64,000 bases of DNA, from assembly GCF_006345805.1 (NCBI RefSeq), contig NC_043007.1, positions 53,878,001-53,942,000 on the forward strand, written 5' to 3'. The notes below the pieces were generated by a model. That model did no database searches. It was not told the DNA's origin and worked only from the letters and a program-made list of their open reading frames with translations. This DNA comes from Octopus sinensis (taxonomy: Eukaryota). This document shows positions 1 to 64,000 of the stretch, piece after piece. The position numbers and the translations under genes were made by a program. The stretch's first letter is position 1. Each line of letters starts with the position of its first letter.

Positions 1-184
1 TAATCATATACAGACCAAGCCAAAATGAAATTCAAACAAGATAAGGTTCCTAAACTTAGGTTAGCTGTACCTCCGAACAAATGGTAACTCAAACTGTGGT
101 GACCCATCTAACCCATACCAGCATGAGAAGCAGATGTAAACTGTTGATTATGGTGATACTACTGTTGCTGCTGGTTATATATAC

Positions 185-185
<1 letters not shown>

Positions 186-215
<30 letters not shown>

Positions 216-270
216 TGTATGTATGTATGTATGTATGTATGTATGTATGTATGTGTGTGTGTATGTATGC
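186..270. repeat. (ATGT)n microsatellite
   Basis: Perfect tetranucleotide run grading into (GT)n; source of the spurious MYVC ORFs. Confidence 0.95.
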
Positions 271-795
271 GCATTATATATGTATGCATGTGTGTGTGCT
301 TGTGTGTAATACTGATAATCATGATTGTTAACTTCAGAGTACAGAAGATTGCATAATGTGTACAGTAACAAATCACTTCATGCATATCTCAAATATAAAT
401 GTAAATAGAGGGGACTACTCATTGTGCAGTTGTATGTGTAAAATAACATTTCTTTAAGTATCACTGTATGAAGAAAGTTTGCACACTTATTTCAAAAGTA
501 TGGAAAATACAAAGAACAATAACTGCTGGCTGGTTGGCAAAAAGTAATTGAATCAATTCACTTCTCAAATAAAGCTGAGTTAGTCATGTTATGATATGAA
601 ATCAAGTGTGATAATTGCCCTAAGATACTTCAAACAGTATTTAAATCTGCTGTGCAACTTATTGCATCATACAGTTCCTTTTTACATATACATACATTCA
701 AAATTCTTTCTTAGGCTTAAGTACAGAAGTAACTTATGGAGACTTATGCATGCAAACGTTGTTTACTTACAATATATCTTTTCTATTCTTTACAG

Positions 796-881
796 AAAGT
801 TCCATTGTCAGTATCTTTACCAAACACCTACAATAGGCATATATTAGTTACTGGCTATCCAAGCTCACAGTATCCTGAAAG
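796..881 (+). CDS. Galectin, first in-window coding exon (N-terminal part of CRD: KVPLSVSLPNTYNRHILVTGYPSSQYPE-R)
   Basis: Branch-like TACTTAC, pyrimidine tract and tacag acceptor ending 795; donor AG|gtatca at 882. The phase-2 end (AG) joins the A at 15428 to give Arg, then FSINL, as in galectin 'RFSINL'. Not in the ORF track. Confidence 0.8.
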
Positions 882-1255
882 GTATCATTTTCTTCTTTAT
901 ATTCACATTGTATAAAGACTATATGGATGTATATTTATCACAGGTTCCATTCCATTTACTTTGAATGTACTCTATATCTTTATACGGCTGTCCTCCTTCA
1001 TATACATCACAAGTCCATATCAATACAGTTTTTTTCCATGCACAATTCTTATAACCAGCTCATTTGTGCTCTGCTGTCCATGCAAACATCCAGCAAAACA
1101 TTTTTGCTTCATTTCTTTCTAGCCAATGCAGTTCCTTTGCATTCAAGGTTCATGTTTTCCTACAGGCAGCATCACACTTTACATACAGGTATCATATAAT
1201 CAGCCCTTCACTCTAAAGGAGAAACCCTTTGTTGACAGTAGAGGTAATAACTTTC

Positions 1256-1400
1256 TTAACTTTTCCATATTCTTACTCTGGTTGCTTTACTCTCAGAACA
1301 CCCATTCGTACTGCTAATTTGGTCTCCTAGGTAACAGAAGCTATCAGCAATTTCTAGAGAGGAACCTAGGCATTCCATGGAGATTATTTTGCAAGTGCTC
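1256..1400 (-). mobile_element. RTE-clade LINE fragment (RT C-terminal region)
   Basis: LEIADSFCYLGDQISSTNGCSESKATRVRIW resembles LEVVDSFRYLGDKVNSGGGCAESVTARVRIAW in the RTE copy at 40579-41202. Confidence 0.7.
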
Positions 1401-1974
1401 TTAATACTCATTGTCCTTGAGCAACTACTGCAAGCAAAATTTATATTTCTCATTCATCTGTAGTTTGCATGAATACTTCATATAGCATTATTACTTGGTC
1501 CTTTTCTACAAATTCAGCATGGACATTTCTCTCATGGCAATGGGATCCTGTCCTCTTTCCTACTTACTAACACTTCAATTTTTTTCTAAATTCACTTTGC
1601 AACCTCATGATTCCAAGTTTAATTTCTATGCGTGATATTTCTTTTCACATACATACATGCTTGCATGCATTATATATATACATGCTTGCATGCATTACAT
1701 ATATACATGTATGCATACATACATACATACATACATACAGGCATACTTCACTTGAAGTCACAAGTCGCATATTTGGAATGGGAGACTATTTATTGAAAAT
1801 ACAATGATTACTATCTCCAACTTTGAAGCCACAACCATCAGCTTTGTTAAACTAGTTTATCTTTGGATGAATTAACCTTTATTTCAAGACCATAGCAATT
1901 TTTGACTGCAACTTGACTCATGCAGAGAGTTATTTACAAACGACATGTCATTTTCTTTGTCTTGCAAAAATACT

Positions 1975-2215
1975 TGGTGACCCTGTTTGTGTAGGTACCA
2001 TTTAAAAAGCACAGAGTCCACACTTTAAAGTGGTTGGCATTTGGAAGGGCATCTACCTTTAAAATCCACGCTACAACTAACTTCACCTGTGTGAGTGCCA
2101 TGTAAAAAGCACTCAGCCCACTCTACGGATTGGTTGGTATTAGGAAGGGCATCCAACCATAAAAACCATGCCAAAACAGACACAGAAGCATGACACAGGC
2201 TTCTGTCTGGCCAGC
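1975..2215 (+). mobile_element. RTE-family 3' UTR/tail fragments
   Basis: Two copies of gtggttggc/tattaggaagggcatc, shared with RTE 3' ends at about 19030, 37700 and 54955. Confidence 0.6.
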
Positions 2216-4699
2216 TCAGATCTTTGTGGTTTTCAGCATTGTTTACAATTTTGTTCCAATTGTTTTCAAATTTGGTATATGGATTAAGTTTTGCATACTA
2301 ATTATGAAAATGAAATTTATTTTTCCTATACATCCATAACTAGCAGTATAGCCTGGCATTGCCCAGGATTAAGTTAGGATTATTAAGCTAATAAAGCACT
2401 TTGTTTCAAACCAAACTAAGTAACACTGACGACAAATTTGAATGAAATCTGTTGAAATTGGTAAACGTTTGGCTGAAAATAGGTTGCAGACAATTTGATT
2501 GGGAAATCCCATAAAGAATCGGTTTATTGATTTTTCGATTCATCAATTGTTTTTTTGGAGAACTTGGAGCATTCCATTTTTGGAGCATTCAAAGATCGGC
2601 ATCAAGTTTGAACAAAATATATCAAAATTGGTAAAAGTGATGGTTGAAAATGGGGTGTAGCCAATTTTAGTGAGAAATCTGATAAGGAATCAGTTTATCG
2701 ATTCTTCATCCTGATTGAATGGAAAACCCCATAAGGAATCAGTTTATTGATTTTTCACCCCAAATAGAACTTAACCGAACACAACATGGCTGATTCAAAA
2801 CTATATTTTTACTTTAAAGTTGGTTTTCACACCCAACCCAGATCTTCAGAATCAGTGCTGTGATGGGAACGCATGAGTTGGGAGTTTGACCAGCAGAGGT
2901 GATCAGGTTGCACATACTGGTCCTTTCGAAACCACCTAACCTAGCGAAAGCAGTGACTAATCCCGAACTAGACCTAACCAATCCTAGGGGTACTATTGGT
3001 CAAGGCTGCGTCGAAGATATGCATTGGAGAAGGTTGCGTCAGAGATCTGCCTCATAGATCTGCATTGGAGAAGGTTGCATTGAAAGTTTGCACGCTATTA
3101 TATATATATATATATATATACATATTTCGTTTTTGGATTTGGTTTGCAAGACTCTTTATGTGAGTTCGTGTGTTGAAGCATATTCTGTTGTGTCTGGGGA
3201 GAGTCATTTTCTTTTTGTGCCTTATAATTTAACACACTCTTACTCCTTATTTTCCTAAAATTTTCATTGTGTCTTGCAACCTTTTCAATAGTCTTGACTC
3301 TGTTATTTACACTGCATTCCTTTTTGTTTGTTTGTGCGCATGTGTGTGGGTCAGTGTGTGTGTGTGTGTGTGTCTGTGTGTGTGCGCCTATGCATGTATG
3401 TATGTATGTATTTGGGTTTTTTTGCCAATTAGAAGTGAGTATTTTACACATCACCATGGTGTAAAACTCTGTTTCCATAGTAACCAAAGATGCTGTGCAT
3501 GCACACAAGGAGGAGAAGGTTATATGAGAAAGATAATTTTCTACTATAATGATATTCTTTTTTTTTTCTGTCACAACATATGAATGAGAAAGGAAGGGAT
3601 GATGGCAAACCGGCAGTGGGAGTGTTTCAACTCTGTATGAGTACATGTGTGTGTATGTAAAAGGGAGGTGTATGAATGTTTGTGTGTGTGCAGTGGAAGT
3701 GGGATGGTGAATTTTTTAACTAATAAATGTCTGTTTTAAGCAATGCTTTGATTGTTATTTCTAGCAACTCCTGTTGATTTGTTTGTTCATAGCTTTTAAA
3801 TATTTAATTTGCTCGCAAATGTTTTAATGTTAACTTCATTTGTTTATATTCTAATGTTTTGACTGTTATTTCTAGCAATGATGGAAGCGGCAGCGAATGT
3901 GCTGTTTTCTGATTGACTGATAATTCTGAAAATTATCAAACTTTGAACACCTGTAACATTTTTTCAAAGTTTTTCTAGCATAAATGAATAACAAATTCGG
4001 ACTTAGCATAAAAAATTACATCTTTATAACACAATAACAAACTTTTTTAAAGATAATTGTAAACAGTGATGAAAACTACAAAGATCCGCCAGCTCCTGTC
4101 GAACTATCCAACCCATGCCAACATGGCAGGAGGACATTAAATGATGATGATGGTCATGGCTGGACATAACAACATCAACAACACAACTGAGGAACTAAAC
4201 AAAAACAATAGCACCGCAGGTAGACAAATTCTTTCTAGCTGTAGTTAAAGAAGAAACTGTATCTACAAAATACATTTTTCTTAACTGTTATAAAAGAGTA
4301 AAATGAACAGATAATGAACAGAAGAAAAGCATACTGGGATGATCTACACTCACAACTAAATTATTTTACTGTGAATCAATTACGCCAACAAGCAACATTG
4401 GTAGAACATAGGATGAAAGACAGTAAATGTAACTTTATTATAAAAACTCTAAAATTAACCTTCTCCTAAACAGTATAAACAAAAGTGTAAACAATGTTAG
4501 AACACCACATGGTTTCATAGTTAGTGATATTCCAACAGATACTATACTGCTTGCCAGCCAAACTACATTACAGGCTGAAGCAGCTGACCACTGTCCTTTC
4601 ACTACAGCTCTGATAAATAGCAGACACAAACCCAACAATCATTGCAGTAGTAGTCAGAGTTATATATTGGTAAAATATGTCCTTAATAAAATTTTTCAA

Positions 4700-7440
4700 G
4701 GAAAAATAATTTTGGCTCTGAAGTATTTTCTCTTTGAGAGAGAATCCTCTGCCAAAGTAAGCAAAAGGCCAACACAGTATTAAAAGTTGTTAATGAAATT
4801 GGAGAAGAGTATTTACAGCAGTGTAATGAACCCTCATTCTGGCAGATTAATGCCTGTCTGTAAGCCCTGTCTACTACTGCAACAGTGTGTGAATGACATC
4901 CAAAGAGTAAACAACACCAAAACAATGAAGAAAATGCCATCATGGGTTTTGAAGACTGAGAAAAAGACAGCTGATTTATGGCAGACCATCAGTCATGCGA
5001 CAATACTTATTGCTTGCAAGTAAGCAAATTACTATATGTCTTACCAAGAAAAAGTAAAGAAGTAGACAGAAGTGAGGTTTAGTGATAGAAAAAGAGAACA
5101 CTCAATTGCAAATTGAACATCCTCAAGCAGGAGCTAAAAGCTGCCAGTGAGAAACTCTAGTACCAGAAGAGAATAACCAAAAGTAAAACAATAAATAAAA
5201 AATTTAACTGGAACCAGGCAGCAGTGTACAGAGGCATGTGAGGAGAAACAATAAATATCATAGAAGCTTCTTCATGAGAAGACATAGACTCCTTCTGGAG
5301 GAAAATCTGGAGCAAAGAGATGTAGTTTAACCAAGATGCTCTGTGGCTTGAAGAAATTCGAAATAATTGTTGTCTCTGCTTTACACCCAAGATATACAAC
5401 ATTGATGGTGATACCCTTGTGACTGTAATCCCGAAATCTCAGGATGGAAAAGCACGTGGAAGAGACTTGATTGTTGGATACTGGTACAAGAAGCTAACCT
5501 TCTACCAACCATATTTTATTAACCTATACCAGCAAGCTCTTAATGGGAATAGTAGCATACTACACTGGTTAGCTTTGACTGAGATAAAACTGATCTCCAA
5601 AAGCAGAACCACCTACATAGCAAAAAGCTACCAGCCAATTACATGTCAGAACTTAATGTATAAAATATATACAGCATGTTTGAATTTCTTCTTCCAAGAA
5701 CATTGTGAAAGTAATAACATCATTACAGTAAAACAAGCAGCTAGAAAGAGAGTCTGGGGCATGCCAGTCAATTGTTCATAATCAAAAATGTCAGAGATGC
5801 AGGTGCATAAGAAGAACCTAGATTCAATGTGACTGGATTACAAGCAAGCTTTTGACTCTGTTCCCCACTAAGGAATGATGGAAGTCCTTTGACTTGCTAA
5901 AGTTCTAGAGAGTATAGTCAAAGCCATACCTAACCTGACTTCATCATGGGCAATCATCTTGAAGTTAATACAAGGAGTGATTGTATTATCACTAATAAAA
6001 TACAGCATCACAGAGGTATATTCCAAGAGGACAGCCTCTCTATGATGCTGTTCATACTTTCTGTAAACCTCTTGTCATTCATATTAAGGAAGTCTGAAGG
6101 ATATCTCACTGGTTCACAAGGAAACAGAAATACCAAAATTACTGCTTCTTTGTGGATGACTTGAAACTGTATGCCAAGAGGAACTGCATGTTAAGAGAAA
6201 CTATGCCATGAGATGAAAAAGAGCTTTGATCTGGTTACAACATTCTCAAAGGATATAGGATTGCAGTTTGGTCAGGATAAATGACGCTATATAGCTGTAA
6301 AAACAGGGAAAAGTATAAACTATAGTAGCAGCATCTCTATCAATGACTTAGCTGCTTCCCCCATATCTGATGAGGAATGTTATAGGTACCTAGGAGTAGA
6401 TGATAATATATCTTATGATGATACCTGTAACAAGACATGTATCACTAAAGAATATTACAGCTGGATAAGAAAATATGAACCTTGGAATTCTCTGCATTTA
6501 ATAAAACAGTGGCCCACAATGTTTTTGCAGTACCAGTACAAGCACCAACATTTGGGCTACTTGATTGTATGCTTGAGAAGATCCAAGCCATTGATGTGAA
6601 AACCCAAAAGATACTGCTCAGCACAAATAATTTTCACATCAATAAAGGGGCTTAACATTGATCCAGACTGCCTTTCAATGTCATATCATATCCCTTCGGT
6701 AACATCTTTTAACCACCAAGTATCAAAGTGCATCCCTTGACTAAGTTTGCATACATGAGGCAGATAACATCATGAGACTTGTAAAAGCAATATTCTGAAT
6801 ACCTGCCTGAAGAAGTCACACAACTCTACCACAGCATATCATCAGATGAAAGGATAAGTGTATATCAGCAGACAACAATGCATGAATATGTTAGCTGAAA
6901 GCTTCAGGATGATAGTAACATTGACAATCAAAGCAGTCTATCATGAACCAACAACTGGATTACTAAATCCTATTTTGAAGGGTTTGCATTTGAAATCCAG
7001 GAACAAGAAATACAAACCAAATACCTGATGCACAAAAGGGAGAGAGACACTGGTAGAACACCAAAATGTGAAAACCAATGCAGATTTTATAGAGTTAATA
7101 CCAAAGATATCACCCATATCATAAGCAGTTGTCCACTGATGAGACATGATGTAGTCAAGACACTATACAATGAAATCTGTCAGAATGATAACCCTCAAGC
7201 CAAAGAAATAAGAACCCACAGTATGGTAGAAGCCATAGCCACTCATAATAAAAAGGAGTACTGGTGGACTGTCCCAGTGAAAACCTCAATAAAATGTAAG
7301 CATAATAAGCTTGAAATAGTGTACAGTAGTGGGAATTAGTTGCCCAGCAGATATTAACATAAGCCTAAAGATTAGTATAAAAGAAAATACCTACCTGAAC
7401 TATTGAGAAATCTATGGCTACTCTACCCAGATTACAAGTT
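4700..7440 (+). mobile_element. Decayed R4/Dong-clade (RLE-type) non-LTR retrotransposon
   Basis: Broken frames with RT motifs (YQPITCQNLMYKI, GIFQEDSLS, W-MDDLKLY), a CCHC-like knuckle (CRFYRVNTKDITHIISSC), RHDVV and EYWW..PVKT..KCKHNK typical of a C-terminal restriction-like endonuclease; many stops. Confidence 0.75.
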
Positions 7441-7443
7441 CAG

Positions 7444-7444
<1 letters not shown>

Positions 7445-7516
<72 letters not shown>
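7445..7516. repeat. (GT)n microsatellite
   Basis: About 36 perfect GT units. Confidence 0.97.
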
Positions 7517-7517
<1 letters not shown>

Positions 7518-7529
7518 ACATGCATGTGT

Positions 7530-8520
7530 GTACAAAATGGTATAAAAAAGTTCCCAGAATAGTTCTGTTGCATGCTAGCAGATGGTAGCACACAGTTGTG
7601 TGCACAATGAGAGCTAGCAGTGACCTTCATGAGGCAGTGTGCTAAGTGACATCGTTGTATTTACTTTGCAAGTTGTGAAATTTGTATTTTTGTGATCACT
7701 TGTATGCTGTGGTCTGTGATTTTGTCATGGACAGGGAGTTGGAACAAAGAGCCAATGTGAAATTTTGAGTTAGAGTTGGGAAGTCTGCTACAGAGACATT
7801 GAGCATGCTTCAGCAAGCTTATGGTGACAAGGCAATGTTTTGAGTGGCATGGGTGCTTCAAAAGTGGAAGAAAGTCCTTGGAAGACCTGCCACAAAATGT
7901 GGAGAAATTCATCAGCTTGTGCATGAGGATCATTGGAAGACAATCAATGACATTGCTGACGTTGTTGGTCTGTCGTATGGGTCTGTGTAGGCAATCCTAA
8001 TGTCTGAATTGAACATGCAGTCTGTCTCTGCCAGATTTGTCCCCACCTGCAGCCCATTGAGCAGAAAGAAAATCGTGTCAGAGTCTGTCAAGATCTCTGT
8101 CAGTATGACACTGTGACCCATCCTTCATGTTTAGGATCTTCACTGGTGATGGGAGCTAGGTCTATGGATAAGACCTTCAGATAAAACAGCAGTCATCATA
8201 ATGGAAGAGCCCTTCCATGACCAAAGAAGGCACGACCAAGCTGCAGCTCAACCTAGAGCATGTTCATCATGTTTTTTGACATCTACAGTATTGTGCACCA
8301 AGAATTCGTCCCCTATGGTCAGATCATCAATTGTGAGTTCTACTGCGACATTTTGAAACATTTGAGAACACTTGGCAAAAGTGACTCCCTAGTGAGTTTC
8401 TTTCTAAAAACAACATTGTATCACTTCTGCACCCACCCTATTCACCAAATTCGGCACCTGTGAACCTCCATCTCTTCCCCATGATGAAAATGCAGCTCAA
8501 AGGTCCCCGTTTTTAACACC
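7530..8520 (+). mobile_element. Decayed mariner (Mos1-like) transposon
   Basis: EQRANVKF..LGKSATETLSMLQQAYGD (HTH), MFIMFFDIYSIVHQEFVPYGQIINCEFYCDIL, HPPYSP; frameshifted. Confidence 0.8.
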
Positions 8521-9039
8521 AGTGTCAAGATCAAGAGCCAATAATTTATCTATTTCAGATCCATTTTATATAATCCAACTCACCTACTTAATATACCAAA
8601 TTTCTGCACCTTTCTTATTCTATATCTTTTTATATGTGTGTACATACACACATACACACACACACATATGTACCTGTGCAAGTATATATATGCGAATGTA
8701 TACATGTGTATGCATATGTGCTTGTATATGTATATGTATATATATGTATGTGTGTATGTATATATATATATATCTGTGTGTGTATGCATATATGTGTGTA
8801 CATGTGTCTATGTATGTATATTTGTGTCTATGTATGTATCTATACATATATATAGTCTTATCATTACTTTCATCACTTTATTAATTCTTTATCACACTAT
8901 ATTCCTGCAGGCACTGTATGGCAATGCATACATGTATGTGTGCTGGCACTGTATGGCAATGCATACATTTATGTGTGTGTATGTGTGCCCATATATATAT
9001 CAATGTATGCATACATGGTGCTATTCTACTCCTATGGTG

Positions 9040-9886
9040 CGACTTGGGTGATCCCGCCTCTTTATGGCTTACCTACTAAGATTACATGTCTGAAGATTTC
9101 CTGCATCAGGCTCAGTTGCTAAATCCATCAATGGAGGTTGGGTACAGTGACTTCATTTACAACAGGGCGCTGCTTGAAATCGAAGATACTGTTCTTAATA
9201 TGGGTGATACTGTTCTTAATATGCGTTGGCAGTGTATGGCCTACCTTCAACAAACTGGAAAGGCGCAAACACACTGTCTTCGGATTTGCTGCATGACACA
9301 TGTTATAATGTTGACGAACTTGCCCAATACATAGCGGAGAGTGTGCCAAAGCTCCTTCCACAACAGAAGTTCGCTTACAATTCTGTTATTAATTCTGTCC
9401 GGGACAAAGATGGGGGGATTTTTTCCTCAACACTCTGACATATGGTGAGTAGATGCTATTGTTGTATATTTTCAAACTTACTCATATTTACTTATCCATG
9501 ATTAATCCCCCTCTTTCCTCCATAGGGCATCTGTTCTATTTTCACAGAGCATGAAGTTTTGTAACAGCATGTCCACTGCCGTTGGTGGAAAATGAAGACA
9601 CCATATTCACCTGCGAACGTTTTACACACCCTTCCAGGACTACCTACCAAATTATTACAATTGTGAGAATGATAACACAGCCTTTTCAGGGCCACCTCAC
9701 ATTCTATTGTTACCCTCCCTTCTGAGAATGTTGCAAAGCTCTTTGCAGGGCTTTCTATCCAGTTGGAAATCGATTGGTTAGCTGTAAACTTATATCAATC
9801 TTTGCCTCAATAATCATAATTGAGTAGAATCATAAAGAGTACTTTAAAGCAATTAAGTCCCAAGCAACGCTGGGCAAATCTGCTAG
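9040..9886 (+). mobile_element. Helitron remnant (PIF1-like helicase fragment plus 3' end)
   Basis: LLPQQKFAYNSVINSVRDKDGGIF resembles sequence just before the Helitron helicase motif I; 3' hairpin cccaagcaacgctggg (9859-9874), then CTAG|T at 9883-9887. Confidence 0.7.
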
Positions 9887-10019
9887 TTTATCTATAGATC
9901 CACACAGTATCGTTTGAATGTAGGATTAAAGCCCCTCAGACAAAAGCCCAATAGTTAAAGTATGAAAGTGGACAAAAGCCCCATAGTTATATTTTTCAGT
10001 TATTTTTCTTTTTGTTTTT

Positions 10020-10980
10020 TTCACCTTTTACTTGTTTCAGTCATTAGACTGTGGCCATGCTGGGGCACCGCCTTAAAGAACTTTTAGTTGAATGTATCAA
10101 CCCCAGAATTTTTAGTAAAATGTATTGATACCAGAATTTAAAAAAATTTTTACTTGTTGCAGTCATTAGCGGCACCACCTTGAAGAATTTTTTAGATGGC
10201 TGTATGGAACCCAGAATTTGTTTTAAGCCTAACCAAAACCACTTCTGTGATATATTTCATTTCTTTTCTTTGTACTGGGGTGCCACCTTGAGGAATTTTT
10301 AGTCGAATGTATCAACCCCAGAATTTTTGAAATGATTTTCAACCATCACATGAAGTTAAGCCTAGAAGGTCTCTCTACATGTAAGAGATAACTGCCAAAT
10401 CTCTTAAATTTTTTTTATAAACCCCCTCAGTTATATTTTTTGGCTATTCTTTGTTTTTTTTTTCATCTTCTAAAAATCTTTTTACTTGTTTCAGTCATCG
10501 GACTGCACTCATGCTGGGGCACTGCCTTGAGGAATTTTTAGTTGAATGTATCAACACCAAATTTTTTTTTCTTTTTATTTGCTGCAGTTATTAAGCTGCA
10601 ACCATGCTTGGGCACCACCTTGGAGAATTTTTAGATGGCTGTACGGAACCCAGAATTTTTTTGAGCTTGATCAAACCACCTCTATGATATATTTCATTTT
10701 CTTTTCTTTGTACTTGTTAAATCATTAGATTGCAGCTATGTTGGATAACCACCTTGAAGAATTTTTAGATGGCTGTATGGAACCCAGAATTCTTTTTTTA
10801 AAGCCTGATCAAAACCACTTCTGTGATATATTTTGTTTCTTTTCTTTGTGCTTGTTAAAGCATTAGATTGTGACCATGCTGGGGTACTGCCTTGAAGAAT
10901 TTTTATAGTTGAATGTATCGACCCCAGAATTTTTTAGGTGATTTTCAACCAGCACATGAAGTTAAGCCTAGAAGATCTCT
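10020..10980 (-). repeat. Degenerate tandem array built from SINE 3'-tail units
   Basis: About 7 copies of ttttacttgtttcagtcat..ccatgctggggcacc..gaagaattttag..cccagaattt at 120-260 bp spacing, directly adjoining a full SINE. Confidence 0.75.
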
Positions 10981-11370
10981 TTTACTCTTTTACTTGTTTC
11001 AGTCATTTGACTGCAGCCATGCTGGAGTACCACCTTTAGTCGAGCAAATCGACCCCAGGACTAATTCTTTGGAAGCCTAGTACTTATTCTATCGGTCTCT
11101 TTTGCCGAACCGCTATGTTACGGGAACATGAACACACCAGCATCGGTTGTCAAACGATGTTGGGAGGACAAACACAGACACACGAACACACGTATATACA
11201 TACATACGACAGGCTTCTTTCAGTTTCCGTCTACCAAATCCACTCACAAGGCTTTGGTCGGCCCGAGGCTATAGTAGAAGACACTTGCCCAAAGTGCCAT
11301 GCAGTGGGACTGAACCCGAACCATGTGGTTGGTAAGCAAGCTACTTACCACACAGCCACTCCTGCACCTA
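10978..11370 (-). mobile_element. tRNA-derived SINE, full length
   Basis: Head with A-box TGGCTGTGTGG and B-box GGTTCAGTCCC; conserved body gtgtcttctactatagcctcgggccgacc; internal microsatellite; tail cagtcaaatgactgaaacaagtaaaagag. Confidence 0.9.
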
Positions 11371-12395
11371 TAAAATACAAATCTCTTCACATGCAAGAAA
11401 TAACAACAAATTCACTTGAATTTTTTGTTTTTAATTTCAGGTAAACAAAAACAGAAATCACAGTTGTAAAAAACTTTTATGTTCCAAAATTCCAAATTTT
11501 AAATAATCAAAAATATATTCAATTGAAAATAAGTTGAATAAAATAAACATAACACGAGACTCATTACTACTCAATACATATATTTTCTGGATTCCAAGAA
11601 AAGGGAAAACCTTTACTTCAAGAAATGTGTTTTACAAGTCAAAACCATTCATTAGCAGCATCCTCATTATCACTACAACTACCACCATCATCACCAACAT
11701 CGTCACTACCATCACCACCACTGTCATCATCACATCGCCACCGACAAAATGGTGACCAGCTATAAAACCACCATTACCACCAACAACAACAACTCAACCT
11801 CAGTCATCATCAAGCTAAATAAAATCACAGCCATCCATATATACAGGAAAGTCCTTTACATTCATCTCTCAACTGAGGGGTCTTATTCTTGCGGGCTTGT
11901 GGGTGCTGGTTCTACTTAAAAGTGCCTATGATGGTACCATATTAAAAGTACTCTGTAAAGTGTACTGGATGTTTTTAAAGATTGAATTTTATATATATAT
12001 ATAAATGCCGATTGTTTGTTGGAATCCGAATCTTCGTTGCTGAAGATGTCGGAATGTGTAAAAATATAAAAAAGAAAAGACAAGAAAAACCAGAAAGGTT
12101 TGGGGTGCTTATTGTATATTTCTTCCAAATATATAACTGAGAGGGTTTTATCCTATTTCGCATCACTTATATTTTTCTGTTTTTCAACTTTAATACTATT
12201 AAAATTAGAAATATATAATATGAAAAATGTTATACATTGTTTCGTCTACTTGAGTAACCATAATTCCCCATGTATAGATAAAAACATGTTTTCAAGACAA
12301 AAAAAATGGAAGGCATATAGTGCAACCAACCGCTAAGGTATCTTTGAAAACTTAAAGCAAAATTATGTGTTGAGGTTCATTTAAAGTTCATTTTA

Positions 12396-12945
12396 TTACA
12401 ACCTGATGTTGTGCCCTATGCCATTCAGAAATTCTTCCATGGTTTTCCTCTCATTCATGTAGTCCAGACACAAGTTCTTCAAACGTTGTTGATATTCCTT
12501 TATGACACATTTCACTCGTTTCCTTGAAGGCTGGCCACGAGAATCTTTAATCAGCTTCATCTTTTCTAATACCTTTAGTGGCCTTCTAGATGGTTGGGTG
12601 GTCATACCCCACAAGTTCATGGAAATAGAAATTCCAGCAGTTGCATTGGTTGTTGATGCAACCACCATTATCAATGGTTGCCTGGTGGACATTCCATAAC
12701 TGCAGTGGAAACAAGGGAGGAATCTTACTCATGAGTACTGGAGAAATTATTCCATCAAGAAGAGCTGCTGGTGGCTGGGTGCAACGATAAGTGCTGAATA
12801 CATATGTGCTACTGAAATAGTCCACAAGATCTTTCAGTCCTTCAACATCAGGTACAATATTCATTAGATAAGCCATTCCACTGGCCTCATTGTCTACAAG
12901 TAGAAAAGCCAGTTCATCCAACATTCTATAAAAATACATATACAT
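12396..12945 (-). mobile_element. Mutator-like (MULE) transposase C-terminal remnant
   Basis: YFSSTYV, PLFPLQLWNVH, INNQCNCWN..FHELVGYDHPTI and EEFLNGIGHNIRL match the MULE C-terminal pattern F.P.LWN..RTNN..E.WN..F..LVG..HP; one frameshift. Confidence 0.7.
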
Positions 12946-13085
12946 GTATACAACGGGCTTCTTTTCAGTTTCTGTCTACCAAATCCACTCACAAGGATTT
13001 GGTCGGCCCGAGGCTATAATAGAAGACACTTGCCCAAGGTGCCACGTGGTTGGTAAGCAAGTTATTTTCCACACAGCCACTCCTG
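12945..13085 (-). mobile_element. tRNA-derived SINE, 5' part
   Basis: Same head and body as 10978-11370, with an internal deletion. Confidence 0.8.
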
Positions 13086-13539
13086 TTGATTTAGGTCTGT
13101 TATTATAAATTAGGGAAGCTCGATATTCTGGTGCTCCAGCGGTTTTCCATTCACCACTGATTTGCTCCAATTCTCACAGGGATTTTGGGTCTTTTGGCAG
13201 ATCTCATAATGTACAAATAGGCTGAGAAGGTAACGTATAGAAGACATGGGGGGGTTAAAAAATCGAAAAGGAAAAACAGAAAATGTAACCAAAAACTAAA
13301 ACGTAAAAAGTGAAAAAGGTAAAAGAGTTTTCCTCCTTAGACCTTAAATTATAAGGCTGGAAAGATATCAACAAGTTACTCAGGAATAGGCAGAATTTTC
13401 CAATTCTTCAAAGTATATTTATACATATTCTTACAACCACTGAAAATTTCAGATCTAGAGTTCAGTAGAGTGTTATGGATCTTAGATCTGAACACGACCT
13501 GTACTCTTGTCAGTTAAAGCCTACATTTATTCAGTCCAT

Positions 13540-13900
13540 TAACATAAGGTATGGATTTCTCAATTATTTTCCACTTGTGGTGTTTCATTATTTTTCAAAC
13601 ATGTGGTGTTTCATTATCTTTCAAACTCCATATGTAGCTAGCCAGCTTAGTAGCTTTGCTTTTGTCCTTATGCTGGAAGGAGGCTATGTGATTGGCATAG
13701 TGATTTTTAAATTCTCCTTCCCATAATCGGATATAGGTCTTCTTACCTGTTGTATTGTTATTTAGGGTTGCTGTAATTTCTCCCTCGTATATGATAGATT
13801 TAATCATACATTGTCAGACAGGATCCTGGGTTGCAACAGTTACAACTGGATTTAGGCTCTTGGTATTGACCATGTGTAATAATACTCTTCGTATTGGAGC
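13540..13900 (-). mobile_element. Penelope-like element, GIY-YIG endonuclease remnant
   Basis: SIIYEGEIT..KKTYIRLWEGEFKNHYANHIASFQHKDKSKATKLASYIWSLKD, homologous to ORF 57556-58041. Confidence 0.8.
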
Positions 13901-14447
13901 AGCAACTATACGATAATTTCACAGAACACCTATTGAATATTTTCCTGTACCTGTGAGTGGCTAGAAAGTGTGTCTAGGAGATGCAGGAACATATTCATCA
14001 TCTGAAAGTCTCCACCTTTTGCTTTCACTGGTTTTGCATGTACACATATATACATATTTTGTATTTCATACCCAAATGGTTATATTTAATATATCTAATT
14101 TGTTTATCTACATAATTGCCTTTATATCTGCTCAATGTAATCCCTCTTATAGCCATTATTTACCCAAGGAATTGATCCCTTGTAAAGACACCGGAGTCTA
14201 AGTTTGAATCATTTGAGCACTACTAAGTGCCTTCTATACTGAGATTCTCTGGATTTAAACCCAGCAAGATCTGAAATTAGGCTAGTAGCTAAAAAATTAC
14301 TTAGAAACACTAATAATAAAATTAGAGAAATTACTGGGGGAATTTTTACAAAATATACTAATCTGTCTATAGTTGATTATTTAGATGTTTCCCTAGATCT
14401 GAACAAGCCTTTCCATAAACCTAGTGAAAAACATATATACACAACAG

Positions 14448-14567
14448 TCTTCTTCTTCTTCTTCTTCTTCTTCTTCTTCTTCTTCTTCTTCTTCTTCTTC
14501 TTCTTCTTCTTCTTCTTCTTCTTCTTCTTCTTCTTCTTCTTCTTCTTCTTCTTCTTCTTCTTCTTCT
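14448..14567. repeat. (CTT)n microsatellite
   Basis: About 40 perfect trinucleotide units. Confidence 0.97.
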
Positions 14568-14902
14568 CCCCCTTCTACTTCCTAACTTTATCACTAATGC
14601 TTTTTAGTATAACACCTACGCAAATTCTATAAACAAACCTTTCAATAGAAATATTCTCATGAACTGCTAGCCACCACTGACCATTCAAAATACAACAATC
14701 AAGGCACTCCCAAATCCCCCCCCCATCTCCTCATCATTCTTCTTCTTCTTCTCTACCAAGAATTCACAACGACCACAAGTGTGAACAAGAGAGACAGCAA
14801 GGCAGAAACAAGGAAAATGCCACTTTTATTTGAACACTATACAAATATTCCTTTAACAAAACATTTCTTTTAATTTTTCTAAATTTAATTATTTAATCGT
14901 TA

Positions 14903-14940
14903 CAGTTGAAAAGGTCTCAAAATGACTGAAACCGGTACTG
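14903..14940 (+). ncRNA. Minimal hammerhead ribozyme, U3-A8 core variant
   Basis: CAG-TTGAAAA-GGTC(tcaaaat)GACT-GAAA-C(CG)GT-A-CTG: stem I CAG/CTG, stem II GGTC/GACT, self-complementary stem III ACCGGT, GUA site. Folded by eye. Confidence 0.6.
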
Positions 14941-14988
14941 AAATGTTCTTTATAAAATTATTTTAGCATTTTCTATTTTGACTTATTT

Positions 14989-15024
<36 letters not shown>

Positions 15025-15283
15025 CAAGTTTACAGAAAACAAAAGACAAAGACAGGTGTATTAGTTTGAGGCTCAGGAAGAATAGAAAAAGTTTTGATGT
15101 TTTGAGCCTACAGTCTTTGAGAGAAAGAGATAAGAGTAAAAAATGGAGAGTGAATGAAAAAAACAGAGTGAGAAAAAATGTGTGTGTGTGTACACATGCA
15201 TGCATGTATGTGTGTGTGTGTGTGTGTATTGCTTAGGAATTGTGTTACTAATGAGTATTTTACAAAATTCTATAGAGAATATG

Positions 15284-15369
<86 letters not shown>

Positions 15370-15427
15370 AACACACACATATACATTTACAAATTCTATT
15401 GGTTTTCTCTTTTTTTTATCTTTTCAG

Positions 15428-15629
15428 ATTTTCAATAAATCTGAAGTTTGGCTGTGAAACACCTTTCCATTTGGATGTCCGTTTCCATTATGGAGCCTCT
15501 CGAAATACTGTTGTCTGTAACAGTTATATTTTTGGTGCTTGGGGAAATGAAGAAGTTCACTCTCATTTCCCCTTTTCCTGTGGTAATTCATTTGAAATAA
15601 AGATAATTGAGACACCACATATGTACAAG
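15428..15629 (+). CDS. Galectin, central W-exon (FSINLKFGCETPFHLDVRFHYGASRNTVVCNSYIFGAWGNEEVHSHFPFSCGNSFEIKIIETPHMYK)
   Basis: Acceptor ttttttatcttttcag at 15427; donor AAG|gtatgc at 15630. Galectin motifs H-x-D-x-R-F, V-x-N-S, W-G-x-E, FPF..G..FEI.I. 202 nt, phase 2 to phase 0. Confidence 0.93.
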
Positions 15630-15954
15630 GTATGCAAAGCTCTCAGACATTTACTGATAAAGATTATTTCATTTCTTATGTCAAATGGGTAACAGTTAAT
15701 ATATTGCATTGATGTGCTTATTTTGTTCATAATCATGCTAGATATAGTTTATTGAAGAGTTATTAGTAACAACTACACTTTCAGAATATTCTCCTCCACT
15801 GCTAATTAAGTCACCTAGGTAATATATGTCTTCCTATTTATAAAAATCTAAGATGCTAAAAAAAAAAGTATTCAATTAGTATCTTAAAAATCTAGTGTGT
15901 CAAAATGGTTGCAACGATCATCATTTCTGTTTTACATCTTTTATCCTTTATCTT

Positions 15955-17140
15955 TTATTTATTTTAGACATTAGACTGAGCTCATGCTGGGGCTTGACCT
16001 TGGAGAATTTTTTAATCGAATAAATTGACCCCAGTACTTATGTTTTTTTTTAAACCTGGTATTTGGACAACTTCCAGAGATCCCTGGCCTGGCCGTGCTT
16101 CCGAGAAGCGCTACCCATTCGGGATAAGCTCTACAGACACGGCTCGAGAAACATGGGGCCGACCTGCCCGAGATGCGGGCAGAGTGATGAAACCATTCTG
16201 CATGCACTCGTTCAGTGTCCAACCATTTCCGACCAATGGGCTTATGTCGAATGACTGCTGTCACGTGTGGGACGAGTCAGTTTATCAGCCGAGTCTATGA
16301 TCAATATTGTCATGCCTCCTTCCTTCAAACGGGAAGGAAGAGCTATTTTCATCATACTTGTGGCTATGGTGAAAAAATGGTGGATGCGTCTGAAAGGATT
16401 AGAGATAAACACTTTCCTCTACGGTCAATCTCTCATCAACTTCTTCAAGTATCACTTGAAAAGGAAAGTGAGAGTAGAGAGGCAAGTTTTGTCTAGTGAA
16501 TGTTTCAAAATAAGATGGGTGAATGTAGCAAGGATGGCACGTATGAATGACGAAACCACCTTGTGCTTAATCCTATGAACCCAGAAAAATTTAAAACAGA
16601 GAGTTACTTACTTGCAAACAAATGTTTTAACATGTGACATAATTGACCAAGGTTACCGTGGTCTTTTCTGTAGGCTTTTCTTTCCATGGATAAACCTTAT
16701 CTGTTTCCCCCTTTACATTTTACATCATGACATTTCTGTGATAAACGATCCCTATTGATGGTTTTTTTTTTACAATCCCTTTTGATCGAAAACATACCCC
16801 CCCCTTTTTTTCTCCCCAAAAAGAAAAGTTCTACTTTGTAATTTGTCCCCTCTGTGTTCAGCCCTGTGTGGCTAATAAAGAAACATATCTGTCTGTTTTG
16901 CAAAACCACTAAGTTATGGGGATGCAAGCATACCAGCAGTAGTTGTCAAGCAGGGGTGGGGCACAAACACAGACACACACACACAGGCTTCTTTCAGTTT
17001 CCATCTACCAAATCCACTCACAAGGCCTGAAGCTATACTAAAAGACACTTACCCAAGGTGCTACACAGTGTGACTGAACCTGGAATCATGTGGTTGAGAA
17101 GCAAGCTTCTTACCACACAGCCACAACTGCAGCTATATCC
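15955..17140 (-). mobile_element. tRNA-derived SINE interrupted by a Tx1-like insertion
   Basis: SINE tail at 15955-16065; SINE body and head resume at about 16885-17140. Confidence 0.75.
16070..16885 (+). mobile_element. 5'-truncated Tx1/L1-clade LINE (C-terminal CCHC domain plus 3' UTR)
   Basis: REALPIRDKL..TCPRCGQSDETILHALVQCP..W matches the L1/Tx1 ORF2 cysteine-rich domain; 3' end gtggctaataaagaaa. Confidence 0.75.
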
Positions 17141-17269
17141 TGAAATTATGTACATACATTTTTCTTTGTAAATAACTTGAAAGAGTAGAAATGTTATAGC
17201 ACTTTAAAATTGCTGGTGGTTATACCGTTTTTAAAACTATGTTATAGCACTTTTTAGACTACATAGTTA

Positions 17270-18050
17270 CCTGGGGAAGAGATCAGGATGATGTCTTGAA
17301 AACAAGAGTCATGAGAGGAGCAGACTGCTCTACTGACCACCAATTGTCACTTTTGACTTCAAGAAGAGAAGCATAAAGAAAATAAGCCAACCAAAAAATA
17401 AGCTAAACATCATGAAACTTACAGATCTCAAAATGAAACAGGAATTACAGGAACAGTTGGAAGGCTTTGGAAAGATGAGAAAATAAGGGAAACAAAGGAC
17501 TTGCGGGAAAATGGAACATCTTAAAAATAACTACATATGAGACTGCTCAACAAGACTTAGGCAAACCACTGGGAAAACATCAAGATCAGTTCAACAAGAA
17601 CAACATCCATCTACAGACCCTGCTAAAGGGAAGAAATGTTGCAAAGGTAAGGCAGATAAATTACAACACAAGGTCAAACAGAAAAACTGGTGGAAGCAAG
17701 AAGGAAGCTGCAACAATATATGAGGAAACTGAAACAGAAGTACAGCATTATACTGATAAAAATGATATGAAAACCTTTTATTCAGGACTTTGAGAGTTAT
17801 ACGAGCTACAGAGAAGAGGCACAACAAAACTCATAGCTCTTGATGACAAAACAGTATTCCAGGAAAAATCTGAGATCCTTGATAGATTTGCCAATCACTT
17901 TGACAGTCTGCTTAATATCTCAGGCATACACAAGCACACATGCATGCTGGTGCACATGCATGTGCACAAACAGACAAAAGGAACATAACTCCAATAACAG
18001 ACAGAATCAACATCCATTAACAAGGTTGCAAAAGCAACAAAAATTCTAGA
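17270..18050 (+). mobile_element. RTE-BovB-like LINE remnant
   Basis: TRVMRGADCSTDHQL (end of the APE domain) and downstream linker homology; many stops. Confidence 0.6.
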
Positions 18051-18079
18051 AAAGACAAAATATGAATAATAAATGAGTG

Positions 18080-19181
18080 GAAATTGAACCAGTGAGGCAT
18101 CTCTCTCAAAGTAAAAGGTAAACTGTATGACGCAATTGTACAAACAGCCATGCTACATGGCAGTGAAACATGGGCTGTGACTGCTGAGGATATGCGTAAG
18201 CTCGCAAGAAATAAAGCCAGTATGATCCGATGGATATGTAATGTATGCTCGACAGAGTGTAATTATCTTGAGAGAAAAGTTGGACCTAAGTAGCATCAGA
18301 TGTGGTGTGCAAGAGAGACGACTGCGCTGGTATGGTCATGTAGCGAGAATGGATGAGGATAGTTGTGTGAAAAAGTGAGGGAACCTAACCCTAACCCTAA
18401 CCCTAACCCAGGAAGACCTGGGATGAAGTGGTGAAGCATGACCTTCAAACTTTAGGCCTCACCAAGGAAATGACTGAGACTTTGGGAAATATGCTGTGCT
18501 TGAGAAGAACCAGCAAGCCAAGTGAGACCATAACCTCATGGCCTATACCAGGGGTGTAACCAGCTCACTTATGTGTACCTTTCCTTCTTTGGACACTAAA
18601 CCCTGCTTGCAAAGACCTGTTGAGGCAAGTGAAATCAAAATCAAATTCGATGACTGGCATCTGTGCTAGTGGGGCACTAAGAGCACCATACGAGCGTGAT
18701 TGTTGACAGAGCAGCTAACTGGCTCTGGTGGCACATAAAAGGCACCATTCAAGCAGGATCGTTACCAGCGTTGCCTTACTGGTACTTGTGCCCCGTGCTA
18801 GTGGGGCACTAAGAGCACCATCCGAGCATGATCGTTGCCAGAGCGGCTAACTGGCTTCTGTGCCGGTGGCATGTAAAAGGCACTATTCAAGCATGATCAT
18901 TACCAGCGTCGCCTTACTGGCACTTGTACCAGTGGCACATGAAAAAATATTTGAGTGAGGTCGTTGCCAGTACCGCCTGACTGGCCCCCATGCTGGTGGC
19001 ACGTAAAAGCACCCACTACACTCTCAGAGTGGTTGGCATTAGGAAGGGCATCCAGCTGTAGAAACTCTGCCAGATCAAGACTGGAGCCTGGTGCAGCATT
19101 CTGGTTCGCCAGTCCTCAGTCAAATCGTTCAACCCATGCTAGCATGGAAAGCGGATGTTAAACGATGATGATGATGATGAT
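18080..19181 (+). mobile_element. RTE LINE 3' part
   Basis: KGKLYDAIVQTAMLHGSETWAVTAEDMRKLARN; 3' UTR with internal repeats; (GAT)n tail ttaaacgatgatgatgatgatga. Confidence 0.88.
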
Positions 19182-19199
19182 ATTTATATACATATATAT

Positions 19200-20135
19200 A
19201 CATTTTGGAACAATGCATCAACAGTCAGTGGTGACCTGTTGCCTTCTTCAGTTGACAACTACAACCACCTGAACAGAAATACAGTGCTTTTGACAAAGAA
19301 TTGCTAGCTGTCCATCTCGGTTCTCATCACTTTCACTATTTTCTCAAAGGTTGCGCTTTCACGGTGTTCACAGACCACAAACCACTCACCTCCACTATGA
19401 GCAAGCTCTCAGAGCCTTGGCCTGCACATCAACAGCAATAGTTATTAGCCATGGATATTCAACACATAACTGGAAAAGGCAATTCAGTTACTGATGCACT
19501 ATCTTGAACCCCTACTGGCTCAGACACCTACATTAGCCTTCAGTAACAGAAGGCCTGGATTATGAGGCTATGGCTGCAGTCCAACAGACAGATGATGAAA
19601 TCAGGGCCTACTGCACTACCATCACCTCTCTTTCCTTGCAGGATGTGCACTTTGGCTTCAATGGCACAACCCAACTTTGTGATGTACCCACTGGGAAGCC
19701 ACAACCCAACTTTGTGATGTACCCACTGGGAAGCCACAACCAATCATCTCATTAGCCTGATGCCGGAAGGTTTTTGACATCATCCATGGGCTGTCCCACC
19801 CAGGTACTAAAGCCACACAGTGCCTGCTGGCAAGCAAACTTATCTGGCACAGTATGGTCAAGGAAATTGGGGAGTGGGCTGAGACCTGTATCCCCTGTCA
19901 ATAAGCCATGGTCCATCGGCACACCAAAGCACCCCTCAGTAGCTTAGCTTGTACCACCACGGGCACATTTCAGCTATGTCAGCATTGACCTTGTTGGCCC
20001 CCTACCAACCTTCACAAGGTTGCTCGTACTTACTAACCTTGGTAGACTGCTGCACTCATTGGACTAAGGCTATTCCACTCCGTAGCTCAGAAACATAGGA
20101 AGTCAACTGGGCCTTCATCACAAACTAGGTTGTCC
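19200..20135 (+). mobile_element. Decayed Gypsy pol fragment (RNase H - integrase) in galectin intron
   Basis: AFDKELLAV, FTVFTDHKPL, GKGNSVTDALS, IIHGLSHPGTKAT..CIPCQ, SIDLVGPLP; no LTRs seen. Confidence 0.8.
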
Positions 20136-20284
20136 TGTAGGTATATTAAGGATTTGCTATGGACTTGGATTAAGAATTTTATGATTTTTTTTTCATAGAA
20201 AATGACTTTATTTTTTCAAAATTTGATTTAATTTCAGTGTTTAAACATGCATGATTTAATGGAATTTTTTCTTTTACAATCTAG

Positions 20285-20401
20285 GTTTTAGTCAATGGAC
20301 ACCACTACCTAAACTTCAACCACCGATTTCCAGCATATAATCAAGTGAACAAATTAGAGATTGAAGGAGATGTTGTGCTCACTTTAGTTGAATTCAAATA
20401 A
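20285..20401 (+). CDS. Galectin, terminal exon (VLVNGHHYLNFNHRFPAYNQVNKLEIEGDVVLTLVEFK*)
   Basis: Acceptor ttcttttacaatctag at 20284; phase 0 matches the previous exon. Classic galectin C-terminus V.VNG.H...F.HR.P......L.I.GDV.L; stop TAA 20399-20401. Confidence 0.93.
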   Translation, partial: VLVNGHHYLNFNHRFPAYNQVNKLEIEGDVVLTLVEFK

Positions 20402-20412
20402 ATCTTTGTGTT

Positions 20413-20418
20413 AATAAA
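20413..20418 (+). promoter_or_regulatory. Candidate polyadenylation signal (AATAAA) of the galectin gene
   Basis: AATAAA 12 nt after the stop codon, with TG/T-rich sequence downstream; other AATAAA motifs could be used instead. Confidence 0.4.
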
Positions 20419-20780
20419 CACATGATGTATGTAACATTGCTCAAGGAGAAAATAATTACAATTCATGTTGAATACTATATTAAATTTGAGAACTGAGGAA
20501 ATATTATTTGAAGAGTTATTGAATAACGAAAGAGAAAATTGAAAATTTTTTGGTATTATTTATTCACTGTTACATGTGTTTCATTTGCTAATATGAATTA
20601 CAAAGCTTTATGTGTTAAATAGACATGTAAGGAAACTCCTAGTAGAAATTTTTCAGGCAGAGAAATTGAATAATTTGGATGAAGTGTTTATATATAGTTA
20701 GTAATCTGGAGCAGTATTGATAGTTCATGTGAAAGAAGAAAAGAAAGGGGGAAATGTGCATGCAAACACACGCACACACA

Positions 20781-21600
20781 TTCAAATACTTTCTTGAACA
20801 CATTCGTATCTATCGTTCAGTCCTCTATTTTATTTTATTTGTCGTAGAAGATACTTTCCATCTCATTCTTCTAATGAAGGAGCTTGTACTGGCTGTTATT
20901 AGCTTTAAATATTCATTTTTGGATGGATTTGGTATGTCTTTTAGTGAGAAATCTAGATTTAGCTTCTCCATCCTTTTGACCAGAAATAGCACTCTGATAT
21001 AAAAAGTGACTTCGACCAGTTACTTGACAACGACAAAAACCAAGTAACTGGTCGAAGTCACTTTTTATATCAGAGTGCTATTTCCGGTCAAAAGGATGGA
21101 GAAGCTAAATCTAGATTTTTCATACCAAATCCATCCAAAAATGAAGATTTAAAGCTAATAACAGCCAGTACATGCTCCTTCATTCGAAGAATGAGATGGA
21201 AAGTATTCTTCTACGACAAAGAAAATAAAAATAGAGGACTGAACGATAGATATGAATGTGTTCCAGAAAGTATTTGAATCACCAAGGAATCCACCTGCAA
21301 ATCATCACGTAACACCATTCGAGGAAGAACTATACAAAATAATACGTAATCTCAAATTCAGGTAGTACCTGGCAAAGAGAAATAAACATCAGCAGAAACT
21401 GAGTAAAATATTGAAGATCTTTAAAGAAACAAAAGGAATAATTGTGCAAGTGGACAAAATTGGCAACCTTTATATTGTAGACAATACACTTTACAACAGT
21501 TTACTAAGAAAAGAAATACTCAGCAAATATAAACAGGCACCCAGCAACACTTTAGATAAAATAAATAAAAATGGATTGGAAACAGTAAGATAGTTAGGGA
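20781..21600 (+). mobile_element. Penelope-like fragment with long fold-back end
   Basis: Inverted arms 20781-21026 and 21041-21278; the right arm continues into PLE-like FIRRMRWKVFF..TPFEEELYKIIRNLKFR and IIVQVDKIGNLYIVD. Confidence 0.7.
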
Positions 21601-21833
21601 TTAATGATCATAAAAAAGCTGCCTAACTGTACTTACTCTTCCTTTTAACTCTTTTACTTTTTACTTTTTATTTTCACACACAAGGAATACCTAAGACTAG
21701 AATTGGTAGCATACCATAAGAATACTACCGGCTATTTGAGAATTCTGAGGGTGAATGAGCTCTATTTGTACTCGTATACATTCTTAATAGAATACACCTC
21801 AACTATATATATATGTGTGTGTATATATATATA

Positions 21834-21889
<56 letters not shown>

Positions 21890-21894
<5 letters not shown>

Positions 21895-22460
21895 CAACAA
21901 TTGAGAGTAAAATTAATTAATTAATCAATTTCACCAAGTGTTCAGTATGTAAAAGGACCATTTAAGGCGAATTCAAAATATTACATTATATAATTAGGGC
22001 TTAGTAAAATAAATTACTTTGCCACATTCAGTATGTGGCAAAGTAATATATATATATAATATATATATATGATAAAAGGCAGATTTTCTCTGCCTGTTCC
22101 CATGTTTCTTTTTAATACAATTCTACAATATAGAATTTCTTCAATTGGAATTTACCTACGATTTTTCCAAGTAGATTCCATTGGGTCATGGCATGTAAAG
22201 TTTTTTCAATTTGACCCCAAATTAAGCAAAAATTCGAGAAAATTCAATATTTTACGATTTGCCTCACTCATTTCAAGTGGTTTACTCCTGCTATTACCAC
22301 CACACTTTCTCCTACTTTCTCTTTGCAAGTGTGAAACTATTAAAGTGAAAGTATTATATAACAGGGATGAGCCATTAATAGTGGTCATCCTTTTTGCTAG
22401 AGGAAGATCCGCTATGGTCTTATATGCTACTCCACTGGTTTTCAATTCATATTAATCAAA
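21890..22460 (-). mobile_element. Penelope-like terminal fragment
   Basis: Starts at a (TA)n tract; end region similar to 23370-23500; small hairpin at 22013-22047; family assignment tentative. Confidence 0.45.
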
Positions 22461-22483
22461 TTAATATTCAATTTTTCACCCTT

Positions 22484-22509
<26 letters not shown>

Positions 22510-22516
<7 letters not shown>

Positions 22517-23363
22517 TAGCAATTCATATAAAATTGCATCAATGACTTGAAATTGAATAAGTGGTTTCACATAAATGGGGATAAATTAAAAAGGTTTGTT
22601 GTTATTATTATTACTGTTTGACTATTGTAATCATGTTTGTTGGTTCCTCGTCAGGGAAACGTTGTTGTGTTGCATTTGTTAAATAATTGTAAACCGTAAC
22701 CCTCCCCCTTTCGGAAAAGGGGCTTTGGTTATTGTTTAAAAATTGAATTGTGTCCCTGTTTGGGGAAATTGACATTATTTTCACCGTCTTTACGGAAACA
22801 TTTTTGTTAAAATGCCTTTGATAGAAGAAAGTAAAAAAATGAATTTCGGTGCAGCCATACACTTCTATACAAGAGGGAGAACAAGATACAATTGATCGAA
22901 ATTGCAAGAGACGGGCCTACAATTCCAGTCTGTTATATATTTTGAGTATTGTTATCCCTTGCGATATCAAGATATAACTTTGTATTTTGTATTTTATGTG
23001 TAGACGTATATATATAGATGTACATGTAATATGTACACATATATATATACACATATATACATGCATAATATATCTACCCATACACACATACGCGCGCGCA
23101 CACACACACACACATACATAGGAGCAGGTGTGGCTGTGTGGTAACAAACTACGTTCCAAACACATGGTCCTGGGTTTAGTCCCAGTGTGGTGACTTGGCA
23201 TGTGTCTTCTGCTGTAGCTTCAGACCAACAAAAGCCTTCTCAGTGGATTTTGTACATATATATGTACAAAATCCACTGATACATATATATACATGCATAC
23301 GTACATATTCGAACAGTACTTTCAAGCAATTCAGCCCCGAGCATCGCCGGGCAATTCTGCTAG
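22510..23363 (+). mobile_element. Non-autonomous Helitron copy (with SINE fragments)
   Basis: 22510-22580 matches 44150-44220 and 22850-23060 matches 48835-49035; 3' hairpin cccgagcatcgccggg, then CTAG|T. Confidence 0.75.
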
Positions 23364-23483
23364 TCAATAATAATATTGGCAAAATTAATTAATTAATTCA
23401 TAATTAATAATTTTACCAAGTAGTTCAGAATGTTAAAAGAACCATTATTGGTAAACTTAAACAAATCTTCGATAATTATAAAC

Positions 23484-23779
23484 ATAATTATAATTAGGGT
23501 TCTGCAAAATTGCTTCACCACATACCGAAATTTAGAAATAGCAGTTAAATGCTATTCTACTACCATAAGATATCTCCCAGACAGCAATACTCCCAACTCA
23601 CGCAGGCAAAGAGAAAAAATAACGAAGCCAGCCGGGTGGATTCGTTATTTTTTTCTCTTTGCTTGGATGAGAGTGTTCCTGTCTGGGAGATATGTAATGG
23701 TAGCAGAATAGTATTTAACTGCTATTTCTAAATTTCGGTAAGTGGTGAACCAATTTTGCTGAACCCTAATTATAATTAT
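23484..23779. repeat. Fold-back (about 140-bp arms, 14-nt loop)
   Basis: Arm ending agaaaaaataacgaa, loop gccagccgggtgga (23627-23640), arm starting ttcgttattttttct. Confidence 0.9.
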
Positions 23780-23824
23780 AGAATTTTTTTGTGTGTATAT
23801 ATATATATATATATATAAATCTTT

Positions 23825-25790
23825 AAAAATGTTTCAGCTCAAAGGCTGCAGCCATGCTGGGGCACCACCGTTGAATGAACTACACTAGTATGTGAAACCA
23901 CCTCTGATATATGGTACTTGATTAACAAGGGAGTTTGATGCTGCTGCCTGCATCTGTGTTTCCTGCCGAGAGGTAGGTTCATCTGGGACCCCCGACAAGA
24001 AGAGATCCAGATTAGTTTTAAAGAAACCCACATCCACATCATGCAAGTCTCTCAGGCATTTAGGGAGGATGCTGAAGAGCCGTGGTCCTCTGAAACCCAA
24101 GCTGTTGCAGTATCTGGTCCTGTATTTTAATGGTGATGTTGGAATCTTTGGCACCATGCTGTGGTGCCCCGTTCTGCAGTTGGGGCAACTTTGAATGCCA
24201 AAGTCTGGGACAAGACCCTCCAGGATTTTCCAGATGTATATCACTGCATATCTCTCCCGCCTTCGCTCCAGGGAGAAGAGGTTTAATACTTTCAGTCTTT
24301 CCCAGTAGCTGATATGTTGCATTGAGACGATCTTCTAAGTGTAGCTTCGCTGGATTGCTTCGAGTTCTGCTGTTAGCTTTATATTGTGTGGTGACCATAG
24401 TTGGGAGCAGTAGTCCAAGTGGCTGAGGATGAACGTCTTCCAAAGGACCACCAGTGTCTCCTTCTCTCTTGTTCTGAAAGTTCGGAGAATCCATCCAGCT
24501 AGCCGTCTGCATTTTATCACCAAATTAGTAATATGCACTTGGAAAGATGCATCATTGCTCATGTCAATGCCCAGGTCATGCACTGATTTTGACTCAGGAA
24601 TTACAGTTCTTCCCGGGCCAGTGTATCCAGTCTGCATATCGTTTACCTTTGTGTGCCGGTAGCGCAGGGCCTGGAACTTCCCTGCATTAAACTGCATGTT
24701 GTTGTCCTCAGCCCACCTGTATATTGTATCTAACTCCCATTGCAGATGTGCAATATTTCCAGGGTCTTGTATTGTGTGGGAGACTTTTGTGTCATCTGCA
24801 TAGCTAGCAAGGGTGGCCATCTTAGCAACTGAGGACATGTCTGAAAGGGCCACTATGAACAGCAGTGGCCCTAGATAGTGCCCTGTGGAACACCGCTTGT
24901 TATTTGCGTTTCCTTGGAGGTGGCTCCATTGGCCACAACTGCCTGCCTTCTATCTTTTAGGAAGTTGTGCAGCCACTCTTCAAGTTTTCCGCCTATGCCG
25001 AGACCACGCAGTTTGTGACAGATCATGGTCGACTTTATCAAAGGCTTTTGCAAAGTCGAGATATATCACATCTACATTTGAGCCATTTAGTAGCTGTTTT
25101 AACACCCAGTCATAGTGTTGCAGGAGCTGTGTTTGGTAGCTCCTACCTGGTTGAAATCCATGCTGGGTGTCAGTCAGCAAGTCATTTTCTTCAAGGAACA
25201 TGATTAGTTTCTTGCGGACTATTCGTTCCATGACTTTGCTGATGTGTGAGGTCAGAGAGATAGGCCTATAATTTTTAGCATCTTATCTGCTTCCTCCCTT
25301 ATGGATAGGGCATATTACCCCCTCTTTCAATTTGACTGGGAGCTTATCACTTGCAAGAAAGCTCTGAAAAAGAAGCTGTAGCGGTTTTGCAAGGGCCCGT
25401 TTGCACGATTTGAGAAGGATCGCTGGAAATCCATCAGATCAGCAGCTGAATTTGTGTCAATCTCATCTATGGCCAGTGCGATATCATCATCTTCAATGTT
25501 GATGTACTCAATTTTTGCCTCTTTGGCCACAGGTAAAGTGGCAAAGAATTCTTATGGTTTGTTTACTTGCCTGTGTCCTAGAGCTGTAGTGAACACACTT
25601 TGGAACTGTTCGTTCAGTATTTCACTTATCCTCATGGGATTTCCAGTGAGGGAGCCATCTTTTTGGAAGAGAGGTCCTATTCTCTGGTGCACTGTGGCTG
25701 TCTCTTTGGCAAACTTAAAGAAAGCTTTAGGGTTTGACTTTATATTTTCTATTACCCAAGCTTCTTTATCTGCTCTCTCCTTTTCATATA
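23825..25790 (-). mobile_element. CR1-clade LINE, 5'-truncated
   Basis: IYLDFAKAFDKVDH, SGVPQG, YADDTK, HLDYCSQLWSP, LFSLERRRERY; 3' end ggtgccccagcatggctgcagc; frameshifted. Confidence 0.92.
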
Positions 25791-25949
25791 TAACATATAT
25801 AAGGTTAGCTGGGTTAGCGGTTAAAATAAATGTCTAAGGGATAGAAGTATCTATTAGACTACTGGTATATTACCTACGTTTAACCATGGCCATACGTATG
25901 CAAGTGTATTATGCTCATAGGTTATAGGATAAACATGAGTTTATCTAGA

Positions 25950-26900
25950 ATCAAGATTTAAAGAAAATAGAAAATGGAGAAATATTGATGAACAACCGTT
26001 GACTTACATCAATTATTATTTATTAATTCAATACAAATAGACTGCATCCCATCTAACAGCTGTTTCTGCTTCCAATTTTGTATGGTATTGCCATTGATAT
26101 GCTAAAAATATTTATCATACTTGGTAATAAAACAGATCTGAAACATAGAGCTTCATCAGAGTGAAGAATAAATAAAAAAGAAGAGCCTAGAGAAGAAAAA
26201 GGAAAAGTTGAATATGGTTGTAATCCTACCATTTTTCTTGTGCATCTCTTTGGGATGGTAAGTAAATGACTAAACTTAAAATAGTATTTGGTGGATTAAT
26301 CCTTTGTATGGAGGGGGGATAGGATTGATAAATAATCAAAAAATAATAGTGGGATATTCCAATAGAATTTAATTGGAGAAGGGGTGAAGATACAATAAGG
26401 TTTTTGATTAATCATAATAATTTTTAATAATCATGTTTATAGTACTAATTAATAGTATTTATCATAATAAAATGCTAATCGAGTAAATGTAATTTTTTAT
26501 TTATTTACTAGTAGGTGGTTAAGCCCTTCCCCCTGTTGTCCAAAGTGAGATAGGCCAAGGTCCAACATTCGATATTGGTCAGTTGAAATTTAAAAACAAA
26601 AGACCAGCTATTGAGACTATTATACGGGGTAAGATAAATAAATAAATGAATGGGAAAATGGTGTACATTGTAAGGGGCCCTAAAATGCTTAGGATAAATT
26701 TAAAAAATAAATATTATGGAATAAATATTAAGAGAGAAAGCTATTCAGACATTTAGGAAGTAAGATGGTTGCGGGTGAAAATGGTCCAAAAATTTTTAAA
26801 TAGGAATGCGAAATTAGTAAAAACAATGAAAAGAATTTATTCTGTTGGAAAATTAGGGAAATATTTATGGTTAAGTTGAATATGGTTGTAAGGGTAAGTG
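25950..26900 (-). mobile_element. Penelope-like remnant with decayed hammerhead
   Basis: QYRMLDLGLSH GIY-YIG-region peptide at about 26550-26580; CTGATGA..GAAACAGCTGTT at 26050-26165; end sequence shared with 61215-61420. Confidence 0.5.
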
Positions 26901-27051
26901 GCCCAAATTAGAGACTGCTGGTCTACCATCCAGTGCACCTAATCAGTGAGCTGACTAGCCCATCGGACAGCTCATTTCACAGATAATTGATTAAACAATC
27001 TATAAATCAGTCAGCCTAGTGGTCAATTAAATAAGTAAAAGTAAACATCCC

Positions 27052-27871
27052 GGATCTTTTCCTTTTGAACGACAATTTTCAACACAATTTCTAGTTAACT
27101 AAACACTTTTAAACTTCATATACTGGTAGAATGTGTTTATAAAACATCATTTTTTCTTGGCTTTATTGAGAAAATTCTATATGTTGTAAGATATTTCGTC
27201 TTTAATTTCAAGCATTTCGGCAATTTTAACCAATCGTTGGCGTCCATTTAGGTAAATAACATTCTGTGCATAATGAATATGTCCCTCCTTTAAGAAACAG
27301 ATTGGGTTTATTTACGTTTGTGAAGAAAAAAGATACCCTTCCCCTAACCCTAACTAACCCTAACTCTCACCTTAAATCTAAAATAGACTGAAATGCAATA
27401 GATCGATACTAGGGTTATAATTATGGGTGACAATTTCATACGACACCGCTTTGGAAAATGGGATTTTTTCTTGCAGTGTCAAATGAAAATGTCACCCATA
27501 ATTATGGTCAGAGTATCGATCTATTGCATTTCAATCTATTTTAGATTTAGGGTTAGTTAGCGTTAAGGTTAGGGGTTGGGGAAGGGTATCTTTTTTTCTT
27601 CACAAATGTAAATAAACATAATCTGTTTCTTAAAGGAGGGACATATTCATTATGCACAGAATGTTATTTACCTAAATGGACACCAACGATTGGTTAAAAT
27701 TGCCGAAATGCTTGAAATTAAAGACGAAATATTTTATAACCTATAGAATTTTCTCAATAAAGCCAAGAGAAAATGGTGTTTTATAAATACATTCTACCAG
27801 TATACGAAGTTTAAAACTTTTTAGTTACCTAGAAATTATGTTACAAAGTGCTGTTCAAAAGGAAAAGATCC
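27052..27871. mobile_element. 820-bp fold-back MITE with 8-bp TSD
   Basis: About 390-bp arms starting GGATCTTTTCCTTTTGAAC and ending GTTCAAAAGGAAAAGATCC; TSD AACATCCC at 27044-27051 and 27872-27879. Confidence 0.93.
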
Positions 27872-28069
27872 AACATCCCTAATTAAATTGATGATTACAA
27901 TTTAAAATTAAAAATGAAAATACTTGCATATTATTTTTAGAGATGCAAGCTCTTACTACAACTTGCATATTATTTTTAGAGATGCAAGCTCTTACTACAA
28001 CTTGCATTCATACACAAAAAAAAATTCAACATACATATACATGCGTATGCACACACTCATATAAACATA

Positions 28070-28112
<43 letters not shown>

Positions 28113-28281
28113 ATAAGGGTAGAAATTGATATTAATCAATTAAAACCAGTGGCCTAGCATATTTTAAAAAATCAGAAGATTAAAATTTTTTTACATACAA
28201 AATTTAGAGGATTGACCACTAAAAGTGTACAGCCTGTATGTTAGATATAGATGTCAAAATCGCCATTTTCCGCGGAGAATG

Positions 28282-28312
<31 letters not shown>

Positions 28313-28567
28313 CTATATATATATATATATAATATATATATATATATATACATATAATATATATATACATTCTCCGCGGAAAATGGCGATTTTGAATCTA
28401 TATCAACATACAGGCTGTCCACTTTTAGTGGTCAATCCTCTAAATTTTGTATGTAAAAAAATTTAATCTTCTGATTTTTTAAAATATGCTAGGCCATGGT
28501 TTTATTGATTAATATCAATTTCTACCCTTATTTAATTTTATATATATTATATATATAATATACACAC

Positions 28568-28575
<8 letters not shown>
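28070..28575. repeat. Inverted repeat centred on an (AT)n tract
   Basis: 28105-28281 is the reverse complement of 28368-28541, differing by a few indels and substitutions. Confidence 0.9.
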
Positions 28576-28605
<30 letters not shown>

Positions 28606-28630
28606 GTATATATATATATACATATATATG

Positions 28631-28700
<70 letters not shown>

Positions 28701-28706
28701 ATGTAT

Positions 28707-28759
<53 letters not shown>

Positions 28760-28785
28760 TATATATATGTATATATTATTATATA

Positions 28786-28823
<38 letters not shown>

Positions 28824-28965
28824 ATATATATGTATATATATATAATATATGTATATTATATATATATTGTATATATATAAAATATTATTTGAGACAAAAC
28901 CACTATTTTGCAAAACAACAAGGAAAGACTTAACAATACATAAAATTAATAAATAGTCAAAAAAA

Positions 28966-29010
28966 CCGCCATACAATCGTTTCTTGTCTTGATCGACAAT
29001 CTTCAGGTGG
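28966..29010 (-). ncRNA. Minimal hammerhead ribozyme at a Penelope-like end
   Basis: CCAc-CTGAAGA-TTGTC(gatcaa)GACAA-GAAAC(gatt)GT-A-TGG: canonical core, 5-bp stem II, GUA site; stems I and III are weak. Confidence 0.55.
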
Positions 29011-31305
29011 ACTTCCAATCTAAAAAATCAAAATTATAAAATATAAAAAATACTTTTAAATAATTAAAGTATGAATGAAAAAATATAAGTATATAATCCA
29101 TATATAACCTATATATAATCCATATCGAAAATATAGACTAATTACCACGAATTCCCTAAAAAAACCATGATAAAACAAAACTCTTAAAAACATATAACGA
29201 TAAAATCTCCCTTTGCTAAACTCTATAACAACCTATAAAGTAAACCCCTAACCTAAACATTCACAACACAAATACACACACGTAAACCACAGACTCACGA
29301 CTTATACACATACCTATACTAACTTATAAACCTCAATATACACCAAAACCCACTCCCTCCCCACACAGACAAATTAACACATACATCCCAAAACCTAAAT
29401 AACAAACCCATATACACATTCACACACCAAACACACACTCACACGCAAAACACTCACACACAAAAGATACATATACTCCCTCACATATACGCCTATACAT
29501 ACTCACTAAACTCTACATATACAACAATACTACACACCCACAAAAAACATTATATACATTTATGAGCTTTAACTCACCTTAACATCTCTAACAAACAACT
29601 TGCAGTAACCCAATCCCATTCTCTATGCTACCTCACTACTACACTATTCCATTCACATTCCAAGCAACGCTAGTCCACCACCCGGTTATTCACGTGGCAA
29701 AACGAACACACTCAAAAATTATGAATGAAACAATGTAAAAAAATAACCAACACCTAAAATAGACAAAATACCACGAATTACCTAAAAAAACCATGATAAA
29801 ACCAAAACTCATAAAAGCAGATAACGATAAAATCTCCCTTTGCTAAACCCTATAACAACTTATATAGCAATCCCCCTAACCTAAACATTCACACACAAAA
29901 AAACCCACACGTAAACCACAGAACCAAGACTTATACACAAACCTATACTAACTTATAAACCTCAATATACACCAAAAACCCACTCCCTCCCCACACAGAC
30001 AATTAACACATACATCCCAAATCCTAAATAACAAACCCAAATACACATTCACACACAAAACACACACACACGCAAAACACACACACACAACAGATACATA
30101 TACGCATATACATACTCACTAAAACTCGATATATACAACAATATTTACAACCACACTCATACAGATAAATAATTAATTATACAATTAAAAACTCACAACC
30201 AATCTCATATACATAAACACTCTTATGAAAACAACATAAATACATCGTAATTAACCAGAATATCAAAAATAACATTATGACATAAGGATAAATCAAAATA
30301 CATACTTACAATTCAGTTACAAATTACGAAGTGAAATTAGATTCTTAGCCGTTAAAAAACCAAACAAAATTACGTTACCTTGGAAATAACTATGTAAAAA
30401 AAGAATACGCGCCATAGAAAGTAAACGTCATTCATAGTATGAATGGAGAAATATAATAAATGGAACTAAAAACTATTTCCACGTAGCAAACCAACGCTAC
30501 TTAAAAAAAATTTATTATGAATGGATTCTTTAAAAACTATCATGAAAAATCAGTTATAACATTTATGAGCTTTAGCTCACCCTAGCAACTCTAACAAACA
30601 ACTTACAGTAACCCATACTCAATGCCTACCTCATTACCACCCTAATCCATTCACCATTCCAAGCAACACTAGTCCACCACCCGGTTACAATTCCCAACTC
30701 TACCCATTCATTCACAATTTCAACGACGTTCCCTTCAACAACTCTACATATAAGCCTCAACATATACACAGGAGATACACTTACACAGGGGATGTATGTG
30801 TTTATTTATCCATGTGGGGCTGGAGTGGCCGTTAGTGCATATGCTGAGGCTCACATGCAAACCCAAGTACAACGAATGAAGTGGGCACTTATAATTGTTA
30901 TGGGTGTGTACTTTATTATAAAAGACAATACCCAAATAAAATCTGTCAATTCAACATACAAATAAAAAACAAAAAACAAAGGGATCTTAAACATTCACAC
31001 ATACATACAAAACTCAATAAAAACACCACTAAATAACACCCAAAAACATATAAATATATCCTCAAAATACATATAACAAATGCAAAATAAAAATACATAA
31101 TAAAATAAAATAAATAAAAATAAAAATAAAAATAAAAAAATAAAAAAATAAAAAAATCTAATATAAATTATTAAAGTTTTAACGTACCATAAACTGCTAA
31201 ATTAATATACATTAAAAGAGACGATCTTCTACTAGTTACAAAGAATTGTACTAATAGGAATCTAGAAGTATATAGAAAAACTATATAGTTTCTTTAAAAG
31301 ATATG

Positions 31306-31405
31306 NNNNNNNNNNNNNNNNNNNNNNNNNNNNNNNNNNNNNNNNNNNNNNNNNNNNNNNNNNNNNNNNNNNNNNNNNNNNNNNNNNNNNNNNNNNNNNN
31401 NNNNN
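31306..31405. other. Assembly gap (100 N)
   Basis: Run of n characters. Confidence 1.
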
Positions 31406-34400
31406 TTCGTACGAGCATGGGAGTGCGCCGGTGGAGATAGCCCCAGCGAGGTGATTGCGGCTGCGCTGAAGAGCAGAGGCTCCAAGAGGACAGCGGCTCA
31501 GATGGAGCGAAAGAGACAGGAATTCGTGCGCTCATATGCGCTTGTACGGTCGCACATTGGCGGTTGTACGGTCGCACATTGGCGCACTTGATGCCATCAC
31601 GAGCGGGGCAAAGATGGCAAGAATAGAGACGATGAAAGAAGTCACCCCCACCTGGTGGACGCCCAGGAGGAGGTTTTGAATGAGAAACCTGCCCGGGAAG
31701 TGAACCCAGTGCAAGTTCTCCAACCGGCAGCAAGGGCCATGAGACGGAGAACCCGGTGAAGGTAGAGGGAGGAAGAAGAACTAAAAGAAGGACTGAAGAG
31801 CTAAAGGAAAAGAAAACTCAAGCAGGACCAAATAGAGAAACACCAGGAGTAGAAGTGGAACCGCAAAGATGGAACCAAACAGCGCACACGGGTGTGTGTT
31901 TTCTACCTGAGAGGTTCCTGCTGGCACGGAAAGGAAGGTGCAGGCTGCCGCTTTGCACATCGGGGACCCTGCCACAGAGACACGAGTCAGATGGACAAAC
32001 CATCAACACAAAGAAAAGGATGGACCACGCACCACCTGCCCCAAAGCGGAGGTACGCAGATGTTTGTGCGCGCCACAACAGCCAACATGATGTTGTCGAA
32101 AGAGCAGCTGCTGAGCAACAATCTTTTTTGTGCATGGCACAAAAGATTGTACAGCAGCTGACCTGGCTTCATCAACCCAAGCCCGCAGGTGGGACTACCC
32201 ACTATATACCAGACCACCACAGCAAACAGACACAGGATGGACACCGCCGGCAACAACGTACACCTCACCTCGATACTCTACTGAATATCAGAGGACTGCA
32301 AACACTCAGTAACAGGACAAGATCCCGTTCCTGAGAGACTTTGTTGCATGCAATCAGCCTTATGCATAGCACTTACAGAAACGCACCTGAAACCGGACAT
32401 AGCAGATGCGGAGTTACACATACCACAGTATGCTGTACTACGGACCGACAGGAAAAAAGGAATCATGGAGGTGTTGCTATGTACATCCGTGAGGACCTCA
32501 CACCCCAGTCCTCTTGTCATACTCAAACTCGGTGTGTGACACACTAATTGTACATATTAGGCAACTTGATGTAGTTTTTGTGTGTGCTACATATCGCCCT
32601 CCAGATGCCCCAAGCCATGTGGGCAAGTTTGAAGACTGCCTTATAAAAATAGAAGAAATTCTAACCACATTAGAACAACACATAGGTGTGCTTCTTATGG
32701 GAGACTTCAATCTGCCCAATGTCAGATGGCCCGAGGGCCTTTCTCTCCCCCAGGAATGACAAGATGTGAACGAGGACAGGCGAGGTCCCTCCTGAACCTC
32801 ATCAACACCCTGTACATGGAGCAGGTAATACTCCAACCAACCAGGGCAGGTAACACACTGGATCTCTGCTTCACAAATGACATGGATCTCATCCATAATG
32901 TGAAAGTGACACCGACACTACTCTCGGATCACAACATGATAGAGCTGACCATGTACGGGCCAAAAGAGAGCACACATGCAGCCTACAAGAAACCCTCAAA
33001 ATCTTTCCAGCTTGAACTACCATAAGGCAAACTGGAAACAAATTGAGAAAGAGATCCTCAAACAAAACTGGCCTAAATGTCTCGCTCTCCTCGCCAGACA
33101 TCGACGTGAAACTTCAACAATTCATGTCTGTAATGCAAGCCATATGCTACAAATGTGTCCCAGAGAGAAAGGCCACTGTACACAAGAACAAAATCCCCAG
33201 AGAGGAAAATTTTAATGAGACGGCGTACGAAATTTTCAAATCGCCTAAACAAACAGATTGAAAGCAGTGAAAAGTCCCGCCTAAAAATAAAACTGTTGGA
33301 AATTGAAAAATGTCTGCAACTCTCCCATGAAAAAGAAAGAGCAGACAAAGAAGCCTGGGCTATAGAAAACATAAAATCTCACCCCAGAGCTTTCTTTCTA
33401 CAGGTATGCCAAAGAACAGCTACAGTGCACTGTAGAATAGGGCCACTCCGCGAAAAGGATGGCACACTTACAGGAAAACCACTTACAGGAAAACCAATGA
33501 GGGTAAGTGAAATACTGAATGAGCAATTCAAGAGTGTTTTCACTCCACCCCTTGGGCATCTCCAAATCACCAATCAAACTGACTTTTTTACCACTGCAGA
33601 TATAAAATCAGAGGCGGCGACGATAGATTACATCGATATAAAGGAAGACGATGTAACCAAGGCTATAGATGAAATGAAACAGACTCAGCTACTGGCCCCG
33701 ATGGATTCCCGGCAATCCTCCTAAAAGCATGTAAGAGAGTCCTAGCAAGACCACTGCAGTTCCTCTTTCAGAGCTCCTTCCTGCAGCTGGCAAACTTCCA
33801 GGAAAACTGAAGGAAGGTAAAATATGCCCCATTCATAAAGGAGGTAGCAGAGTGGAAGCCAAGACTATAGACCTATCTCTCTGACCTCACACATCATCAG
33901 CAAGGTCATGAACGAATAGTCAGAAGGAAGCTGATCACCTTCCTTGAAGAGAATGACTTGCTGCCCGACACCCACATGGTTTCCGACCAGGGAGAAGCTG
34001 TTTAACTCAGCTCCTACAACACTATGACTGGGTGCTGAAACGGCTGCTCAACCACTCAAATGTGGAAGTGATATATCTCGACTTTGCAAAGGCCTTTGAT
34101 AAAGTCGATCATGGAATGATATGTCACAAACTGCGTGATTTCAACATAGTTGGAAAACTGGGAGAATGGCTTCATGACTTTCTGAAGGATAGAAGTCAGG
34201 TGGTAGTAGCCAATGGGGCCACCTCCATTAACACACAAATAGTGAGCGGTGTTCCGCAGGGCACTGTTCTGGGACCACTACTGTTCATAATGGCCCTCTC
34301 AGACATGCCCTCAGCCACGCAGAGAGAGCCACGATCACAAGTTATGCAGATGATACAAAAGTTTCACAGGCAATACAGAACCCTGAGGACACTAAACACC

Positions 34401-35331
34401 TGCAATGTGAGCTGGACGAAATATACAAGTGGGCTGAAAAGAATAGCATGCAGTTCAATGCTGGAAAGTTTCAAGCTTTATACTATCAGCATGCAAAACT
34501 GAATGCAATACCCAATGAATACACTGGACCCGGAGGGATTGCAATCCCAGGGCACAATCAGTGCGTGACCTGGGTATTCACATGAGTGATGACGCGACCT
34601 TTCATGTACATGTTGCTAAACTGACAATGAAATGTAGACGGCTGGCTGGCTGGATTCTTAGAACCTTTAGAACACAGAACAAGAAACCATGATGGTCCTC
34701 TGGAAGACACTTGTCCTAAGCCACTTTGACTATTGCTCTCAGCTATGGTCCCATCCAGTGTCAAGTTGATCACAGAACTTGAGGCGATCCAACGAAGCTA
34801 CACAAAGAAGATAGCCTCTATGCAGAATGTAAGCTACTGAAAGACTCAAGAGATTAAAATTATATTCCCTGGAGCGTAGGCGGGAAAGATATGCCATAAT
34901 ATACATCTGGAAGATCCTGAGGGAAGTGTCCTGAACTTGGCATCGAGAGTTACGCAAATGCCAGAACTGGGCGCCACTGCGTGGTGCCTAGGACTCCGAA
35001 CCTGCCATCAAGATGTAGGACAAGATTCTGTGGTAGCCTGGGCTTCCGGGCCACAGCTCTTCAATATCCTCCCGAAGAACCTGAGAGACCTGCATGGGGT
35101 GGATACAGATGTCTTTAAAATGGAGCTGGATCTCTTCCTGTCAGGTGTCCCAGATGAACCAACTTCACGGCAGGTGGGGCAGATGAGGGCAGCTGCATCG
35201 AACTCTCTCATGCACCCAAATAGCAGTTGCTAGAAAGCCTCCATGAAGTGAAACCAAGTAGCAACACCCAAATGGCGGTGCCCCAGCATGGCCACAGCTC
35301 ATAAGCTGAAACTAGAATCAATCAATCAATC
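31406..35331 (+). mobile_element. Near full-length CR1-clade LINE (ORF1 remnant, APE, RT), frameshifted
   Basis: IALTETHL, GGVAMYI, YRPP, GDFNLP, LSDHN (APE); YLDFAKAFDKVDHG, SGVPQGTVLGPLLF, YADDTK (RT); (AATC)n tail. Confidence 0.93.
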
Positions 35332-35340
35332 ATATATTTA

Positions 35341-35389
<49 letters not shown>

Positions 35390-35444
35390 TATATATATTT
35401 ATATATATATATATTATATATATATATATATATAATAATATATA

Positions 35445-35488
<44 letters not shown>

Positions 35489-35494
35489 TATATA

Positions 35495-35546
<52 letters not shown>

Positions 35547-35550
35547 TATT

Positions 35551-35583
<33 letters not shown>

Positions 35584-35697
35584 ATATATATTATATATTT
35601 TATATATATTATATATAATATATTATATATATATATATACATATATATTATATATATATATATACATATATATTTATATATATTATATACATATATT

Positions 35698-35733
<36 letters not shown>

Positions 35734-35747
35734 ATATTATATATATT

Positions 35748-35782
<35 letters not shown>

Positions 35783-35802
35783 ATTATATATATATATATA
35801 TT

Positions 35803-35843
<41 letters not shown>

Positions 35844-35955
35844 TATATATATATAGTATATATATTATTATATATATATATATGTATTATATATATATTT
35901 TATATATATATATATATATATTTTATATATATATATATATATATAATATATATTT

Positions 35956-35990
<35 letters not shown>

Positions 35991-36002
35991 TATATATATA
36001 TT

Positions 36003-36051
<49 letters not shown>

Positions 36052-36078
36052 ATATATATATTATATATTTATATATAT

Positions 36079-36113
<35 letters not shown>

Positions 36114-36207
36114 ATTTATATATATAATTATATATATATATATTTATATATATTTTATATATATATATATATATTATATATATATATTTATATAATATTT
36201 ATATATA

Positions 36208-36241
<34 letters not shown>

Positions 36242-36254
36242 TTTTGTATATATA

Positions 36255-36298
<44 letters not shown>

Positions 36299-36353
36299 TG
36301 TATATATATATTTATATATATATATATATTTATATATTTATATATATATATAT

Positions 36354-36384
<31 letters not shown>

Positions 36385-36399
36385 ATATATATTATATTA

Positions 36400-36445
<46 letters not shown>

Positions 36446-36448
36446 ATT

Positions 36449-36535
<87 letters not shown>

Positions 36536-36652
36536 ATTTATATATATAATATATATATTTATATATATATATATTATATATATATATATATATTTATATA
36601 TATTATTATATTTATATATTTATATATTTATATATTTATATATATATATATT

Positions 36653-36683
<31 letters not shown>

Positions 36684-36812
36684 ATATATTATATATATTT
36701 ATATACATATATACATATATATATATTTATATTCATATATAATATATATATTTATATTATTTATATATTATATTTTTTTATACATATATATATATATAAT
36801 ATATTAATATAT

Positions 36813-36850
<38 letters not shown>

Positions 36851-37571
36851 ATTTATATATATATATATATTTATATATACATATATATATATATGTATAC
36901 ATACATATATATATATATATGTATACATACATATATATATATATATATTTATATATACATATATATATATATATTTATATATACATTATATATATATATG
37001 TATACATACATATATATATATATATTATACATACATATATATATATATATATATTTATATATACATAATATATATATATTTATATATACATATATATATA
37101 TATATATTTATATATACATATATATATATATTTAATATACATATATATATATATATATTTATATATACATATATATATATTTATATATACATATATATAT
37201 ATATATTTATATATACATATAATATATATATATTTATATATACATATATATATATATATATTATATATACATATATATATATATATATTTATATATCATA
37301 TATATATATATATATCTATATATATATACATATATATATTTATATATACATATATTATATATTTATATATACATATATATATATATATTTATATATACAT
37401 ATATATATATATTTTATATATACATATATATATATATATTTATATATACATATATATATATATTTATATATACATATATATATATATTTATATATACATA
37501 TATATATATATTTATATATACATATATATATATATTTATATATACATATATATATATATATTTATATATAC
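35332..37571. repeat. 2.2-kb (AT)n-derived array; distal half is a TTTATATATACATATA(TA)n minisatellite
   Basis: Almost pure A/T, with periodic TTTA and TAC interruptions distally. Confidence 0.9.
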
Positions 37572-37810
37572 ATCATCATCATCATCATCGTTTAACGTCC
37601 GTTTTCCGCGCTAGCACGGGTTGGACGGTTTCGACCGGGGTCTGGGGAGCAAGGGACTGCCCCAGGCTCCAGTCTAGTCTGGCAGAGTTTCTACAGCTGG
37701 ATGCCCTTCCTAACGCCAACCACTCTCCGCGAGTGTAGTGGGTGTTTTTTACGTGCCACCTGCACAGGTGCCAGAGGGGTCTGGCATCGGCCACGTTCGG
37801 ATGGTGCTTT
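37572..37810 (-). mobile_element. RTE LINE 3' tail
   Basis: catcatcatcgtttaacgtccg..gatgcccttcctaacgccaaccac; resembles 39835-40090. Confidence 0.85.
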
Positions 37811-38068
37811 TTTTATGTGGGGGGGGGGTGCAGAAATATGGGGAGCACCAGTGGGGAGGGGTGGTTCAGAGAAATGATGACAGGTTCTAGGCAAGTAGAA
37901 CGTAGGATATCAAGAGAGGGGTAATGCATGGTGAAATAGCGTATTGAAGAGGGGGGTTCGAAGAGTAGACACCTATTATGGTGGTGGGAGAAGCGACATC
38001 CGGGATGGATGGAGCAAAAATATAGAGATATCCAGTATTGGTGTGGGGTGGGCAGGGCGGTGCACCGC

Positions 38069-39678
38069 GAATACACGATGGTTGATGAATACACGAGAGG
38101 CGAGATGGGTAATGGATAAATTAGTTAAAATAATTAGATAGATATAGAAATTAGTTAAAAATAGTTTGATAGATAAGAAAGCATGTATGATTGATGGGAA
38201 GTGAAATAATAAATAAGCATTCAACTTATCTTTTAGATGAATGAATGAATGAAAGAGCAGAAGTTTGGGGCTGCGTTTTTTTTTTTTAAATAAAGATTGT
38301 CCGGAGGAAGAAGGCGCGAATACACGATGGTTGATGAATACACGAGAGGCGAGATGGGTAATGGATAAATTAGTTAAAATAATTAGATAGATATAGAAAT
38401 TAGTTAAAAATAGTTAGATAGATAAGAAAGCATGTATGATTGATGGGAAGTGAATAATAAATAAGCATTCAACTTATCTGTTAGATGAATGAATGAATGA
38501 AAGAGCAGAAGTTTGGGGCTGCGTTTTTTTTTTTTAAATAAAGATTGTCCGGAGGAAGAAGGCGCGAATACACGATGGTCGATGAATACACGAGAGGCGA
38601 GATGGGTAATGGATAAATTAGTTAAAATAATTAGATAGATATAGAAATTAGTTAAAAATAGTTAGATAGATAAGAAAGCATGTATGATTGATGGGGAAGT
38701 GAAATAATAAATAAGCATTCAACTTATCTGTTAGATGAATGAATGAATGTAAGAGCAGAAGTTTGGGGCTGCGTTTTTTTTTTTTTAAATAAAGATTGTC
38801 CGGAGGAAGAAGGCGCGAATACACGATGGTTGATGAATACACGAGAGGCGAGATGGGTAATGGATAAATTAGTTAAAATAATTAGATAGATATAGAAATT
38901 AGTTAAAAATAGTTAGATAGATAGGAAAGCATGTATGATTGATGGGGAAGTGAAATAATAAATAAGCATTCAACTTATCTGTTAAATGGATGAATGAATG
39001 AAAGAGCAGAAGTTTGGGGCTGCGTTTTTTTTTTTTAAATAAAGATTATCCGGAGGAAGAAGGCGCGAATACACGATGGTTGATGAATACACGAGAGGCG
39101 AGATGGGTAATGGATAAATTAGTTAAAATAATTAGATAGATATAGAAATTAGTTTTAAAAATAGTTAGATAGATAAGAGCATGTATGATTGATGGGGAAG
39201 TGAAATAATAAATAAGCATTCAACTTATCTGTTAGATGAATGAATGAATGAAAGAGCAGAAGTTTGGGGCTGCGTTTTTTTTTTTTTTTAAATAAAGATT
39301 ATCCGGAGGAAGAAGGCGCGAATACACGATGGTTGATGAATACACGAGAGGCGAGATGGGTAATGGATAAATTAGTTAAAATAATTAGATAGATATAGAA
39401 ATTAGTTAAAAATAGTTAGATAGATAAGAAAGCATGTATGATTGATGGGGAAGTGAAATAATAAATAAGCATTCAACTTATCTGTTAGATGAATGAATGA
39501 ATGAAAGAGCAGAAGTTTGGGGCTGCGTTTTTTTTTTTTAAATAAAGATTGTCCGAGGAAGAAGGCGCGAATACACATGGTTGATGAATACACGAGAGGC
39601 GAGATGGGTAAGGGATAAATTAGTTAAAAAATTAGATAGATATAGAAATTAGTTAAAAAGAGTTAGATAGATAAGAAA
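38069..39678. repeat. Tandem array, about 250-bp unit, 6.4 copies
   Basis: Unit starts gaatacacgatgg at 38069, 38318, 38566, 38817, 39067, 39320, 39569; copies differ mainly in homopolymer length. Confidence 0.95.
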
Positions 39679-39834
39679 TATATATATATTTATATATACA
39701 ATATATATATATATAGTTATATATACATATATATATATATATTTATATATACATATATATATATATATTTATATACATATATATATATAATATAATTTAT
39801 ATATACATATATATATATATTTATATATACATAT

Positions 39835-41110
39835 CATCATCATCGTTTAACGTCCGTTCTCCATGCTAGCATGGGTTGGACGGTTCGACCGGGGATCTGG
39901 GAAGCCAGAAGGCTGCACCAGGTTCTAGTCTTATCTGGCAATGTTTGTATGCCAACCACTCCATGAGTGTAGTGGGTGCTTTTTATGTGCCACCTGCGCT
40001 GGTGCCAAGCGAGGCTGGCATCGGCCATGGTTGGATTGGTGCATTTTACCTGCCACCTGCACGGAAGCCAGTCGAGGCGGCACTGGCTTTGGCCACGAAT
40101 CGGATGGTGCTTTTTACGTGCCACCGACACGGAAGCCAGTCCAGGCGGCGCTGGCATCGGCCACAATTTGGATAGTGCTTTTTACGTATCTCCAGTCCAG
40201 GGGTCCTGGCATCTGCCGGGTGCCAGTCATAGGATTGGTTCAATTTCGATTCCGATTTCTCTTGCCCCAACAGGTGCCTGTCGTCGGATGAGGTTCGATA
40301 TCGACTTCGCTTGCCTCAACAGGTCTTTGTGTGTCCAAGGGAGGAAAGGCATGCATTAGTGGGCTGGACTCACTTGTCCTGCCTAGTCTTTTCACACAAA
40401 GGTCTCGGTCGCTGGTCATTTCCTCAGTGAGACCTAAAGTTCGAAGGTCGTGCTTCACCACCTCGCCCCAAGTTTTCCTGGGTCTACCTCTTCCACGGGT
40501 TCCCTCCACTGCTAGGGATTGGCACTTTTTCACACACCTATCTTCATCCATTCTCGCCACATGACCATACCAGCGCAATCATCTCTCTTGGACACCACAA
40601 CTGATGCTCCTTAGGTCCAACATTTCTCTCAGGGTACTAACGTTCTGTCGAGCATGCACACTGACATTACACATCCATCGGAGCATACTGGCTTCATTTC
40701 TCGCGAGCTTACGCATGTCCTCAGCAGTCACGGCCCATGTTTCACTGCCATGTAGCATGGCTGTTCGTACACATGCATCATACAGTCTGCCTTTTACACT
40801 GAGCGAGAGGCCTTTAGTCACCAGCAGTGGTAAGAGCTCCCTAAACTTTGCCCAGGCTATTCTTACTCTAGCCGTTACACTTTCAGCACACCCACCCCCA
40901 CTATTGACTTTGTCACCAAGATAACGGAAGCTATCAACTACTTCTAGTTTTTCCCCCTGGAAAGTGACGGAAGTTGTTTTCTGCAGATTTTCAGAGGTTA
41001 ATGCTCCCGAGCATCTGCCACATACAAAAACCATCTTCCTAGTTAGCCTTCCTTTGACATTGCTGCACCTCTTATGTGTCCATAGCTTACACTTGGTGCA
41101 TCTTATAGAG
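39835..41110 (-). mobile_element. RTE LINE 3' part
   Basis: ORFs 40579-41202 and 40240-40578 (CTKCKLWTHKRC..FVCGRC finger, YLGD, LHGSETW, RWYGHVARM, GRGRPRKTW); 3' UTR and (GAT)n tail. Confidence 0.92.
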
Positions 41111-41261
41111 TTATATATATGTATATATATATATATACATATACACACATATACATGCACACACATATACATATTCGTACATACACATATTAACACATAC
41201 ATACACCTTCATATTTGTATACAAATACAGAATTAGGTGAGCACATATATCTATATATATA

Positions 41262-41314
<53 letters not shown>

Positions 41315-42762
41315 TTATATATACATACATACATACACATACACATTTATATATTCACTTTTATGAGTCTGACATGTTGAATATATACAAGCAAATAAAG
41401 GATTAATACATTTATTAATGAAAGAAGCTTGTAATTGGGAGAAGAAATGTGTAGCTTATTAAAGTTTAAAAGAAGTTGAATCAAAATGAAATTAAAATTA
41501 CAAAATTAAAATGCAAAATACATTATTTTACGTAATGCGAATATAAATCAGTGGGTTTTGTTGAACCCTTGCAAGTCTAAATATATGTGTTTGATAAGGC
41601 AACAAAAATCATTTCAGTATTTAAAAAAGAGAGCATAAATTAATGAATAGTGATAATAATAAGAACTTTGGATATCTTTAAAGATACTTGGACAATGGAC
41701 AAATGGTTGATTTTCATTTCTGGACATACATTTGAAAGGTTCAGTCACCCACCTGTAATTTTTTAAGAATATAGTCAGCAATATAGGAAGGTGCATATAA
41801 TCAGTATATTTGGACAAGACAGCATTTCGAATTGCTGTGCCATACTACAAATCTTTTTGTTACTATATTTCTGACCAAAATACACTCCTCATGAGTTTCA
41901 ATTAAATTCTAAAATAATCCTGAATTTAGACTAGTTTTATTAAATAACTTTAACTTTTTTACTTATCAACATATTAATGTGACTTTTGGAATGCAACTGA
42001 AGAAAATTTTGTTAATCACTTCTATTGCATAACTTTTGTCTCAAAGCAACTCTAATTACAGGTAAATTGGGCAAAATATATAAATTTTGTTTAAATATCA
42101 CCATCTGGGTATGGAACAAAATTTTTAATATAAAAGAATTGTGCACATCACTAGTTTATCAGTTAAATTTAATGCACATAAGAACAGGTAAAGGTGAAAT
42201 AAAATGAAATAATGGAATTTATTTTTGAAGAAAACTAGAAAATTAAATACATCAATTAAATGAAATATACTCACACACGTACATGAATACACAAGAACAT
42301 ATATAAATAGAAATTAAATCAAAACTTGTCACTCACCTCACAGGCAAATTAAAATTACAAGTAAATAACAAGTAAAAATGAAGTAAATTTGAATAATATT
42401 TATACAATTTATTCATACATATATATAATATTTACACAATATTTTTATCATGGAAACTTGTAAAACATCCCACTCTACATACTGCAACCTTGCAGAATGC
42501 ACATTGGAAAGAAGTTTCAACTGGCCGACTGCTGGGGGTTTTCCTTTGCTGATGTAGACATTCACAGTACTGCCTTTTGTGACCCCCAATTTTTTCTAAT
42601 TTATGGAGATCGGCTGAACTCAGAGGGATATCTCTCTGGCAGGTTTTGTTTTTCCTTCCTACAGTTATGTTTCTGGGGGAATAACCTGCCCTCAACTGCA
42701 TTGCTACATCTACTCAGAACTGCAGGTGGCCGCATTGCATGCGAGCCCCTCCTGATTTGGTA

Positions 42763-43184
42763 TCTCTCTCTATATAAACGGCAGTTTGTCTGTCTGTGTG
42801 TCTGTCAGGTTGTACCCTCACCCTGACCACGGCTTTCAACCGATTCTGATGAAACTTGACACACACATAGCCCAATGTCATAATTCAAAACTAACGCAGC
42901 GAAAATTTTGAAAAGTTCTCCCAGTTCTGAAAAATAATCGATAAATTCGACATGGGGTGGAGAATCTAAGCTTTTTATGTGCAACACATTTTCTGTCTAG
43001 GGGACACAACTCGACAGCTAGAGACAGCTAGGAACATCGTATACACAGAAGTATTCGAGTGAAGAGAATACATTGCAACCTACACATGCGCCTCCGTTCC
43101 TTAGAGAGAAAGGACTAGATTGGGATTAGTCGTTGCCTACTAGGAGCTCTTACATACCCGGGAAACGCCGGGCTATGCTGCTAG
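42763..43184 (+). mobile_element. Non-autonomous Helitron (422 bp)
   Basis: A|TC 5' end, hairpin cccgggaaacgccggg, CTAG|T 3' end, no TSD; removing it restores piggyBac NAFILYTKS. Confidence 0.92.
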
Positions 43185-44275
43185 TATAATATAAATGCAT
43201 TTACAAAGCTAATGTTTATTATATACCAAACCAGGTATTGCCACCATTTATTACCCGGTCTACCAACTGGATAATAACTCATTTGGTTCAGCTGATCTAC
43301 ACCCCACCATGTACCTGTTAGATGGAACATTTATCTGCCTCTTATCTCTGTATGTGGTCCCTTGCAGATTTCCTTTCTGTTGTTGGATTATTTCACCTTT
43401 TTTTTTATATCCAACAGCAGCCCTTTACTACTAGCAATTACTGTAGCACACTTATACATTGTCTCAGCTTCTAAATCCACCACAAGTTTGACTGAACTAA
43501 AAAAATTGGGCAAAAAATAGTAATAGCCCTCTTTATGGTATGGAAATGATAAATTCCAGACCACATCTTACCCTAGGCCATGCTGACTAACATAATTGTC
43601 TCTTTTCTCAGTATAAAAACTAAACCCTCAGCAAATTTTCCAAATTTTGATCCCTCACTTCGTGGGCTTTCTGGGTATATACTATCAGAAGTGCGCCCTT
43701 CCTTTATACCCCACCATGCCCTTATCGACAGATAAGTATCTGTGAGAGTTGTAAAGTGTTTTGTATGCATTTCGAATGCTGTTAATGAGGGGGTCTTATC
43801 TTTATATATATAAAACTGAGAATGTGTGTCTGTGTGTTTCCCTAAAACTTGAGAACTACACAACCAATTTCATTCAAATTTTACACATGCCTTACTTAGG
43901 GTCCATGAAGTTTCATGGGCAAAAAAAAGTTCAACTTCTTGCCTAGAGCGAGCCCATAGCAATATCATATCTTCTCCACTATTTCAGTATTACGTGTTAA
44001 AAGTGAAACAAAAACATTTCTCTATTTTATATCAGATACTTTCACTTTAACAATAAAAATAATAATAACAATTAAATTATATGTAGTAAGTAATAATTAA
44101 AATCAAACTAAAGTATAATATAATGGTAACATAACAAAAGTAAAAATAGCAATTGGTATAAAATTGCATCAATGACTTGAACTTGAATAAGTGGTTTCAC
44201 ATGAATGGGAATAAATTAAAAATAAAATTAGCGTGCAGAAATGGAATAGTCCAGATGGATAATAAAAAATTAAAT

Positions 44276-44548
44276 TGTAGTATGAATGGTGAAAAGAGTA
44301 CAACAGAACAAGGAAGGAATGGAAATGTAATTGGGTCTTACCTGGTCGGAGATGAACTCGGATCGCCTTTAGCCAACTAGCTCGTGTCGCGTCTTCGTCG
44401 TGTCTGGTGCAACTGTTCGATGCCGCACGTGCGTTCTGTCTGTCACTTCCGCTTCCGTCGGCGCATGCGCCCTGCAAGACCTGCAAGACCTGCAAGCCCC
44501 ACTTCCGCTCTCCCCCATTCCGTCACACTCCTTCACCATCACACCACA
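44276..44548 (-). repeat. 3' LTR (273 bp)
   Basis: Differs from the 5' LTR by about 7 substitutions and one 9-bp duplication (manual count). Confidence 0.95.
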
Positions 44549-44584
44549 CGCCCTCCTGATCTATAGATCACTGAACCGGCTTCC

Positions 44585-47437
44585 TCACTCGCTCCCGTAC
44601 CTGAAACTGGTTTCATAATCAGCCAACCAGGGAGGAGGGTGCCGCTCCCTCTGTGGTCGCAGTATGACCCTAGGACTTGTTTCTGGTGTGTTGCTGCCGA
44701 CCTCGTCATCCTGTCTGTTGTTTTCATCTTGCCCATTGCTGCTTGTCCCATCCTCTGGGGCATGGACAATCCTCCGAATGTCCAAAACGTGGCGTGGCAT
44801 ACCATTGACCGAGATGTTATTCTTTGAATTTACAGAGGTTATTGTCCCCTTTCCCCATTGCGATGCACACCGTGCGTTTGGGGGTTTTACCCAGACTTCC
44901 TCCCCGACCTGCACGAAGGCGTGCTCTTCCTCTGCCCCGGGTCGCATTGATGTAGTACACGGATGCCTCCACTCGTACCTGAATATTGCCCTGTGTGGCA
45001 CCGACTCCTCAGCCTGTCCTGATCTGGGCGACATATTGTACCAAAACACGGCCTCGACTGGTGAAATGTGACCCCTCTCTGCCATGGCCTTGATGGTACG
45101 ATGATGCCTTTCCACCACCCCGTTTCCACTTGGCCGGTATGCCGCCCTGAAGAAGCGGTTGACCTTCCACTCATCAAGCATTTCTCTCAGCACATGCGAG
45201 CGAAACGCAGTGCCATTGTCCAGAAGCAGTTCATCCACGGGGCCTCGTTCCAGGAATATCTCATTCAACACTTTCACAATTTCTTCTGCGGTTCCCGACT
45301 TTATCTCCCTCCATATGGCGAACCGCCCCGGTCCGCAGTCAACCATTGAGAGGTATGTCCCCTGCCGGTAGTGTGTTATGTCCACCGCCAGTCGTCTCCA
45401 GTCCTGGTCCACTGGAATACTTCCCGCTTCATGCACGACCGGAGCAGGGTCAATGGACTGGCACCTGTCACAACTGCTAATCACTCTCTGCACGCTCCGT
45501 CTTGTTACATCAGAGTCAACTTTTCTGTCTAGGAACAATGTCCTGTCCACACCCATGTGATGCATGGTATGCAGTCTCCGCAACTCCGAGTCGCTCAGAC
45601 GGCATACTGCAGCTACATCCTGCTTCGCATCCTCTGGCACCTGCAACCAGGACGTCTGCCCTGTTCTTCTCGGAAGGCACAAAGATCACGCTCAGCTTCA
45701 GATTGAACTCAGTGGTTAGTTCACACAGTATTCCTAATCGACGCTTTACCAGCATCTCTGCAACCCCTTTGGTCCGCACCCTCCGCTCATCGGTGATGAC
45801 TGCTGTCGCCCAACCAAGTACAGTGGCTGAATCAGTCCTGATTTCTATGGTGTGCAACCCCCACTTCAAGGCTAGGTTCACCCCCTTCAGCACGGCTTCC
45901 AACTCCCCCACGTTGATATGATTGCAGTCATCCATCTTCCTGAGCCAGGCCGCATCTTCCACCGTGACACCTCCCACTTCCAAGACGACCCCTATTGCGA
46001 TGCTACTGGCGTCACACCATACGATCCCGCTCTTTGATTTGGGATTATACCAGCTGCCCCTCACCGGGTCCTCTGCTCCTACTCTGACCAAGACTTCCTG
46101 CATCATGTCGATTGTCCTCTCCCCCACTTTATCATTCCACTTCACTCCTTCGGCTCATCTCTTGATGAAGCTACATGCTGTCCGGAGCCAGCCTGCAATC
46201 GGGTAGTGTCCCACCAGCTTCCCACACACAGAGAACAGTTCCCGTCTACTCATGCTGGCGCCCAGTTCAGGGACCTCATTCCCTCGCCGGAACACCAAGG
46301 CGCCGGCCTTGTCTCTCCATAGCTTGAGGCCCAGTGCAGCACCTCCCTCCATAGCCTCTGGCGGCTTGGCGATCAGTCCAAAACTCTTCAGGGGCCTATG
46401 ACCTTCGTTGCTGGTATCACGGTTTCATCCACCAGAATGTCGTCGATGTATGAATTGGTGGCCCTTTTTACTCTGTCCACCTTCCCCAGGATGGCCTTGA
46501 GAATTGTTGCCATAATCTTCGGCGCTGAATTCAGCCCGAATCCCAACCTGGTCAGACAGTACGTCCGGCCCCTATACCTGACGAGCTGGTACTTCCATAT
46601 TTTCTCAGCCACATGCACCTGAAGGTATGCCGACTTTAAATCGACAATCGTGGAGGCCCCCGTCATCTGCCTCCACTCTCGCAAGGTGTCTCCGCAGACA
46701 TCCGTGGCCTCGCCGCCTGTATGACACGACACGTGGTCATTCAGTTCTCGGAAGTCGAGCACTGGCCTGACCTTACGCTTTGTGGGCTGTATCACCGCCA
46801 TCAGTGGCAGGACTCCGCTCTCTTCTTTTTCCCTGGGGATCAGTATGCCCTCCTTAATCCACCACTCCACCTCCCCCTCGAACTCACTTCTGGCATCTCC
46901 TTTTAGAGTATGCTGATAGCAGCCCACTTTATTCTTTAACATCGGGGGCTCTCCCTTCCAGTGCCACTCCACTGTCCACCTCTCGCCATCAAAGACAGCC
47001 CGAAAATCCTGGTCTTCAATGGTGTGCGCCGCATCCTTTTCCTCACGGTTGTTGTCGGTGCGCAAGCTCGCCCTACACGGCTTCCCCGCTAACCCAAACG
47101 TTACGCCAGCCTCGTTGACGGTGACACCTCCCAAACGGGTAATTGCATCCATCCCCATCACCACGTCGATCTCGTCCACCAAGTGACCAACCACAATTTC
47201 TCGCAACATCAGCTGTAGTCCCTGCACCACAATCTGCGCATCGGTAACCCCTTCGCAGTGCACTTCTCTTCCGTCAACTGCCCTAACACTGCTTCCTCCA
47301 CTCCACGTCTCTGCCACTTCTGTGGTCATCAGAGTCGTCGTACAGCCCGCGTCCACCAGGGCTCGCGACATCTTCCCCTTCACCAGAATGTCGACCACAG
47401 GTAACGATGATAAACGCGCCGCTACTAATCCAAAGGG
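44585..47437 (-). pseudogene. pol: Gypsy pol (protease, RT, RNase H, integrase), two frameshifts and one in-frame stop
   Basis: LVDAGC (protease motif altered), VLDFRELN, DLKSAY, FGLNSAP, YIDD, CDAS..ELEAV..TDS, HH-CC finger, AVD..LDNG..GVVER. Confidence 0.93.
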
Positions 47438-48180
47438 ATAACTACCGGTGCAGTAGTCTCCCGCGGTCCGTTTCCCCGCAGACACTCGCTGGCTACATGC
47501 CCTGGCTCTCGACACCGGTAGCAAACCACCTCTCGCTTGGGCGACGCGCAGTCGCGGACCATGTGTGGGCCTTGGCACCGGAAACACTGTCCTTTGAACG
47601 ATCGCACGCGTTCTTTCCTCAGCCCCTCTCCGTTGCTCCTAGCTGGGCCACTTTTCGACGTTACAGTCGCTGCTACCGACGTCAACCTGCTGCACGAAAC
47701 CAGTGCACATGCCCGCGATATGATATCGGCCATCGGCATCGAACGCACGTTCGGGAGCTTCTGTAGCTCGACCGACATGATGTCAGGAAAGCCGGTCACG
47801 AACACTAACCTAACCGTCCGTTCTAGCGACTCTCCCTCATATCCCGCCAGTTTAGCCAACCTTCTAAGCTCACCGGCGAACACGTCCACCTGTTGTCCGG
47901 TCCATCTCATTCTACCCAGCCGAGCGTACGCTTCAAATATTCCTTCCGCGAAGGGCTCCATAAGTCAGATCTCCACTTTATCTTCGCTGAGTTGGTCCGT
48001 CTCCTCCATCTCTAAATATAACGCCAAGGCCGGGCCATCCAAATACAACGGCATAAAACTAGCCAGGTCAGCTATACCGTGGAGCTTCGCCACCAACTTT
48101 ACCCTCTTCAACCAAGCGACCACATCGGTGTCGCCGCAAAACGGTGTTATAGGCTCGCGTGAAACCATAGCACTCTGCAT
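47425..48180 (-). pseudogene. gag: Gypsy gag with two zinc knuckles; one in-frame TGA
   Basis: ORFs 47965-48180 and 47425-47961 are in frame across TGA; knuckles CFRCQGPHMVRDC and CYRCREPGHVASEC. Confidence 0.9.
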
Positions 48181-48240
48181 AATTTTCTATTTTTATTTTT
48201 ACAAAACCGAGTGATTATTTGCCGGTCCCAGTGATTATTT

Positions 48241-48252
48241 GCCGAAATAGCT
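48241..48252 (-). other. Non-canonical primer-binding site AGCTATTTCGGC
   Basis: Abuts the 5' LTR. The plus strand reads GCCGAAATAGCT, equal to nt 1-12 of human/Drosophila tRNA-Phe(GAA) as recalled from memory. Confidence 0.75.
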
Positions 48253-48516
48253 TGTAGTATGAATGATGAAAAGCGTACAACAGAACAAGGAAGGAATGGA
48301 AATGTAATTGGGTCTTACCTGGTCGGAGATGAACTCGGATCGCCTTTAGCCAACTAGCTTGTGTCGCGTCTTCGTTGTGTCTGGTGCAACTGGTCGATGC
48401 CACACGTGCGTTCTGTCTGTCACTTCCGCTTCCGTCGGCGCATGCGCCCTGCAGGACCTGCAAGCCCCACTTCCGCTCTCCCCCATTCCGTCACACTCCT
48501 TCACCATCACACCACA
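48253..48516 (-). repeat. 5' LTR (264 bp)
   Basis: TGTGGTGTGA..CATACTACA on the minus strand. Confidence 0.95.
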
Positions 48517-49795
48517 TAAATTAAAGAAAAGACTATTGTCTATAAAGTATACAATGTAGAGAAAAAAGAAGATTTGAACACATGGAGGAAAGCACCTTCG
48601 AAAAGTGTCTTGGTGCGACTATGAAAGATATCTAATCAGAGGCGGTAAATTCGCCACAATAGAAGCAAAGTTCGAGTCAATGGAGCGTGCAAGGGAGTAC
48701 TCGACTCAAACTTGCAAAGTGGAAATATTTTATTTTTATTTTATATCTTGGACGTAGGACGTCCCGGAAAAAAATTTTTAATGCAGAACCCCCCCCCCCC
48801 CTCGCCCCACGAAGTAGAGGTAGGCTGGATTGTAGCCACACTTCTATACAAGAGGGAGGACAAGATACAATTGATCGAAATTACAAGAGACGGGCTAACA
48901 GTTCCAGTCTGTTATATATTTTGAGTATTGTTATCACTAGCGATATCAAAATATAATTTTGTATTTTATGTGTAGATGTATATATATAGATGTACATGTA
49001 ATATGTACACATATATATACACATATATACATGCTCTAGCACTATGACCTGGCAACGACGGGTCTTTAATGCTAGTTTTAAATTAGCGATCAAAGTTTGG
49101 TTCTCCATATACTGGGGTACTGCTAGTGTCTCTTACATGTAAATACTGGTTCAATTTCACGAATCGTGTTTGTGACATAATACTGGAATTGTACTTATCT
49201 CCAAAAGGTTCCTGATTGCTCCTGTTATTTGTAACCCTGGGTCTTACACCCATAATAATATTTATGGCAAAAAATGCCTGTATTTCTTCTATGGTTGTGG
49301 GAAACCACAAGCTATCTTTTTTCCAATTTTGTTTATATTCTGCGTAATGGTTTGTTTCTGCAGTGATGGCTTCAAACAAGCTTACTGGAAAAAATAAGAA
49401 AATAAAAATATCTAACAGTTTCGCTTCCTGAGAAAGACTAGGAGTAGACCCTGTCTCCTCAGAAACATTGTTAATAAAAATATTATTTTTTAACTTTGTA
49501 CTCCATTCTGGTGTAAAATTGTCCTCACTGTCACTATCACCACTTTTAGTTTCAGAATTGCTTTCAGTTTCGGATAGAGAAATATCCAATTCATTCTCAA
49601 ATATCACATGCTTTTGTACTTCACTCATTCTTTTTCTACTTATCTCCATATTTTCTGTTGAAAAGCCCTCAAATTCAGAATCAATCAACCAACAAAGCAA
49701 AAACAATTAGTAATGTCAACAGTGCTGAAATGAATAACAAACCTAAATGCAACTTCAAAGACTAAAGCTTCTGTCACTTAGAAGGAAATTGTTTA

Positions 49796-49930
49796 GTGAA
49801 AGGAATTGTTTATAGGGCTCAAGTTCAAATGGACAATACAGGTGCATATAAAACCTACATAGGTGCTATGAAAAATTCCTTCAAAACCAGATTATATTCT
49901 CATAGAAATTCCCTCGAAAATTCCAGATCT
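49796..49930 (+). mobile_element. Penelope-like GIY-YIG fragment
   Basis: IVYRAQV..YKTYIGAMKNSFKTRLYSHRNS. Confidence 0.65.
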
Positions 49931-50008
49931 TCATTTGTTTTGTTACTTGCTATCTTATCCAAATGTTCTATTGTTTCCTCTACTGTAGCCCTAATTCTCA
50001 AAAATTTC

Positions 50009-50042
<34 letters not shown>

Positions 50043-50479
50043 CTCTCTTTCCTTCCCTCTCTCCTTCTCTCAGTTTTGTTACCCCCTATATTTTCATTTG
50101 CCCATACTATGTCTGTATCCTTGCTTTCCCATGCTGATTGTTAATCAGCAGCTTTTGCTTTGTTTGTGGATATGTTACATCACCTTTAGCTAAGGAACAG
50201 GGCATCCTTAGTGTTTCGTCATTCGTAGTGTGCCCTCCCAACCCGCACCCACCACTTGTACCAGAGGTCTTTCTCCTCTAACCTCTATTAGAAGTCTTTC
50301 TCCTCTATATGGAACGCTCTTCCCCTTCCCTTTCATCCCTATGTAGTGTCTATCTCCTGGTAAACCTAGTGACTGTGAAGCAAATAAAATGATGGTGAGG
50401 TGTATACAGGTTGAAACTTATTTGTATTTTTACAATGTCTCCCAAACGCACATGTGAGCTTTCTTTTCAGATGCAAAAT

Positions 50480-52580
50480 ACCTTCCCCCATCTCTTTGTC
50501 TTGCCAGCTCACACCTTTCACACCCTCAGAGTGGACACACTTAATGTTGGCACATTGAAAGGTAGGTCTAGTGAGATTGTTGAGATGCTTGAAAGGAGGT
50601 GTATAAATTTGTGTTGCATCTAAGAAGGTGGAGAAGAGATTCTGCTAGGTTCCTCACTGGCAAAGAACATAGGTATAAGATTTTCTGGGTAGGGAACAGT
50701 GATGGGATTGGAGGCATAGGTATACTCTTTGCTGAGAAATGGGTTGATAAGGTAATCGAGGTAGTCAGAGTCTGTGATAGAATACTAGTGCTTCAACATG
50801 GAATAGCAACCATTATCTCGGCCTATGCCCCTCAGCCAGGTATACCTGACGAACAGAAAGACTGATTTTTATGACATCCTCTTGCAAACTACCTCATCGA
50901 CAAATGACAGGGACCTTCTCTTTTTGGTTGGCGACTTCAATGTGCTTGTTGGATAACATTCAGGGAGCTTCCATGGTGTGCATGACGGCATCAGATTTGG
51001 TTCCCATAGTGAAGAGGGAATGAGGCTGCTGGAGTTCTGTGATGCAAATGATCTTATGATCTGTAATACTTACTTCAGGAAACCTGCCAGTCATTTGTTC
51101 ACTTACCAGTCCAGTGGGTACACAAGTCAGATTGACTACATTCTTGCCAGGAAAGATGGCTGCTTATAAACACCCAAACTTTACCAGGTGAAGAATGCAA
51201 CTCCCAACATAGGTTAGTTGTTAGCAACTTCAGGATCAGGGCTAAATGGCTGCCCAGAAGATGACTAGTGTGGAAAAGAAGGGACAACTGGAGGGTCCTA
51301 TGAGACAACCTATTGAGGGCTATTGACCAGATCTGTGGCTGGTGCAAAGTCTCTTGACAAAGGCAGCATGGTGGTGGAACAATGTACTTGACAGGGCCAT
51401 CAGAGAAAAGAAGGACTTGAAGTGTGGTGGTACAGAGTACTGTATCAGATAGCCAGAAGGAAGCTAAGAGACAGGTATACTTAGTTAGAAGAGAAGCAGT
51501 GTTGTGCGTTGTTAGGGCCAGATACTTGAAATGTTTCAAATTGCAAGACAGTGTGAGAGAAAATTGTAATGTCATAGAAAAATGTGTCCACATGCATTTA
51601 ATGATGTTGCAAAGAAAGAGACTTGGAAACACCACTATGAAAGGCTGCTAAATGAAGAGAATAAATGGTAGAAAGAGTTTCCCAGATGTTGATCCAACTG
51701 AGGGACCAGCTATCCGAATTGACAGTACCTTGATAGATAAAGCAATTAAGGATATGAAGACAAGGAAAACCCCTGGCTCATCAGGAATCACTTATGCTTA
51801 AAATATCTGGTGGTGTAGGCTATGATCTATTCAACTGTATAATTAATCAGGTGATACATGAAGTAGTCATACCCAGTGACTGGTGTAGCAGCACCATAGT
51901 CAACTGCTACAAAGGTAAAGGTGACACCTTAGATAGAAATAATTACTGAGGTATCAAATTGTTGGATCAGGTGACGAAAGTTATGGAGAGGGTCATAGCC
52001 AAACTAATTAGGGAGAGAGTTAGTTTAGATAAGATGCAGTTCGATTTTGTGCCAGGGAGAAGCACCACTAATGCTATATTTCTGGTAAGGCAGCTGCAGA
52101 AGAAATACCTAGCCATAGATAAACCTTTGTACTTAGCTTTTGTTGACATGGAGAAAGCCTTTCACAGGTTCCTCCAATCCCTTATCTGGTGGTCAGTGCA
52201 GAAACTAAGGATAGACAAGTAGTTGGTGAGAGCTGTACAAGCCATATACAGGGATGCTGTCAGTAAGGTGAGGGTTGGCAACAAGTATAGTGAAGAATTC
52301 TGGGTAGAAGTAGGGGTTTACCAATGATCAGTCCTTAGCCTCCTCTTATTCATCATAGTCCTCCAGGCAATAATGGAGGAATTCAAGACAAGTTGCCCCC
52401 AGGAGTTCCTCTTTGCTGTTGACGTTATTCTTTTGGCTGAATCACTACCAGAACTAGGGAAGTCTCAGGTGTGCAAGCAAGGTCTAGAATTGAAAGGCTT
52501 TAGAGTTAACCTAGCAAAAACCAAAGTCTTAGTAAGTAGGAATGCAAACAAATCACAAATCCCTTCAGGTGTATGACCCT
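50480..52580 (+). mobile_element. Decayed RTE LINE (APE plus RT)
   Basis: TLNVGTLKGRSSEIVEML, ISAYAPQ, QIDYIL, AFVDMEKAF; homologous to 62230-64000. Confidence 0.88.
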
Positions 52581-52849
52581 ACTCGATTTCTTGACTTTTC
52601 ACGTTTCTTCTCTCATTCAGCTTTTAGTTCATTATACAATGTGGTATGTGTCTCATGACTGTGTGGAGATGTTACATTTGTTATAATTCATTATTTGGCA
52701 TGTTTTCAGAACAAGAAGCTATTAGTAGCACATAAAAACATGTATTGTGTCTATTAAATGCTATTCATCTCCCGCCAGATGGAGTACTTTTTTTTTGTTG
52801 ATCTTACCATCATGGAACAGTACATTATGTGTAAAGAACACTGCAGCTA

Positions 52850-54478
52850 CAGTTGCAGCCAAAATGTTCAGAACGGCATTGTTTTTGTCAGAAAAGTAAG
52901 TATAAGTTTTTATCAAAGTTGTTTTATATTCTATAATTTTCACAGACAATAAATACAATATTAATTGTTATTGTCTGAGATTTTGGTGTAATTTGAGAGA
53001 ATAATACAAAAGTTATGGATGATTTACTGATTTACTGCAAAACCCATGGCAGCCAAAATGATCAGAACGGTTGAAAAAATAACAAAATAATCGAAAATGA
53101 CAGAGAATACTGGAATTATTTAATATTTAGTGTGAAGCCCTTTAGCTTCAATCACACTCTGACATCTTCGACTGCATGAGGAAATTAAATTTTCAATTTC
53201 TTGCTGGGTGATCTTATTCCATTCTTCCTGAAGGGCATTCCATAATTGCTCAGTTGTTTTAGAATTTCTGGCTTTCAAACGTTCTCCTAGAATATTCCAT
53301 ACATTTTCAATAGGATTGAGATCTGGGCTTTGAGCAGGCCAATCCATAACAATAACCTTTTCAACCTTAAGGAAGTTCATGACCACTTTAGCCTTGTGAC
53401 ATGGGGCATTGTCCTGCATGAATATGGGTGGTCACTTAGTTGAATTTCTCAGCACAGGCAAGACATGATCTTTTACAAGTTGTTTATAAACTCCTGCATT
53501 TACCTTTCCATGTAATCGCACCAAAGGGCCCACACCATCTCCAGATATCATCCCCCAAACCATGACACTTCCTCCACTGAATTTAACACTAGTCTTAAGG
53601 CATTTAGGCGACAATTTTTCACCTCCTTTTTGACGAACGTACTTTTTCCTATCTGAGCCAAATAATATAAACTTAGATTCGTCACTGAAATGCACCGTTT
53701 GCCATTTTTCTTGAGACCACAACACATGTTCGGTTGCAAAGGTAAGACGACACTTTTTATTCTTGGAGCTGATCAGTGGCTTCACTGCAGGTGCTCTTGC
53801 TTGTAGGTCATGTTCAACTAAACGACGACACACAGTTTTTCGAGATAAAGTTTTCTTCAGTACAATGCTCATTTCCCGAGAAACAACAGCAGCAGTTTTA
53901 AATCTGTCCTTTTTAACCAACTTTACCATAGCACGATCTTCTCTCTTGGTCGTTTTTCTTGGCCTACCTGTAGACTGTCTTGCTTCACACGAACCACAAT
54001 CATCGTAGACCTTAAGAATACCGTGAACAACACTTTTTGACTTGTTAACAATCTTTGCAATAGATCCAATACTTAAATTATCCTTCCTTCGAAGCTTAAT
54101 AATCTGCTGACGAATTGGTAACGGAGTAAGTGGCATTATATTAACACAGTACACTGCAAATATTCTTACTAATGTTTAGTAAACGAACCGTCACGTAAAC
54201 AAATTCAAAACATTAGAGTTCGCCAGTAAAATATACTAAAACACGGAGTAAAAGCAACCGTTCTGATCATTTTGGCCGCCATGGGTTTTGCAGTAAATCA
54301 CTAAATCATCCATAACTTTTGTATTATCCCCTCAAATTACACCAAAATCTCAGGCAATAACAAATAATATCGTATTTATTGTCTGTGAAAATTATAGAAT
54401 ATAAAACAACTTTGATAAAAAATTATATCTACTTTTCTGACGAAAACAATGCCGTTCTGAACATTTTGGCCGCCACTG
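52850..54478 (-). mobile_element. Tc1-family DNA transposon, IR/DR type, 1629 bp
   Basis: TA TSD (52848-52849 and 54479-54480); 224-bp TIRs (52850-53073 and 54255-54478), each with two direct repeats ggc(a/g)gccaaaatg(t/a)tcagaacgg. Confidence 0.97.
53120..54154 (-). pseudogene. Tc1 DD34E transposase with a single in-frame stop
   Basis: GRPRK, FSDESKF, QDNAPCH, SPDLNPIE (34 residues between the second D and the E); the two ORFs are in frame across TGA at 53432-53434. Confidence 0.93.
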
Positions 54479-55441
54479 TATGTAAAAAAAGTGCTGATCT
54501 CTCACTCTGGAGGAATTGGTGAAACATGATCTTCGAATGTTGAGTCTCACAGAGGCAATGACTAGTGACTGAGACCTTTGGCAATATGCCTTGCTTGAGA
54601 AGACCTGTCAAACCAAGTGAAATCACAGTCATGGCCAATGCTGGTGTCATACAGCTGGCACCCGTGCTTGTGGCATGTAAAAGGCACCTTTCAAATGTTG
54701 GGCCTTACAGAGGCAGTATGGCCAATGCTGTTATTGTGTAATTAGCACCTGTGTCATGTAACCAACATGTAAAAAGCACTGTTCAAGTGTTGGACTTCAC
54801 CGAAGCAATGACAAATGACTGAGACCTTTGGCAATATGCTATGCTTGAGTAGAAGACCCATCAAGCTGGGTGGAATCATGGTTGTGGCAGATACTGGTGT
54901 AACGCAACTGGCACCCATGCTGGTGACACTTAAAAGCACCCATTACACTCTCAGAGTGGTTGGCATTAGGAAGGTCATCCAGCTGTAAAAAACCATGCCA
55001 AATTAGACTGGATTGTCTGGTGCAGCCTGTCAGCTTACCAGCCTTGGTCAAACTGCCCAACCCAAGCGAGCATGGACAACGGACATTAAATGACAGCGAC
55101 GATGATCATTTTGATAGTGTAAATGACTCTCCACAGTTAGAGATCAGCACTTTACACAGCTGTAGTGTTCTTTACACATAATGTACTTGGCTTGATGAGT
55201 CTTCTCCAGCAAGGCATATTGCCAAAGGTCTCAGTCACTAGTCATTGCCTCTGTGAGACCCAACGTTCAAAGATCGTGCTTCACCACTTCCTCCCATGTC
55301 TTCCTGGGTCTACCCCTTCCACAGGTTCCCTCTACAGTTAGAGATCAGTGCTTCTGTACACAGCTGTAGTGTTCTTTACACATAATGTACTGTTCTGTGA
55401 TGGTAAGATCAACAAAAAAAGTACTCCATCTGGTGGCAGAT

Positions 55442-56744
55442 GGAAATTTGTAGGCTTTATTAATGTATCATAACATATGTTTCTGCATTCCACATGTTCA
55501 TTAGTAAGGATCTTCTCATATTCATAAGATATTATTTAAGATTTATTCATAATATCTATGAATCTTTAGTTTTCCTCCATCACAATGTGTAATCTTTGTC
55601 AGGCATTACATTAATGCTTTTGCTTGTCTCGTGTATAGACTTCAAGACTTTGGCCATTTTACTTCAAGCAAAACGTTTCATTATATTTTGGGGTGTTACT
55701 TGTGAAACGTCTCTGCAAACCAAAGAAAATGTAAAAAATACACCAGGTTTGATCAAAGGGCTCAGACATCCTCCTCACAGCATGGGTGTTTCTTATGTTA
55801 GAACAAACATGGAAAAAAATAAAACAAAGGTTCATTTTAACTTTATCAGTTAGGAACAATATATGAAGATAATAGAGAGGATAACATTCATGTTAAAGGC
55901 AGTGTAATTAACGATATTATAATGTCTATAATACTTTCTCTTCTAAAGAATGCACCACATTTTAGATTAAATTTATGTTTTAAGATAATGATCTTTTGTC
56001 TGTCCTGATTTCTACTTTACCACCTGAAGTCATTTATCATTAGTTTGACAGTAAAGAGATATGCTTTCCATAAATATTATGTTATTGTGCTCACATTCTA
56101 AGTTTTATTTATATACATCAATTAATGCCTGCTGGGCTGCTATCAGGGTGTACTGCTTACTCATACTCCTTGTTCCTAATTTATCAATGGTTCTATGGTT
56201 TGGCTATTCTTTCTAATTCACCTATTATTTTCAAGTAGTCTATTTTTTGTATATATATTTGTATTAGTGTTGTTGATTGGATGTGCCTTCATGATCCTTA
56301 AAAAGTTCTTAATTCACTCTGTGAATCTATTTCTTGTACAAACATTGATCATTATTTGTGATACATTTGTCATATCAATTATGATTCTAACTTCACGAGA
56401 TAATGTTGTAATTTCTAATTTGCAGTACATCTTTTATAAATTTATATTGTTTGTTTATACTCTTTTGGTTGTCCAAAGTATATTTCAGTGAAATAGCATT
56501 AAACTTACATTAGTTTACATATATTTAAACTGGTATACATGATAATTACAATCTAAGATGTCTATACAAGTTTGAAATAACATTATTCCATATTATAGGT
56601 CTCTGTCATTTTTGTGCACCTGCTTGCAGTTCGCATTTATATATAACATTCAGTCCCATGCAGTTATTTGGAACCTGCATTAATAACGAACATGTGGAAT
56701 GCCCAAACATATGTCAAGATACATTAATAAAGCCTATAAATTCC
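55442..56744. mobile_element. Old 1.3-kb element with about 65-bp terminal inverted repeats
   Basis: 55442-55508 matches the reverse complement of 56679-56744 (ggaa.tt.taggctttattaatgtatc..catatgttt..gcattccacatgttc); no clear transposase. Confidence 0.55.
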
Positions 56745-57189
56745 TATCCACGAGTCATTATTGTTATTATTATATTTATCCTAAGCTGAAAGGAGGTCCA
56801 CCTGTATAACCATTTCATCAGATTACACTGGAAGATGAGACTAACAGGTGGAGACTGAAAATGAGAAGCATAGAAGCTTTTAAGAGTGCATTCTTAAGCA
56901 TTCATCGAAAACAAATTAAATGGATGTGTATATGTGTGTGGGTATGTATATATATGTATACACACACACACACCACACACACATATATATATATATATAT
57001 ACATACATACATATACACTCACACAAAATATATATTTCTATATACACAGACATATACATACACTTATGCACATACATATACACTTAAATATATGTTTATA
57101 TATGCACATAGTCTCACATACATAGTCACATATATACGCATAAATATATAAACTTATGTATCAGCAAACAGATATATCTATAAATATAT

Positions 57190-58300
57190 ATATTGATAAA
57201 ACGGTAAGATAACAAAAGAAAGAAAGAGACCTCAATATTATGTAAATAGAGGAAATTTATCTATACAATATATTACATTACTCGGTAGTCAAGATAAAAC
57301 TCTGAGTTTCAGATGCCGAAGTGGAAATCCACAACACCATCTCTTCGGTTATCTGGCTATTTGAAAACGTTATGAAAAAATACCGTTAAATAAAGGGAAA
57401 TTACTCTGTTATAACTCTGCTTGCCTGCGTACTTATACATCGCTTGCATTTTTCGTCATAAAAATTATGTAAAAATTATATAAAAATACATAAAAAATAT
57501 ATAAAAATATATAAATATATAAATTCTTCTTGGGACATAACATAGAAAGCATGTTCTATCTGTTTTCTTTAGGGGACCAAAAACGTAACAGAAATTTAGT
57601 CACATGTGGGCATGATCCGAAAAGCTCTGTCCTTGTATTTAGACATGTAGTAGGGTCTAAGCTGCTTTTCCAGATAAGCCATCTCTCCATGTCGCATAGA
57701 CCGCACCTTCCGCTGCCGTTAGTATATGGCTTACATCTGGCCAAAATCTTCCATTGTATGTTATAATCGACACCTTTATCTCTTAAAGACCAAATATGAT
57801 TAGATAATTGTGTCGCTTTTCTTTTGTTCCAGTGCCTAAAGCTCAAAGTGTGGTTATTGAACCTGGCCTTGAAATTACCCTCTGTAAGGCCCACGTATTT
57901 CTTCGTCGAAACGGTGTCTTTAGTGGTTATAGAGTTTACGGTAGCTTCATATATGATGGTCTTGGACATGCAAGGGCACAATTCTTTATTCCTGCAACAA
58001 TCAATGGAATCATTTGATGTCACCACACCCCAGAAAAGCACAAGTGAAGTCCAATGTCAAGATGATGCTGATTTGTTTCATCCGTGCAAAAGGAATTGTC
58101 CACACATAATTTGTTCCTCTGGTCCCCCAAATGAAAAAAGTTCTTAAAGGAAAACCTTTTGCAGATATGGAATAGGTGTAGAAAAAAAACGATGGAGGCA
58201 TATAAAGACATCACTTCACAAGTTTTCCAGGACTGCTACAAACAGTGGAAAACGTGCCTGGGCCAATACATTATTTCAAATGGACAATTCTTTGAAGGCA
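57190..58300 (-). mobile_element. Penelope-like element 3' part (GIY-YIG endonuclease plus terminal repeat)
   Basis: ORF 57556-58041: CP..C..KTIIYEATV..KKYVGLTEGNFKARFNNH..TQLSNHIWSLRD..W.IL..C.LC..E. Confidence 0.92.
57292..57354 (-). ncRNA. Hammerhead ribozyme-like motif (U4C core, extra U before GAAA)
   Basis: AGATAA-CCGAAGA-GATG(22 nt)CATC-T-GAAACT(CAG)AGT-T-TTATCT: perfect 6-bp stem I, 4-bp stem II, 3-bp stem III, GUU site. Confidence 0.6.
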
Positions 58301-58430
58301 GTAAAAGTGTAAACATGTAAAACTAAATGAATATAATAATATTGCAAATTCCAGTTCTTTTGGGTATCCCCTCATTTTCATATATAAATGTTAATTTGTG
58401 TGTGTGTGTGTGTGTGTATGTGTGTATATA

Positions 58431-58617
58431 TAGGCGTAGGAGTGGTTGTGTGGTAAGTAGCTTGCTTACAAACCACATGATTCCGGGTTCAGTCCCATTG
58501 CGTGGCACCTTGGGTAAGTGTCTTCTACTATAGCCTCGGGCCGACCAAAGCCTTGTGAGTGGATTTGGTAGATGGAAACTGAAAGAAGCCCGTCATACAT
58601 ATGTATATATATATATC

Positions 58618-58682
<65 letters not shown>

Positions 58683-58874
58683 ATATGTTTGTGTGTCTGT
58701 TTGCCCCCCCCCCCCACATCGCTTGACAACCGATGCTGATGTGTTTATGTAACTTAGCAGTTCGGCAAAAGTGACCGATAGAATAAGTACTAGGCTTACA
58801 AAGAATAAAAGTGCTCGACTAAAGGTGGTGTTCGAGCATAGCCACAGTCAAATGACTGAAACAAGTAAAAGAGT
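58431..58874 (+). mobile_element. tRNA-derived SINE, full length
   Basis: A/B-box head, conserved body, internal microsatellite, tail cagtcaaatgactgaaacaagtaaaagag. Confidence 0.9.
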
Positions 58875-60014
58875 ATATATATGAATGTGCAAAAGTATAT
58901 GTGTATGCTTATGTGTCTTTGTGTATGTATGTAAATATATTTATATTTATATGCACACAAAAGCACACATTTTTTAAACAATTTGTTTCTCTTAAAAATG
59001 CATTTCAGTTGAAGCTTTTTAAAAAGAAAACAATTATATGTTAATATAATAATCCCTTTAAAAAGAAGCATTTAACATAAGTTAATTACATATAATTTCT
59101 TACATATTAAAACTGAAAATGTCTGTGTGTGTATATATTGGTATTTTGTGGCAAAATGGCTTGGCCGATTTTTCTCAAGCTTCACATGCACATTGCTTAT
59201 GTGTCTGGAGAGGTTTTAAGCATAAATTGATTTTGAAGAATGTCCAGGTAAATGGCAGGAGGAATAACATTTGGGCGTGGTTAAACAGTGGGCCCTTATA
59301 TATTTTTAAACTTCCAAGGGAAATAACCTATTCCCTCTTTTGTAAATTATTTAAAAGTTTCCAAGGGAAATAACCCATACCCTATGTAAAATATTTGGTA
59401 AAAATGAAATTGAGTATACTTATTTCTTAGTATTTGAACTATTTTAGTTATTTTCTCAATTTATCCAATACAAGGCTTAAACAAGTTCATAGTATTCTCC
59501 TAAACAATAGATTCACTTATTTTGGTTAGTGACTTATTCACAAATATACCAACACTAGTGCTGCTGAGGATAATATCCTCTGAGAACGCACAAAAGCTTT
59601 TTTCACAATTAATTACTTTGAATTGTTATTATTTCATATCTGATTAGCCTGTTATTACATAACATGTTTCGCGATTTTCGTATACATACCTTATTGGTAT
59701 TTCCTTCTATGTTCTATATACTCTAGGAACATATTAAAGCCCTTTTTGGGGCTACTTTATTTGAATTCTTACATAACTGACTTCACAATTTGGGTATTCA
59801 TAACTTATTGGGAATTCCTTTGTAAGACAGTTCGGTATTCTCCATAAATACACAAAAACCATTTTAAGGGCTACATACTTTGTATTGTTGTTACTGGATT
59901 AGTGAAACAGTTATGAGAATGGAACCAAGGGATAAGCCCACTTTCCCGGGAATTACTGGGCATCTCACCTGATATATATATATATATTTATTTGGATATG
60001 TATGTATGTATATA

Positions 60015-60560
60015 TCTCTTATATAAAATCCATTCTGTCTGTCTGTGTGTGTGACTTCTTGGATCTCAGGCATCCTCCATCCGATTGCGGTTAGATTTGA
60101 TATATAGATACCAACTGTATCAGGGCATGTATAAGTCTTGAAAAAATTACAAAATTTGATTCGAGGTGAGAATGCGATTGATAAAGCCGTATTTGTCCTG
60201 CTTTTCCTCCGTCAACCTGTACATAACTGCACTTTCCATTTTTTGTTGTGTTTGTACTGCTTAAAGGCACGTTTCTTTCCTGCCAAGATTACTGTTTAAA
60301 CCATGTTTGTGTTCTCCCAGTCAACAGCCTTATCATTACTGGTACTTTAAACTCTTCGGTTGCATATTTGTCTGAATAAAATCGTTTTTCTTTGGAATAG
60401 AAAAAAAGTCTATCTTTATTTCTTCTTTTGCTGGTGTCTCAAATTTAGGTTAAATCAGTGTTTCTCAAAGGGAAGGCCTATGGGACGGTCGGACAAGTTA
60501 TTTTGAGAAAATTTGTTTTAAATATTTGACAACTCAGCACCGTCCATTGGACGGGGGGCA
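60015..60560 (+). mobile_element. Probable non-autonomous Helitron-type element
   Basis: A|TCTCTTATATAAAA..ctgtctgtctgtgtg 5' pattern as at 42763 and 43799; hairpin ccgtccattggacgg near 60540; no clear CTAG end. Confidence 0.45.
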
Positions 60561-60568
60561 TTTTGCTC

Positions 60569-60618
<50 letters not shown>

Positions 60619-60673
60619 ATGATATATATATATACACGTATGCTTTCAGTGTAAATGGTTTTGTTATACGATG

Positions 60674-60993
60674 CTGTAAATAATAATAAGGGTATTTTTA
60701 TATAAGCTTAAAGTTTATGGCATTCACTGTGCAATGACTAAGGAAAATAGTCTAATAATGGGGCATATAAGCCCTCGACAGAAAAAAGAAGGCTTTCCCA
60801 TCTGCGTGTAAAGGTGACACACTTAGTCATGTTAACAAAGGGATGTGGGTTCGCATCCCACGTGGATGGGAAAGCTTTCTTTTTTCTGTCGAGGGCTTAT
60901 ATGCTCCATTATTAGACTATTTTCCTTAGTCATTGCATGGTGAATGGCATAAGCTTTAAGCTTATATAAAAATACCATTATTATTATTTGCAG
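60674..60993. repeat. Fold-back element (about 135-bp arms, about 50-bp spacer)
   Basis: Near-perfect reverse-complement arms; the spacer ends in GTGGG-TTCGCAT-CCCAC. Confidence 0.9.
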
Positions 60994-61151
60994 AATGTAA
61001 ACACAGCAACATCAGTTCTCAAGCAATGGTAGGAGTACAAGCACGAGACACATGCACACACATACACAAATGTACGACAGTCTTTTTTCAGTTTCTGAGT
61101 ATGAAATCCACTCACAAGGTTTTGGTCACCCTGAGGCTATAATAAGCATAT

Positions 61152-61210
<59 letters not shown>

Positions 61211-61214
61211 CAAA

Positions 61215-62220
61215 TAAGAAAATGGAGGAACAAATTCATTTCGATCATCAACTTACAGATATTACAATTTCATATTATTTATTAATTATATAAATAGGAA
61301 CATTAAAATCGAACAAAACAATATACATCAATATGCAAATTAATAATACAATAAAAATAATACAAATAAACTGCTCCTTACAGCTGTTTCAGCCTATGGT
61401 CAAGAGGCAATCCACCTTAAATTGCTCATATATGCCATTATAGTATAGTCTTAGGCATTAAGATTATATTTATCTGTTTAAATAACCAAAGGCCTCAGAG
61501 GATATACATAATTACAAAGTTAAAATAATATAATAATAATAATATTGATATATTAGAAAACCTGCTTCCCACACTATCCTATAAGAACAGGAACATAAAT
61601 GGTAAAACAGATACTCAGGCTATGTATATAGGTGCAGAATTTGCTTATATGTGCATGTATGTATAAACGCGGGTCATAGGTGAAAAATAATTCGATGAAC
61701 TTTGATGTTTATTTACTTAATGCATAATGATATGTAAGCTGGCGTTCAATATATGTATATAATTTGTATGTGTTAATAAGATAATAGATATATAATTGTT
61801 TTTTTGTTTAATTAGCATGTAACCATACAAACGTATGCAAGTTTGCGTTATAAATTGTTCGATTTTTGGCTTTATTATACTTTCATGTGTATGTATGTAT
61901 AAATGCATTTCCGTATATGTTAATAAGGTAATAGATATAATTATTATTTTAATTTTTATTTTGGTTACTTTTTATTCAACATTTTATTCAGTATTGATAA
62001 ACTACTGTGATCTGTTCAATTAACTTTCTGAACCCATATTGTTTTGAAACAGGCCTAACAGTTACGATTAAAGGAATTAGCCAATTGGAAATAGATCAAC
62101 GGTTTAAGTGAATGCTCCCTGAACCTTAATATTTCTAATATTTAATATGCATAGGTTAAATATCTTTAATGACTGCTCCCTAACCCCCATTATAATTTTA
62201 AATATCGTTATATATTTAAT
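61215..62220 (-). mobile_element. Penelope-like remnant
   Basis: TYKQILHL..PEYL..CS GIY-YIG-region remnants; half-hammerhead GCCT..AGGC-T-GAAACAGCTGTA at 61372-61410; abuts (TA)n. Confidence 0.5.
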
Positions 62221-62229
62221 ATATAGGGT

Positions 62230-64000
62230 AAGGTAATCGAGGTAGTCAGAGTAAGTGACAGAGTAATTAAAATTAGATTAGTCCTTCACCACAGGACAGC
62301 TACCATCATCTCGGCATATGCCCCTCAACCAGGACTACCAGAAGGACAAAAAGACCAATTCTATGACACCCTATTGCGGACTACCTCGTTGACAAATGAC
62401 AGTGACCTTCTCTTCGTGGCAGGTGATTTCAATGGACATGTCGGACGGCATGTCGGGGGCTTCCATGGCGTCCATGGAGGCTACGGTTTTGGCTCTCGAA
62501 ATGAGGAGGGAACCAGGCTGCTGGAGTTCTGCGATGCAAATGACCTTATGGTCTGCAATACCAACTTCAGGAAACCCACCTCTCACCTAGTCACCTACCG
62601 TTCTGGCAGACACACCAGCCAGATTGACTACATCCTTGCCAGAAAAAGGGAAAGAGGGCTGATTATAAATGCCAAAACCTTTCCAGGCGAAGAATGTACT
62701 TCTCAACATAGATTAGTAGTCAGGATCAGAGCTAAATGGTTGCCCAGAAGAAGACCAGCTTGGAGGAGAAGGGTCTGGAAGCTTAAAGATCCTGCAAATG
62801 GACAGAGATTTAGAGACATACTACTCGACGCCTTTGACGAAATAGAAGGGGGTATAGCTTCACTTAATGTGGAAGACAACTGGAGATTTCTACGGGACAA
62901 TCTGCTGACAGCCACTGACCAGATCTGTGGATAGAGCAAAGTACCATCTCGACCCAGAGTAACATGGTGGTGGAACACTGTGGTTGACAGGGCTATTAGA
63001 CAAAAGAGACAGGCTTGGAAGGACTGGAAGAACAGTGGTAGCAGGGAATTGTATCAGACAGCCAGAAGGGAAGCTAGGAGACAGGTTTATTTAGCCAGAG
63101 GGGAAGCGGATAAGAAAAAATTTGCCAATGTTCTGCACCGTGAGGATGAAAGACTTGAGGTATTTCGTGTTGCAAGACAGTGTGTGAGAGAGAATCGTGA
63201 TGTGGTAGGAGAGAAGTGTGTTCGCATGGATGATGGTTCACTTGCGCTAAATGAGGATGCAAAGAGAGAGGTTTGGAGATGCCACTATGAAAGGTTGCTG
63301 AATAAAGAAAATGAATGGGATAAAGAGAGTCTGCCGAATGTTGACCCAACAGAGGGACCAGCTATCTGAGTTGATAGTTCCGTGGTGGCTAAGGCAATTA
63401 GAAGCATGAAGACAGGGAAAGCCCCAGGCCCATCAGGAATTACTGCAGAGATGCTCAAAATATCTGGCAGTGTCGGCTATAACCTAGTCACCCGTATAGT
63501 CAACCAGGTGATACACGAAGGAGTCATACCCAATGACTGGTGTAGCAGCATACTAGTCAACTGCTACAAAGGTAAAGGTGATGCCCTAGATACAAATAAT
63601 TACAGAGGTATCAAGCTGTTGGATCAGGTAATGAAGGTTACGGAGAGGGTCATAGCCCAACTAATTAGAGAGAGAGTTAGTTTAGATGAGATGCAGTTTG
63701 GGTTCGTGCCAGGGAAAAGCACCACTGATGCTATATTCCTGGTAAGGCAGCTGCAGGAGAAATACCTAGCCAAAGATAAGCCCCTGTACCTGGCTTTCGT
63801 TGACATGGAGAAAGCCTTTGATAGGGTCCCCCGATCCCTCATCTGGTGGTCAATGAGGAAACTAGGAATAGATGAATGGCTGGTGAGGGCTGTGCAAGCC
63901 ATGTACAGAGATGCCGTAAGTAAGGTTAGGGTTGGCAATATGTACACAGAGAAATTCAAAGTAGAGGTTGGGGTCCACCAGGGTTCAGTACTCCGCCCCC
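62230..64000 (+). mobile_element. RTE LINE (APE - RT), runs off the window
   Basis: ISAYAPQ, AGDFNGHVG, SQIDYIL, NYRGIKLL, AFVDMEKAFDRVP, GVHQGSVL; several stops. Confidence 0.93.

What the first reader, a model, noticed from the sequence alone, without database searches (positions are those of the whole stretch)
48208..48260. Gypsy element whose primer-binding site is complementary to the 5' end (nt 1-12) of tRNA-Phe
Seen: directly after the CA of the 5' LTR the element strand reads AGCTATTTCGGC, with no TGG, then a 15-bp direct repeat (48210-48224 and 48230-48244). The plus strand (48241-48252) reads GCCGAAATAGCT. Known: this equals, from memory, nt 1-12 of human/Drosophila tRNA-Phe(GAA). 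Normal PBSs pair with the tRNA 3' CCA end (that would be TGGTGCCGAAAC), and the known exceptions use anticodon-half tRNAiMet (copia, Ty5) or self-priming (Tf1). Inference: a 12/12 match exactly at the LTR edge is unlikely by chance and suggests priming by a very short 5' tRNA fragment, or cleavage of tRNA-Phe in the D-stem after annealing. I do not recall this mode being described, but I cannot check the literature.
Basis: partly seen in the sequence, partly recalled or inferred. Interest (0 to 1): 0.85.

Follow-up and report, generated by a model that had tools for sequence, protein, structure and literature searches.

The report
Retrotransposon primed by tRNA-Phe's 5' end
A small, decayed LTR retrotransposon in this (octopus-like) genome, and its many relatives in molluscs, crustaceans and marine plankton, carry just after the left repeat a conserved 12-base site complementary to the first 12 bases of phenylalanine tRNA rather than its last bases, which points to a way of starting DNA copying that I could not find described.

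Summary
A 4,241-bp LTR retroelement lies on the minus strand at 44276-48516, with TG..CA LTRs and a 5-bp ATTTA target duplication. Directly after the 5' LTR it reads AGCTATTTCGGC (48252..48241). This is the exact complement of GCCGAAATAGCT, nt 1-12 of human tRNA-Phe(GAA), which I checked against a published primer sequence.

It is not a chance match. In 10 independent relatives with unrelated LTRs and leaders, the same 12 positions follow the LTR-terminal (A)CA. These come from a sea slug, a barnacle, a mantis shrimp and marine metagenomes. Conservation stops exactly at both edges of the 12-mer. In one relative the gag ATG follows the 12-mer directly, so there is no room for another primer site.

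Two versions exist: GCCGAAATAGCT, and GCCTAGATAGCT in malacostracans and plankton. In viral contigs the second version occurs at the 5' end of tRNA genes, and only of tRNA-Phe genes.

No LTR holds a Tf1-type self-primer, and there is no canonical TGG site.

Best explanation: tRNA-Phe pairs through nt 1-12 and is cut after U12 to give the primer. The pairing site is well supported; the cut is inferred. The copy in the window is old and broken. The "Gypsy" label is consistent but unproven. I found no prior description, so I rate it a new variant of a known kind.

The parts
48517..48521 (-). Target-site duplication ATTTA, upstream copy
   Evidence: Same 5 nt flank the 3' LTR at 44271-44275.
48253..48516 (-). 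5' LTR (264 nt), TGTGGT...ACTACA
   Evidence: About 94% identical to the 3' LTR. The alignment ends exactly at ...ACTACA.
48241..48252 (-). Minus-strand primer-binding site AGCTATTTCGGC, complementary to tRNA-Phe nt 1-12
   Evidence: The same 12-mer sits at the LTR edge in L009, L010, L011, L039 and L040. The variant AGCTATCTAGGC sits there in L002-L008 and L012.
48205..48244 (-). Copy-specific 20-bp tandem duplication (CGGCAAATAATCACTGGGAC / CGGCAAATAATCACTCGGTT).
   Evidence: Absent from the Octopus sinensis relative L001 and from all other relatives.
47425..48180 (-). gag with a CCHC zinc knuckle, broken by an in-frame stop at 47965-47967
   Evidence: ORFs of 71 aa and 178 aa in one frame. 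zf-CCHC hit. 81% identical to an Octopus sinensis protein.
46388..47587 (-). pol piece 1: aspartic protease and reverse transcriptase (YIDD), in a different frame from gag
   Evidence: RVT_1, gag-asp_proteas. 47-48% identical to metagenomic relatives.
46155..46352 (-). pol piece 2: RT thumb-like DUF7047. It follows a frame change and ends at an in-frame stop at 46155-46157.
   Evidence: PF23088 E=9e-17. It is a three-helix segment between RT and RNase H in the model of P0012.
45516..46145 (-). pol piece 3: RNase H
   Evidence: RVT_3 and RNase_H hits.
44585..45682 (-). pol piece 4: integrase (365-aa ORF, frame change relative to the RNase H piece)
   Evidence: rve hit. 240 homologues at E<=1e-20 in molluscs, crustaceans and metagenomes.
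44551..44569 (-). Near-palindrome GATCTATAGATC followed by polypurine tract AGGAGGG, 2 nt before the 3' LTR
   Evidence: Motif GATCnnnnGATC-AGRGGGRG is conserved before the 3' LTR in L001, L002-L005, L011, L042 and L043.
44276..44548 (-). 3' LTR (273 nt, with a 9-nt insertion relative to the 5' LTR)
44271..44275 (-). Target-site duplication ATTTA, downstream copy

Best explanation
The 12-mer AGCUAUUUCGGC, directly 3' of U5, is the element's only minus-strand primer-binding site. It pairs with nt 1-12 of cytoplasmic tRNA-Phe: the 5' strand of the acceptor stem, U8, A9 and the first three bases of the D-stem. A 5' end cannot be extended, so the tRNA must present a 3'-OH at U12. The most likely route is that the tRNA anneals, helped by the CCHC nucleocapsid, and is then cut between U12 and C13 at the end of the RNA:RNA duplex. 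The conserved, non-complementary ACA at the end of U5 defines that duplex end. The cut would be made by the element's own RNase H, which is the Tf1 reaction carried out in trans on a tRNA. Alternatively, a host nuclease supplies a ready-made 12-nt 5' fragment. The 12-nt RNA then primes minus-strand strong-stop DNA. Plus-strand synthesis copies the primer to its physical 5' end, which explains why the conserved block is exactly 12 nt long. Shown: the position, the complementarity, the conservation and its exact limits, and the absence of alternatives. Inferred: that tRNA-Phe itself is the primer, where it is cut, and what cuts it. The window's copy is an old, inactive member of the family.
For: (1) LTR edge and target duplication are fixed.
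(2) The 12/12 complement to tRNA-Phe nt 1-12 was verified against PMC10505166.
(3) The same 12-mer follows the LTR-terminal ACA in Plakobranchus ocellatus (L011, LTRs 98.7% identical), Amphibalanus amphitrite (L040, 99%), L009, L010 and L039 (LTRs 100%). RT identity among these is only about 40-60%, and their LTRs and leaders are unalignable.
(4) Column profile over 10 independent elements: positions -3..-1 are ACA in 9-10 of 10; 10 of the 12 PBS positions are 10/10; from +13 onwards identity is 5-6 of 10 or less.
(5) The space between LTR and gag ATG is only 12-40 nt in the relatives. In L010 the ATG abuts the 12-mer.
(6) A second variant, AGCTATCTAGGC, is found in Oratosquilla oratoria (L012), in three unrelated metagenomic LTR families (L002/3, L004-7, L008), and at 10/12 in an old Palaemon copy (L043). 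Its complement plus CAG has 25 matches in IMG/VR. ARAGORN places 11 of these at the 5' end of a tRNA gene, all 11 tRNA-Phe(GAA). Sequence reading suggests a 12th, also Phe-like. One, L032, is a eukaryote-type tRNA-Phe.
(7) The two variants differ only at acceptor-stem positions 4 and 6. Cross-pairing costs 6-10 kcal/mol (-18.7 and -20.0 versus -10.4 and -12.8).
(8) No complement of the PBS beyond chance is found in any 5' LTR, nor anywhere in the window.
(9) Precedent for the chemistry: Tf1 RNase H cleaves an RNA duplex to make its primer (Levin 1996, cited in PMC4600332). Half-tRNA primers are an accepted class (PMC6317226).
Against: - No tRNA-Phe gene of an octopus, sea slug, barnacle or malacostracan could be read. 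No eukaryotic genome collection is searchable by DNA here, and there is no tRNA in the window. The host match is therefore extrapolated from human tRNA-Phe. The GCCUAGA variant is only shown to be a tRNA-Phe type of 5' end elsewhere.
- Nothing shows that a 12-nt fragment exists or that the cut is made.
- The first two PBS bases (AG) could in principle be conserved as integrase-processed U5 end bases, which would make the paired primer 10 nt.
- L038 has one mismatch (AGCTATTCCGGC) despite identical LTRs.
- Two old copies have 10/12 (L001, L043), though this is compatible with their 11-13% LTR decay.
- The RT tree does not resolve whether PBS variant follows host or element lineage.
Confidence: 0.7

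Rival explanations
1. The primer is a different host small RNA whose 3' end reads ...GCCGAAAUAGCU-3'OH. It could be a processed tRNA-Phe-derived or SINE-derived transcript, or a stable 5' tRF made for other reasons. The element never handles full-length tRNA-Phe.
For: The data only show what sequence pairs with the site. Short 5' tRNA fragments are known cell products (background knowledge). This model needs no special nuclease activity from the element.
Against: Common 5' tRFs end in the D-loop at 14-16 nt or more, and their extra bases (C13 A14 G15) would not pair with the conserved ACA of U5. No such 12-nt species has been documented, and none could be searched for here. In substance this is a sub-case of the main model.
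Confidence: 0.15
2. Tf1/sushi-type self-priming: a stretch of the element's own transcript folds back on the 12-mer and is cleaved to give the primer. The likeness to tRNA-Phe would then be mimicry or coincidence.
For: The PBS is short (12 nt versus 11 in Tf1) and lacks TGG, as in self-primed elements (PMC4600332, PMC6317226).
Against: In 12 loci the best match to the PBS complement within 223-450 nt upstream is 7-9 of 12. That is no better than shuffles for all but two of the elements (L002/L003 and L039), and even there 6-14% of shuffles do as well. It also falls at inconsistent positions. In the window no second copy exists on either strand, even with 1 mismatch. LTRs are unrelated between elements while the 12-mer is constant, which is the opposite of what co-evolving self-primer/PBS pairs show.
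Confidence: 0.03
3. The 12-mer is a conserved cis signal for something other than priming, such as packaging, dimerisation, translation start context or integrase end recognition. Reverse transcription would be primed elsewhere or by another mechanism.
For: It lies next to the gag start codon and the LTR end, where such signals often sit.
Against: There is no other conserved sequence and almost no space between LTR and gag (0-28 nt after the 12-mer in the relatives). The LTR/internal boundary is by definition where the minus-strand primer's 3' end sits. Both variants correspond to tRNA-Phe 5' ends, which a non-pairing signal would not require.
Confidence: 0.05
4. The match in the window is a chance 12/12 hit at a decayed locus.
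For: The copy is old (LTRs 94% identical) and its genes are broken.
Against: Chance expectation for any of about 45 tRNA 5' ends at one fixed position is of the order of 1e-6. The 12-mer recurs at the same position in independent elements from at least five named species.
Confidence: 0.01

Closest known systems
Half-tRNA priming of Ty1/copia-type elements (copia, Ty5, Tca2/pCal; plant Osser, Bianca)
   Same: The primer is a 5' fragment of a cellular tRNA that must be made by cleavage. The PBS does not start with TGG and is short. This is an accepted third class of primer (PMC6317226; PMC10886601).
   Different: There the PBS pairs with the segment ending in the anticodon stem-loop, giving a fragment of about 39 nt, usually of tRNA-iMet, Ile, Arg, Tyr or Asp. 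Here it pairs with nt 1-12, including the acceptor stem, of tRNA-Phe. Here the element has PR-RT-RH-IN order, not the copia order.
Tf1/sushi self-priming
   Same: An 11-12-nt PBS abuts U5. The primer's 3' end is created by a cut at the end of an RNA:RNA duplex, and in Tf1 the element's RNase H makes that cut (Levin 1996, as cited in PMC4600332).
   Different: In Tf1 the primer is the 5' end of the element's own mRNA, encoded in the LTR. Here no LTR contains the complement, and the pairing partner has the sequence of a host tRNA.
Canonical tRNA-Phe-primed retroelements (e.g. mouse IAP/IAPE)
   Same: The same tRNA species is implicated (PMC7472051).
   Different: Those use an 18-nt PBS complementary to the 3' CCA end. 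Here the opposite strand of the acceptor stem is targeted and the CCA end is not involved.
Divergent mollusc 'Gypsy' clades (Cigr-1, MolGy1-16) of Thomas-Bulle et al. 2018
   Same: LTR elements of molluscs that do not fall in the classical Gypsy clades. Some are also present in other phyla (PMC6238403).
   Different: I could not obtain reference sequences, so membership was not tested. That paper does not treat primer-binding sites (0 occurrences of PBS).

Membership tests
LTR retrotransposon (Ortervirales-type) | Two direct LTRs with TG...CA ends, flanked by a short target-site duplication | tested here: met
   LTRs 48253-48516 and 44276-44548, about 94% identical, TGTGGT...ACTACA; TSD ATTTA.
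LTR retrotransposon (Ortervirales-type) | gag plus pol with protease, RT, RNase H and integrase; polypurine tract before the 3' LTR | tested here: met
   zf-CCHC, gag-asp_proteas, RVT_1, RNase_H/RVT_3 and rve hits. PPT AGGAGGG at 44551-44557. The genes are broken in this copy.
Ty3/Gypsy (Metaviridae) | Domain order PR-RT-RH-IN | tested here: met
   Order of Pfam hits along the element and along intact relatives.
Ty3/Gypsy (Metaviridae) | RT/RH/IN cluster with Ty3/gypsy references rather than BEL/Pao or retroviruses | tested here: inconclusive
   No hit to RT_RNaseH/RT_RNaseH_2. Integrase_H2C2 hits at or just above its cut-off in L010. The family profile against PDB gives retroviral IN and RT first and no Ty3 among the best 60. 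Fold searches give retroviral and caulimovirid PR-RT. The model shows one RNase H directly after a three-helix thumb, as in Ty3-like rather than retroviral RTs. No BEL/Pao Pfam families hit. No reference tree could be built.
Canonical 3'-end tRNA priming | PBS beginning TGG within a few nt of U5, complementary to the tRNA 3' CCA end | tested here: not met
   Sequence after CA is AGCTATTTCGGC. No conserved TGG in any relative.
Half-tRNA (anticodon-arm) priming | PBS complementary to the tRNA segment ending in the anticodon stem-loop | tested here: not met
   The complement is nt 1-12 of tRNA-Phe. The conserved block ends where the tRNA 5' end ends.
Tf1/sushi self-priming | PBS complementary to a sequence in the 5' LTR (start of the transcript) | tested here: not met
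   Best LTR matches are 7-9 of 12, little or no better than shuffles. No second match in the window.
tRNA-Phe 5'-end priming (proposed here) | 12-mer at the U5 edge complementary to nt 1-12 of the host's own tRNA-Phe | not testable with these tools
   Complementarity is shown to human tRNA-Phe, and for the variant to tRNA-Phe genes in viral contigs. No tRNA-Phe was found in any fetched locus.
tRNA-Phe 5'-end priming (proposed here) | Primer with a 3'-OH at U12 attached to minus-strand strong-stop DNA | not testable with these tools
   Needs wet-lab mapping.

The most novel reading that the evidence does not exclude
A large, old clade of very compact (3.7-4.3 kb) LTR retroelements of marine invertebrates starts reverse transcription in a fourth way. 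It invades the acceptor stem of tRNA-Phe, pairs with nt 1-12 and cuts the tRNA in the D-stem to release a 12-nt primer. The PBS tracks lineage-specific changes in the tRNA-Phe acceptor stem (GCCGAAA versus GCCUAGA).
Probability: 0.5. Interest if true: 0.8.

Novelty: new variant of a known kind. Interest (0 to 1): 0.72.

Why it matters
Textbooks and recent surveys list three ways in which LTR retroelements obtain their minus-strand primer: the 3' end of a whole tRNA, a half-tRNA cut in the anticodon arm, and a self-primer (PMC6317226; PMC10886601). A conserved PBS for the first 12 nt of tRNA-Phe would add a fourth way.

It would also matter in four practical respects.
- It implies a nuclease activity that cuts a tRNA in the D-stem, probably the element's RNase H acting on an RNA:RNA duplex as in Tf1, but in trans.
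- Standard annotation tools look for complements of tRNA 3' ends, so they would report 'no PBS' for this whole clade.
- Small-RNA defence models based on 3' CCA tRNA fragments that target the PBS would not apply to this clade. Here it is the tRNA's 3' acceptor strand that has the same sense as the PBS.
- The family is abundant: at least 268 gag clusters at 50% identity with E<=1e-30. It has young copies with identical LTRs, so the idea is directly testable.

Tried and rejected
- **Self-priming:** I scanned 223-450 nt upstream of the PBS in 12 loci for its complement. Nothing clearly exceeded shuffles.
- **Canonical PBS:** there is no TGG at the LTR edge, and no conserved TGG downstream in any relative.
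- **Other copies in the window:** none.
- **tRNA genes:** none in the window, and no tRNA-Phe in any related locus.
- **Uninformative loci:** the cuttlefish copy L042 has lost the LTR end, PBS, gag and PR by deletion. The amphipod locus L041 holds only the RH-IN part. L001 and L043 are old, internally deleted copies with 10/12 matches.
- **Empty scans:** The search for related loci found no relatives in viral contigs or genome contigs.
- **RT tree:** it was meant to ask whether PBS variant follows host or element. The backbone is unresolved and one clade for the variant is not rejected (p-AU 0.07). The very long L038/L039 branch is probably an alignment artefact, because full-length proteins were used for those two.
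- **Superfamily placement:** PDB profile search, AlphaFold model and two Foldseek searches returned generic retroviral or caulimovirid PR-RT matches, which do not discriminate.
- **Odin retrotransposons:** considered, but they are reported only in sea anemones and have a dual RNase H. The model here shows a single RNase H.
- **Literature:** ten full-text searches (tRNA-Phe with PBS, self-priming, atypical PBS, 'first 12 nucleotides', the two 12-mers as strings, Cigr-1, Odin) found no description of a PBS for a tRNA 5' end. Subscription-journal papers, including the original Cigr-1, Tf1 and BEL papers, were not readable.

Full report
**What is in the window**

The finding lies at the inner edge of the 5' LTR of an LTR retroelement on the minus strand.
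- Direct-repeat search and pairwise alignment give two LTRs, 48516..48253 (264 nt) and 44548..44276 (273 nt). They are about 94% identical and differ by a 9-nt insertion.
- On the element strand both LTRs run TGTGGT...CATACTACA. The alignment stops exactly after that final CA.
- The outer flanks are both ATTTA (48521-48517 and 44275-44271), a 5-bp target-site duplication. The LTR edge is therefore fixed independently of any idea about the primer site.
- The element is 4,241 bp long (44276-48516).

**State of the coding regions**

- gag has a CCHC knuckle and runs 48180-47425. It is interrupted by an in-frame stop at 47967-47965.
- pol survives in four pieces:
  - protease-RT, 47587-46388;
  - after a frame change, a DUF7047 piece, 46352-46155, ended by an in-frame stop;
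  - RNase H, 46145-45516;
  - after another frame change, integrase, 45682-44585.
- With 6% LTR divergence, this is an old, dead copy.
- No other copy and no tRNA gene lies in the 64 kb.
- The gag protein is 81% identical to an Octopus sinensis protein, so the window is most likely cephalopod DNA.

**The observation**

- Directly after the LTR's CA (48254-48253) the element strand reads AGCTATTTCGGC (48252..48241). The plus strand reads GCCGAAATAGCT.
- A primer printed in PMC10505166 gives human tRNA-Phe(GAA) as GCCGAAATAGCTCAGTTGGGAG. The site is therefore a 12/12 complement of nt 1-12: acceptor-stem 5' strand G1-A7, U8, A9 and G10-U12 of the D-stem.
- There is no TGG at the edge.
They belong to a 20-bp tandem duplication (48244..48205, 17/20) that begins in the last four bases of the 12-mer. 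None of the relatives has it, so I treat it as a copy-specific slip.

**Is it more than chance?**

I collected relatives through the gag, RT and integrase proteins and fetched their DNA.

The family is large. At least 268 gag clusters at 50% identity score E<=1e-30 among 1.84 billion representatives. Named hosts are molluscs (Octopus, Acanthosepion, Aplysia, Plakobranchus) and crustaceans (Oratosquilla, Palaemon, Penaeus, Portunus, Trinorchestia, Amphibalanus). There are also many marine metagenome contigs, including Tara Oceans.

Where both LTRs are present, the LTR end can be read off directly:

| Locus | Source | LTR identity | Sequence at the LTR edge |
|---|---|---|---|
| L011 | Plakobranchus ocellatus | 98.7% | ...ACTACTACA \| AGCTATTTCGGC |
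| L040 | Amphibalanus amphitrite | 99% | ...TCGCTACA \| AGCTATTTCGGC |
| L039 | marine assembly | 100% | ...GACTACA \| AGCTATTTCGGC |
| L038 | same sample as L039 | 100% | AGCTATTCCGGC (one mismatch) |
| L012 | Oratosquilla oratoria | 97% | ...AATCACA \| AGCTATCTAGGC |

- Metagenomic L009 and L010 carry AGCTATTTCGGC after ...AACA.
- Three metagenomic families with mutually unrelated LTRs (L002/3, L004-7, L008) carry AGCTATCTAGGC.
- Two old, internally deleted copies match at 10 of 12. These are Octopus sinensis L001 (LTRs about 87% identical) and Palaemon L043 (89%). That is what their decay predicts.

Over ten independent elements the column profile is as follows:
- ACA at positions -3..-1 in 9-10 of 10;
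- 10/10 identity at ten of the twelve PBS positions;
- a clean two-state split, 6 versus 4, at the other two positions;
- no column above 6/10 from position +13 onward.

The conserved block thus begins at the LTR edge and ends exactly where the tRNA's 5' end would end.

In the relatives the distance from the LTR to the gag ATG is only 12-40 nt. In L010 the ATG follows the 12-mer directly. No room is left for any other primer site.

**The second variant**

- GCCTAGATAGCT differs from GCCGAAATAGCT only at acceptor-stem positions 4 and 6.
- Each PBS pairs well with its own partner (-18.7 and -20.0 kcal/mol) and poorly with the other (-10.4 and -12.8). The variants are therefore functionally distinct.
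- I could not read a crustacean tRNA-Phe gene.
- As an indirect test I searched IMG/VR for GCCTAGATAGCTCAG.
  - There were 25 matches. ARAGORN places 11 at the very 5' end of a tRNA gene, and all 11 are tRNA-Phe(GAA); none is any other tRNA.
  - L020 also reads like a Phe-type tRNA with a GAA anticodon in sequence, although ARAGORN did not call it.
  - One match, L032, has a eukaryote-type body (GCCTAGATAGCTCAGTTGGGAGAGCGTCAGACTGAAGATCTGAAGGTCC...TTTAGGCA, no encoded CCA).
- Both PBS variants therefore correspond to tRNA-Phe 5' ends.
- The variant is seen in the two malacostracans sampled and in plankton contigs. The barnacle and the molluscs have the human-type sequence.
- An RT tree could not resolve whether the variant arose once or follows the host.

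**Alternatives tested**

- Tf1-type self-priming predicts a complement of the PBS in the LTR. The best matches in 12 loci are 7-9 of 12, at inconsistent places. They are no better than shuffles except marginally in L002/L003 and L039, where 6-14% of shuffles do as well. The window has no second match on either strand.
- A canonical or anticodon-arm PBS is absent.
- A non-priming signal is unlikely. The U5/internal boundary is where the primer's 3' end sits, and both variants are tRNA-Phe sequences.

**Mechanism (inferred)**

- The base that pairs with the first PBS nucleotide is U12, so the primer must have its 3'-OH at U12.
- Bases 13-15 of the tRNA (C, A, G) cannot pair with the conserved ACA of U5. 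The duplex therefore ends exactly there.
- The closest precedent for making a primer end at a duplex end is Tf1. Its RNase H cuts an RNA:RNA duplex after nt 11 of the self-primer (Levin 1996, cited in PMC4600332).
- The closest precedent for using a 5' tRNA fragment is the half-tRNA class (PMC6317226).
- I therefore favour annealing of tRNA-Phe, with opening of the acceptor and D stems by the CCHC nucleocapsid. The element's RNase H would then cut at U12/C13.
- A host-made 12-nt fragment is the main alternative.
- A primer that ends at the tRNA's physical 5' end also explains why exactly 12 nt are regenerated and conserved.

**What kind of element it is**

- The domain order is PR-RT-RH-IN, and intact relatives encode one gag-pol ORF of about 1,160-1,230 aa in only 3.7-4.3 kb.
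- Pfam finds RVT_1, DUF7047, RNase_H/RVT_3, Integrase_H2C2 (at or just above its cut-off in L010) and rve. It does not find the usual Ty3/gypsy RT_RNaseH families or any BEL/Pao family.
- A family profile against PDB puts retroviral integrases and RTs first.
- In an AlphaFold model of P0012 (mean pLDDT 70.5, RT-RH region 80-92), DUF7047 is a three-helix thumb followed directly by a single RNase H.
- Foldseek returns retroviral, foamy and caulimovirid PR-RT.
- 'Gypsy-like order, divergent clade' is as far as the evidence goes. It may be one of the unplaced mollusc clades of PMC6238403.

**Novelty**

Recent surveys list only three primer types. Ten full-text searches found no PBS for a tRNA 5' end. 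Older subscription papers could not be read, so prior mention cannot be excluded. I rate it a new variant of a known kind (tRNA-fragment priming), well supported at the sequence level and untested biochemically.

Noticed in passing
window 44551-44569; also L001 7619, L002 4006, L003 19, L004 454, L005 375, L011 8744, L042 7060, L043 7085: A near-palindromic 12-mer (GATCTTGAGATC; GATCTATAGATC in the window) fused to the polypurine tract AGRGGGRG lies 0-2 nt before the 3' LTR. It is conserved across elements whose LTRs are unrelated. It may be a recognition element for plus-strand primer selection.
   Followed up: partly
L003 1-330, L004 454-1225, L005 375-1150: Several metagenome contigs of about element length read ...integrase end-PPT-LTR-PBS-gag, a single LTR joining the 3' and 5' ends. 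This could be assembler wrap-around of the two LTRs, tandem copies or 1-LTR circles. I could not tell which.
   Followed up: no
L012 3095-3167 (minus): A tRNA-Val(CAC) gene lies about 196 bp upstream of the 5' LTR of the Oratosquilla copy. No tRNA gene is near the other copies, so it is probably coincidence rather than Pol III targeting.
   Followed up: partly
L038 5967-5978: A copy with 100% identical LTRs has a single mismatch in the PBS (AGCTATTCCGGC), while its sister L039 is perfect. If not a post-insertion mutation, it bears on whether the PBS is inherited from the template or copied from the primer.
   Followed up: no
window 36000-37700 and 37956-39506: A long array of short (about 8-14-bp period) repeats is followed by a roughly 250-bp satellite with six units at 81-94% identity. 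Both lie upstream of the element and are unrelated to it.
   Followed up: no
L010 2619-2695; window 45516-45682: Both the window copy and L010 change reading frame at the RNase H/integrase junction with overlapping ORFs, whereas many relatives have one continuous gag-pol ORF. These could be independent mutations or a recoding site in some lineages.
   Followed up: no
proteins P0158, P0200: Two integrase/RT fragments of this eukaryotic retroelement family are deposited as proteins of Bacteroidota metagenome-assembled genomes. They are almost certainly host-DNA contamination of the bins.
   Followed up: no
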